From positions 49,352,001 to 49,416,000 of the forward strand of contig OX597819.1 of assembly GCA_951406725.2 (NCBI GenBank): DNA of 64,000 bases, written 5' to 3'. This document shows, piece by piece, positions 1-64,000 of this stretch. The number at the start of each line of letters is the position of its first letter. Position 1 is the first letter of the stretch. The notes under the pieces are model-generated. The model saw only the letters and a list, made by a program, of their open reading frames with translations, did no database searches and was not told the origin of the DNA. The position numbers and the translations under genes were made by a program. Source of the stretch: Octopus vulgaris. Its lineage: Eukaryota.

Positions 1-986
1 TGTGCTTCACCACCTCGTCCCATGTCTTCCTAGGACTACCTCTTCCATAGGTTTCTATTCAACTTTCATGGAGCAGTCTGTAGTAATGTTTCTTTCTTCC
101 CTTGTGCTTTTTTTACTTTTTTCCCTAATAGTAATGCAACTAAGAATCTGATTCCAGAGACCAGTAGAGCTTAAAAATGAAGGAGCAAAGTGAAAATCCA
201 TCTTGCCCTTCTCCTATACCAGCTGCTGTCTGACATGACTTAAAAACACATTAGCTTATCTTCTAGATTTTCTTTAGTATTTTTTACCTCTGATGTTTTT
301 GGTTTTTTTTATCTCAGAGTAGTCTTAAATAGTTCAGCAAATTTATATATTTGCTTAAACTGATGTCACTAAAGCAGTTATGATATGTTGATTACTTCAA
401 CTCTGTTCAAGAAATTAAAACAACAATCCTTACCTGGTGGCAAAATGCAATATTTGTGGAAGGAGATTAGTACCATGATGTCTATCAACAGTGCAGTATC
501 TTAACCATTCTGACAATGATTCATCTGCCAGAACACATCAACTCTTGAAGTCCTGAATGTGTTGTTTCTTTGACTGTTTTACCAATATCTCAAGTCCACA
601 TTTTTCTTTGAATTTTTTTTGTAACCAATGTCACCCAAGCATCTCTTCTAGGTACCAGCTTCTCTTCATCAGCCACACTATATATAATTTATTTAATCCT
701 GTATAGAAAACATCACTAACAGTCTGAACCAGTCTGAAATATCTACTAACACTGGCTTAATGAAGTTGTTGCTATGCAGTCATTCAATTAGTAAGAAATA
801 TCAGCCAAATTTCCTACTGTTTTAGAGAAGAGTTGATGCAACAGATGATATTATAGTCCTAGGTATATAAAAAAGGTATGTTGGTCACGACTGGCATGCC
901 TTTGATCAGATAATTTCTCAGAGGCTGTGAGCAGCAACCTACTATCCTATTAAACTTTAACTTAGATAATATTAAACCCATTAAAG

Positions 987-1375
987 ATGGTGAGCTGGCA
1001 GAATCATTAGCATTCCAGGTGAAATGCTTAGTGGTATTTTGTCTGCCACGACGTTCTAAGTTCAAATTCTACAGAGGTCAAATTTGTCTTTCATCCTTTC
1101 GGGGTTGATAAATTAAGTACTAGTTATGTACTGGGGTCGATATATACCCCTCCCAAAAATTTCAGACCTTGTGCCCATAGAAAAGAATCATAAGCATGTT
1201 GGGCAAAGTGCTCAGTGGCATTTTGTCCATCTCTATATTCTGAGTTCAAATTCCACTGAGGTTCACCTTACCATTCATCCTTTCAGAGTCAATGAAATAA
1301 GTACAAGGGTTGATGTAATTGACTTAACCCCTTCCCACAAATTGCTGGCCTTGTACCAAAATTTGAAACCAATAT
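987..1375 (+). mobile_element. tRNA-derived SINE family B, head-to-tail dimer (diverged)
   Basis: Head GGTGAGCTGGCAGAATCATTAGC, B-box-like AGTTCAAATTC, central TTTCATCCTTTCGGGGTTGATAAATTAAGTAC; second diverged unit from ~1191; matches the copy at 27961-28193. Confidence 0.8.
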
Positions 1376-1969
1376 TAACCCTACTAATCTCACTTACTTT
1401 ACAATGAAATTTTAAAGGGATCTAGAAAGCTAAGGGTACTAATGTTGTCCAGAGCAACAAATAAAAGAATGATAAATCTACCAGCACTCCAACAATTCTG
1501 CCAAGACTTTAATCAGTAAACTAGTACTCTAACCATCGCTAGCCATTGTACATGACACCTGCATCTGTTCAGCATGCAAACAATCCTGCCGTGACTTTTA
1601 TCAAAAGCCCAACAACTTAACCATTCCACCACTGTGTTGTATTACAATGTGCAGAGTTAGTATTTACTAGAAAAAACTGGAGTAGTGCTACATACAAAGC
1701 ATGACAATTTTAAATAGAAATAAAATAAAATATAATAAAAAAACTAACTAAAAAAAAACCAGGTAAATGAAAAGAAACATTTAGAAAGCAGAAATCACAC
1801 TCAGGAAAGTATGTACACAAAGAATTTCTATTTTTGTTGATGATAATCTCAGTAAGACACATTCCTGCACAATCTGGTATAAGCAATGGTAATAACCACA
1901 TGTAGCTTTGCATTTATAGATCACACTATACATATGCTCATAATTATGTTACACACAAATACACAAATA

Positions 1970-1988
1970 ATATATACATATGTATATT

Positions 1989-2046
<58 letters not shown>

Positions 2047-2119
2047 TATATATTTACATATATATATATATGTATATATATAAATATATATATATATATA
2101 CACATATATATATATTTAC

Positions 2120-2170
<51 letters not shown>

Positions 2171-2278
2171 TACATATATATATATACATATATACATATA
2201 TATATATACATATATACATATATATATATATACATATATATATATACATATATACATATATATATATACATATATACA
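1970..2278. repeat. (TA)n/(TACA) compound microsatellite
   Basis: Directly visible. Confidence 0.95.
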
Positions 2279-2648
2279 TCTCTCTATATATAAACGGCAG
2301 TTTGTCTGTGTGTGTTTCTGTGTGTCTGTTAGGTTGTACCCTCACCCTGACCACGGCTTTCAACCGATTCTGATGAAACTTGACACACACATAGCCCAAT
2401 GTCATAATTCAAAACTAACGCAGCGAAAATTTTGAAAAGTTCCCCCAGTTCTGAAAAAAATCGATAAATTCGACATGGGGTCAACAATCAGAAACACAAA
2501 CCACAGACTGTCTAGATGACGCAACTCGACCTTTTTAACTAAAAAAAAATTACCATAATTTTTTTTCCATTTTTTGGCTATAACTCTCTAAAAATGCTTT
2601 ATAGTTATTTCCCTTACAAACCCGAGCAACGCCGGGCGATACTGCTAG
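2279..2648 (+). mobile_element. Non-autonomous Helitron inserted in a (TA)n tract
   Basis: A|TCTCTCTATATATAAA 5' end; subterminal hairpin CCCG-AGCAACGC-CGGG (2621-2636); CTAG|T 3' end; insertion between A and T, no TSD. Confidence 0.85.
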
Positions 2649-2779
2649 TATATATATATACATATATATACATATATATATATATACACATATGTATATA
2701 CATATATATGTATACACACATATACATATATATATATACATATATACATATATATATATACATATATACATATATATAT

Positions 2780-2828
<49 letters not shown>

Positions 2829-2930
2829 TATATACATATATACATATATATATATATACATATATACATATATATACATATATACATATATATATACACA
2901 CATATATACATATATATATATACATATATA

Positions 2931-2963
<33 letters not shown>

Positions 2964-3072
2964 CATATATATATACATATATATATATATACATATACAT
3001 ATATACATATACATATATACATATACATATATACATATACATATATACATATATATATACATATATATATAC

Positions 3073-3112
<40 letters not shown>

Positions 3113-3147
3113 ATACATATATATATACATACATATATATATATACA

Positions 3148-3188
<41 letters not shown>

Positions 3189-3222
3189 ACATATATATAC
3201 ATATATATATACATATATATAT

Positions 3223-3273
<51 letters not shown>

Positions 3274-3290
3274 CATACATATATATATAT

Positions 3291-3352
<62 letters not shown>

Positions 3353-3487
3353 ACATATGTATACACACACTTACACACACACATACATATATAGCACAAT
3401 GCATTCACTACATTACACAAATGAATATTGCTGTGCAGACACATACACACACACACGCACGCGCTTGCGCACGCACACATACACACA

Positions 3488-3528
<41 letters not shown>

Positions 3529-3555
3529 ACACACACATACACACACACTCACTCA
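2649..3555. repeat. Long compound (TA)n/(TACATA)n/(CA)n microsatellite
   Basis: Directly visible; source of the YI/YT/HT-rich pseudo-ORFs. Confidence 0.95.
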
Positions 3556-3645
3556 CAACACAAACAGTTTCTTCATATTCAAGTATTTAAATATTTAAAA
3601 GAAGCTAAAATGGTCTTGAGAAAAGATATGCCTATGGTGTGTGTG

Positions 3646-3682
<37 letters not shown>

Positions 3683-3979
3683 CCAGTGTCCATGTGTGTG
3701 TATGTGTGTGTATGTGAGGGGGAGAGACAGAGACAGGTGGAGAGCTTGGAACAGTACGTCAATAGGAAAAAAAAAATTCAATAATTTCACAAGAAGCTTG
3801 CTTCTGCATAAATTTTTATCTTTTCCATTTTAAATAGCATTAACTGTTCATAAGATATAACATGATTTTGCAACATAAGTATACTTACAGTGTATACCAT
3901 TTCTGAATATATTGTTTCTGTGTATACATTCACACTCATGCACACACATGCACACACATGCACACACACACATATATAA

Positions 3980-4037
<58 letters not shown>

Positions 4038-4336
4038 ATATATGGATATGTATATGGAGAGAAAGAGAGAAATTTGCATGTATGTGTATGTGTATGTGTG
4101 TGTGCGTATGTGTGTGTGTATTTGTGTATGTCTGGAGATAAGATACAGTTTCAAATTCAAACTATCAAGGGAGACTCGTTATCATTAATCTGTCTTATGT
4201 TTGTAAGTAAATTAAGTATAAACATATAAACAAAAACATTGTGGAAACCAAATCAATAATTCAAAGTTAGTCTTTGGGTTTATTTTTTTTTCTACCCAAG
4301 GAATCTCATAGTAAAGATTGTTTGCCAACATAACAT

Positions 4337-4744
4337 GGCAGTCCTGGTTTAGGACTAATGTTGCTGCAATATAGCCCCAGGAGACATCGTCTCCAGCTGG
4401 CTATATGACACGATCTGTGTCCTTATATTTTTGAACAAGGGAATCTAGCATCCCCACTCAGTTCAAAACAATGTCTGTGTATCCTGATTTCTGGGTTATT
4501 TCTCTTCATCCACACAGAATAATTGTTCGGCGAGAGGTGGCACTGCCAAATTCCCATTCAAAATATGTAGTTTCAAAGTGACAACTAGTCACTGATTTAT
4601 AAATTAGAAAATTACTATTTTTAAATCTCACAAAGTGAGATATTATTCGAAAATATAAGGACACAGATCGTGTTGTATAGCCAGCTGGAGACGATGTCTC
4701 CTGGGGCCAAATTGCAGCAACATTAGTCCTAAACCAGGACTGCC
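4337..4744. mobile_element. MITE-like element with ~100-bp terminal inverted repeats
   Basis: GGCAGTCCTGGTTTAGGACTAATGTTGCTGC...GTGTCCTTATATTTT (4337-~4432) is the reverse complement of ~4650-4744 with few mismatches; no clear TSD. Confidence 0.8.
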
Positions 4745-5082
4745 TAAACCAAGCTTGCAAAGAGCTTTAATATGTTGACAACATAACTTGCAAAGCAGAA
4801 TTTGTTAAAATGTTTACGAAGTTCAAAACCTTGAAGCAATGTATAGAGTTAAGAGACTTAAAAATCATCAAGACAAAGACTTCTGTGCTCATGACAAAGA
4901 GTATGAGATTCCAGTGATATTTAAAAAGTGGCTCCCTTTAATATGTAGAAAGAGGTTTGATAGAAATTTGATACATAATACTTACTTACCAATGAGGAGC
5001 ACACATAAGATACAGTGGAATCTCTAGTAGAGTGATAGAGAACCAGGTCATCAGATTTAATAGATGTAAAGGAGTATCTGTG

Positions 5083-5390
5083 GAGGCACATAGCCTAGTG
5101 GTTAGAGCAGTGGACTCACAGTCAAGGGATCGCGGGTTCAAATCTCAAACCGGGCGATGTGTGTGTTTATAAGTGAAATGCCTAAGCTCCACACAGCTCT
5201 GGCAGAAGGTAATGGTGAACTTCTGCTGACTCTTTTGCTGCAACTTTCTCTCACTCTTTCCTCCTGCATCTTGCAGCTCACCTGCAATGGACCAGCGTCC
5301 CATCCAAGTGGTGAACCTATACACCAAGGAAACCGGGAAACTGGCCCTTATGAGATAGGGAGTGGCTCGAGAAGGAACAAACGACAAACA
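5083..5390 (+). mobile_element. tRNA-derived SINE (third family)
   Basis: A-box-like TAGCCTAGTGGTTAGAGC, B-box-like GGGTTCAAATC, 3' part TGGACCAGCGTCCCATCC...GAAACCGGGAAA, ACAA-type tail; related copy at 40388-40665 on minus. Confidence 0.7.
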
Positions 5391-5439
5391 GGAGTATTCA
5401 GCAATGGAAGTATCACAAAATGAAGTCCAATAATATCAC

Positions 5440-5712
5440 AGAAATAGTTTGTGACTTGGTAACTAGGTGGTCTAACTAGTGCAATAAGCAACTGTGGTGT
5501 ATATACTGTAGCTAGAATAAGAACAAGTTGGAAGGAATTTAGGGAGTTGTTACACTGAATGGCAACAAAGCAGACTGCTCTTCATGTAAAGAGCAGACTG
5601 TATGAAGCATGTTTAAGAAGTGTGATGAAACAAGAATAAGACATGATCATTAAATGCGGAAGATCTAAGGGAATTGGCAAGCACTGAGATATGATCCTTT
5701 GAATATGTATTA
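5440..5712 (+). pseudogene. Decayed RTE-clade LINE reverse transcriptase fragment
   Basis: Translates VARIRTSWKEFRELL*MATK...VKSRLYEACLRSVM, resembling the RTE post-RT region RI..GW.KFREL...KGRLY.ACVR; stops and frameshifts. Confidence 0.6.
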
Positions 5713-6158
5713 TTATCCTGCATCAGAGATTTCCAAACTGTGTGACACAACACTTTAATGTGTCACCAATTATCTATAGGTGCGTCATGTAATATAATTA
5801 AATCTGTTCAATTTTTAAAAATGACGTATATATATTTTACAAATAAGTATATATATATATATCAGTCCAACCCATGCTAGCATGGAAAACGGACGTTAAA
5901 CGATGAGGATGATGATGATGATGATGATATATATATACATATATATATATATAATATTTAACTTTTTTATGCTTTTTGGTTAGTTAAAAAAGAATTTTAA
6001 GTTTAAAAATTTTAAAATATAAAAATTAAAATTTATAAATATAAATTTTAAAATTTAAAATTTTAATAATTTAAATTTTAAATTTTAGATTTTATATATA
6101 TATTGTATATTATATTAATTATATTTATTTTTTGTTTTTTATGTTTTGGTTTATGTCT

Positions 6159-6306
6159 AGAGGGCGCACACTCTCCTACCCTGATGTAATCTCCAGGGAT
6201 ACAGGCATCCAGCAACAGGACTTCCGTAATGCTATGATGGACTGTGAAGCTTGGCGTAGCATGGTAAATTCCATAGTCTCGACCACGGTCGAACAATGAT
6301 GATGAT
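6159..6306 (+). mobile_element. RTE-type LINE 3' end with (TGA)n tail
   Basis: RGRTLSYPDVISRDTGIQQQDFRNAMMDCEAWRSMVNSIVSTTVEQ* followed immediately by TGATGATGA. Confidence 0.7.
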
Positions 6307-6631
6307 TAAGTTGACTAATAGTGGTTTTATCTCTAATTTAATATATATATATTACAAAAATGAAGTATATATATATATATTTGAGGCCTGACAACTATGC
6401 ATACAAATAAGCACACAGACTGGTGACATTTACTTCGATAACTTAGATTGGTGTCAGTCATTATCAGCCAAGGCTATGACTAACTTAACAGCACTACCTG
6501 GAAAAGTCTTTTAAGTCATGTTTTGGGACACCATAGACCACTCAAGCAAAGAGCTGTTGGTTGTTGGCTGAGATATATCCAGATGTTGCTGGTTTGTCTG
6601 GTATTTCTTCTTGGGGGAATTTTTCCAGGTA

Positions 6632-7030
6632 CTCTTTTACTTGTTTCAGTCATTTAACTGTGGCCATGCTGGAGCACCACCTTTAGTTGAGCAAATCGAC
6701 CCCAGGAGTTATTCTTTGTAAGCCTAGTACTTATTCTATCGGTCTCTTTTGCCAAACCGCTCAATTACAGGGATGTAAACACACCAGCATTGGTTGTCAA
6801 GCGATGTTGGGGGGACAAACAGAGACACACAAACATACACATACACATATATATATATATACATATATTCGATGGGCTTCTTTCACTTTCCGTCTACCAA
6901 ATCCACTCACAAGGCTTTGATTGGCCCCAGGTTATAGTAGACACTTGCCCAAGGTACTACAAAGTGGGACTGAACCCGGAACCATGTGGTTGGTAAGCAT
7001 GCTACTTACCACACAGCCACTCCTACGCCT
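6632..7030 (-). mobile_element. tRNA-derived SINE family A (CORE-like), full length
   Basis: Reverse complement of GGCGTAGGAGTGGCTGTGTGGTAAG...GGTTCAGTCCCAC...CCTTGGGCAAGTGTC...internal TA/CA tract...GAAACAAGTAAAAGAGT tail. Confidence 0.9.
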
Positions 7031-7083
7031 ACTGTAGGTACTGTTTGAATGTTGTGAGGTCTTTTTCTACTTAAATTACTTTT

Positions 7084-7385
7084 GACTTCAGGAAACATTT
7101 TTTCATGCTGAGAGTTGCTGAAGCATGGAACAAACTGCCGGCATCAGTTGTTAGTTGTCGGAGCACTGCATCCTTCAAAACTTCCATGCTTTCTGAGATT
7201 CGCCAACACTACACCTGATTTTCTCCCCCTCTATACACACACAAGCATGTATCTGACTCATACATTGTTCGCTTTCCAGACATTTTTACATTACTGCATG
7301 TACTTTATATGCACTTTCTGACAAGTTGTGGTGCACCTGAGCACTGTATACAATAATTTCATTATTATCATTATTATATTATTAT
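7084..7385 (+). mobile_element. CR1-type LINE 3' end with (ATT)n tail
   Basis: DFRKHFFMLRVAEAWNKLPASVVSCRSTASFK matches the CR1 ORF2 C-terminal pattern R..FF..RV...WN.LP..VV......FK; UTR then ATTATT tail. Confidence 0.8.
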
Positions 7386-7884
7386 AATGCTGAATAAAAC
7401 AAGACCATTTGAGGGGGGAAAAAAAAAGAAGTTATGTTGCAATGTTCTTATGCGATGTGAACTCAACTTTTGTAGGAGATGTATGGCACAGAGGCCTAAC
7501 CTTGGGTGATTCATAAACTTGATACTGACATCATGTGGATAATATTGGCGGAATATTGTCCACATTGTATAAATAATATAGATCTCACAGTGGCACTGGA
7601 GAGAATAGAGTATCAGCATTTTGAGGGGAGCCCAATAATCAAGGCCTGATAAGCCAATTAATTTTTGTGATTGATCTCTGTAGTGCTTCAATCTTCATTA
7701 TATCTTGTTTTGTGCAAGAAGACCACAAGAGCTGTTGTATTTGAGGTGAGACCTAGAAAATGTGAAGAAGAGATGGATGATGGTTTCATAATGTCACAAA
7801 AAATGTTATTTTTAAAAAGTACATCACCAAAATGAAAATTCGGGATGCTTTGGCCGACATGAGAGGCTGAGAATATATGATCTG

Positions 7885-8260
7885 AAAGAATACCTGGGGT
7901 TTAAAAGGATTTAAAGATATTGGCTGAAGTGTGCAAGTGAATAACTACTTTGATATGGATGAATGATCCAAATAAATGCTTGAAGCAGGGGTTATGGGAT
8001 AGAAACATGTGCTGTCTGTGGAAGGTGCTGACAGCCCAAGAGGAAGACTGGGGAAAATGTAGGAAAGAAGTAGTAGAAGGGTGAGGAAGATGTGGAAAAA
8101 AAGTTGTGGAAGGGTGAGAGGGTCACATCTCAAGCTAGAGAATTTCAGAGAAGGGCTGATGAAAAATTGAGACTGTTGGTAATATGTTTGTTGTACAGAG
8201 GTCTCAATATAACCATGCTAGCTTGGAAAGAAAAAAAACTTTAAAAATCAATGCTGATGA
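7885..8260 (+). mobile_element. Highly decayed RTE LINE 3' region
   Basis: AGAGGAAGAC (RGR)...GAAGTAGTA (EVV)...ATCTCAAG, ending CCATGCTAGCTTGGAAA...GATGAT like other RTE tails in the window. Confidence 0.45.
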
Positions 8261-9180
8261 TAAAATGAACAATAGCTGTTTAGAATTCCAGGACTATATA
8301 ATTCAGCAACCATAATGTTTCTTACAGAGTATATTCTATAAAGAAAACAAACATTTGAAATTGCACAATGAAATTCCTGTCTTAAGCCGTGGCCTTGAAA
8401 CTAAGAACAAATGATAAAGATGAACCCCTAAAACAAATAAAATTGTTCACTTTATCCCTTGACCTAATTCCTAATTTGAGCTATAGTGGAATACCTACCT
8501 GCTTCTAAAATCCCAGCTCCAACTTCTGTTTATTTTAAGAAGAGAAACACTTTTAAAAATCCTATAAACACCACACACATCAAATGACTCCCTAAAACCG
8601 TCTCACACAAAAAACAAATACATTTAAATGGAGGAAGCTGATAAGGCTGATATCCTAAAAAGATTTTAACCTTGTTTTCCCATGGGATTCTTCAGCAGAG
8701 TGTTTTGTTTTTGTTGTTGTTGATATTATTTTTTAGTCTTATCTGAAGTTTGTTAGGTGTCCCTATTTTTCATTTTTTTTTCCTTTGAATAATTTTTACT
8801 CTGCAGTTTTCTATCATTTGAAAAATAAATAATAATATGCTGTCCCTCACCAAAAGAGTTCCTTGTTACGATAAACTGTCTAAGATTTTCTCAAGAAAGT
8901 TGCTCAAAGATTCTGTTTGACTCCAAACATTCATTTGTTCTTTACTCCATTTATTTATTAGAAATGTTTATTTCAAGGAAAACAAATTAAATCTAAGTAA
9001 ACAAATGAAATCTGTTTTGACATTTTCATCAGAAAATAGAATATCACAATTATTATAATATTTCTTGGACGATTTTCTTTTGATATTTGTTCAAGCTTGA
9101 TACTGTAGCATAGCCAAAAGGTATTGTATTGCCATTTACAAAATTCACATTTTAACTCTAAACAAGAATGTCATAAATAT

Positions 9181-9214
9181 GGAAGAGAGAGGAGGGCAGA
9201 GGTGAGAGAGAGGG

Positions 9215-9246
<32 letters not shown>

Positions 9247-9307
9247 AAGAGGAGGGGAGAGGGAGTGAGAGAGAGAGGAGGGTAGTGGGTGGGAGAGAGA
9301 GAGAGAG
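9181..9307. repeat. (GA)n-rich polypurine tract
   Basis: Directly visible. Confidence 0.9.
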
Positions 9308-9456
9308 CTATTTATGAGAATAAGATTGAAAATACTGTATATATTTACAGTATCTTTGAAGATGTAAGTTACTAAAGGTGTCAAAATTACCAACAAATAT
9401 GATTGGAAGTACAAAGGAAAGAATGCATATATACAATATGTGGACATTTTCCAATA

Positions 9457-9490
<34 letters not shown>

Positions 9491-9493
<3 letters not shown>

Positions 9494-9788
9494 ATTTTTC
9501 ACATGCACATTGTTTTTGATTTTGTTGACTACACAAAATAGTAGGGTCAGTTGGGCACTGCCTGTGTGAAAAACAGCATCATGATGTAATTCACTCGGCC
9601 AGAAATTTGGAAATGACATGCTGTACTGTTTGGCATTTGCACTGGAAGCTCTAATGTGAACAGAAAGTGAATACACAGAACAACTGTTGGCTAACCAAAA
9701 CATGTACCAAGAGTGATAAAAATCAATCATCCAGTCAACATCATGGTGTTTGGAGTGATCACTAGTGATGGTGACGTTATGCCTTCAT
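9491..9788 (+). mobile_element. Internally deleted fragment of the maT transposon also found at 41996-42864
   Basis: Aligns by eye to ~42030-42325 (CCAGAAATTTGGAAA; ATGGTGTTTGGAGTGATCACTAGTGATGG = MVFGVITSDG). Confidence 0.85.
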
Positions 9789-9789
9789 G

Positions 9790-10312
9790 GTTTCTGATCT
9801 TAACTGACTGGAAGTGTTATCATGTACATTGTTTTGTCTTGGTATAAAAGATGGGTTACAGCAAATATTCTGCTCAATACCATAGATTTGCTGTCAGTTA
9901 TTTGACCTCAACCAGTTGAGTATTTCCCTTAGTGGCTGACGATATGTGCATCTCTGATCACGAGCAGAAGTAGTGGGGGAGCATCATAGCCATGTGTTGA
10001 GAGGGATTCTTTGGGGTTTGAATAATTCACCTCTGGAAACATGGGTGCTTCGTTCAACATCCTTAAACAACCCTTATTCAGGGACCTTTTGAGTGGGATG
10101 GGTTACTCGACCAGAAGAAAATTGTAACTGGGCCCCACCTGCAAGGTCATTTGCTGTTTATCTTGATATGAAATTACCATGTCGCACACATACGGTTGTG
10201 ATGCATATGCCTGGTGTACCCTTATCAGACAAGTAATTATGATGGGTATACTGGGCCTCATATATTTTACCCCAATGTTACTTTGATGGCATGCACTGCT
10301 CTCTCACTCAAC

Positions 10313-10357
<45 letters not shown>
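9790..10357 (+). mobile_element. Probable non-LTR retrotransposon 3' UTR ending in (AAT)n
   Basis: Higher-GC block abutting the truncated maT copy and ending CTGCTCTCTCACTCAA(CAA)TAATAAT...; clade not determinable. Confidence 0.5.
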
Positions 10358-10358
<1 letters not shown>

Positions 10359-10384
10359 GTGGTGGTGATGATGATGATGATGGT

Positions 10385-10516
10385 GGTTTCAAATTTTGCC
10401 ACAAGGGCAGCAATTTTGGGGGATGGAATGAGTTGATTACATTGACCAACAGTCTTCAACTGGTACTTATTTTATCAACCTTGAAAGAATGAAAGGCAAA
10501 ATCGACCTCAGCGGAA
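10385..10516 (-). mobile_element. SINE family B, 5'-truncated
   Basis: CTGGTACTTATTTTATCAACC...GAAAGGCAAAATCGACCTCAGCGGAAT. Confidence 0.75.
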
Positions 10517-11238
10517 TAATAATAATAATGACGACAACAACAACAACAACAACGACGACGACGACAACAACAACAACAACAACAACAACAATAAGTGATA
10601 TATATATATATATCATAATGTTAAAACAATTACAGTCTTATAAAAAACTCACAATAGAATTCATGTCATGGACGGTATCTCAAGCACAAAACGTAATTGA
10701 AATAATATCACACAGATTAAAGTAGGTATTCATCTCATTACATTTCTAAGTAAGACAGGTGTCATTGTTGTCATTTAGACCCTGATCAACCCTGATCAGG
10801 CACTAATAATTAACAGCTTTTCTTTCCAGAACAATCCTGTCCTTTAATCTAATGTGTACTTTCACTTTTCAAGATGGCAGGTTGTGAATGCAGGAGAGAT
10901 GCCTTCTATTTCTAGCAAATGTAACAGCCATGTAATAGCTCCTTTGTTCATTCATAAAAGATAATAGGTAATTGGGGTTGATGAAAACAGCAGAACAAAC
11001 TGGAATCTTTAAAATATTTAGCACTGGTGAGAGTTAACTTTGTTTTAATTCTTCTCCTCCACCCCTCCACCCCTCCTCCTCCTCCTCCTCCTCCTTAACA
11101 ATACACAGGTGCTGAATCAATTGGTTGTGTACTACTTTCTTTGCAGAATTAGTTTCGTGTCTAATCTAAAAAACAACAATAAACTGTTCTGAGGTGTTCC
11201 TGTGGATTTTTGCAAACGTGGTTATTTTGATAGAAGCA

Positions 11239-11273
<35 letters not shown>

Positions 11274-11694
11274 GAACGTTCACACACACATATGGACACA
11301 CACACACGTGAGCATGCACACATGCACATGCACACGCACACGCACACATACACAAACACACACAGACATACACACACACAGATTTTCACACACATTCAAA
11401 AAATATAAAGTGATTGCTGCTAGGGAGGCCAGTAATCAGTTAAGCCTCTTTTTGATTATTCATGCTTAACTATATAACATGTTCATTATACAAAGATCAC
11501 TGATCTATATACACTGTTAAATTGCAGTTTTGTCATAATGCCAGACAAAACTCTTTAACCAAAATCAGCAGAAGAGGAAATTTTAAAGGAGATGATTATA
11601 CAAACAAAAAAACAAATTATTGACATTGTGAAATCATTTTGGCTGAGACACACATTAAATTTTTTTTCTTTTTTTGCTTCTTATTATCTAATCT

Positions 11695-11920
11695 TTTACC
11701 TTTTATCTATTCCAGTCATTAGATTGTGACCTTACTAGAGCACCACCTTGAATTATTAATCGAATAAACCGACCCCAGAACTTATTTATTATTATTTCTT
11801 TTTAAGCCTAGTATCTATTCTGTCGGTTTGTTTTGGTGAATTGTTAAGTTACAGATATATAAACACACCAACAGCAGTTGTCAAATAGTGGGACAAGGAA
11901 GAAACACGGACACACACATT
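11695..11920 (-). mobile_element. SINE family A, 3' half, diverged
   Basis: CAGTCATTAGATTGTGACC...AAGCCTAGTATCTATTCTGTCGG...AAACACACCAAC. Confidence 0.7.
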
Positions 11921-11921
11921 G

Positions 11922-11966
<45 letters not shown>

Positions 11967-12148
11967 AGAAACAAATTAAAAATAATGGTCATTATATATT
12001 ATTCTTTATTGGAACAAATTTGGCATACAGCTGTTTCTAGTAGTAATTATAGGTACATTACTGACAGGTTTATTCAACTGGTCTATTGATCAATTGAGGC
12101 AAATTGAGTGACACAAGTAAGTTAATGCTACTTTCATCATATGTATAT

Positions 12149-12620
12149 ATCATCATCATCGTCGTCCTCATCATCATCATTTAATGCCTGCTGTCCATAT
12201 TGGCATGGGTTGGACGGTTTGACTGGGGCTGGCATGCTGGAAGGCTGCACAAGACTCCAGTCTTATTTGGCATGGTTTTCTATGGCTGGATGCCCTTCCA
12301 AATGCCAACCACTCTGAGAGTATAATGGGTGTTTTTACATGCTATTAGCATGGGTGCCAATTTGTGTGACACCAGTATCTGCTATGACTGCGATTTTGCT
12401 TGGCTTGATGGGTCTTCTCAAGCACAACATAATGCCAAAGGTCTTGGTCATTGCCTCCATGAGGCCCAACACTCGAGAGGAACTCAGCCACTATGTCTCC
12501 ATGAGGTCCAATGCTCGAAAGGTGTTCTTTACGTGCCACTGGCATGACTGCCAGTTACATGACACCAGCATCAGCCACGACTACGATTTCACTTGGTTTG
12601 ATGGGTCCTCTCAAGCACAG
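12149..12620 (-). mobile_element. RTE LINE ORF end + 3' UTR with (GAT)n tail
   Basis: Minus strand encodes ...DLWHYVVLEKTHQAK (RTE C-terminus); plus strand begins CATCATCAT...TTAATGCCTGCTGTCCATATTGGCATGGGTTGGACGG. Confidence 0.75.
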
Positions 12621-12639
12621 CATATTGAAATATTTATAT

Positions 12640-12722
<83 letters not shown>

Positions 12723-13171
12723 ATATATAAATATACATATATATATATATATATATATACGAGTAAACACATAAATGTGAAACAAGGTGGAAAAAGAGTA
12801 TCAAACATGGTAGAGTAAATGCTTTATTTTAAGCAGCAGAAAATTCAACAAAATCTGATTGATTCTCATGACAGTTTTAGAATGGAACATATATAATTCA
12901 ATCAATAAAAGCACACCTTTAAAAGAAATGGACTTGTTTGATTGCTTTAGAAAACGGTCATTTCAGCGATAAAAAAGGTCAAAATATACATATATAAAAA
13001 ACTTATAAAAATTATAAAACGAAAAACCGGAAAAACCTTGCCGTTAATGAAGACAGTACAAATTATGCATGAAATTAACCTATGATTAATTTGTATATAT
13101 ATATATATATATATATATATTAATATATATATAGCAAACTGTCTGATATCAGTATACTTAAAATAAAGTAT

Positions 13172-13231
<60 letters not shown>

Positions 13232-13249
13232 TTGAAATGAGATTGCATG

Positions 13250-13850
13250 TATAAACAACAATTGCAGCAACGTGTCCGACAAAGCTATCAACACCAAACA
13301 GTTCCTCAGAGACCTAACCCAAAATGGCTACCCACCATCTTTAGCCAAACAACAGCGCCTAAAGAACATCAAGGTCAATAAACCCCGGAAGAACCATCAT
13401 ACTCCCAAGTCCAGCATGTCCTTCCTAAAGCTACCACACTTTGATGACAGAACTACTGTAGTGATACAACATACAGTCCACAGGGAAGGACTCGACATAC
13501 AGATAGTGCACGCTGGCCCTTCCCTGACAAAAGCTCTGTCCAAGAACAACACCTCTCATTACTCCAAGGAGTGCACATTATTGAACCTCTACATCAATGA
13601 CCCTGAATTGTGCCAGAAGGCCTATGTTGTATATGAGATAATCTGTGGCAAATGTTGCACATCTTACATAGGAAGCACAAGAAAACTGCATATATGCATT
13701 AAAGAACACATGTTGTATATGAGATAATCTGTAGCAAATGTTGCTCATCTTACATAGGAAGCACAACAAGAAAACTGTATATATGCATTAAAGAACACAT
13801 ATAAGCAGATACTTCTGTGAAGAAACATCTATGGAAATACCAGACCTGGG
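13250..13850 (+). mobile_element. Penelope-like element fragment: RT thumb + GIY-YIG endonuclease (decayed)
   Basis: ORF 13272-13727: LTQNGYP...FLKLPHF...VVYEIICGKCCTSYIGSTRKLHICIKEH, the PLE L..NGYP and VVY.I.C..C...YIG.T.R.L..R..EH motifs. Confidence 0.9.
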
Positions 13851-14079
13851 AAATCAAGGCAACACAGCCGAACAGAGGCAACCTTAGAATCTCATACACC
13901 AAAACTTATTAGCCAAGTGCCAAAATTTGAAACCCATATAAATCTCAAATTTTGACAATTCATGCAAATATCAAAGCTATACTAGCATGGACAAACAATA
14001 GAGAAAGTATTCATACATATGTGTATGTGAGAGACAGAGAGAGAAAGAAGGATGAGGGAGAAAAGGAGTGATATATTAA

Positions 14080-14286
14080 CCCTTTTGATACCAACCTGGC
14101 TGAAACTGCCTATGGCTCTGTAGTACAAATGTCTTGCTTCTAAAGGCTCTGAATTAAAATTTAGTCAAAATTTGTTCCTAACACTAGCTTAATGATAACT
14201 AAGTTATTTTACTAAGTTCTTTGTTATATTTAAAATTAATTGAAAGAAGCACAGATCATCCCAAAATAAACACAGTAACTAAAAGG
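14080..14286. mobile_element. piggyBac-type MITE
   Basis: TTAA|CCCTTTTG...AAAAGG|TTAA; homologous to 29104-29324. Confidence 0.85.
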
Positions 14287-14418
14287 TTAAGCAACAACAA
14301 AGCTATCATAAGATTAAGAAAACAGGCAAAAATCATGAATCTGCATATAAATGCAATGTTACATATAGACATGTGTTAATAACCAATATGCACACCCATG
14401 TACACACACACGCACATA

Positions 14419-14484
<66 letters not shown>

Positions 14485-14689
14485 ATTATATGTCTCTGTA
14501 CACACAAATGTGTTACACAGTTTAAATGTTTTGAAGAAACAAACAAAACTATTTTCCATATGGGAAATAACATATTGTCTCTAAAGCTACTTTCATTTCT
14601 AATGCCAAATGGAGTTTACCAATTTATATTGAAACACAATTTGCTAAATCGCATTCCTATGAGACGGTGTAATTTTATGCCATATCCTT

Positions 14690-14716
14690 TTACACTCACA
14701 CACACATGCATAAATG

Positions 14717-14747
<31 letters not shown>

Positions 14748-15092
14748 GCATTCATACATACATACACACAGACACAAATAAATACATACATATATGCATA
14801 CATATATATACACACATACATAAATATATACATGCACACATTAACATATATAAACGCTTGTGTATGTATGCATTCATACATGCATACATACACACACACA
14901 CACACACAAACATAAATACATATATATATGCATGCATACATCCATACATATGTGTACATACATGCATACATATACATACATACATGCATGCATGCATTCA
15001 TACATACATACATACATACATACATACATACATACATACATACATACATACATACATACATACATACATACATACATACATACATACATACA

Positions 15093-15122
<30 letters not shown>
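14690..15122. repeat. (TACA)n microsatellite, pure from ~15000
   Basis: Directly visible. Confidence 0.95.
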
Positions 15123-15124
<2 letters not shown>

Positions 15125-15564
15125 ATATTATATTACATGAGAAATACAAACAAAAGCCCCTGGAAAGTAATGAATTCTATCAGTTCTTCTTTCTATCAAT
15201 AAAATTTCTAAATTAAGATTCTCAAGATCTTATTATTCAATATGGTACACTTTAAATACCATAAACGAATATTTTGGTCTATTTAACAATAGTAATTGTC
15301 TACTTAGCCAACTGTTCGATTGGAAGGTTTATCAAATTCATTTATGATTTATAGTTTTCAATGATACTTTTATGTATATGTATTCCTATGTAAGGCTGGG
15401 CAGGCAATTAGTTACACACTTATGCATGCAGGCAAGTAAATCTCTGCATCACATTGCACTATATTGATTAGAACCTAAATTTAGCTGCATTTCCATTCTC
15501 GTGGTCATTTTCAAATTATTTGTGAGTTAACTGAGAATAATTTTCATAAAATATTTTTCAAAAA

Positions 15565-15725
15565 TTGAACGGAAGTGTGAGGAGTCACAACGTCAAAGTT
15601 AACTAATATCAAGCTTCTTGGAGTCAACATTGAGTCAGGGTCTTATATATACCGTACTAGTACTGTGCCAGCTGAATCCTTGACATTGAATTTACCTAAA
15701 CAACAGCCAGTAACAAAAGGTGAGT
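15565..15725 (+). promoter_or_regulatory. Candidate TATA promoter with a short non-coding first exon
   Basis: CGGAAGTG (ETS-like, 15570), GAGTCA x2 and TGAGTCA (AP-1, 15631), TATATATA (15644), then AAG|GTGAGT donor at 15719/15720, in repeat-free sequence; motif evidence only. Confidence 0.4.
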
Positions 15726-16554
15726 AAGAAAAACTACAAGTCTACCCAGAATTGGAATTTTAATGCAATATGTAATTTGGAAGTCAGTTACTAAAAAAAC
15801 AATCAATTTCTAATATTTTCTTTTAAAATTTCCTTTTTACATCATTTGTCAAAATTCTGTCCATACTACAAGACGTTGTTTTGTCTCAGCTCAATCTTCA
15901 TCAATCAAATCCATGATCAAAGGCAATTCAGCCATGCCATTTTTTCTTTTGGAAGAGGTCAAATAGTTCTGCAAAAATTCAAGTATTTTCATGAATCTAT
16001 GAAACAGATATCTTAAAAGAAGAACAGCTTCTGTATCTCTAGCCACCCAATCATGATGTAAGAGAAATATCTATTTCTCAGTTGAGTAAACTGAACTAAG
16101 AAATGCAGTTTTCTTAGAAATCAGTCCAATTCTCATTGCACATTTTAAACTTGTTAACCAAGCTCAAAGACTTAACCACTAAATCATAGCACCCATTTTT
16201 TCCCCCTTTTAATAGAAATGCAAGTTCAAAACAGAATTGGTAAAGCACCAAACAACTTGTGGTATTTGACTACATCCTTTTATGCTCTGAGTTCAAATTC
16301 TGACAAGGTGGACTTAGCTTTTCATCTTTTCAAGGTCTACAAAAATAAGTATTAGTCAACTACTAAAATCAATATAATCAACTATCCCATAGAAGTAAGC
16401 AGTTCCTCACATCACCTCACCTAGAATCATCTCCCTCTCTCTCCTGCCTTCCTTCCCACTCTCTCTCTCTTTCCCCTGCCCTCTCTCTCTCCTGCCCTCT
16501 CTCTTTCTTTCTCTCCTATTCTCCTTTCTATTGTGGGGGCCCTTTTAGCTCTTT

Positions 16555-16768
16555 TGACTTGCAAGTTGTATGACCACCTCACTAGTGTTGGTGCCTCAGA
16601 CAAAGTACCCAGTACATTCTGTAATGCAGTCAGCATCCAAGAGTATCCAGCCATAGCAACCATACCAAAACAGAGTGATTGAAGCATGCTGCATTCCTCC
16701 AGCTCATTGGACCCTGTCAAACTTTCCGGTCCATGCCAGCAAGGAAAACAGGTATAAAGTGGTGATAC
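16555..16768 (+). mobile_element. RTE 3' UTR fragment, diverged
   Basis: TATCCAGCCATAGCAACCATACCAAAACAGA...CCATGCCAGCAAGGAAAACAG. Confidence 0.55.
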
Positions 16769-17029
16769 ATGGAAGAAAACAATTAAGATTTTGCCAACAA
16801 TATTAGAATTTCCCCTTCTTCACAACAAAGCATTTTATTTCTCTTTTGAACAGCTTATTTAGTTTAACAGTTTGTTCAACAATATATCCATAGTTCAATA
16901 AATGATCTCAGATAAAGAATAAAGAATATCAATAATGATGGAGAAGAGGAGGAGGAGGAGGAGGAGGTGGTGGTGGTGGTGGTAGAGGAGGAGGAGGAGG
17001 AGGAGGAGGAATATGAATTAAGTGCCACT

Positions 17030-17235
17030 GAGGGAATTAACTAGAAAAGGCAGAAAAATCTTCCTGAAATTAAACCTGACCATCTTGGAGAGGGAGTGAA
17101 ACACACTGAACAATGTAGTTCTTTATAAACAATGCCTGAGAAAATTGTAGCGATGGGGATGATCATGCTAGAACATTTTTAATCATAGGCCTACTGAGTT
17201 GGAGATGATTTGCAGCTTAACAACAATAACAACAC
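17030..17235 (+). repeat. Old interspersed repeat ending in (AAC)n; further diverged copies near 770, 10770(-), 21280, 40910(-), 48070(-), 51440, 56160
   Basis: Shared skeleton CTAGAAA.AGCAG.CAAA...AATGTAGTYCT...GATG.TCATG..GGAA...TGATCATAGG...GGG.TAAACAACAAC. Confidence 0.55.
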
Positions 17236-18719
17236 AGCATGAAATTCTTTACATAAACATTTCAAAGCTCAACAACAGTCTCTCGTCCTATTTTTTTTTT
17301 TTTAATTGAAGGATCAAATGGCTCAAAGTCAATCATATTGCAATAAAGGAGTTATATAAAATAAAAATGTAAACCTAATCTGTCTGAATCAAATAAATAT
17401 TTGTTCAAATCAGAAACTGTTTAGTGATTTTAGAATGTCATTTAATAATGCTATATATCAAATTCAAAGAAGAGGGATTTTTTTCTTTTCTTTCAAAGAT
17501 AAATATTAATTCATATAATAGGAATTTATTTTTAAAGAAAATTGATCTAGCAAAACAGCAACATTAGAAGAAAACATCCTACAAATAGAAGACTGCTTAT
17601 TTTCCTGAAATTGTTCTCACAAGAATCAAAGAAATATGTTAAAGAAAAGGAAATATATTGCACCAAATTCAAGATTGTAAGAGCAAAGCCAACAATTTGA
17701 TAGAAACAAATGATACAATTCTTTTTTTTTTTTGGCGGGTTATTTCTAATTTTGTAATGTGAACCCCCATTAACATAAACTTTCTCAGATCAGCTCTGAC
17801 CATTTTATTTTGTCATATACTTTTTTTTTTCAGCAAGCATCTACTTTAAATCCTCAACATATTTTCACATACTACCATTATCCCAAAAATTATTATGATG
17901 TTATTTTCAGTATGATTATTTCCACAACCCTACCCTGATCCATATCTGAATACATCTGTTAGTATCACTACAGTTATTTCAGTATTTTCAACAGTGTAAA
18001 TAGTATACTAGTACAATATTTATTGTACACTGTGAAGAAGAGGAATCTTTGAAGAAGTTCCAATGATGACAAAGGGCGTATCTAAAGCTTCAGTCCACAG
18101 AAACTTATTTTACAAATTTTGTAACTACTTTTAACAATCCAAACTGTCACAAGTATTTGGATGAGGCAAGAATACAGGTAAAGTTTGTATGCTATACTCC
18201 TGCATATAGTTTGGTGCCATTGTATCATACATAAGGAGAAATACATGAATCATAACTAGAGATATTGGTACTTACAATAACCCTTAGTTTTTTTATCACT
18301 TTTGCAACACAGTGGTAAGTGGTGCATGCAAAGGTGACCCACAATAATGCTGTGGTCAGGTGGAGTTAGCATGGGCATACTCTTATACATCTATTTAAGT
18401 GTACTCAAACTGAAATCATTCAACCATATCCTTAGAAATATTTATAGCCTTGTTCCAAAATAAGAGACCATGATCATTATTGCCACTATCACTGATGGCA
18501 ATAATTATTCCATGAATTTGTGTGAATCGGGAAAATTAGCAACATTCAGTTGAGTGCTAGATCAAACATTTCATTATCTTAAATGTTTGAATTCAATTTT
18601 GACTAAAATCAGTTTTGTCTTCCATTCCTGTTGCCAGAGTTTGTAAACTAAGTAACATAAATGTATACATATCACATCATTCAAATGGGTCTTGTACCTA
18701 GTAAAACTATGTCATACAA

Positions 18720-18930
18720 AGGCAGTGGGCAGGTAGAATCATTACCATGCTGAATAAAATACATTTCTTCTGGTTTTATGCTGTGAGCTTAAATTCTACC
18801 AAGATTGACTTTGCCTTTCATCCTTTTAGGAGTTGATGAATTAAGTACCAGTTGGGCACTGGAGTTGATGTAATTGACTTTCCCCTTCCCCAAACTTTTA
18901 AATCTTATGCCTGTAATAGAAAGAATTATT
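18720..18930 (+). mobile_element. SINE family B, diverged
   Basis: GACTTTGCCTTTCATCCTTTTAGG...AATTAAGTACCAGTTGGGCACTGG. Confidence 0.7.
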
Positions 18931-18942
18931 ATCAATTATTAT

Positions 18943-19350
18943 TAGGAGTGGCTGTGTGGTAAGTAGCTTGCTTACCAACCACATGGTTCTGGGTTCAGTC
19001 CCACTGCATGGCACCTTGGGCAAGTGTCTTCTACTATAGTCTCAGGCCAACCAAAGCCTTGTGAGTGGATTAGGTAGATGGAAACTGGAAGAAGCCCAAC
19101 GTATATATGTATGTATATATATTTGTGTGTGTGTGTGTGTGTGTCTGTGTTTGTCCCCACAACATCGCTTGACAACTGATGGTGGTGTATTTACGTCCCG
19201 TGTAACTTGGCGGTTCGGAAAAAGAGACCGATAGAATAAGTACTAGGCTTACAAAGAATAAGTCCTGGGGTCGATTTGCTCGACTAAAGGTGGTGCTCCA
19301 GCATGGCCACAGTCACATGACTGAAACAAGTAAAAGAGTAAAAGAGTAAA
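18943..19350 (+). mobile_element. SINE family A, near full length
   Basis: AGGAGTGGCTGTGTGGTAAGTAGC...GAAACAAGTAAAAGAGTAAAAGAGTAAAA. Confidence 0.9.
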
Positions 19351-20330
19351 ATTCAACTGAAAAACAAAAAAAAAATTGTATTTTTTAGGTGTCAAAATTA
19401 AAGTGTCACTTAGAAAGAGAAGTTCTGATGTCTTTGTGAAAGTGATTAATATGGAATTTATGAGACAAGGGGTATAATATTTAAGTTAAGTTCACAATTT
19501 ACAAATTGATATTTATGTTCATATTACAAAAATGTTCAAAATTTTTATATAAATGATGAATTACAGTCTTGAGTTATATTATGTTTTTCACAATTTTTTT
19601 TTTATAAACTTTGCCATTTCAGTTTTATTAAACTAACAAATGAATCATCTTTACTGCTCTGCCAACTCAATCTTAGGTTAACAAATGATGATAAATGATA
19701 ATGTTGAACATTAAATTTAAAGAACAGCAATAAAAAATGGCAGGAAGAGGGTGTGTATGTGTGTGTGAGTGTGTGTATGCAAGTGTTCATCTATATGTGC
19801 ATGAGTGTGTTGCCATAGTCAGTCGTTTTGTGTCCATTTTCCCATGCTTGCAGGAGCTGGACTGATCTTCTTCAGCCCAGCATTTTGTGCAAGGTGCTGC
19901 ACAATTGAACTAAACCCCAAATCACTTGGTTGCAAAGCAAACTTATTAACTGCACAGCTATCACTGCACCTCGTCTATTTATTAATTTAATCCCTCTATT
20001 TGATCTGGCTGATTACTTCCATGTATCATTGCTGAGTGACTGAATCTTGAAAATACAATTGGTAACAAACAAAGCTCTTATTCCTACAGTTTATGAAAAT
20101 ATTCAAATCTGTAATATATGATAAAAAAAAAACAACAAAATAATAACTGATAAACACTTATCATTAATCTTGTTAATCTTAGTAGCCTTCTGATTAATTA
20201 AAATGCTGATAGTATAAAAAGAAAATTATAATAATTATCCTAATTATCTGTTTAATGTCTGGTCGGATATACATACTAGCTTGGATGTATTAGGTCTTCT
20301 CTCAATCCTTTATCATTTCATGTGTGAGTT

Positions 20331-20363
<33 letters not shown>

Positions 20364-20409
20364 TACAAGTGTGTGTGTGTGTGTGCGTGTGAGAGAGAGA
20401 GAGAGCGAG

Positions 20410-20440
<31 letters not shown>

Positions 20441-22186
20441 GAGAGAGAGAGCAGGTGAAGGAGGGAAATTCTGTGTCAGTTTCAATGATGAGGATTCAAT
20501 TATTCAATCAACTGAATTGCTAAGTAGTTGAGCTTACACAGATATATGTACCCTTAATGCCAGCATGGGCTACCCTCTTACAAGAAGCAGGCCACATAAG
20601 ACATGGCTCATCAAAAGACAGGCTACACTCCTAAAGAATATTCAAGATAATTTTTTTCTCAGGCATGCTATTTAGAAAATTGGTGAGGTTTGCAGTTTGC
20701 CTATGATTGCCTTGACATAATTCCCAGATAGAATGACAATGATACAAAGTGTGAGTGTGTGACAAAATATATCTATAGTTTTTAGTTACTGATACAATGG
20801 AGCCAACAGCTTTCTATTTAGTTTTTCTCTACCCAATTTCACTCACAATGTATAGGTTGCCCAAAGGCTATAAAAAAGGATATTTGCCTGAGATGCTATG
20901 CAGTGGGATTGAATCTGAAACCTCATTCATTTATACTGCACTTCAAATATACTACATGTATGACATAAAAGTTCTTCAAAACATATGCAATCAACCTTTA
21001 CTCTAACTACAACTTATTAAGAGCTCATAACATTTTTTTTTCATCCAACATATAATATTTATTGTGCATAGTTATAGCTACACAAACATTTTGACTTGAA
21101 AGCAGTATTGATATTTTAGGGTGTTAATATCTGCAGTTAGCAATGCAACATCAAAACATTTAGGTTTACATCTGGAAAAAGTATATCCTACCTATTTTTG
21201 CTGGTATGTTAATGCATTTGCTGGCTCAATTTTATCAAGAAGTCTCCTCCAGTAATAGAGTCATATCACAAGGCAATAAGAGGACTGCTATATGGTCATT
21301 CAACTGCTTAGAAACAGTAGCTAACTATTCTTCAAAATGTCTTAAAAAATGAAGGAAGCATTTGATGATATAGTTCTAGATATACATAAAGCACAGAATA
21401 TTCATAGATGGAATGTCTTTAATTGTAGGTCTGCTGGAACTGGACTTACCTAGGGTAAAGCAATAATGACAAAACTATATTGTGATACTGTCTTTTAGAA
21501 ATTTTCTACTTTATCTAATCATTTCATTATATATGTAAACATTGTTTAAAATTAAAACAATTTAAAAAGGATTTATGCCAGCTGAATTCAGCTTCTAATT
21601 GAAACTATGCTATTTGTTTGACTTTGAAATGCAAACTTATCGGATGGCTGAGGAGAAAAAGGAAAATTTAATTGAGAAGACAAAGTTAATGTGGTTACGA
21701 TAAGGTCATTGAAGTTTAAGGCATCAATGAAGCAATAAAACTGAAGAATTGTTTACTTTGTGAACAGAACACAATAGATAGGTACTCAAAGTGCGTAGAA
21801 TCATTTTATGTAGGCTAATCCAGAAATGTTATTGACAGTGTTCTAAAAGCAATGAATATAACAAATTTCATGCTATTGGAATCTAAAGACCAGAGACTAC
21901 TGAGTTAATTCCCTGGAAATTGTTTGCAAGTTCATCTGTTTAACCAATCAGATCAATAGTTGTATCATCTCCTGAGACATATAAGCTTTTAGAGTTCATA
22001 GTAGATTAAAAGGTTGAGAATTTCTGTCATTATTGGCAGAAAAGTGGATCACTCATAGAAATAAGAAGCAGTTTGGTTCATATGATAATAAGACGTGACA
22101 TGTATGAATATGATAAATATGAACAGAAAAAGTAAAATATCAGACATAGTAAGAAAAATAAAGATAATCAAAGTAATATGCTAGAC

Positions 22187-22485
22187 CAGCAGTTTCTAAA
22201 CTTATTTTATCAGGGAACACCTATATGATTTTTTTCAAAAATTGCAGAAAGCATACTCTTATTTCAAGGACAATTACTATAGTAATTTTAATAAGGCATT
22301 CAATGAAATGAGATTGTTTTAAAGAGAGTATCTATTCATATGGAAAAATAACGTACAATAGCATAGTATTTAGTAAATGGGGATATTATTTGTTAACTAG
22401 AATAAATCTTTATTAAATTTCATTAAAAGATATATTTTGTAGAGCCCCAGAGCTTTTGTCATGGAGTCCACTTCAAGAAATGCTG
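22187..22485. mobile_element. Old hAT (Charlie-like) MITE
   Basis: CTAGAC|CAGCAGTTTCTAAAC ... CTTCAAGAAATGCTG imperfect TIRs; TSD not resolved. Confidence 0.4.
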
Positions 22486-24363
22486 CCCTCAGCTATTTTA
22501 TTAGCATACAGAAAGAACTAAAGTACAAATTTAACAGTGGGCTGAGAAAAATGACTGCCTCAAAAGCAATAACTGGTGGGTGAAAGAGACAATTGTAATA
22601 GTAAGAATATAATAGAAATTGATGATGAATGGTGATTAAAATGTACTGTGAACTGATAGTGGAAGGTACCCAAAGCGAAAATAGATCTTGGAGAAATTGG
22701 AAAGGATATTTAGGTTAAATTTGAAAATGGAAGTTCAATGTATGAGATGGCACAGGATTAAACTTTGTGGACGAAAGTGTGGTAAATGAATTCTTAGATA
22801 ACAGTGAAAATGATGACAATTATCAGCATGCCCACTTATAGATCTATTCCATTACCAAATCACCAAGCTAGATTTATGTCCACTTCTCTGTCTAATATTA
22901 TGTATAAACACTGGGTTACATAAATATCTAATTCTTCACCCACCTGTTTATTATTCCATAGTTCTCTACATTCATGCATTCTACTAGTAAGTCTATTAAC
23001 TATTCCTTCACCCAGCCATATATGGTGAGGATAATGAAGGAATGTTTTTGCTGTTTATTTTCTTTGCCTTAATGTTTGGCAAATCCATATGGCAAGGACA
23101 CTGAAGATAAAATGCATGCAAGTACATGTGACTCATGTTCAAATATTTGTATTTTATTGTTTTCTAAATGTGCATTTGTTATGTTAATGTCTTACTTGAG
23201 AACAGCACCTTACAGCACTTCTCATAGAATCCCTTGCCAACAAACTGGCAACATTAAAATGATTAAGATTATTTTTGAAGAGATGGATAAATAAAATGTT
23301 AAAGATGGTGTTTCTTGTTTTCATCATCAGTTTTGGCACCAATTCAAATCCTCCTCCTGTCATGATGCAATTTCAACTGTTTGAATTCTTCTCTTTTGCT
23401 CAATGTAATTTCCTTATTAGAAGCAAATTTCTATGTGTGTACACATGTTCATGATCATATGTATACATGTGCAATTACGCAAACACACAAATATATGTAT
23501 ATTGTGTACACTCATACCACAAGTTTGTGTATGAATGTGTATTTATGTGCCTGCATCTATGTGTCTGTGCTCATGTGTATGCATGTGTAGTTTATTTCAT
23601 TTGCCACAGGATTATAAACAGATTAATTTTCTAGAAGCCTGTACAAATAAGGAAAACCATTTCTAACAAAAATTTACCAAAACATCACAAGAATTTGGAA
23701 ACACTTCAAAATAAAGAAAATTGAAATTATCAATTAAATAAGTCAGATTTAAAGAAGTTGAATAGAAATTAAAATTTCTTGGGGAATGTTTGTTTTATTA
23801 GACAATTCATTATGCAAAATATTCCAGCACATTTTATTGTATAGATTATTCTGAGATAATCTTTCATCTGTCTAAATGCTAGATTTTTTAATGATTAACC
23901 TACATCTTATAAATTTTTGTTTTTAATCCTTAACCTTTATAAGGAGCAACAATTTGTTTGGTCCTTCCAGGTTCCGGAAAATATAGTATTTGTCAAATAC
24001 TAGGGTTGATTTGTTAATATTTATTAATATTTCTACAAGGTTTTCTAAATATTAATGGAATTATTATAGAAGACTAAAACTAACAATCAATTACTCCTTG
24101 ATCAAGTCTATAGTACAGAGATAGACAATATATCTAAATATATATATTCGAAATATGGATTAGAAAAACAACCGACAACTGTGTTGCTTGTCTTGTTTTC
24201 CATTTGTTTCTTTTGTTGCTTGTAAAAAAAAGCCCTTATTCCATGTCCTCATACTTTGTATAATTCATTGTTTATGTTTTGTGACATATGCATATGTATA
24301 TACGTAAACATACAAGTATGTACGTATATGTATGTATATATGCATATGATGATGATGATGATG

Positions 24364-24417
<54 letters not shown>

Positions 24418-25047
24418 TATTTCAGATAATTTTCTGAAATAGTGTTCAAAGTATGTTATAATGTTTTTAAGGCATTTAGAGAAGGTCATTTGCTTAGCTG
24501 ATATAGTTTTTGTAAAGTAGTGAACATTTGTAAAAAATGATTTTTTTTTCTCAATGTTAAAAATGCAGTAAATCTTATTCATTATGTCACTCCACCATCT
24601 TGTTTAAATCTTAGTTGCAATGTAGTATCTATAGCTAGATGGCCTTTTACACACCAACCACGTGACTAAGTGCATTGAGTGCTTTTACATGGCACCAGAA
24701 TCAGTGAGGTTGCTTTGCAACTTGCAAGACTAAAGAGACCCTACAACTGAGAAAGAGAATAAAAGAGAGAGTGATAACATTAGGTGGAGTATTTAAAGAA
24801 GTTAAAGTCTGAAGGGAAGAACAGGTATATAGTTGTGAAAGGGTGGTGGTGGTGGAGAAAGTAACAGAGGAAACAGTGATTTGGGGGGAGTTTTGGGGTG
24901 ATGGAAAGGAAAAGGATAGAGGAAAGAAAAGAATAGTATCAGGGGTTAGTGAGAAATGATGAAGGGATGGGTTGAGCAGATGGGATTCAGTACAATCTCA
25001 CATTATATAAGTGAATATGGAGAGATAAGATGGGTGAAGAAGTGCAT

Positions 25048-25104
<57 letters not shown>

Positions 25105-25527
25105 AATTTATAAGGAGTTGGAGAAGCTGAGGGGAGGAAGTCAGTGAAAGGGAGGTGATGATGTGTGGAGATGGAGGAGGAGGAGGTCAGAGAGGGGGAG
25201 ATGTGAGTGTGTTGAAGTGGCAAAAAAGCTGAGGGTCAGTGAGAGAAAGAGAAGCAAGAGGATATCATAGAAGTATGATAAGGGTAGAACAGAGTGCAAT
25301 GGAAACATCCTAATCACAATCACAGCCCATTTTAGCATTCTGTCTGACATGTTTGCACAAGTGTGCAGGTTTTCTCCCAACACTACAAGCTGCTAATTGA
25401 TGTGCTTCCTTGTATCATTTTTGTGAGGTTCAGCATTTTGAGATCACTTTTCACTGCTTCACCCAATGTCTTTCTGGGTCTTCTTCCACAAACATCATCC
25501 ACTTTGAGCACTCAGCACTTTTCGAAA

Positions 25528-25738
25528 AGGTGGAGAGCTGGCAGAATTTTTAGCATGCTGGACAAAATACCAAATGGCATTTCTTCCAGCTTTACATTCT
25601 GAGTTCAAATTCTGTCAAAGTCAAATTTACCTTTACACAATTTGGGGCCGATAAAATAAGCACTGAGGCCGATGTAACTGACCAACCCCCACTGTCCCCA
25701 AAATTTCAGTCCTTGTATCTATAATAGAAAGGATTATC
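25528..25738 (+). mobile_element. SINE family B, diverged
   Basis: AGGTGGAGAGCTGGCAGAAT...TTCTGAGTTCAAATTC...CCTTGTATCTATAATAGAAAGGATT. Confidence 0.75.
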
Positions 25739-25922
25739 AGTATGAAATACACTGCAGAGACAATGAGAGCTAGAATAGTAGTAGCACCACCACCACCACC
25801 ACCACCAAAGCAACAGTAGCAACTCTGCATACTTGCACAAAGAAGCAAATCCTCAGTGCTAAGATAGAAGTTAAAAGTTGAGAAATGCAGTATGTTACAT
25901 ACTCAACAATACTGAGTTTCTT

Positions 25923-26365
25923 ATTTCTTTATTGCCCACAAGGGTCTAAACATAGAGGGGACAAACAAGGACAGACAAAGGGATTGAATCGATTATATCA
26001 ACCCCAGTGCGTAACTGGTACTTAATTTATCGACACCAAAAGAATGAGAGGCAAAGTCGACCTTGACGGAATTTGAACTCAGACCATAACGGCAGACGAA
26101 ATACCGCTAAGCATTTCATCCGGCATGCTAATGTTTCATATTTCTTTATTGTCCACAAAGGGCTAAACATAGAGAGAACAAACAAGGACAGACAAAGGGA
26201 TTAAGTTGATTACATCGACCCCAGTGCGTAACTGGTACTTAATTTATCGAACCCGAAAGGATGAAAGGCAAAGTCAACCTCAGCAGAATTTGAACTCAGA
26301 ACATAGTGGCAGACGAAATACCACTAAGTATTTTGCCCGGCATGCTAATGTTTCAACCAGCTCAC
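25923..26365 (-). mobile_element. SINE family B dimer with one TSD pair
   Basis: Two units joined at ~26135; flanked by CTCAACAA(T/C)ACTGAGTTTCTT at 25902-25922 and 26366-26386. Confidence 0.9.
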
Positions 26366-27349
26366 CTCAACAACACTGAGTTTCTTGCAAGATGTGGTCC
26401 AATAGCAAAAGTAGGATGTGAGATTTTGAATGTCTCACCTTGAGAAAGCAAAATAGTGAGTGAGTGCTATATTTTCATTTTTTTTTCATTTGTTTTTTTT
26501 TTATTACTGTGCTTTCTGAAATTATGGATTTCTGGATATCAGAGTTGTAACATCAGACTGTATGTTTGGGTCTATATACATAAAAGTAAAAATATCCCTA
26601 TGCTAATAATAACATTAAATAACCCAAAATAAATATTATTCATTCTCCAAGTTTCACATCTCACTGAACTTCATTGAAGTTTCCTTTCTCTTTTGAAGTC
26701 ATTTAGAACATTTTATTACGAGTGCTATCTGTTTGTTGATCTATCTATTTTTAGTATTACTAACATCTAACATTATGAATTTGTATATCCGTTTCTATGC
26801 ACTGTACAATTTTAAATGTAAAAATGTGAATTTATTTTCTATTGGCATGTATTTGTGTAACATAGGAATCGGTCAGATTCTGTCTTTTTTTTTTTTAATT
26901 TTCAGGAGGCATCAGTATCTCTATAACTCCAGTATTTCCTTATCAAACATCTGTTGTCAAAAATCATAAATTGAAGGTGTTAATATGCTACTCAAAATAA
27001 AACATCTGGTGACTGTTTCAATTGGATCTACAACAAACCTAATTTGGTCAATAAAACTGATATTATTACTGAAAACATATAAATTCAGGGTAGGTTACAG
27101 TGTAACAAAATACCATACAACCTAAATCAAAACTCATTCCGGGGTTTCTATATAAAACCTTACACGCTTTCAGCTGTAAGCCCTATACATAAATTTAATC
27201 AAGGATATTGAAGTGTTATTGATTTTTGTTGATTTTTAACCCTTTGGCATTCAAACTGGCTGTATCAGGCCCAAACATTCTATCTAATTTGGATTCACAA
27301 ATGTATAAACAAATATATTCCATAGATATTCTGTGCTTTCTGAAATTAT

Positions 27350-27752
27350 GGCACAGGAGTGGCTGTGTGGTAAGTAGCTTGCTTACCAACCACATGGTTC
27401 TGGGTTCAGTCCCACTGCATGGCACCTTAGGCAAGTGTCTTCTACTATAGCCTCAGGCCAACCAAAGCCTTGTGAGTGGATTTGGTAGACGGAAACTGAA
27501 AGAAGCCTGTCGTATATATGTATATGTATATATATATGTGTGTGTGTGTTTGTGTATCTGTGTTTGTCTCCCCCAACATCGCTTGACAGCTGATGCTGGT
27601 GTGTTTATGTCCTCGTAACTTAGCAGTTCAGCAAAAGAACCGATAGAATAAGTACTAGGCTTACAAAGAATAAGTCCTGGGGATGATTTGGTTGACTAAA
27701 GGTGGTGCTCCAGCATGGCTGCAGTCAAATGACTGAAACAAGTAAAAGAGTA
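27350..27752 (+). mobile_element. SINE family A, full length
   Basis: GGCACAGGAGTGGCTGTGTGG...AAACAAGTAAAAGAGT. Confidence 0.9.
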
Positions 27753-27960
27753 ACAGAGATATGTTTCAATACATTAAAATGGCATTCAGTTCAGTGAATT
27801 TTAAAATGCTATGAACAAGTTTACTATTATTATCATTGGACTACAAAAACAAAAGGGGGGGAGGGAAGACCACCTTTCTTTCACTTAAAGAGATTGAAGA
27901 ATCATTGAAAACTTCAATCAATGTTATCTTTAGGACAATGACAGAAACCACATCATATTC

Positions 27961-28193
27961 AAAGGCGGCGAGCTGGCAGAAACGTTAGCATGCCGGTGAA
28001 ATGCTTAACGATATTTCATCTGCTGTTACGTTCTGAGTTCAAATTCCGCTAAGATCGACTTTGCCTTTCATCCTTTCAGGGTCAATAAATTCGGTACCAG
28101 TTACACACTGGGGTCAATGTAATCGACTTAATCCCTTTGTCTGTCCTTGTTTGTACCCTCTATGTTTAGCTCCTTGTGGGCAATAAAGAAATA
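27961..28193 (+). mobile_element. SINE family B monomer with 18-bp TSD
   Basis: GGCGGCGAGCTGGCAGAAACGTTAGC...GGGCAATAAAGAAAT; TSD AGAAACCA(C/T)ATCATATTC at 27943-27960 and 28194-28211. Confidence 0.92.
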
Positions 28194-28288
28194 AGAAACC
28201 ATATCATATTCCATAAAAACAAAATAACATTAAAACTCATCTTCTATTAGAGAGGCTGTGGACTGCAGCTAATGAGAAAATACATACT

Positions 28289-28532
28289 TTTACTTTTTTA
28301 CTAGTTTCAGTCATTTGACTGTGGCCATGCTGGAGCACCGCCTCTAGTCGAGCAAATCACACAAGCACATACATATATATACAATGGGCTTCTTTCAGTT
28401 TCCATCTATCAAAATCCACTCACAAGGCTTTGATCAGCCTGAAGCTGTAGTAGAAGGTGTCACACAGTGGGACTGAACCCAGAACCATATGGTTGGTAAG
28501 CTAGCTTCTTTGCACCCAGCCACTCTTGCGCT
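28289..28532 (-). mobile_element. SINE family A with internal deletions
   Basis: Tail and head both present, middle missing. Confidence 0.85.
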
Positions 28533-29103
28533 TATCAATTTAATATTTATTTGTTAATAAGTTATAGCCTGTATAATGGAACAGCTTGTATCTAATTTTA
28601 AAATAAGATTTATTGATTCCTTAGAATGTTCTTGCTCTTCTGTTTCTTTGTATCTCTAAACTAGAAGGGAGGATCTATGTAAATTACTTGACCTACTAAT
28701 ATCTTTCAAAAAAAGAAAAAAACAAAAACAAGAAAAAAAAAAGAACTTTTACCTCATTCATTGCTGGGACATGTTCCAAAATTAAATCAATATGATGCTT
28801 ATGGTCAAAACAAAGAAGCAGGATAGTCAGAGCTAACAAAATATTACCAAATTATATAGTTTTATCGAGATTTACTTTGCTACTAGATTTAAAGGTCAAA
28901 TTATAAATGGCTCAACAGCAAAGAGCCAGTTTAGACTATAAAACATGGTGTTTGGTAGCTTAGATTTGTAAGTAATAAGTAATCCTATCAAATTTTACTT
29001 ACGGTGTTGTTGTACATTCCTAAGTCCAGTTATATATGGACACAACGGCTCATTTGGTAAACCTGATATGTTGAGTTTGTAGGTTACTCTAAACTGTTAT
29101 TAA

Positions 29104-29324
29104 CCCTTTCGTTACCAACCCGGCTGAAACTGGCTCTGGCTCTGAGTTCAAATGTCTTGTTTTCATAAATTTTGAATTAAAATCTTCCACCAAACCTTAG
29201 TCACAATTAATGGTCTCTGACACTAGCTTAATGATAACCAAGTAATTTTACTAAATTCTTTGTTATATTTAAAGTAATTGAAAGAAACACTGAGCATCTC
29301 AAAATAAATACAGTAACAAAAGGG
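29104..29324. mobile_element. piggyBac-type MITE
   Basis: TTAA|CCCTTTCGTTAC...GTAACAAAAGGG|TTAA: TTAA TSD and 12-bp near-perfect TIR. Confidence 0.9.
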
Positions 29325-29333
29325 TTAATTTAC

Positions 29334-29737
29334 ACTCTTTTACTCTTTTATTTGTTTCAGTCATTTGACTGCAACCATGCTGGAGCACTGCCTTTAATCA
29401 ATCAAATAGCCCCCAGGGACTTATTCTTTGTAAGCCTCATACTTATTCGATCGGTCTCTTTTGACTAAGTTACAGGGATGTAAACACACCAGTATCAATT
29501 GTCAGGCGATGGTGGGGGAGTGAGACAAACACAGACACACAAACACACACACATACACACACACTCACACACATATGTACGACATGCTTTTTTCAGTTTC
29601 TGTCTACTAAATCCATTCACAGCCCGAGGCCAGCCCGACATAGTAGAAGACATTGCCAAGGTGCCATGCAGTGGGACTGAATCCGGAACCATGTGGTTGG
29701 TAAGCAAGCTACTTACCACACAGCCACTCCTGCACCT
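29334..29737 (-). mobile_element. SINE family A, full length
   Basis: Same consensus as 6632-7030. Confidence 0.9.
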
Positions 29738-29924
29738 ATGATCATTTTCTCTTTGTCTCTTCCCCCCTCCACCACCCCACTTTTCTCCTATGAGGTGTGA
29801 GTAGCCATGCAGATCTCTCCACAGGAACCTGCTCTGACCACCCTGCTCATAGTAATGCCCCTCCTCCCCTGGTATGAAGCTGAAACCACACCCATGTACC
29901 CACCTACTCCAAGGCTCTTAAGCC

Positions 29925-30186
29925 TGTGAACTGCAGGGTGACCTCAACATTGCAGGCAACAGGAAAAAAGCATCCAGCCCATGCTGTTAAGTGATTATGT
30001 TAAGTTGGGTACCTGACTGTAAAGACCATACCAAAGCAGATATTGGAGCTCGATGGACACATCCGATCCTGTCAAATCCTCCAACCCATACCAGCATGGA
30101 ACATGGACATTAAACTATAATGATGATGATGATGATGATGATAACAATGATAATGATGACAACAACAATGATGATGATGATAATGA
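29925..30186 (+). mobile_element. RTE 3' UTR fragment with (GAT)n tail
   Basis: TCCAACCCATACCAGCATGGAACATGGACATTAAA...GATGATGAT. Confidence 0.65.
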
Positions 30187-30410
30187 CTCACATACAGCCA
30201 AATGCACAAGATTTTTGATTTTGAAGTTAACTTAAACTATTTTCTATGTTATCATCATTCATGATTACATAATTCTAAAGCAAACTGACAAACAAGTGAG
30301 TATAACTTATTCAAAGCATAACACTGTACACAGTATGATTCACTATTAGATAAGAGGTTGGACTGCATAGTTGTCGGCTCAGAAATAGTGGCATGAACTA
30401 TAGATCTATT

Positions 30411-30669
30411 CTGCACTGGATTAACCATGAAGCAAAATAAGCATTTGCTTAGGGCACCAAGGGAAGAGGGGCACCGCAGAAATGGTAAATGGTCTACAGC
30501 ACAAAAGAAATCACTTTAAAATTGCTAAAATAAAATTTGAAGTAGTTTATATGATTGGAAAAATTTATTTTATGGTTTATTCTTGTTTATGTTTTGAATT
30601 ACATAGATATATGAGGGTACCAAAATATTTTAAGTGCTTAGGACCTCTGTAGGTCTTAATCTGTCCCTG
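30411..30669. mobile_element. hAT-type MITE with 8-bp TSD
   Basis: CTGCACTGGATTAA ... TTAATCTGTCCCTG imperfect TIRs; flanks GATCTATT (30403-30410) / GATCTATG (30670-30677). Confidence 0.6.
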
Positions 30670-32219
30670 GATCTATGGATGAGACCTAGTTGATCAATCA
30701 ACTGCCTACATGCTATAAATCTGTTCAGTCAGAGATGATCTGGGTCTAAAACAACAACAGCAACAACAACAACAATGCCAAAGAATAGAAAACAAAGAAA
30801 TGTTTGACAGCAAGAATGCTAATTTTTAATTAATTAGGTAGCAAGCATCTTGAAAGCAGAAGGTGTGATGTTCAGATATTTTTGTCTTTTCCAAGGGTAT
30901 TAGCAATGTAAATGGAATAGTTCCAACAAGGAATCAAAACATTGTTACATTTGCAATTTACAACTACAATAACAAAAGTGGATTCAACATCTGTTATTCC
31001 ATGTTGGCACAAGCTAGAAATGTTTGCACAACGGCCCCTCCATGCATCAATCACCCTCATTTTTCCGTTATGACTTCCTTTAGAGAATGAATAAATAGAT
31101 GCAATGAAGAGAAAACTATTACAAAAACATGAACTGATTAACACAGAGAGCTAAGTTGTTGTTTATGGAATGGTAAAGGGATTTTTAAAATAACAGATTT
31201 TGTTTACAAGTTCCAACAATGACCTTGCAGTAAAGAATGACATTTTAAATACAGTTTTCTTAAAATTTAATAACAAATACAAAAAGGAACAAAATTTTAT
31301 TTTTTTAACTGACAAAATATTGGAATTAAAATAATAAACTCAAAACGCTGAATTCCTCAAGAAATAGGCAACAGACCAGAGTCCAAGGAAACTATGGTGG
31401 CCTGCCGTAACAACAGTCTCACAATGAAGTCTATGAATTTGGATAATTTTCTATGCTGTTTAGAGAAAAGGATACAAATGTTTTTGGACTGACCCCTTAA
31501 ATGAGAGGGGAAAAAATGTTTTCTCTCTCAGTTGAAAAACATTAACATCCTTGACTCCCCACAGCTGATGAACTTACTCTAACTCACTAAATTTTCAAGA
31601 AAAGCAACCTTCTTGACCCCATTAAGAACTGCCCTGTTGCTTTTCCATCCGACACATCAAAAGTAATAGAAATAATTATAAGTCATAAACAATAACATCA
31701 TTTACTACCTTCTTCAAAACTTTCTATTCTCTGTTGGTGGCCACCAGTATGGACTACTGAAGACCTTCAAAATAAATAACAAATATTACTATATGGACAC
31801 AGACATGGTCAAGTGGTTAAGAAGTTAACTTCTCAACCATGTGGTTCTGAGTTCAATCTCACTATACAGCACCCTAAGCTAGTATCTTCTGCTACAGCTT
31901 TGGGTTAACAAATACCTTGTGAGTGTTGGAATTGGATAGTGCGTTGTTCTCAGCAAGGGTCCATATAAGATTTTGGTGTTAGAATTTATGTGCAACAATG
32001 TGGTTGTATTTCTACAATACACAAAATGTTTAAATGCTTTTTCATACAATTCCCAAAATATTTAATCATAGGAATATAAAAGGAGTTTTTAGACATCGAA
32101 AGACTATGAAGCCCCCCCCCCCCCCGAGTAAAATAGGAAACAAAGGAATCTATAGGAGAAAAAAGATTGAGAACCAATGGGATAGATGGAAACTGCAAGA
32201 ATACAACACACACACACAA

Positions 32220-32239
<20 letters not shown>

Positions 32240-32251
<12 letters not shown>

Positions 32252-32498
32252 ATATGTGCTATGTGTATCTAGAACAGTGATTCTTAACCTGGGTGGTAGT
32301 ATTCCTTTAGTGGCATGGTAAGCTCTTGAGGAGGTGGTAAATGTCAAAGTGGACTATGGTGGTGGGGTGTTGAATGTTTTGAGGGAGTTGGGATTTCTCT
32401 TAGAAATAAATTATTTAAACCAATAATAAAGTATTTAAATTTAATATTTATATTCTAATCCCGATGAAGTGTTTTTCTTTTTTGAAAATGTATCTAAA
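32240..32498 (+). repeat. Arm 1 of a locus-specific inverted duplication (contains a hAT-like end CAGTGATTCTTAACCTGG)
   Basis: Reverse complement of 38719-38981; ORF track gives MTFTTSSRAYHATKGILPPRLRITVLDTHS on opposite strands at both sites. Confidence 0.9.
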
Positions 32499-32587
32499 CA
32501 CACACCCACAAGTTGTACTTGGATTTAAACACTCTAAGAAACAGAGAACTCAATAGAGGTTAATTATAGGGTATAAATTTTACTGAA

Positions 32588-32734
32588 GTTTCCATCTACC
32601 AAATCCACTCACAAGGCTTTGGTCGACCCGAGGCTGTAGTAGAAGACATTTGCCCAAAGTGCCATGCAGCGGGACTGAACCCAGAATCATGTGATTGGTA
32701 AGCAAGCTACTTACCACACAGCCACTCCTACGCC
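32588..32734 (-). mobile_element. SINE family A, 5' part
   Basis: GTTTCCATCTACCAAATCC...CCACTCCTACGCC. Confidence 0.85.
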
Positions 32735-33121
32735 TATGAATTTTTAATATAAAAAAACTATTTTTCTTAGATGTATCAACACAGGTTCTTATTTGCTTGT
32801 AATTTTCTCCCAGTACAAAACTACATTCTATGTAGAGTGTTTTCAGTCAGATTTGGCTGCTATTTTTAGCATGTCAAGCAATCACACTCATGTTCCCTTG
32901 TTGTCTCAAGAGCTGCATTGTTGAACTCATTTATGCTTGCTTCTGGAACAAGTAAAGGAGTAAGTATATAATCTTAGTGAAGAGTCATAAAAACTCTTCA
33001 CCTAAGTCCTGTTAAAATAACCTTACTTTTAACAATCCAATATATGATCAGGGAAAACCAGCCAAATATTCCTCTAGTTTTCACATTCTCATTGCTTACC
33101 AAAGTATGGATTATGGTATCA

Positions 33122-33970
33122 CTAGCTGACGTACTCGGTAAATCCTGGGAGAGCGGAGCTTATCACTTGGTTCCATTCTTATAATTGTTTCGCTAATCTA
33201 ATAACAACAATACAAAGTATGTAGCCCTTAAAACGGTTTTTGTGCATTTACAGAGAATACCGAACTGTCTTACACAGGATCTTGTTTTAGGAATTCCCAA
33301 TAAGTTATGAATACCCAAATCGTGAAGTCAGTTATGTAATAACATGAAATTAGTTACCCGATAGTAAGAATTCATATAAAATAGCTCTGAAAAGGGCTTT
33401 AATGCGTTCCCAAAGTATATAGAACATAGGAGGAAATACTAATAAGGTATGTATACTAAAATCGGGAAGCATGTTACATAGTAACAGGCTAATCAGATAA
33501 AAGATAATAATAATTCAAAGTAAATAACTCTGAAAAGGGCTTTTGTGCATTCCTAGGGAATATTACCCTCAGGGGCACTAGTGTTGGTATATTCGGGAAT
33601 AGGTCACTAACTGGAATAAGTGGATCTATTGTCTAGGAAAATACTATTTACTTGTTTAAGGGTTGTACTTGATAAATTGTGAAAATAACTCTAACAGTTC
33701 AAATACTAAGAGATAAGCATACTCAAATTCATTTTTACCAAATATTTAGGAAAATGAATGGGTTATTTCCCTTGGCTATATATGAGAATCCCTTCCAGGG
33801 GCCCTATTATCGATTTTTTTTTTCAATAATCTGAGCATGCCATGAGGTTTCCAGACATGAGTTCTACTCATGTGTCAAGTTTCATCAAAATCGATAAAAC
33901 AATGTAGGAGGAGTTAGCTAACAACTCCACAAACACACCCACAGACAAAATTTCCCACATATGTAGTAGA
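33122..33970 (-). mobile_element. Non-autonomous Helitron (~850 bp)
   Basis: Minus strand starts A|TCTACTAC...TTTGTCTGTG...CGATTTTGATGAAACTTGACACA (motif shared with the 2279 element) and ends with a degenerate hairpin CCCAGGATTTACCGAG then CTAG|T. Confidence 0.75.
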
Positions 33971-35588
33971 TGTTAATTAAACCTTCCTCTATGTCAGCAA
34001 AAATAGAGTTATCTTCTCTTTGCTAGGTATTTCTTCCACAGTTCTTTAGTTGTTTGATTAAAATTAAAACTGAAATACCAATCTCACTGTAAAAATAGGC
34101 CCCTTAAAAACTTTTTAGTAGCTGGGTGGCATCAGAATTTAACTTTTCTGTGCAATTTCATTCTTACTTATGCTCTATCAGAATGCTCTTATCTCCCCTT
34201 TCCAATATACAGAGTGATAGTAGCCTATGACCACTTATTAAAATATAGCCAAATATGTACTAAGGCATAACTCATTTGCATAATGGTTGAAAACTCACAG
34301 CTTCGGTTATTATAACTAAATATGCAATAATATTCCCGTATATTTAGTATATTTAGTCTCATTGTGTAAATAATCCTTATGAAGCCCTTTTCGGAAACTT
34401 GGAATGAAAGAGAAACTGAATGGTTTCAATGAATTAATTAACAATGCAATAGATCCCTCCATCGACATCCCAATCTACTGAAAAAGACCTAAAGGGAATG
34501 ATTTTCATTGTTGGGTCAAGTAAATACAGATATGGCCAATTAGAAATATAGTATGTGCATTTCTCATGACCATGTGAAAATCTAAATACCATTCTATCCA
34601 AGTTTAGTTTGCCTTGTTTTTTCTTTACTGTAACTGTTTCCTAATTTAATTCATTAATTTAAGATATTACTCTTTTGTACATCAGTGTTAATGATAATAT
34701 AAAACTGACTCTGTTGTTAAAATGTTTGACTGTTATGTTGTATCCATCTGATCATGAAGTTGAATTTTGCAGCATCAGTTGCATGGTGCTGCTACAAGAC
34801 AAGGGGAATCACTCTTTTTGTCTCACTCCACCCTTTCTTATAAACAGGTATTACACTGTTTCTTGATTAAGCTTTTTGGTAATAAAACGATCAGCCAGCT
34901 GCAGAAGTGATACACAGTTTGCAAAACCCACACTTCTCCTACACACACAACAAAAATGTAAACCAGTACAATATATATATATATATATAATTTCATATTT
35001 ACGTGTATAAGAAAGAGGGATAGGAGGCTATGTGAGTGTGACTACATGTATGTGTATGTGTTTGAGCATATGTGTGTGTATGTGCATATATGTAAATAAA
35101 TTCATATATGTAAAGCATTTTAACAGATCTATAACCAGAAATTCTATCCTAGTCTGCTGCCATTACTTTTTTTGCTGCCAATAAACAACTAATTCATTGC
35201 AAATTCCAAATTCCAGCATCGTAAGTACTAATATTTTGGCAGTATCAGTACAGCAGCAGACAAAATGTATGAAGTATTTAGTTATTTTGTATTATTGTTC
35301 CAAGTTCAAATCCTAAGAAAGTTAATTTTGCTTTCATCCTTCTTGTTTCAATAAAATAAATACCAGTCATGGATAAGGGACAATTAAACTTCCCATTCCC
35401 TCTTGGAAAACTTCTGACTATGCCTACAGAGAAATCAATATTTTTCTGTTCTCCCTTTTAATTTTTTTTTATATACACATATAAATATAAGATAGAGTAC
35501 TAATGAAGCATTCAGTCGATTTAATATTCCTATAAAGTATACAAAATGTGAACAGAATTATAATAAATGGACTAATACTAGTACACAT

Positions 35589-35626
<38 letters not shown>

Positions 35627-35875
35627 ACAAACTCCCCCTACATGTATAATTATTTGTATCTTATCTCACATAGACAATGTGTCTTCCAAAAAAGATAAAC
35701 ACACGTGTGTGTGTGTGTGTATTATGAATACATGTGCATATGCATATATAAATATCTATATATAAATGTGTATGTGTGTCTATATAAATAAAAGTACACG
35801 TGTGTGTATATGTGTATGTATATTATTTATGTATATATGTATATATATGTATATATGTATGTATATATGTGTATA

Positions 35876-35933
<58 letters not shown>

Positions 35934-36367
35934 CATACATACATATATATATTATATATATATATATAAACACACATATACATGCATATGCATTTTTGCT
36001 ATTAGAGGATACTCTTTATATATTTAAAATTACAATTGTACAAGAGATAATGACTCCCAAAATCAAATAAATTCCAACTTAAATTTCACCAATAAATTTT
36101 GTTTTGATAAAAAAATTTTATATATTTTAATTCCTCGTTATTATGAGAAGCTTAATTATTTAATCTAACTATTTTATGCCATGAAAATAATTTTTCAGCT
36201 TGGTTAATATTTTGAAAAACTTCCGCTAAAACTTTATCCAAATACAGAAGCTGTCGTTGTTCTTGATCTTATTTAGTTCCAACTTCTCCCTGAATAAACA
36301 AATCTAAGATCAAGCACAGAGTACCCTGGATTACATTATTCAATGCAATTTTTTTTAAAGAGGATAG

Positions 36368-36750
36368 GGCATAGGAGTGGCTGTGTGATAAGTTGCTTGC
36401 TTACCAACAACATGGTTCCGGGTTCAATCCCACTGCGTGGCACCTTGGGCAAGTGTCTTCTACTATAACCTCGGGCCGACCAAAGCCTTGTGAGTGGATT
36501 TTGCTAGATGGAACTGAAAGAAGCCTGTCGTATATCGGTATATGTATATGTATGTGTGTGTATATGTTTGTGTGTCTGTGTTTGTCCCCACAACATTGCT
36601 TGACAACCGATGCGGTTTGACAAAAGAAACTGATAGAATAAGTACTAGGCTTACAAAGAATAAGTCCTGGGGTTGATTTGCTCAACTAAAGATGGTGCTT
36701 CAGCATGGCCACAGTCAAATGACTGAAACAAGTAAAAGAGTATAAGAGTA
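36368..36750 (+). mobile_element. SINE family A with TSD
   Basis: Consensus match; AAAGAGGAT at 36357-36365 and 36751-36759. Confidence 0.9.
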
Positions 36751-37102
36751 AAAGAGGATGTTTGAGGTGGATTTGGTTGTGATTTCTAGCAGTCTGAGCC
36801 ACCATCCTGAGGCTTTCTCCTTGACTCATGTAATTGAATGAAGTGAGGGAAGAAGAAGGCTCTTATACTTTAAGCTTAAAAGTAAGATTCTAATAAAGTG
36901 AATTATAAAAAGTCAGAAGTAGTTTTGACCATTTAGCATTTAAACCAGCCATATGAGGCCCTAATATTCTACCAGTTTTATGTTCAAACCAGTCAGATAC
37001 AGCCTCTCACATTTACCTTACACAATGTCATTCTAAAAATAAACAATCACATTATCAAAATCTCAAAGCTACAAGGTAATGCATGATTAATTCAAAACAA
37101 TC

Positions 37103-37830
37103 AACATCATCATCATCATTTAATGTCGATTCTCCATGCTGGCATGGGTTGGACAGTTTGACAGAAGCTGACCAGCTGAAGGGCTGTTCAGGCTTCAGGT
37201 CTGTTTTGGCATGGTTTCTATGGCTGGATGCCTTTCTTAATGTCAGCCACTTTACAGTGTGTATTAGGTGCTTTTATGCAGCACTGGTGCTGGTGCTGGT
37301 GCTTTTTATGTTAAGTTAATTTTTTGGCTCAAACAGCAAAAGCAAGGCCATGTAGGGGGACATGGAGTTATGTACAGGGAGTGTGTTCATGCAAAGAGTT
37401 CAGGCCATTTTTGGTCGAGAGTCTTTGAACTGAGCAGTCATCAGCATCTTCACTATCTCGTCCGGCAGCTTATTCCACGGATCCACAACCCGGACGGCGA
37501 AAGCCCATCTCCTTCGATTGAGATAAAATCGTCGCAGATATAGCTTTTCGGAGTGACCCCGCAGCCGACACTCTGGAGCAGGAGTGAAGAACAGCTCTTT
37601 TGAGAGGTTACACTTTCCACTTATGATGTTGTGAGGGTGGAACCAGCACTTACTAGCCAGCAGGAACAGGGGCTGCTCAGCTGGAGAGAGGTGCAAGGGA
37701 TGAGTGTGGATGCAAAGGTAACCATGCTTTACTTAGCTTAGCATGTCTTGTCAAGCATGACAAACTACCAAGAGTCTCAGTCCCCTGTCACCCCCACCCC
37801 CCTGTGAGTTCCAACATTTGTAGGTCCTCA
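37103..37830 (-). mobile_element. RTE 3' fragment, split by a CR1 insertion
   Basis: CATCATCATTTAATGTCGATTCTCCATGCTGGCATGGGTTGGAC tail at 37103; RTE ORF-end-like sequence resumes ~37720-37830. Confidence 0.6.
37311..37637 (-). mobile_element. CR1-type LINE 3' end
   Basis: NIISGKCNLSKELFF...LRGHSEKL...RRRWAFAVRVVDPWNKLPDEIV...FK (CR1 RGH..KL / RV...WN.LP motifs). Confidence 0.85.
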
Positions 37831-38244
37831 ATGTAAGTCAATAAATATTACATTTGGCAGACTAATCTGAATGCTAAAAGGTTAAACATACTAGATTCAT
37901 GCTTCTTAACCTGTTGTGGCTCAACACCCACTTCATTTCTCATTTGATTATTTTAATTAAACAGAAGTTGTTAAATTTATGCAGTTGATAATTAACTCCC
38001 CAGTCTTTGTTGCAGTGTGGTGGCTTGAATGCCTTAGTGACCCTGAAAGTTATGCCAGTGGAGCATAAGCTTCTCATAAGCACCAAAGACAGCCCCAGTG
38101 TTGAGAACAGTAGAGAAAATGTTGTCTCCATAGAGAGTGAAGGGCTTAAATCAAATCAATAATTAACTGTACATTCTTATTCCATCCCAATCCAGCACAA
38201 GACTCCTTTTAAATTATTGTTGGGACCAAAGCCCTTATCTTTTA

Positions 38245-38690
38245 TCTTTTACTTGTTTCAGTCATTAGACTGCAGACATGTTGGGGCACTGCCTTAAAGA
38301 ATTTTTAGTGGAACAAGTCGTTCCCAGTACTTGCCATTTTTTTCATTTATTTTTTTTTGTAAAGCCTGATACTTATTCTATTAGTCCCCTTTGCTGAACT
38401 GCTAAGTTATAAGGATGTAAACACTTCAACACCAGTTGTCAAGCAGTGGTGGGGGACAAACACACATGCATGCATGCACACACACACATACATACACACA
38501 CTCATACACACATACACACACTCATATGATAGGCTTCTTTCATTTTCTGTATACCAAATTCACCCACAAGGCTTTGGTCAGCTTGGGGCTATAGTAGAAG
38601 ACACTTGTCCAAGGTGCAACACAGTGGAGACTGAACCCGGAACCATGTGGTTGGGAAGCTAACTTCTTACCACAGAACCACGCCTGTTCC
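38245..38690 (-). mobile_element. SINE family A, diverged
   Basis: Consensus match. Confidence 0.85.
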
Positions 38691-38718
38691 TCTGTTAAAT
38701 TTTTTTGAAAATTCATAT

Positions 38719-38981
38719 TTTAGATACATTTTCAAAAAAGAAAAAAACTTTGTCAGAATTAGAATATAAATATTAAAAATTTAAATACTTTATTATTGGT
38801 TTAAATATTTTATTTCTAAGAGAAATCCCAACTCCATCAAAGCATTCAACACCCCACCACCATAGTCCACTTTGACATTTACCACCTCCTCAAGAGCTTA
38901 TCATGCCACTAAAGGAATACTACCACCCAGGTTAAGAATCACTGTTCTAGATACACATAGCATATATACGTGTGTGTGTGT
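38719..38981 (-). repeat. Arm 2 of the inverted duplication of 32240-32498
   Basis: Reverse-complement match including the flank outside the hAT-like terminus. Confidence 0.9.
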
Positions 38982-40116
38982 GAGGGAGAAAGAGAAAGTG
39001 TCAGTAAACATACACATTAGTATATTAGTATATGGTTGTCTGTTCCTGGTGTGAAGTGAGTGGAATTATAGTGCTGCATTTTTAAATCACCCACCTACTA
39101 GCCGGATTTTATTTCTATGAATATCAAAAGAATTTGCAGAATTTTATCATTATTTTGAATATCCCGAATTATTCAGCTACCTTCATTTTCTGAGAATCCA
39201 CATTCAGCCATGCTTTATTTCAAGCAGTTTGCCATGTAATCTGCTAGTCATGATTAGATAGCAGTGATGCAAATTCCTTCATTGAGACTCTGCAGGTGAT
39301 CTACTTTCCTTGCTATCACAACCTACAATTAACCCTAAATGCGCAACTGTTTCCATTCTGAGCAACCAAATAATGACGTTAGATCAATTGTCACTGAATT
39401 AGATGGTGGGATTTGTTCATGGTATTTTAAGATTGTGTTAATACTGCTAAGAAGATCTGACAATTTGGGGGTTTTTCTTCTATATTTATTATAACAGAAG
39501 TCTTTTTTATTCTCTCTTTTTTTAGAACACTTCATTTTTCAGATTGTTCTCTCATAATTATATTGCATCTTGTCAAGAACTGATGCCCTGAGGGAATATA
39601 TTCCTCGTGTGCTATGTTGTGTTTAATATGATTTTATGGTGCCATCACCTGCACATGCCAAGGCATGATATTTATCAATGTCTTTTATACATGGGATTCT
39701 TAATTGGGACTTCCTGCCTTCCTCCTCCTAGATTGCATAGTAATAACATTTAAAGTGAGCAATTATGAACTCGTTAATGTTTCATGACAGGCATTTTTCT
39801 TCCTTTCTGTTTTTTTACTTAGTCAAGAGGAAAGGACAAGTGGTGGGGGAAGAGAGAGAGCGAGAAAATTATTCTCAAATAGAAGACCTGATTCAAATAC
39901 ATGCAACAGTGTGTACTCCACTAAAGGCACCCAAAGGCCAGGTGGTGGCATTAAATCAGGAAATAGATTAAATATATGTACGGTAGGTGCCATATATGTA
40001 GATTCAGCTTACCTTCATAAATACCTAGACAAGGTACCTCACCTCTCGCTTTAATGAAATCTTTTTTCCTTCCCATTTTGAATTTCCTAGCATTCTACTA
40101 ATATGTATATACATAC

Positions 40117-40171
<55 letters not shown>

Positions 40172-40387
40172 CATGCACATATGTATGTATGCTTGTATAT
40201 GCATGTGTTTAAATGCATTCATTTCCTTGTTGAAAATATGCCAAATATTATATTAGAATAGTTTGTTTTTTATTTGCTTTTTGTGTGCTTTTTTTTAGAT
40301 TTATTATTTTGGGATATTGAATATTGACTAATGTATAAAGGATATGGAGACAGTGGTGAGCGAAGATTAAAAAAAAAAAAGGAGAAG

Positions 40388-40451
40388 GGTTTTTCCTGAG
40401 TCATATAGACTCATAGCATCAATTTCCTGGTTTTCATGGTGTATATGCTCC

Positions 40452-40488
<37 letters not shown>

Positions 40489-40665
40489 CTGGATGGGATG
40501 CCAGTCTGTCACAGGACTACTCACTTTTACTAGCTGAGTGGACTGGAGCAATGAGAAATGAAGTGCTTTGCTCAAGAAACAATGCATTGCCCAGCTGAGA
40601 AATTGAAACCATAATCTTACGATCATGAGTCCAACACTTCAACTACTAAGCCACATGTCTCTACG
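40388..40665 (-). mobile_element. tRNA-derived SINE related to 5083-5390
   Basis: Minus head GTAGAGACATGTGGCTTAGTAGTTGAAGTGTTGGACTC...GGTTTCAATTTC; TCTTGAGCAAAGCACTTCATT; GACTGGCATCCCATCCAGG. Confidence 0.7.
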
Positions 40666-41523
40666 AGTGAAGATAGAAAGAGTAAATAATGAAAAAAAAA
40701 ACATTGCTTAGAAGATGGTGCTTCTGCTGATAAGCATTTTTAATACGTATCTCAACAGAAGAGGAGCAATACCATAATGTTTACAGATTCTACCAAACTG
40801 GTGTGAGTGTTGCAGCTGATGTCCTGCCAGAAAATGCTGATATCTATAGAAAAAGCTTGCAACAAAGTGAATTCTGCTGAAGGTGTTAAAGGTGCCAAAT
40901 GATTTTGTGGTTGTTGCTGTTTGGCTCCTGGTCTGCCCTGATAAAGTAGACTTATGATTAACTGCTTACTAGCTGCGACCATCCCATCTTATTTGCAGAT
41001 GACTTAGAACTACATTATCCATTGTGTTATTCCTTGTTTAAGATAGTAAGCTAGCTGTGAGCAAAGGAAAATTTGGCTAGAAGCCTCCTTTGAACTGAGT
41101 GTTGATTTAGGCCTACCTTCCAAGACTTGAAATTAAAATTTGTTGAGGCTAGTAAACTTTTTTGACTCTATGTAAAAAGAAGCAAATAAAATAAATACTG
41201 GATTTTTTGCTTTTTGTATAAACAATTCACAGATTTGTAAATGAGAAGGGATGTGATATTTCAATGTGCACATCTATCGCTCAGGGCATTTACAGACCAT
41301 CATCACCATCGTTTTAAAATCTACTTTTCCATGCTTGGATGTGCCAGACAAAATTTGTTGAGGTATATTTTCTATGGCCAGATGCTCTTCCTGTCACTAA
41401 CCCTCACCTGTTTCCTATAATCCTTCAAAATGAACAGCACAAAGGCCCAAGATATTTTAAAGAAGATTGTAAACAAATAGTACTACTAGTATGATGAAGA
41501 CACAAACACAAATATATATACAT

Positions 41524-41541
41524 ATCTATCTATCTATCTAC

Positions 41542-41615
<74 letters not shown>

Positions 41616-41641
41616 GTATATATATATATATATATATATAT
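41524..41641. repeat. (TATC)n + (TA)n microsatellite
   Basis: Directly visible. Confidence 0.95.
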
Positions 41642-41843
41642 CTTCAAATATGAATTAGAAGCCGTTCGAGGTATATAAACAAAACCAAACACACATACAT
41701 AATGTGTGTGTTTGTGTTGTTAATTTGTCGGGCGGCAGCATTTTTTAGGTGTAAGAGAATATATTCTCAACGCCCTTGCACCTGCCTGATAAACTAACAA
41801 CACACACACCTCGAGTATGTATGTTTGGCTTTGTTCATATATA

Positions 41844-41879
<36 letters not shown>

Positions 41880-41995
41880 TGTATGTATGTATGTATGTAT
41901 GTATGTATGTATGTATGCATGTATGTATATACATATATATATATATACACACACACAGACACACACACACACATATATATATGTATATACACACA

Positions 41996-42864
41996 CATGA
42001 TGCGATGGATAAATTGCCGCCATTTCATATTTTTAATTTCACACATACGCATTGTTCCTTTTTGATTTTGTTGACTACACAGTATTGTAGAGTCAGTTGG
42101 GCACTGTCTGTAAGAAAAACAACCATGACACAATTTGTTCTTCCAGAAATTTGGAAACGACATGCTGTACTGCTTGGTTTTCATGCTGGAAGTTCCAGTA
42201 TGAATATTTCAGAGTGTTTGGGTGTCAATCTGAGGACATGTACCGAGTGTGATAAAAATCAAACATCTTGTCAACTTCATGGTGTTTGGAGTGATCACTA
42301 GTGATGGCAACATTATGCCTCCATTCATTTTCCCACACGGCTTCAGACTCCACACAGAAGCCTACATCAAGTGCCTAGAAGAGGTAGTGCTGCTCTGGGT
42401 CAAGAGGGTGGCTGCTAGAAGGCCTTAGGTCTGCCAACAGGACTCTGCACTGTGCCACACAAGCAGGAGAACTCAGTCATGGCTGTCAGACAATTTCTGT
42501 GACCACATCACCCCAAACCTCTGACCACTTAACTCCCCAGACTGTAAACCACTTGATTATTATGTTGGTCTCTCACAGTTGAGTGAGAGACCAACAAAAC
42601 TCCTTGTAACACCAAAGATGAACTGAAGGCAATGATTATGGCAGCATTCACCAACTTAAACAAAGAAACCGTCCAGAAGAGTTGCAGGAGATTCAAGTCG
42701 TTTTGAGACTGTGGTTGAAGCTAACAGCGATTTTATTGAATAAATTTACTGTTCAGTATTTCAAGATATTTTTATGTAATTTTGGTAAATATATGTTAAA
42801 ATGAGGTGTCAGTGTTATTTTCATTTTTGTGTAATTTAGACGACAGTTTATTCACCACACCCTG
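41996..42864 (+). mobile_element. Decayed, internally deleted Tc1/mariner transposon of the maT (DD37D) family
   Basis: MVFGVITSDG...QQDSALCHTSRRTQSWL...*PLNSPDCKPLDYYV with 37 residues between the 2nd and 3rd catalytic D; imperfect TIRs CATGATGCGATGGATAAATTGCCG / CGACAGTTTATTCACCACACCCTG|TA; internal stops. Confidence 0.88.
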
Positions 42865-42876
42865 TATATATATATA

Positions 42877-43211
42877 CGGTGGCATGGTGGCTATCTGCCT
42901 CTTGCAGGGATTGACCTCTTTTTGTACCTATAATTGCTCTTTCCTAGCATGAGATCTTATGACATTTGAGCTCTGAAAGGCATTTGAAGAGCTGATCACA
43001 GATATTGCAGCAATGTCTCATTTCAGCATTGGGTCCATTTGTGCTAGTTTATTATGATTCTTCAAATACTGTTTCAATCCTTCAAGTAACTTGCAGGCCT
43101 TTGGACAGACATTGCATTGAAACTGGTCATCTGAAATGAAATTCCAGTAATTCATGCATACCTTTCCCACATGGGCACAATGGTGCAATCTCATACCAGC
43201 ACTAGATGCTG

Positions 43212-43212
<1 letters not shown>
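42877..43212 (-). pseudogene. Decayed C2H2 zinc-finger-encoding fragment, probably a LINE 3' end
   Basis: SSAGMRLHHCAH, FQCNVCPKACKLLEGLKQYLKNH and (frameshifted) CNICDQLFKCLSELKCH.RSH; no TGEKP linkers; ends in (TA)n. Confidence 0.6.
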
Positions 43213-43270
<58 letters not shown>

Positions 43271-43354
43271 ATCCAAACATGAAAACACAACAACGTGAGG
43301 ATGTGGAACAAGTATAGTATTATTGAACGCTCAGGAAAGAAGGAAAGAAGGAGA

Positions 43355-43389
43355 GTTTAATGTTTCGAGCGGAGCTCTTCATCAAAAAC
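43355..43389 (-). ncRNA. Degenerate minimal type I hammerhead ribozyme in a ~200-bp insert (43267-43460) within (TA)n
   Basis: Minus: GTTT-TTGATGA-A-GAGC-TCC-GCTC-GAAA-CA-TT-AAAC; stems I and II pair, core C3 mutated to T. Confidence 0.65.
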
Positions 43390-43629
43390 ATAGGAAAAGG
43401 AAAGATCCAAAGAAGGCAGGACGGATGAAAAATATCACCAACGGTACACATGCGGTCACATATATATACACATACACACACACACACACACACACTCACA
43501 CATGCACCACAAGCTTCTTTCAGTTAACTAGATCTACTCACAAGGCTTTGGTTGGCTCAGGGCTATAGTAGAAGCCCAAGATGTTACATAATGGGATGGA
43601 ACTTGAAATCATGTGGTTGCAAGCAAAAG

Positions 43630-43958
43630 ATCCCCTTCGGTCATAAATGACCATGGGATTGCACTTAGAAAGTTACCTCCCAAGGCACAACTCCAGGCAA
43701 GGATGTTTATGGAAGACCAGCAATCACCCCTGCATACCAGCCTCCCCTCCCCATACCACCGATGTTATCCAAGGGAAAGTCAAAGGCTGATACATCTTGG
43801 CACTAGTGATGTCGCACCTCTTTCTACAGCTGAGTGAACTGGAGCAATGTGAAATTAAGCGTCTTGCTCAAGAACGCAACACACAGCACAGCTTGGGAAT
43901 CAAACTCACTACCTCATGGTTGTGAGCCCAGTGCTCTAACTGCTGAATCATGCACTTT
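43630..43958 (-). mobile_element. tRNA-derived SINE (fourth family)
   Basis: Minus head ATGATTCAGCAGTTAGAGCACTGGGCTC...GAGTTTGATTCCC; TTCTTGAGCAAGACGCTT; possible TSD CAAG(C/T)AAAA at 43620 and 43961. Confidence 0.7.
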
Positions 43959-44589
43959 TACAAGTAAAATAAATTTGTTGCTATTATATTAAATTGTCGT
44001 ATGTCCAAATTGAGCTAAATGTGTTTTTTTCAATATTTATTTTTGCTTGCAATAGCCGGTTCTTTTGGTTAAACTATCATATTTCCAGCAGCTTCAGATG
44101 CCAAGATATCAAAAATTGTTAGAGTCCAGTACAATAGTTTTGCTATGGAATGGTGAAACTATTTTATCATTTTCTGAAAAAACAACTTATTGGACTTATG
44201 ACACTTTTGCATAATAGCAACGATATACATTGCATCTTTAAATAAAAACTAAATTGTATGTTTGGTGTGCTAAACACTTAAATTTCTATCACAATTAATT
44301 AAATATAAGTTGTCAAACATTTAACCTTTTTATTTGCTCCCTGTCAATTGACAAAGACATATGATGGGAGCTATGCAACTGCCAAAAAAAAAAAGAAAAA
44401 TGTCATATAGAGGTAAAGAAACAATAATTGATGTGTTATTCTTTTTGTTGTCTTTGTTTTGGTAAAATATTCTTAATTCCTCATCAAATAAAATCTACAT
44501 CTTTGTCTTGATTCCTAACATAAATAACTTCAATTCATGTGTCCATATTCTTTAAAAAAACACATGAAGCCTTTAACTTCTTGTTTTTG

Positions 44590-45080
44590 TCATCATCCTC
44601 CTCATCAACGTTTAACGTCCGCTTTCTATACTAGTATGGGTTGGACGATTTGACTGAGGACTGGCGAACCAGATGGCTGCACCAGGCTCCAATCTGATCT
44701 GGCAGAGTTTCTATAGCTGGATACCCTTCCTAATGCCAACCACTCCGAGAGTGTAGTAGGTGCTGTTACGTGCCACCGGCATGAGGGCCAGTCAGGTGGC
44801 ACTAGCAACGACCACACTCAAATGGTGTTTTTTACATGCCACCTGCACAGGAGCCAGTCCAGTGACACTTGCAACGACCTCGCTCAAATGCTTTTTTCAC
44901 ATGCCACTGGCACAAGTGCCAGTAAGGCAACGCTGGTAATAATCACGCTCAAATGGTGCTTTTAGGTGCCACCGGCACAGAAGCCAGTTTGTTGCTCTGG
45001 CAACAATCACACTCGGATGGTACTCTTAGCGCTCCACAAGCATGGATGCCAATCATGGAATTTGATTTCGATTTCGATTT
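44590..45080 (-). mobile_element. RTE LINE 3' UTR, 5'-truncated
   Basis: Reverse complement of ~56965-57440 over its whole length. Confidence 0.85.
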
Positions 45081-45427
45081 TAAATCAAATTCGATGACTG
45101 GCATAATTTGGTTTCAAGCCAAAGTAATTTTATCTTTTATCTTTTACTAGTTTCAGTCATTTGAATGTGGCCATGCTGGGGCACTACCTTGAAGGGATGG
45201 ATTTTAGTTGAACAAATTGACCCCAGGACATATTTCTTTTTTAGACTAGTACTTATTCTATCAATCTCCTTTGCTGAACTATAGTTACAGGGAAGTAAAC
45301 AAACCAACATGGAATTTGAACTCTGAACTCAGTATAATGAGCTGGAAGAAATACCACTGAGCAGTTGTGTCTGATACATTGATGATTCTGTCAGCTTGCT
45401 GCCTTAATCCTTTCTACTATAGGCACA

Positions 45428-45701
45428 AGGAGCTCAGCCACTTCGCCATCATGAAGCCTAACACTCGAAAGGAACTCGGCTACCTCACCTCCGTGAAGCC
45501 AAACACTCAAAAGGTGTTCAGCCACTTTGCCTCCATGAGGCCCAATGCTCAAAAGGAACTCGGCTACCTCACCTCCATGAAGCCAAACACTCAAAAGGAG
45601 CTCAGCCACTTTGCCTCCATGAGGCCCAATGCTCAAAAGGAACTCAGCCACCTCACCTCTGTGAGGCCCACTTGAAAGAAACTCAGCCACCTTGCCTCTG
45701 T
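45428..45701. repeat. 42-bp minisatellite, ~6.5 units, derived from the RTE ORF end
   Basis: Units start at 45428, 45470, 45512, 45554, 45596, 45638; consensus AGGAACTCAGCCACTTTGCCTCCATGAGGCCCAATGCTCAAA; same motif at ~12452-12522. Confidence 0.9.
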
Positions 45702-45839
45702 TTCCATCAACCAGTTTCATTCACAAGGCATTGGTCAACCTGGGGCTATAGTTCAGTGAGTCTGAATCTGAAACCATGTGGTTGCAAAATGAACTTCATA
45801 AATACACAGCCATGTCTGTACCTATTTTTTTTATTATTT

Positions 45840-46182
45840 TATTCTTTTACTTGTTTCAGTCATTTTACTGTAGCCATGCTGGACCTCTGCCTTGAAGAAT
45901 TACCCAATGACTTATTTAAAAAATTTTTTTCAACCTAGAACTTATTCTATTGGTCTCTTTTGCTGAACTGCTCTGTTATGAGGGCATAAACACACTAACA
46001 CTAGTTGTCAAGTGGTAATAGGGGGACATACATATATATGTATATGACAGGCTTCTTTCAGTTTCTGTCTACCAAAGGCTTTGGTCGACCTGAGGCTATA
46101 GAAGAAGACACTTGACCAAGGTGCCACATAGTGGGACTGAACCTGGAACCATGTGGCTGGGAAGCAAGCTTCTTACTGCACA
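45840..46182 (-). mobile_element. SINE family A, diverged
   Basis: Consensus match. Confidence 0.8.
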
Positions 46183-47633
46183 AATATTTTCATGAATCTT
46201 TCAAGCAAATATTTTGTGAGTTCTTTCCATGATGATCAACAACCCCATCCTGCTGAGAAAATGGTTAGCTAAAAAAACTTCACCATATCAAACAAAAAAA
46301 AATAGTATTATGGTAAAAATATTAGAAAAGAAGAGAAAAAAATTCCCATTTTATGTAAATTTAGGTTTTGTCAAAATGACATTTATTGACAAGAGATTTG
46401 TTTTTAATCAAAAGATTATTATTTTTGTCTAATTTCAAGCTGAATGGCGAAAAATAAAACATGTCAATTGAATGTGTTGTGTCTGTCACTGTACAAGAAT
46501 TTCAAGTAATTAGTTCATAAAAAAGAAAAGGGAATGAACAAAGAAAGAGAAAGAAATAAGAAAATAAAGAACAATAATAGAAAATTGTTCTAATAATAGA
46601 ACTTGAGTAGGGGAGAGGATAGATTTAATACATAAGATCCTGCTGAAATACCGCTGAAATACTGAGGTAAACATGAATGTTACATTTCTAAAGCTATGTT
46701 TTTCTCATGGTAGAGCATGTATAGCTGAAAATAACATACTTGTGGTCAATACTGATGTTTGGTTGGATATTTTATTGGGCAGGCTGGTAATGAAAGCTTG
46801 TCAGTAATTAGAGGGACCTAAATTGACATTGTTAAATACTGAATGGCATTAAAACATTCTGTATTTAAGTTTCTTTGTTAATGTATTATTTTCCCTTTAT
46901 ACTCTGTGATTGAGAAAGTAGAGGTGGTGTTAGCTTTTAAGTTTACACTATTCTGTAGCATGTGTGTTCTGTGTGAGAATGGGGAGGAACTTGTGATATT
47001 TAAAATAATAAATATATCCAGGTAGAGCAGTGGGAAGCTGAAATCTGGTAAAGAAGCTGGCTAAAGTTAGTATGAAATAGGAAGAGATTATTACACTTGA
47101 GTTTGCAACTGCCAACGCCAACAGATTTTCAGGTTGGAGAAAAAAAGAAGTATAAATAAACAGAGCTGCCTCCTTTCATGATATTCACAGAGCCAAATAT
47201 TTTTATTTTAGTGTTTTTTGTGAAACCAAAATAGTGACTACACTTCAAATGTCACATGCTTGGTGGTGAGTCAATAGTTCTTGACATTTGTCCACAGCAG
47301 TAAGTTTCTTCTTCATGGATGTGTATACATAAGTTGCAAAAGCTATAAACCTATTGCCGGCTCAGTGGTGGAGGTAGTGGAGTGGTGATGGAGGTGATAG
47401 TGATGGATGGTCATTGCTAGTGGCAGTCATTGTGATATCCTACTATATTACCTGTTAATAAGTAATTAATAATATATCTACACTTGTATTTCCTGTGTAC
47501 CTTGGCTAATTTCTTTGAAGCGCCATCATTTTCTGAACTTGCGCAAAACCCTTAAATTATTCTTTACTTTTATCTCATAAGAGTTTTCGTAATTAGTCCT
47601 TGTTCAGAACACAGCATAAAAACAAACTTTCAT

Positions 47634-47998
47634 TTACTTTTTTACTTGTTTCGGTCATTTGACTGCAACCATGCTGGGGCACTGCCTTTAGTCGAACAGG
47701 ACTTATTCTCTGTAAGCCTAGTACTTATTCTATCGGTCTCTTCTGCTGAATCACTAAGTTATGGGGACATAAATACACCAACATCGGTTGTCAAGCGATA
47801 GTGGGGAAACAAAGCATAGACATACAAACACACACACACATACAATGGGCTTTTTTCAGTTTCCATCTCCCAAATCCACTCACAAGGCTTTGGTCAGCCC
47901 AAGGCTATAGTAGAAGACACTTGCCGAAGATGCCATGCAGTGGGACTGAACCTGGAACTATGTGATTGGGAAGCAAGCTTCTTACACACAGCCACTCC
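47634..47998 (-). mobile_element. SINE family A
   Basis: Consensus match. Confidence 0.9.
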
Positions 47999-48253
47999 TT
48001 ATTTATTTATTTATCTATCTATCTATTTATTTATTTATTTATGTATTATTTTATATACTAACAGGTGAACAATAGTATTGATGGTTGCAAGTTTCCAACA
48101 AGTCACTCACTAAATTACAGTAGATCTATGGTCACAAGGCATTCCAGCAATGATCATCTTTTACTTTTTTTTAATATTTTTTAGATAGAGATTATCTAAG
48201 ATTATCCTATGTGTCAATTTTATTTTATTTTATTTTTAAGATAGAAGGGTCTA

Positions 48254-48681
48254 ACTCTTTTACTTGTTTCAGTCATTTGACTGCAGCCATGCTGGAGCAC
48301 CAACTTTAGTCGAGCTAATCGACCCCAGAGCTTATTCTTTGTAAGCCTAGTACTTATTCTATCGGTCTCTTTTGCCAAACCACTAAGTTACGGGGATCTA
48401 AACACACCAGTATCGGTTGTCAAGTGATGTTGGGGGGACAAACACAGATACACAAACATATACACACATACATATACATATATATATAAAATATATATAT
48501 ATATATATATACATATACGACGGGCTTCTTTCAGTTTCTGTCTACCAAATCCACTCACAAGGCTTTGGTCGGCCCAAGACTATAGTAGAAGACACTTGCC
48601 CAAAGTGCCATGCAGCGGGACTGAACCCGAAACCATGTGGTTAGTAAGCAAGCTACTTACCACACAGCCACTCTTATGCCT
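48254..48681 (-). mobile_element. SINE family A, full length
   Basis: Consensus match. Confidence 0.9.
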
Positions 48682-48766
48682 ATATTTAACCTTTTAACGT
48701 CTATTATATAACCTTTTAACATTTCAACCAGCCATATCCAACCCAAATAATCTCTATGAAGATATT

Positions 48767-49389
48767 TGTTTTTACTCTAGGCACAAGGCCCAAAATTTTG
48801 GGGGAGGGGGCCAGTCGACTAGACTGACTCCAGTACACAACTGGTACTTAATTTATCGACCCTGAAGGGATGAAAGGAAAAGTCGACCGTGGCAGAATTT
48901 GTACTCAGAGCATAAAGACAGATGAAATACCTATTTCTTTACTACCCACAAGGGGCTAAACACAGAGAGGACAAACAAGGACAGACAAACAGATTAAGTC
49001 GATCACATCGACCCCAGTGCGTAACTGGTACTTAATTTATCGACCCTGAAAGGATGAAAGGCAAAGTCGACCTCGGCAGAATTTGAACTCAGAACATAAC
49101 GGCAGACGAAATATGGCTACACATTTCACCCAGCGCGCTAACGTTTCTGCCAGCTTGCCACCTTAAAATTAATCTTTTCTACTCTAGGCATAAGGCCCGA
49201 AATTTCTTGGGGTAAGGGGGCCAGTTGATTAGATCAACCCCAGTACACAACCTGTACTTAATTTATCGACCCCGAAAGGATGAAAGGAAAAATTGACCTC
49301 AGCAGAATCTGAACTAAGAATGTAAAGACAGATGAAATACCGCTAAGCATTTCACCCGGTGTGCTAATGTTTTTGCCAGCTCACCACCT
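48767..49389 (-). mobile_element. SINE family B trimer with one TSD pair
   Basis: Three units (~48767-48930, 48931-49164, 49175-49389) with two alternating tail types; TCTCTATGAAGATATT at 48751-48766 and 49390-49405. Confidence 0.9.
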
Positions 49390-49467
49390 TCTCTATGAAG
49401 ATATTGTAAATAAAAACAAGATGGGTAAGCAGTCTCTGATCATGTGCTTGCATATATTTTTTATTGC

Positions 49468-49638
49468 TTACTTGTTTCAGTCATTAGATTACAGCCATGC
49501 TGCTTATTCTGTCAGTCTCTTTTGCTGAACTGTTAAGTTACAGAGGCATAAATGTACCAACAGTTGTTAAGTGATGGTGGGAGATGAACACAGGCACAAA
49601 GACACACCCACAAACACACACTCACACACACACACACA

Positions 49639-49687
<49 letters not shown>

Positions 49688-49843
49688 GATGGGCTTCTTT
49701 CAATTTCTGTCTACCAAATTCACTCACAAGGCTTTGGTCAGCCCAGAGCTGTAGTAGAAGATACTTGGCCAAGGTTACACACAATGAGGCTGATCCCAGA
49801 ACCATGTGGTTGGGAAGCAAACTTCTTAACACACAGCCATACC
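49468..49843 (-). mobile_element. SINE family A, diverged
   Basis: Consensus match. Confidence 0.8.
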
Positions 49844-50364
49844 TAGATACAAAACCAACAAAGGTGGCCATGGAGAACCAATTCACAGGTCATGAATTTT
49901 TGTCCCCTTCTTGATGTTTCATTGTATCTATTGGCATCTCGTTCATCTTACCTGTACTGGTTTATCTGACTGAAAATAGATATCTGTCCTTTGTAGACAA
50001 GTTAAAGGTGATTAATTAGATTCATTTGTTTTGGCTCTGTAACCAGAAAGGAGAATTTAATGCCTTTCTTTATGTTTGGGAAAGGAAAACCTTTCTCTTG
50101 TACACATTCACAATCACACACACACACAGTTGTATTTTAGTAGTAACTTGTCTTTTCATTACAAAAGTTAGATACATTTTAGCCATAAAGGGTTTCTCAG
50201 AGACACTATTAAACAGTGCTTTGTGTGAAAAACCAGGGACAAACTCAGTTATCATTATACCATGATAAGAACGAACTATAACAATTACTTACTTACCATG
50301 CACACACACAACACTGTCACAAACAAAACATCTAACATTAATACAAACTATCCAATGTGTTTCT

Positions 50365-50573
50365 TATTTCTTTACGGCCCACAGGGAGCTACACACAGAG
50401 GGAACAAACAAGGACAGACAAGCAGATTAAGTCGATTATATCGACCCCGGTGCATAACTGATACTTATTTAATCGACCCGACAGGATGAAAGGCAAAATT
50501 TGAACTCAGAACATAACGACAGATGAAATACTGCTAAGCATTTTGCCCAGCATACTAACGTTTCTACCAGCTC
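50365..50573 (-). mobile_element. SINE family B
   Basis: Consensus match; GTGTTTCT on both sides. Confidence 0.85.
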
Positions 50574-50757
50574 GTGTTTCTGTAATCTTACAAGTTCAAT
50601 AATTGCAAACATCTAAATGCAAGTTACATTTGAGAAACTTATATCTTACTAGATATACTTCCTCACAATCACAGAACAGGACATATTATACACTGTATTT
50701 TCTACATACAACACAAAGATATGTAAAGAAAAAGCACTTCGTTTATAACAGCAATTA

Positions 50758-51416
50758 TTGGGTTGGTGCATAATTATTGCGGCTTTTTTTCAACAAATTT
50801 TATTTAAAAAAAACGATAACAATATTTAACAAAAACATCTTTAAATGACGGTCTGACAAGCAAATGAGAAGCAGTAATTGAAGTAGATGGGGAATATGCT
50901 CTCTATTCTCTATTACTCTATTACTTGTTTCAGTCATTTGACTGCGGCCATACTGGAGCACCGCCTTTAGTCGAGCAAATCGACCCCGGGACTTATTCTT
51001 TGTAAGCCCAGTACTTATTCTATCGGTCTCTTTTGCCGAACCGCTAAGTGACGGGGACATAAACACACCAGCATCGGTTGTCAAGCAATGCTAGGGGGAC
51101 AAACACAGACACACAAACACACACACATATATATATATACATATATACGACAGGCTTCTTTCAGTTTCCGTCTACCAAATCCACTCACAAGGCATTGGTC
51201 GGCCCGGGGCTATAGCAGAAGACACTTGCCCAAGATGCCATGCAGTGGGACTGAACCCGGAACCATGTGGTTTGTTAGCAAGCTACTTACCACACAGCCA
51301 CTCCTACGCCTATGCTCCGGAATAATCATTTAAGGATGTTTTTGTTACATGTTGTTATTGTTTTTGTTGAATAAAATTTGTTGAAAAAAAGCCACAATAA
51401 TTATGCACCAGCCCAA
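50758..51416. mobile_element. mariner-type MITE with ~90-bp TIRs and TA TSD, interrupted by a SINE
   Basis: TA|TTGGGTTGGTGCATAATTATTGCGGC ... GCCACAATAATTATGCACCAGCCCAA|TA; terminus resembles the Hsmar1/MADE1 TIR. Confidence 0.88.
50902..51310 (-). mobile_element. SINE family A, young CpG-rich copy with TSD
   Basis: TATGCTC at 50895-50901 and 51311-51317. Confidence 0.92.
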
Positions 51417-51922
51417 TATATAAAAATCGTATAAAGCGGAAGCTAGAAATAGCAGCTAAATTTCCCTCATGTCAAATGCTTTCATGCTTAACATAGAATG
51501 ATATGTTGCATAATGTTGATCTGGATGCTCACTATCAATAGAAAAAGACAGGATGACCATGATTGGAATTAATCTGATCATAAGTTGGATCAAGCAGGGC
51601 TAAACTGGGGTTAAAACAACAATAGCAACAACAAACAGTCAAGATAAATAAATTTAGAAATTTAGAATTTTCTAATCTCAAGAAAGCAAGCTGAGTTGGG
51701 TGTTGGCACCAGCTCTGTTATGACAGTCTGCAGGCATGCTGGTACATCCATAAAATCTATAAAATAACACATCTACACAAACATATGTTATGTCAACAAA
51801 GTTATTTCTAGCTTTCCAGCTTCTGCAGCCAACAACTGGTCACATTTGTAATGCAAAAGGTTTAGAATTCATCATCATCATCACTACCACCACCACCACC
51901 ACACCCACCACCACCACCACCA

Positions 51923-52155
51923 CCTATTTCTTTTCTATCCGCAAGGAGCTAAACACAGAGAGGACAAACAAGGACAGACAAATGGATTAAGTCGATTATA
52001 TCGACCCCAGTGCATAACTGGTACTTATTTAATCGACCCCGAAAGGATGAAAGGCAAAGTCGACCTCAGCAGAATTTGAACTCAGAACGTAGCAGCAGAC
52101 GAAATACCGCAAAGCATTTTGCCCGGCATGTTAACGTTTCTGCCAGCTCGCCACC
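51923..52155 (-). mobile_element. SINE family B inserted in a (CAC)n tract
   Basis: Consensus match. Confidence 0.9.
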
Positions 52156-52302
52156 AACACAACCCCACCACCACCACCACTACCATCACCATCATCACCA
52201 TCATCATCATCATCCTCATTTAACATCTGCTTTCCATGATGGCATGAGTTGGATGGTTTGATTGGAACTGGTAAGCCAGAGAGGCATAAACAAGGGTGTT
52301 AG

Positions 52303-52537
52303 CTGTGTGACACTTGCACATGCTCTTTTTATGTGTATTTGGACACAACATGGCTGTCCAGAAATCTCACATCTTACCTCTCATTAATAATGGCTTCTGA
52401 TTTAGGCAATAATTTTGAGGCGAGGGGCTAAGTCAGTACCATTGCCTCTATTACTTGACTGGTATTTTATTTTATTCACTCCTGAACACTGAAAGGCAAA
52501 GTTGACCTCAGCTAAATTATAAGAATATCAAGGATTT
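52303..52537 (+). repeat. Arm 1 of a local inverted duplication
   Basis: Reverse complement of ~53489-53730. Confidence 0.9.
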
Positions 52538-53371
52538 AAAAAAAAAATTCAAGATTAAATCCATTAACTAGATTATGTCATCAGGTAACACACACACACA
52601 CACACACACACACATGCACACACCACACACCACACACATGCACATATACATAACTTATAAAATTTGGTTGCTTATTAGAATTATCAGAGTTGTTAGTTAG
52701 TCAGTTTCAGCAGTGTAGTTATAGGAGGACAATGGACATAGTCCACCCCAGACATCACTTTAATGATGATGCCACTTTGGGGATCTACCGTATAAGCTTG
52801 TATGAGGCAGTGGGGTGGGTCCCGCAGATGGCACACACTCTAGCTAATCCACTGCCTAGTTTAGCCCTGATTAAGGTATTTCACTTATAACCATGCCATC
52901 TTTTGCCTGCAGGGAATCCAGGATCATCTTATTCAATAAGCCATTTTCAAAGAATGGTAAATGAGACTTGAAAGAACATGGCTGCCATTTCCAGCATGTC
53001 AAACAACAAAAAGCTCCCTCATTGGTTCGTGTCTCTTGAACAATTTGTCCTTTTTTCTTTTCTTTTTTTTTTTTTTTTTACTAATCAGAAGTAGTAATGA
53101 TCCGTGCATCAAACCAGCAAGGGGAAGCTGCTGACCTCCTCTGTTCAAAGGTTATAATGGACACAGGTTTGTGTGTCACATAGCTAGCTAGAGGCGATGG
53201 CTTCTTGGAGCTAATCAATGGCAGTATTCGTCCTATCTTTCTGGACTGCCATGTTAACTTGGCGATAACTATTAATATCCAGTACAGATGCTGTAGTCTC
53301 TTTTAGAGAGAGTTAGAAATAATGATATTTCTATAGTAGTAATATTCTTATTCTTCAGGTGATGAAATATT

Positions 53372-53981
53372 GATTTCGAATTTTGGCACAAGGCTAGAAG
53401 GTTCAAGGGAGCAGGTAAGTTGATTACCCCCAGTGTTCAATTAGTACTTGTTTTATTGATCCCAAAAAGATGAAAGGCAAAGTCAAAAAAATCCTTGATA
53501 TTCCTATAATTTAGCTGAGGTTAATTTTGCCTTTCAATGTTCAGGAATGGATAAAATAAAATACCAGTCAAGTAATAGAGGCAATGGTACTGACTTAACC
53601 CCTCCCCTCAAAATTATTGATTTCTGCCTAAATCAGAAGCCATTATTAATGATAGGTAAGTTGTGAGATTTCTGGAAAGCCATGTTGTGTCCAAGTACAT
53701 GTAAAAAGCACTTGTACTAGTGCCACATAGGTACCACCCACACTTGTACCTCATATAAAGCACCCATGCTGGTGTCACATAAAAGGTAGCCATACTGGCA
53801 CCATGTAAAATGCACCTAGTACACAATATATAGTGGTTGGCATTAGGATGAGCATCTACCTTAGAAACCATGTCAGAATTTAGACTCAGAACATAAAGAC
53901 AGACAAAATGTCTCTAATCATAAAGACAGACAAAATGTCTCTAATCTAATAATCCTGCCAGCTCACCACCTTCTTAAGGGG
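53372..53981 (-). mobile_element. SINE family B split by a ~390-bp inverted local copy (53487-53873)
   Basis: Tail half ends GGCAAAGTCAA at ~53486, head half resumes CAGAATTT at ~53874; TGAAATATT at 53363-53371 and 53982-53990. Confidence 0.75.
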
Positions 53982-54482
53982 TGAAATATTACAGTGCTGT
54001 ATATAGATGCTGTTTGAGAAGCTGATGTAGTGTTTTCTTTAAAGTAATAACATTAACGTTTATCATTGTTAAAATCCTTATCTTAGAGAAGTGTACATGT
54101 ATGGATGCACATAGAAAGACGTAAACCTTTATTTACCCATCTTTCCCAATATCATGTTTTCTGTCATCTTCTTCCCTATCCATTCCTTGGTGCTCTTACT
54201 ATGTCCTTTTCAAGGACATAGTCATTTGAGTAATTAGTAGTTGATTAATCAAGTAACACAGTTCTGAAGACAGAATATGCCCATCACCACCTGGATACTA
54301 TACTGTTTTTTTTTCCACCCTACTTGTCCATCCATTCCCTTTTCAACTTTCTGTGCTACCTGATATAGTTGTTTTCTAACTCAATGTCAGCTCTGATTGA
54401 GTATACTTATGATCAAACATGTATCTGGTATGACTGTCCCTACCACTTTTTTCTCCTTTTATTTTCTAATACAATAGTGGAA

Positions 54483-54655
54483 TCATCATCATCATCATCA
54501 TCATCATCATTTAGCGTCCGCTTTCCATGCTTGCATGGGTTGGACGGTTCAACTGGGGTCTGGGAAGCCAGAAGGCTGCAGTAGGCCCAGTCTGATCTGG
54601 CAATGTTTCTACGGCTGGATGCTCTTCCTAACAGCCACGATCGGATGGTGCTTTT
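54483..54655 (-). mobile_element. RTE 3' end with (GAT)n tail
   Basis: (CAT)n TTAGCGTCCGCTTTCCATGCTTGCATGGGTTGGACGG. Confidence 0.8.
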
Positions 54656-56827
54656 AAGAGAATTTTGATGTTATTTCTAGCAAGGCAATTGACTAAACAG
54701 AGACTGAGGAATTAGCTCATAACTGCTGCCTGATAACAGAGAATACTGATGGTCAGTATTTCATCCAGTGCCTTGTCTTGAATTCTCAACTCCTGATGGC
54801 ATTAAAGAAGTATCACCACAGTTTACAACGTCTAAACCTGATCCCAGCCAATTTCTTCCAGAGAGAAAAAAGAAATAGAAAAATGGATTTCAGTACTATG
54901 CCAATATTTTAGTTATCAACCCTAAATGATGAAATGCAAAGTTGATCCTAGCAGGTTTTGAACTCAGAGTACAGAGAGCTAGAACAAATTCCAAAAGACA
55001 TTGTGTCTCATACTTTAATGACACTGTCAATCTGCTGTTTTATTCAGAGCAAATCACAGTTAATGGCAAATTAGCAACACTCTATCCATATCTGCTTGGG
55101 TATTGCAAATCTATATAATGCTGTTTATCAACTTGGTTTCATTTACCATTCCTTTTAAGGAAGCATTTTCAGACTATACCTTATTTCTAATATTTCTTTT
55201 TCCTTTTTTTTTATATATGATTGACTGCATTTCTGCATAGTCATACAAAATGTTGAATAATTTTTACAAAAATCGGTTTTTTTTTTTGTAAAAATTATTG
55301 GAAGAAAGTATTTTAAGATGTAAATTTTTAATGTTAACTTTGCAGTTATTTTCAACTAAATAAATTATTGCAAAAAGTCACACCTCTTGCTTAAGGATAC
55401 AATGTAATACTATATTGAATGTCTAGGCTGTGCTCCATAAATGTTGATCATTTTGAAAACTTAGATGTTCTATGTACCTGGGTTTTTGAAGCAGTAATTC
55501 TTCTATGCTTTGGTTAAAAGTTGGGAATTGGTAGAATCATTGATGATGACTTTCAACATGGACAAACAACCAATTCCAACCAGTGGGGATTTACAATAGA
55601 GGTTGTACTATTCATCCTTTTGATTGCTGAATACAAAATGTAGTTTGCAAAACGCCATTTGGGTCACCATCTCACCTTTGTAGACCAGCCCATCGCAAGG
55701 TTACCAACTTAGTATTTAGTTAAGGCACTTTTATGTTCTGAGTTCAAACTCCACCAAAATCAACTTTACCTTTAATCCTTCAAGAATCAATAAGATAAAA
55801 TAGCAGTCTTTCATAGTCCAAGTTCAAATTCTGTTGAGGTCAGCTTTGCTTTTCTTCCTTTCAGATTCAATAGAATAAGATACTAGTCAAGTACTGGGGT
55901 AAACATAATCAACCATTATCCATTCTCCAGATCTTGAAACCTTGTGCCTATGCTAGAAATCAATACTGGTGATTGGATAAGAGGTTATAACTTCAATATA
56001 AGATAAGTGTAACCTAATGACATTAGCTCTTAATTAATCCAATTATTAGATTCAACATATTTGTTTGATTATGTAAAGGCTATTTTCATAAGGGAAAGCC
56101 ATTGATTCAAAGTGAATTAAAAGTAAACCAGCTATGTCAACTCTAAATGAAGAATCAACAAGACAGCTGCTGTATAGTCACTCATCTTGCTAGAAATTGC
56201 AACAAAATCTTCTTTGAATCACTCTTTACATTGCCAAAAAAAAACAGGATGTTGGATGAAGAAGTTCAAGACACACTATGTTTAGGGGGAAAAAAAAAAC
56301 AAAGAAAAAACCAGGATAGTTAAGATGGAATGTTTTTAGATATACACCTGCTCAATTAGGGTTGATCTTAGGTTAAACAAAAACATCAACTTTAAATGAA
56401 AAGCAGACCAGCTTGGTTTCAAATCACACCAAAGCCTAAAACAACAACAAAACTACTAACAGTACCCTTTTAACTTATATTTATTATTACTAATGTGTTG
56501 TGTGTGTGTGTATGTGTGTGTGTGTGTATGCACATATAATAAAGTTTCTGCATTCTACTGTCAGTGTTTGGAAGGGTCTTGTATTTATTACAAGACTACC
56601 ACTTTGGATACATATTTTGATAAATGTGATATTAATTTCTAACATAAGTACAAGTCTACAAATTTGAGAGGAGGAGATAAGGCAGTAGTTGATTATGTCA
56701 ATCCCAGTACTTTTGGGTGGTATGTCTTTTTATATAACCCAGCAAGATGAAAGACAAAGTAAACTTTGGCAGGATTTGAATTCAGAGTGTGAAAGGATAC
56801 AACTAAATAGTGGAAATTATTTTATTG

Positions 56828-57453
56828 AGAAGACTCAGCAAGCTCAAGTGAGACCATAACCTTGTGGTTATGCCAGGGGTATAACCAGCCCACTTATGCG
56901 TACCTTTCCTTCATTGGACACTAAACTCTGCTTGCAAAGACCTGTTGAGGCAAGGGAAATATAAATCGAAATCGAAATCAAATTCGATGACTGGCATCCG
57001 TGCTAGTGGAGCACTAAGAGTACCATACGAGCGTGATCGTTGCCAGAGCAACAAGCTGGCCTCCGTGCCGGTGGCACGTAAAAAACACCATTTGAGCATG
57101 ATCGTTACCTGCGTTGCCTTACTGGCACTTGTGCTGGTGGCATGTGAAAAATCATTTGAACGAGGTCGTAGCCAGTGCCGCTGGACTTGCTCCTGTGCAG
57201 GTGGCACATAAAAAGCACCATTTGAGCATGGCCATTGCCAATACTGCCTGACTAGCCCTCGTGCCGGTGGAACGTAAAAGCATCCACTACACTCTTGGAG
57301 TGGTTGGCGTTAGGAAGAGCATCCAGTTGTAGAAATTCTGCCAGATCAGATTGGAGTCTTGTGCAGCCATCTGGTTCACCAGTCCTCAGTCAAATCGTCC
57401 AACCCAGGCTAGCATGGAAAGCGGACATTAAATGATGATGATGATAATGATGA
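56828..57453 (+). mobile_element. RTE LINE ORF end + full 3' UTR with internal ~65-bp subrepeats and (GAT)n tail
   Basis: Starts GAGAAGACTCAGCAAGC (EKT.QA, as at 12.4 kb); repeated GGTGGCACGTAAAAAGCACC blocks; GCATGGAAAGCGGACATTAAATGATGATG. Confidence 0.85.
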
Positions 57454-60400
57454 TTTTACTAATTCTGCCAATGCACCATCATTTTGTCTGTTGCTCCACC
57501 AGTTCTGCTTGTCTACCGCTGTCTTGTCCATCATTCCACCAATTCTGCCAAACTATCACCATTTTGTCTGTCATTCTACTGATTTTTACTAATTCCCTTC
57601 TGTTAAACATATTATTGATTTGAAAACTTGGTGCAAGGCCATAAATTTTAGGTGAAAGTAAAATCAATTCAAATGACCCTTAATACTTGACCATTACTTT
57701 ATTCCATTGCTCCCAAAACCCACCTACCCACGCACACACACACACAAAGGTATGAAAAGCAAAGCTGATTTTAGAGAGAATTGATTTTAGAACACAGAGG
57801 GTTATAACTGCACGACATTATCAGATGCTCTGAAGATTTTGGCAATCCATTGCTCTCTTGCTTTACTTTTTGGTTATGGTGACAAATATGGTATGAAATA
57901 AAAATTATCTCACACACACAAGCATATAAAAGAAAAGGTAGATGGGTAGGTGTTAATTAAAATGATAACTTGGTGAGACTGCTGCTCTTCTAAACACTCT
58001 AGTTTTGATTGGTTAATTAATTACATTTAAAAGACACTGTTGCTATTTAATATTAATAAATTTTCTTGTTAAAAACAGCTCATTTTATAAGGACATTTTA
58101 GGCTATGAGATGAAATTGAATTTAAAAGTCAGCAGTTATTGATTAGAAAACATCTAGAAGCTACCGAACAAACACATGGCTTTGCAGTGTTGTAATTGAC
58201 GTGTCTTTGAGGAAAGGTAGTGTTAGAGTGTGTGAAGATGACTGAGACAAATAGACCAAGACCACACCCGCTAACCATGTCAATAGTCATTTGGTTACAA
58301 CCAGAAGCACAGATAGACTGTTAGATCCATACATGAATATATACTTACATACGCCTACATTCACAGTCAAGAAAATTGCATTGTTTAAATCTATAAAGGT
58401 TGGCTGTTTTAAAGTAATATCATGGTGCGATGAGCTTAAAACAGCATGCAAGTAACAGAATGCAACATAGCATTTGTTGCACAGATGCACTTTTAACTTG
58501 CATATAATGTCAAATAAATTGTATTCAAATATAAAAATATATACTTTTGTATAGAAAGTCAACTGCACAGATGGCATTGATAGAAAAAGCAAAAAGAAGA
58601 GAGATATATGGAAAGGTAGAGAGATTGAGAGAGAAAGAAAGAGAGAGAGGTTAAAAGGGAAGAATAAAAGACAAATATTGAGGAAAGACTGATTGTTGAT
58701 GGATGATAAGACAGACTGAATCAGATGACAAATTTACGAGTCACATTTTTATTTATTTTCTCTCTCCTTCTCATATGCATGCACACACACACACACATAT
58801 GCATACACGCACACATATGTACACATGCACACATAGGTACAAACGCAAAAACACATGCACACACGCACACATATGTACACACACACACACACATGTACAC
58901 ACGCACACATGCACACATATGCACACACACACACATGCACACATACACACACACACACACATGCACAAACATCATTTAATTTTCCAAAATGAAAACTGAT
59001 TATATAAGAGGGTGGCTGTAAGCAGATAGGTGTTTTTATGTAGAAAATATTGAATTTCCTTTTCATAAATAAAAAAAAAAAATAACTATAAATCAATAAT
59101 GTAATCAATAGTGTCCTTGTTTTTTTTATCCGTCTTTTATATCTTTCTTCCCATCCCATCTGCTTCTTCTATTTAAATCTTAACACATTGTCACAAACAA
59201 ATAAGAAAGAAACACAGAGGAAAGGCTAGAATAAGGCATTGTTTCAGATAAATAACCAAGAAAGTACCACAAAGAAGAAAGCTGCTGATTTTGTCTGTCC
59301 AGGCTTGATTTTCTTACGATTACTTTTTTTTCTCACAAGAATTCAGGAACAATGCAATTTGCTAATAAATGAATGAAATGAAATGAAATAAAATGATTGT
59401 TAAAAATTTTCAGTTATTATTATATACCACAATAACATACTTGGAAAGACAGCTTAGGTATTCCAGCAAGGAATCTATCATGTGTATCGAGAAATTGATA
59501 AACAGAGATAGAAGAATAGACGTATCTGTTGAGGAAAGATACTGAAAGAAAGTAGGAGAAGAGATAGAGTGAGAGTGAATGAGTGAGTGAGTGAAAGATA
59601 AAAGAAAGAAAAAGAATAAACAGGGAAAAATAACAAAAAAAAAAAATGAGAGGAAAGCATTGAAACATGTCTTACCTGATTTACACTTTGTGAGTTTAAA
59701 AATTTCTTGAAGATAAATTGTATATTTCAAATATGATGACCAGAATACTAATCTGTGGATGTTAATGCATACAAGCAACTACACAGATATTCCTGCACAA
59801 TAAAGTTTTCTTCTTAGGTCTTAAATAATTTACAATAGATATATCTATCTATCTGTCTATCTATCTATATTTTTTAATATTTCAATATCCTTTGTATGTT
59901 GTTATTTGTGCAGCTCTTTTGAATAAAGTTTAGCATTTGGATTTGATAAACTGTATGACTTGTAGCTGTTTGTTTGTTATTGCAATAGCTGATAGTTGCT
60001 TCCTCTACCTGTCTGCGATAAGGTAAAACTGCCAGGCCTTTCCTCAAGGATGGTGTGGCTGCTGCTAAAGGGGTGTAGAGTAGAGTGCACACATATGCTG
60101 AGTTATTTGGGAAACAGAAGCATGTATTCACATACAGCAACCTAGTCAGTACACAGTGAAACATACGTGCATGCTTGCCTGCGGCCTACTGTTTAATCAT
60201 TGACTTGGTTTAATTAACCATACAGCCAGCATCAGGCTTCTGAAAGACACAGAGCGAGAGAGAGGCAAAGAAAGAGAGAGAAGAGGTAAGAGCGAAAGAG
60301 GAAGAGGAGGAGAAGAAGGAGGAAGGGTGCTGTAAAGAAAGATGTTGAAGGCTGGAGATAAGACAGTGACTATAGTGCCGCTGCCATGACAAGTCTGTGC

Positions 60401-61187
60401 TGTCTGTGAAGGACCTGTAGCACGGCGGAAAAAATGAGGAGGAAAGAAATGTGTACCTTAACCTGTTTCAAATACTAGAGCAAGCAGCAGCCATCACTGT
60501 GCAAGTGACAGGAAAGCCTCTAACAAGTAGCAGTAGTAATAATAGCAGTAGCAGCTAAGATAGTTGTAAGCTGTGGTAGTAGCAACAGTGGTAGTAGGCT
60601 TTTAGTATCAGTTGTAGCAGTACAGCATTTTCAAGTAAATGTAGCAGATGTTAGGATCATTCTCCTTGTAGTTGTAGTTGTTGTAAATATGATTATCATT
60701 TGTGTCGCTGTCACTGGCTGTTGTTACGGCTATCACAGGTGAACAGGTAACTGTCATTAAGTCATTAGCATAACTACTATCAATCATAAGGGTCCTTATT
60801 TGCCATTTGAATGCATGGAGGAAGGTGGTTAATGATGAAGACAGTTACAAGAAAAATGAAGATTGCGGAAAAAAAAAAAGTTTGTAATTTTGAATTTTGA
60901 CTATATAGATAAGTAGACCGATTGATAGCTAATTAGTTATAGACACACATACATACACACACACACATTCATATATACACACACACACACACACATATAT
61001 ATATACACATAGATAAATTCACACATGTATATGCATGTGCATATGTATATATATATATGTATACATATATGCATATGTATATATGTATATATATGCATAT
61101 GTATATATGCATATATTCATATACACAAATATATGCATATATGCATCTGTACATATGTCTATAGATATATATCCATGTATGCTTGTG

Positions 61188-61233
<46 letters not shown>

Positions 61234-61927
61234 CATATATATCAATGCAAAACTAATATATTTAGTTTTCCCTGAAGACTGGTATAAACCAGAGAACTAT
61301 GGTGCTAACATCCTTTAAAGAATTATAGGTCCTTGATACAATTATATATATATGCATCTGTACATATGTATATGTATGCATATGTATATATGCATACACA
61401 TATATACAGACGACAATCAATGCACACATATATCGATAGAGAGAGAGACAGGTCGGTAGGTTTCTTAGTTCATGTGCTTTAGATCTGTTTCCTTATGGTG
61501 GTATAGGTTGGGGAGTTACTCATTTGAGGCAGTATTTTCATGGACAGATGCCTTTCCTGTGACCAATCTTTATTAATAGTGCAAAGGATTTCTTATTCCA
61601 CTATTCCAAGAGCACAACGCTGTATAACATAATGTTCACCAAGAATGTAAACACAACGGCACTGCTCCCTTTTGAACGAACTATCTCAATTGAGATACAG
61701 AAATGACAACCTTCACACACACACATACACACACACACATGCACCATGTTCATTTCAATTTCCATCTATCAATTTCAATCACAAGCTACTGGCCAACCCA
61801 AAATAATGGTACAAGATATTTGCCTAAGGTGCCGCACTATGAAAGTAAACCAAACATTATGTAGTTAAGAACTGCAAACACAACCATGCCTATGTCTACA
61901 TGCATATAGGTGTGTGTGTGTACATGT

Positions 61928-62550
<623 letters not shown>

Positions 62551-62595
62551 ATTTATATATTTATACATGCACACACATCCACATATATATTGATA

Positions 62596-62655
<60 letters not shown>

Positions 62656-62670
62656 TGTATATGTACATAT

Positions 62671-62728
62671 ATGTAGACACCTCTGATGAGAAGCCAATAA
62701 GGTTTGTGTATCGATTAAGGTTGTTCAT
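62671..62728 (+). ncRNA. Degenerate type I hammerhead ribozyme, copy 1
   Basis: TAGACACCT-CTGATGA-GAAGC-CAATAA-GGTTT-GTGT-ATCGAT-TA-AGGTTGTTCA; GAAA box mutated. Confidence 0.6.
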
Positions 62729-62972
62729 CGCTTTTTCAGTCTGCGGAGAAATGGCGAAAATTTGCCCTGTTTATAATTATACCATATGTTATGTATATAT
62801 TATATCATACCTTGATACTGTGTGGACTAAGATCCCCATTGATAGGTCACTGGTATTTATAGTATTAAACACTTTCAGTATGCAAATTAGTGACTCCTTT
62901 ATAGAGTAACTGCTGTATTTGTTGAGTATATAAGCAGTTTGGCTGCTTGTTTCTCTGTAGATTGTCAAAGTG

Positions 62973-63030
62973 ATGTGGATGCCTCTGATGAGAACCCAAT
63001 AAGGTTCAAAATTTGATTAAGGTTGTCCAT
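62973..63030 (+). ncRNA. Degenerate type I hammerhead ribozyme, copy 2
   Basis: TGGATGCCT-CTGATGA-GAACC-CAATAA-GGTTC-AAAA-TTTGAT-TA-AGGTTGTCCA; stem II perfect, stem I pairs, GAAA->AAAA. Confidence 0.7.
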
Positions 63031-63718
63031 CGTTTTTCCAGTTTGTGGAGAAATGGCGAAAATTTTCCCTGTTATGTGTGTGTATGTATATATATATAGG
63101 TGCAAGCAATGTTTTGGGTTCAGTCCCACTGCATGGTACTTTGAGCAAGTGTCTTCTATTACAGCTTCTACAAAGCCTTGTAAGTGGATGTGGTAGAGAG
63201 ATACTGAAAGAAATCTGTTGTGTGTATGAGTGTGCATGTATATACATGTTATTATGTCCTTGCTTTGACACCATGTAGTGTCAAATGAGTGCTATTGTCA
63301 TGCATGTGATGTTCTTTGTTTCCAATCTTGCATGAAAGCATGTCTGTTTATAGGGAAATATTACCTTATTTGGAAACAGGTGTTGATAAGTAACAGGAAA
63401 GACATCTGGCTGTAGAAAATCCACTTCAACAAATTTCATCTAACCCATGCAAAATTGAATGTTCAACCTTTGGTGAAGATGTATGTATAGTTACATATAT
63501 GTGTTTGTGAGTATATTATCTTTATCTTTCATCTTTCAGTCATGAGATTGTGGCCATGCTGGAGCATCGCCTTGCAAGAGTTTTGCTGAATGAATTGACA
63601 CCAGTACATATTTTTTTCAAGCCTAGTACTTATTTTATTGATTCCTTTTACCAAACCACTAAGTTACAAGGCTGTCTGTCAAGCCACAGTGGGTACAATG
63701 ACACACACACCACCATCA

Positions 63719-63912
63719 CCATCATCATCATCATCATCATCATTTAACATGTTTTCCATGCTGGCATGGATAGGGCAGTTTGATAGGAACTGACAAGTCT
63801 GAAGACTGCACAAAGCTCTGTTGTCTGTTTTTTCGTATGGTTCCTATGGCCGGATGCCCTTCCTAATGCCAACCACTTTACAGAGTGTACTGGGTGCTTT
63901 TTTATGTGGCAT
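63719..63912 (-). mobile_element. RTE 3' end with (GAT)n tail
   Basis: (CAT)n TTAACATGTTTTCCATGCTGGCATGG...GGATGCCCTTCCTAATGCCAACC. Confidence 0.8.
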
Positions 63913-64000
63913 TACTTGTAGGATAAGATTCCTCAACTGGGGAGAGTAGTATTGAGAAATAGAAAAAATGTCTTGCACTAGAAGAGAAACATGGCTAGCT

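Follow-up and report, generated by a model that had tools for sequence, protein, structure and literature searches.

Hammerhead repeats of other animals

Retrozymes with hammerhead ribozymes have already been described from a mollusc and many other animals, and units of the metazoan non-LTR type are given as 220–245 nt long in coral, 350–390 nt in mussel and 330 or 350 nt in axolotl (Cervera and de la Pena 2020, PMC7229834). The same account puts their target-site duplication, when there is one, at more than 4 bp, and a review (PMC7761336) describes retrozymes as seeming to have no promoters. In the minimal hammerheads of Penelope-like terminal repeats (pLTRs), as characterised in PMC4209133, helix II is 7–8 bp long with an extra base at its 5' end and helix I is short. 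Newt satellite 2 is cited at second hand, in PMC2220036, as having an internal snRNA-type Pol II promoter. Penelope-like elements, which show an insertion bias toward (TA)n and other microsatellites by the account in PMC8557442, make up 6.83% of the Octopus vulgaris genome according to a repeat paper on this species (PMC13282606), whose text and supplement, so far as available, contain no mention of ribozymes; a preprint (10.64898/2026.07.22.740005) covers 35 species, none of them a mollusc by its main text. The open literature, taken without subscription papers or repeat databases, yielded no report of a cephalopod retrozyme, and the family described below may already be catalogued. Elements of this kind are known from other animals; what is new is an octopus family that is likely a retrozyme. 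If this assignment is right, cephalopods join the animals with hammerhead retrozymes, and an abundant octopus repeat is a ribozyme retroelement.

An insertion of 1.33 units in a microsatellite

We analysed a 64,000-nt stretch of O. vulgaris DNA (contig OX597819.1, positions 49,352,001 to 49,416,000; here called the window), in which an earlier reading of the letters, the original prediction, had seen a retrozyme- or Penelope-pLTR-like unit with two hammerheads. An ungapped direct repeat of 101 bp (62671–62771 against 62973–63073; 84/101 identical; E 3.5e-25 for the 64-kb window) occurs there at an offset of 302 bases, with 201 bases between its copies and no third copy elsewhere within the 64-kb window. 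The original prediction had described a repeat of about 100 bp, which is present, though each copy is one base shorter than was given (ends 62771 and 63073); its placing of CTGATGA (62683 and 62985), ATTAAA (62864), an octamer (62880) and TATATAA (62927) was correct, and the TA/TG microsatellite that it saw around the repeat is present on both flanks. The insertion is thus 1.33 units (302 + 101 bases) of a 302-base repeat (Table 1), and the G+C content of the predicted monomer is 35%. The statement that the unit has no ORF holds in part: a 122-codon stop-to-stop frame (62541–62906) crosses it, and this frame has no Pfam match.

Table 1. Features of the octopus insertion, in window coordinates
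Feature	Position	Strand	Basis
TG/TA microsatellite upstream of insertion, likely target	62595..62670	.	sequence
Hammerhead copy 1, type I, dead	62671..62734	+	landmarks and family majority letters
Predicted 302-nt monomer, cut site to cut site, non-coding	62718..63019	+	length, GC, circular fold; no Pfam match
Extended helix I, predicted 3' arm (copy 1 tail); copy 2 counterpart 63028–63054	62726..62752	+	predicted pairing
A+T-rich segment of unit; candidate priming stretch on (TA)n targets	62772..62810	+	contig loose ends
Octamer ATGCAAAT	62880..62887	+	motif position
TATA-like box	62927..62934	+	family majority letters
Extended helix I, predicted 5' arm: 16 bp + 9 bp + internal loop + 4 bp	62949..62984	+	predicted pairing
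Hammerhead copy 2, type I, dead	62973..63036	+	landmarks, fold and family majority letters
Tail beyond second cut site; insertion 3' end, at start of A+T-rich segment	63020..63073	+	repeat alignment and family contigs
TG/TA microsatellite downstream of insertion	63074..63098	.	sequence

In the first copy, the core CUGAUGA (62683–62689) is followed by helix II (62690–62694 with 62701–62705, loop CAAUAA), GTGT occupies the GAAA slot (62706–62709), and a palindromic helix III (62709–62716) leads to a predicted cut after 62717. The second copy has its core at 62985–62991, an intact helix II and loop and a predicted cut after 63019; AAAA stands in its GAAA slot (63008–63011), so that G12 is lost at 63008, and its palindrome is broken at 63012 and 63014. 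The two copies are therefore damaged at different places, by GTGT in one and by AAAA and a broken palindrome in the other, just as the original prediction had it. The catalytic role of G12 and of A13–A15 is established hammerhead chemistry. Helix II, 5 bp long, begins directly after A9, cleavage is predicted behind UUA, helix III consists of two pairs and a palindromic tetraloop, and helix I runs for 4 bp before an internal loop or bulge and then its extension.

An Rfam scan of 61500–64000 and of 62665–63075, with E values up to 10, returned no hammerhead match, only rows driven by microsatellite or by chance, and a strict hammerhead descriptor had no match in the window. With one mismatch allowed in GAAA the descriptor found copy 2 and an unrelated site at 13309 (minus strand), against 0.25 expected per shuffled window. 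Neither window copy alone is recognisable as a hammerhead, and with both cores broken the locus does not have the two complete hammerheads in consecutive units that are given as the mark of an active retrozyme by Li et al. 2026 (10.64898/2026.07.22.740005).

A Pfam scan at cut-off of all 249 low-complexity-filtered frames of at least 55 codons in the window gave no match, and so no reverse transcriptase (RT) or GIY-YIG domain; protein atlas and tRNA scans also gave none. We rejected the spacer as the coding end of a Penelope ORF, since a search with one of the three forward frames (62661–62906) gave three matches, all taken as chance, two of them to proteins with unrelated Pfam domains and one to a repeat protein over 26 residues. 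The window is rich in microsatellites and in dispersed repeats, which we take to be SINE-like; they form families of 80–300 bp with 60–90% identity (for example 62175–62399, 6825–6941, 25922–26158 and 44590–44896), and two of them flank the unit. The translation of one neighbouring repeat matched three proteins, all hypothetical ones of Octopus vulgaris that are likely spurious gene calls; this is in keeping with an octopus host.

The repeat family and its predicted fold

Contigs from 4 of 24 listed sequencing runs were aligned to 62660–63090 at 80% likeness, two of the runs being DNA (X1, organism A; X9, organism D) and two guessed to be RNA; listed rows from organisms B–F with small shares were left out of account. 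Along the 302-bp unit, spacer included, lay 2177 contigs in X1 and 2394 in X9, so the unit is not single-copy, and up to 116–119 distinct contigs covered one site; summed contig depth is not a copy number. Depth peaks in the spacer are of the same order as those in the hammerhead, and the family unit is therefore the whole 302 bases and not just the 101-base repeat. The original prediction had taken the window locus for a decayed member of a ribozyme retroelement family whose active copies would release an RNA of about 302 nt; the family contigs support a decayed member of a many-copy, non-coding hammerhead family with a unit of about 302 nt.

Majority letters were read from a variant table in which each contig was assigned to the better-fitting copy, so that the shares given here are biased as well as depth-weighted. 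In X1, A makes up 92–96% of depth at 62707–62709, and the majority letters at 63008, 63012 and 63014 are G (83%), A (97%) and C (73%), respectively; together these letters restore both GAAA and the 8-base palindrome. A consensus of 33 loose ends in X9 has the core, helix II and GAAA in one piece directly before 62710. The original prediction had obtained an intact motif by merging the two copies, and at all 11 sites, among the 40 of 67 table rows listed, where the copies differ and one of them departs from the majority, the majority is indeed the other copy's letter; the merged sequence was wrong at 63027, where it had C and 94% of depth is T. GAAA after helix II is thus present in the family's majority letters, as is the palindromic helix III, and, as read from those letters, which together form a complete motif, the ribozyme belongs to the canonical type I hammerheads. 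It does not fit the label "minimal, Penelope-pLTR type": helix II falls short of 7–8 bp, the extra base is missing, and helix I is predicted to have a long extension.

How the units are joined is visible in the contigs. The 3' end of the spacer precedes 62671 in 20 contigs of X1 and 27 of X9, the tail-to-spacer side is crossed at 62792–62793 by 78–86 contigs, and the joints return about 300 bases, or about one unit. In one joint, from 63006 to 62757, which 2 contigs carry with 59 letters on its shorter side, a spacer is followed by hammerhead, tail and again spacer. The unit therefore closes on itself, and both junctions recur in the family. Against a purely closed unit, 45 X9 contigs stop at 62791 in (AT)n, and a different sequence stands ahead of 62795 in 28 contigs of X1 and 29 of X9, at an agreement of about 0.5; the loose ends display at most 30 letters. 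These ends at 62791 and 62795 may be ordinary monomer-insertion ends, may mark a second subfamily, or may join the unit to a longer Penelope-like element. In the alternative sequence before 62795 the nearest 9–15 letters agree across runs, and two contigs of X22, one of the guessed-RNA runs, have it too. Two deletion joints (62826–62968 and 62834–62913) occur in one contig each in both X1 and X9, which suggests that these copies are older than the split of the two organisms.

The guessed-RNA runs have 32 and 22 contigs on the unit, and 86% and 85% of the aligned material continues into unlike sequence; assembled contigs cannot display RNA circles or ends. The deepest of these contigs, X22 record 20 (262 bases, depth 285), lies on 62813–63030, entirely inside the unit, with both its start and its end close to the A+T-rich segment; at 62985, the first base of the core, C is replaced by A, which leaves the core dead. 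Its source is thus likely a dead copy that is transcribed by read-through as part of an abundant RNA.

The original prediction gave stem I as a 9-bp helix with one bulge, and overlooked its continuation into helices of 9 and 16 bp in which 62949–62975 is predicted to pair with the tail. The mean pair probabilities of these 9-bp and 16-bp helices are 0.98 and 0.92 in the circle, and 0.66 and 0.94 in the linear form with the copy 2 tail. Folded as a circle, the unchanged monomer reaches −82.8 kcal/mol, compared to −59.4 (sd 4.9) for shuffles (z −4.75; none of 100 shuffles as low), and 69% of its bases are paired; the strength of this fold is due to the helix I extension. Three of 69 control tiles have z of −4 or lower, of which the one inspected is microsatellite and the other two overlap TA arrays, and the single hammerhead copies fold unremarkably (z −0.19 and −1.30).

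Pairs were judged site by site against the majority letters rather than in a folded family consensus. Majority letters at 62962 and 63043 convert G.U to G-C in the long helix, the one at 62958 breaks a pair of the 16-bp helix, and those at 62968 and 63027 weaken one pair each. The pair 62970:62731 is A-U in the majority (84% and 87%) and G-C in the window copy, a possible covariation as judged from per-site shares. The majority letters thus back the long helix only in part, and the spacer fold is unsupported, since majority letters at 62792, 62793, 62847, 62891 and 62934 break its predicted pairs. In a small hairpin of the tail (62753–62766 and 63055–63068) the G common to both window copies pairs as G.U, and the majority T would not.

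Of the promoter-like motifs, the TATA-like box TATATAA, noted just upstream of copy 2 by the original prediction, is present family-wide just before helix I. The window copy is the weaker match, since position 62934 is A in 99% of X1 depth and 97% of X9 depth. ATTAAA had also been named in the spacer, and we rejected it as a poly(A) signal because it is private to the window locus, the family having 88% G at 62864. The octamer ATGCAAAT has five matches in the window against 8.6 expected, no commoner than chance, and no variant row among the 40 of 67 listed. Octamer and TATA box within 30–50 bases of each other occur at two distinct window sites, one of them in microsatellite, against 0.22 matches expected, a weak excess.

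The promoter of newt satellite 2 includes an octamer. Unlike it, the octopus unit has a TATA box 40 bases after the octamer, and these motifs are candidates for a promoter role. A bolder proposal is in our estimation doubtful: an octopus retrozyme with its own Pol II promoter (octamer and TATA box) within the circle, positioned so that transcripts begin immediately ahead of the following unit's helix I, would use its A+U-rich stretch to prime reverse transcription on (TA)n targets, and its younger copies would still make abundant 302-nt circles in octopus tissue. Were an internal promoter true, it would overturn the view that animal retrozymes depend on read-through, and this proposal would also give a sequence handle on the Penelope-like helper.

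Origin of the copy and competing explanations

G is common to both copies at 62756/63058, a site at which T has 99% of depth (at 62756). This one shared departure, against 11 private ones in the listed rows, means that a single template gave rise to the two repeats around when the insertion was made. Each hammerhead is present over its full length: 47 bases precede the first cut, and 54 follow the second. Reading once along a cut linear monomer cannot yield such a product; possible sources are a circle, an uncut multimer and a template jump. The insertion's 3' end coincides with the beginning of the A+T-rich segment. Many family contigs also break within this segment, so priming there on (TA)n is plausible. 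The repeats differ at 17/101 sites, which a hand calculation with the Jukes-Cantor correction puts at about 0.095 substitutions per site in each copy. This is an upper figure, inflated by the GTGT cluster and by CpG decay, which accounts for at least 4 of the 17 differences; the O. vulgaris repeat paper equates a divergence of 0.09 with 25 million years in its dating (PMC13282606). The spacer differs from the majority at 15/200 sites, the same order as the repeats.

We give a probability of roughly three in four to the following explanation. A 302-base non-coding repeat, which has many copies and whose majority letters form a complete type I hammerhead, is represented at this locus by 1.33 decayed units. 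It is likely an octopus non-LTR retrozyme, for which enzymes borrowed from a Penelope-like element would have made this copy in a TA microsatellite; their single RNA template was probably a circle that had formed after self-cutting. An intact source of two or more units would have been transcribed on the + strand, and its two hammerheads, likely paired through the 8-base palindromic helix III, would by motif prediction cut after UUA and free a 302-nt RNA. The long helix I would hold the ends for ligation to a circle, by analogy with coral, mussel and axolotl retrozymes (PMC7229834, in its account of these). A reverse transcriptase primed at nicked (TA)n would then start in the A+U-rich segment and overrun its start, laying down 302 + 101 bases. 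Subsequent decay, at the divergence given above, has cost both cores.

The family has the sequence traits of metazoan non-LTR retrozymes, namely a canonical type I hammerhead, a head-to-tail unit within 150–450 bp, G+C below 50%, no coding content and a highly self-paired predicted circle; like them it coexists with Penelope-like elements, and it is known from sequence only. No primer-binding site or polypurine tract was noticed by eye. At the locus the microsatellite occupies both flanks, where a target-site duplication would lie. Unlike those retrozymes, it has a UUA triplet, a 5-bp helix II, a family-wide TATA box and a cephalopod host, and the window copy is dead. Its helix III is weak, being made up of two pairs plus a tetraloop, and resembles that of HHR_Amex2, which cleaves better as a dimer, and its repeat of about 300 bp resembles newt satellite 2, which cleaves as dimers (both as reported in PMC7229834). 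Schistosoma mansoni Sm-alpha, in the description of PMC2632901, likewise has a six-base loop 2 of the form C...A (CAAAUA there, CAAUAA in octopus) together with an extended helix I that is interrupted by an internal loop; a loop-loop contact stays a candidate, since helix lengths differ from those of Sm-alpha (in octopus 4 bp, then loop or bulge). Sm-alpha is said in PMC2220036 to use a Pol III promoter.

Several observations count against this explanation, among them the broken cores of both window copies, the majority letters that break predicted pairs and the control tiles with z of −4 or lower. The UUA triplet is unusual: PMC1636495 names GUC, GUA, AUA and once AUC as natural hammerhead triplets, and UUA does not occur among those it names. 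The second upstream context (28–29 contigs) could be the body of a longer element. No listed contig piece spans 62660–63090, and among the listed pieces, which come from short contigs, none displays a single intact copy whole or an array of two full units; the window itself has 1.33. Finally, only one of nine predicted Xenopus retrozyme dimers cleaved in vitro, by the report in 10.64898/2026.07.22.740005.

We consider it unlikely that the locus instead derives from an autonomous Penelope-like element, as a partial tandem of its pLTR that is truncated at the 5' end. The 302 bases would then be the end of that element, copied again through template jumps along a linear RNA, and neither a free circle nor a separate retrozyme family would exist. 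Hammerheads do occur in such pLTRs (PMC4209133, as to the elements it treats), which share with the octopus unit a type I topology, a palindromic helix III suited to dimers, direct repeats and a microsatellite site. According to PMC8557442, in its account of these elements, pLTRs contain a start site and promoter and Penelope-like elements prefer (TA)n; the family-wide TATA box just before helix I, the contigs with other sequence before 62795 and the 190 Penelope-like families reported for O. vulgaris in PMC13282606 all suit this explanation. Microsatellite insertion is found at the locus, but an RT/GIY-YIG ORF between the repeats is not; no such domain turned up in the 249 frames, and the frame across the unit gave its three unrelated matches. 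The motif lacks the marks that PMC4209133 gives for minimal hammerheads, as helix II is 5 bp long with no extra base before G10.1 and helix I is long, and both unit junctions are common in the family. Retrozymes are themselves argued, in the preprint's discussion of their origin (10.64898/2026.07.22.740005), to derive from pLTRs, so that the two explanations intergrade and differ mostly in whether the unit moved on its own. The clustering of contig ends in the A+T-rich segment and the second upstream context make the mobilising element testable, and the conserved TATA box before helix I does the same for the transcription start of retrozymes.

Partial duplication of one old monomer in place, by unequal exchange or microsatellite slippage, or the landing of two truncated copies side by side, would make the 1.33-unit form uninformative about an RNA intermediate. 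The shared G at 62756/63058 fits this too, and local amplification of terminal repeats has been proposed in one section of the same preprint (10.64898/2026.07.22.740005). Late duplication would lead us to expect many shared and few private departures, the reverse of the listed 1 and 11; spacer departures are of the same order as those in the repeats, and two independent landings would not yield the family-wide junction after copy 1. We therefore hold this history to be improbable. Highly improbable, in our judgement, is a regulatory ribozyme pair adopted by the host and still cutting a read-through transcript: helix II, the loop and the long helix I of copy 2 still form in the predicted fold, but G12 is lost in copy 2, A13–A15 are changed in copy 1, and CpG-type decay makes up at least 4 of the 17 differences, which is what neutral DNA would be expected to show. 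Nothing about the window locus, where the copy is dead, points to a function for the host.

We also scanned contigs from other sources with the hammerhead pattern. Viral and prokaryote contigs gave no match in either set, and metagenomes gave seven stretches, none of which by eye resembles the octopus family beyond the pattern itself. A metagenome contig, L007, has at 21–66 a motif that resembles a type I hammerhead and includes a palindromic helix III; it is unrelated to the octopus family. The motif lies on the strand opposite to a 493-codon frame (180–1661, minus), just past the end of that frame, which by eye resembles a LINE reverse transcriptase.
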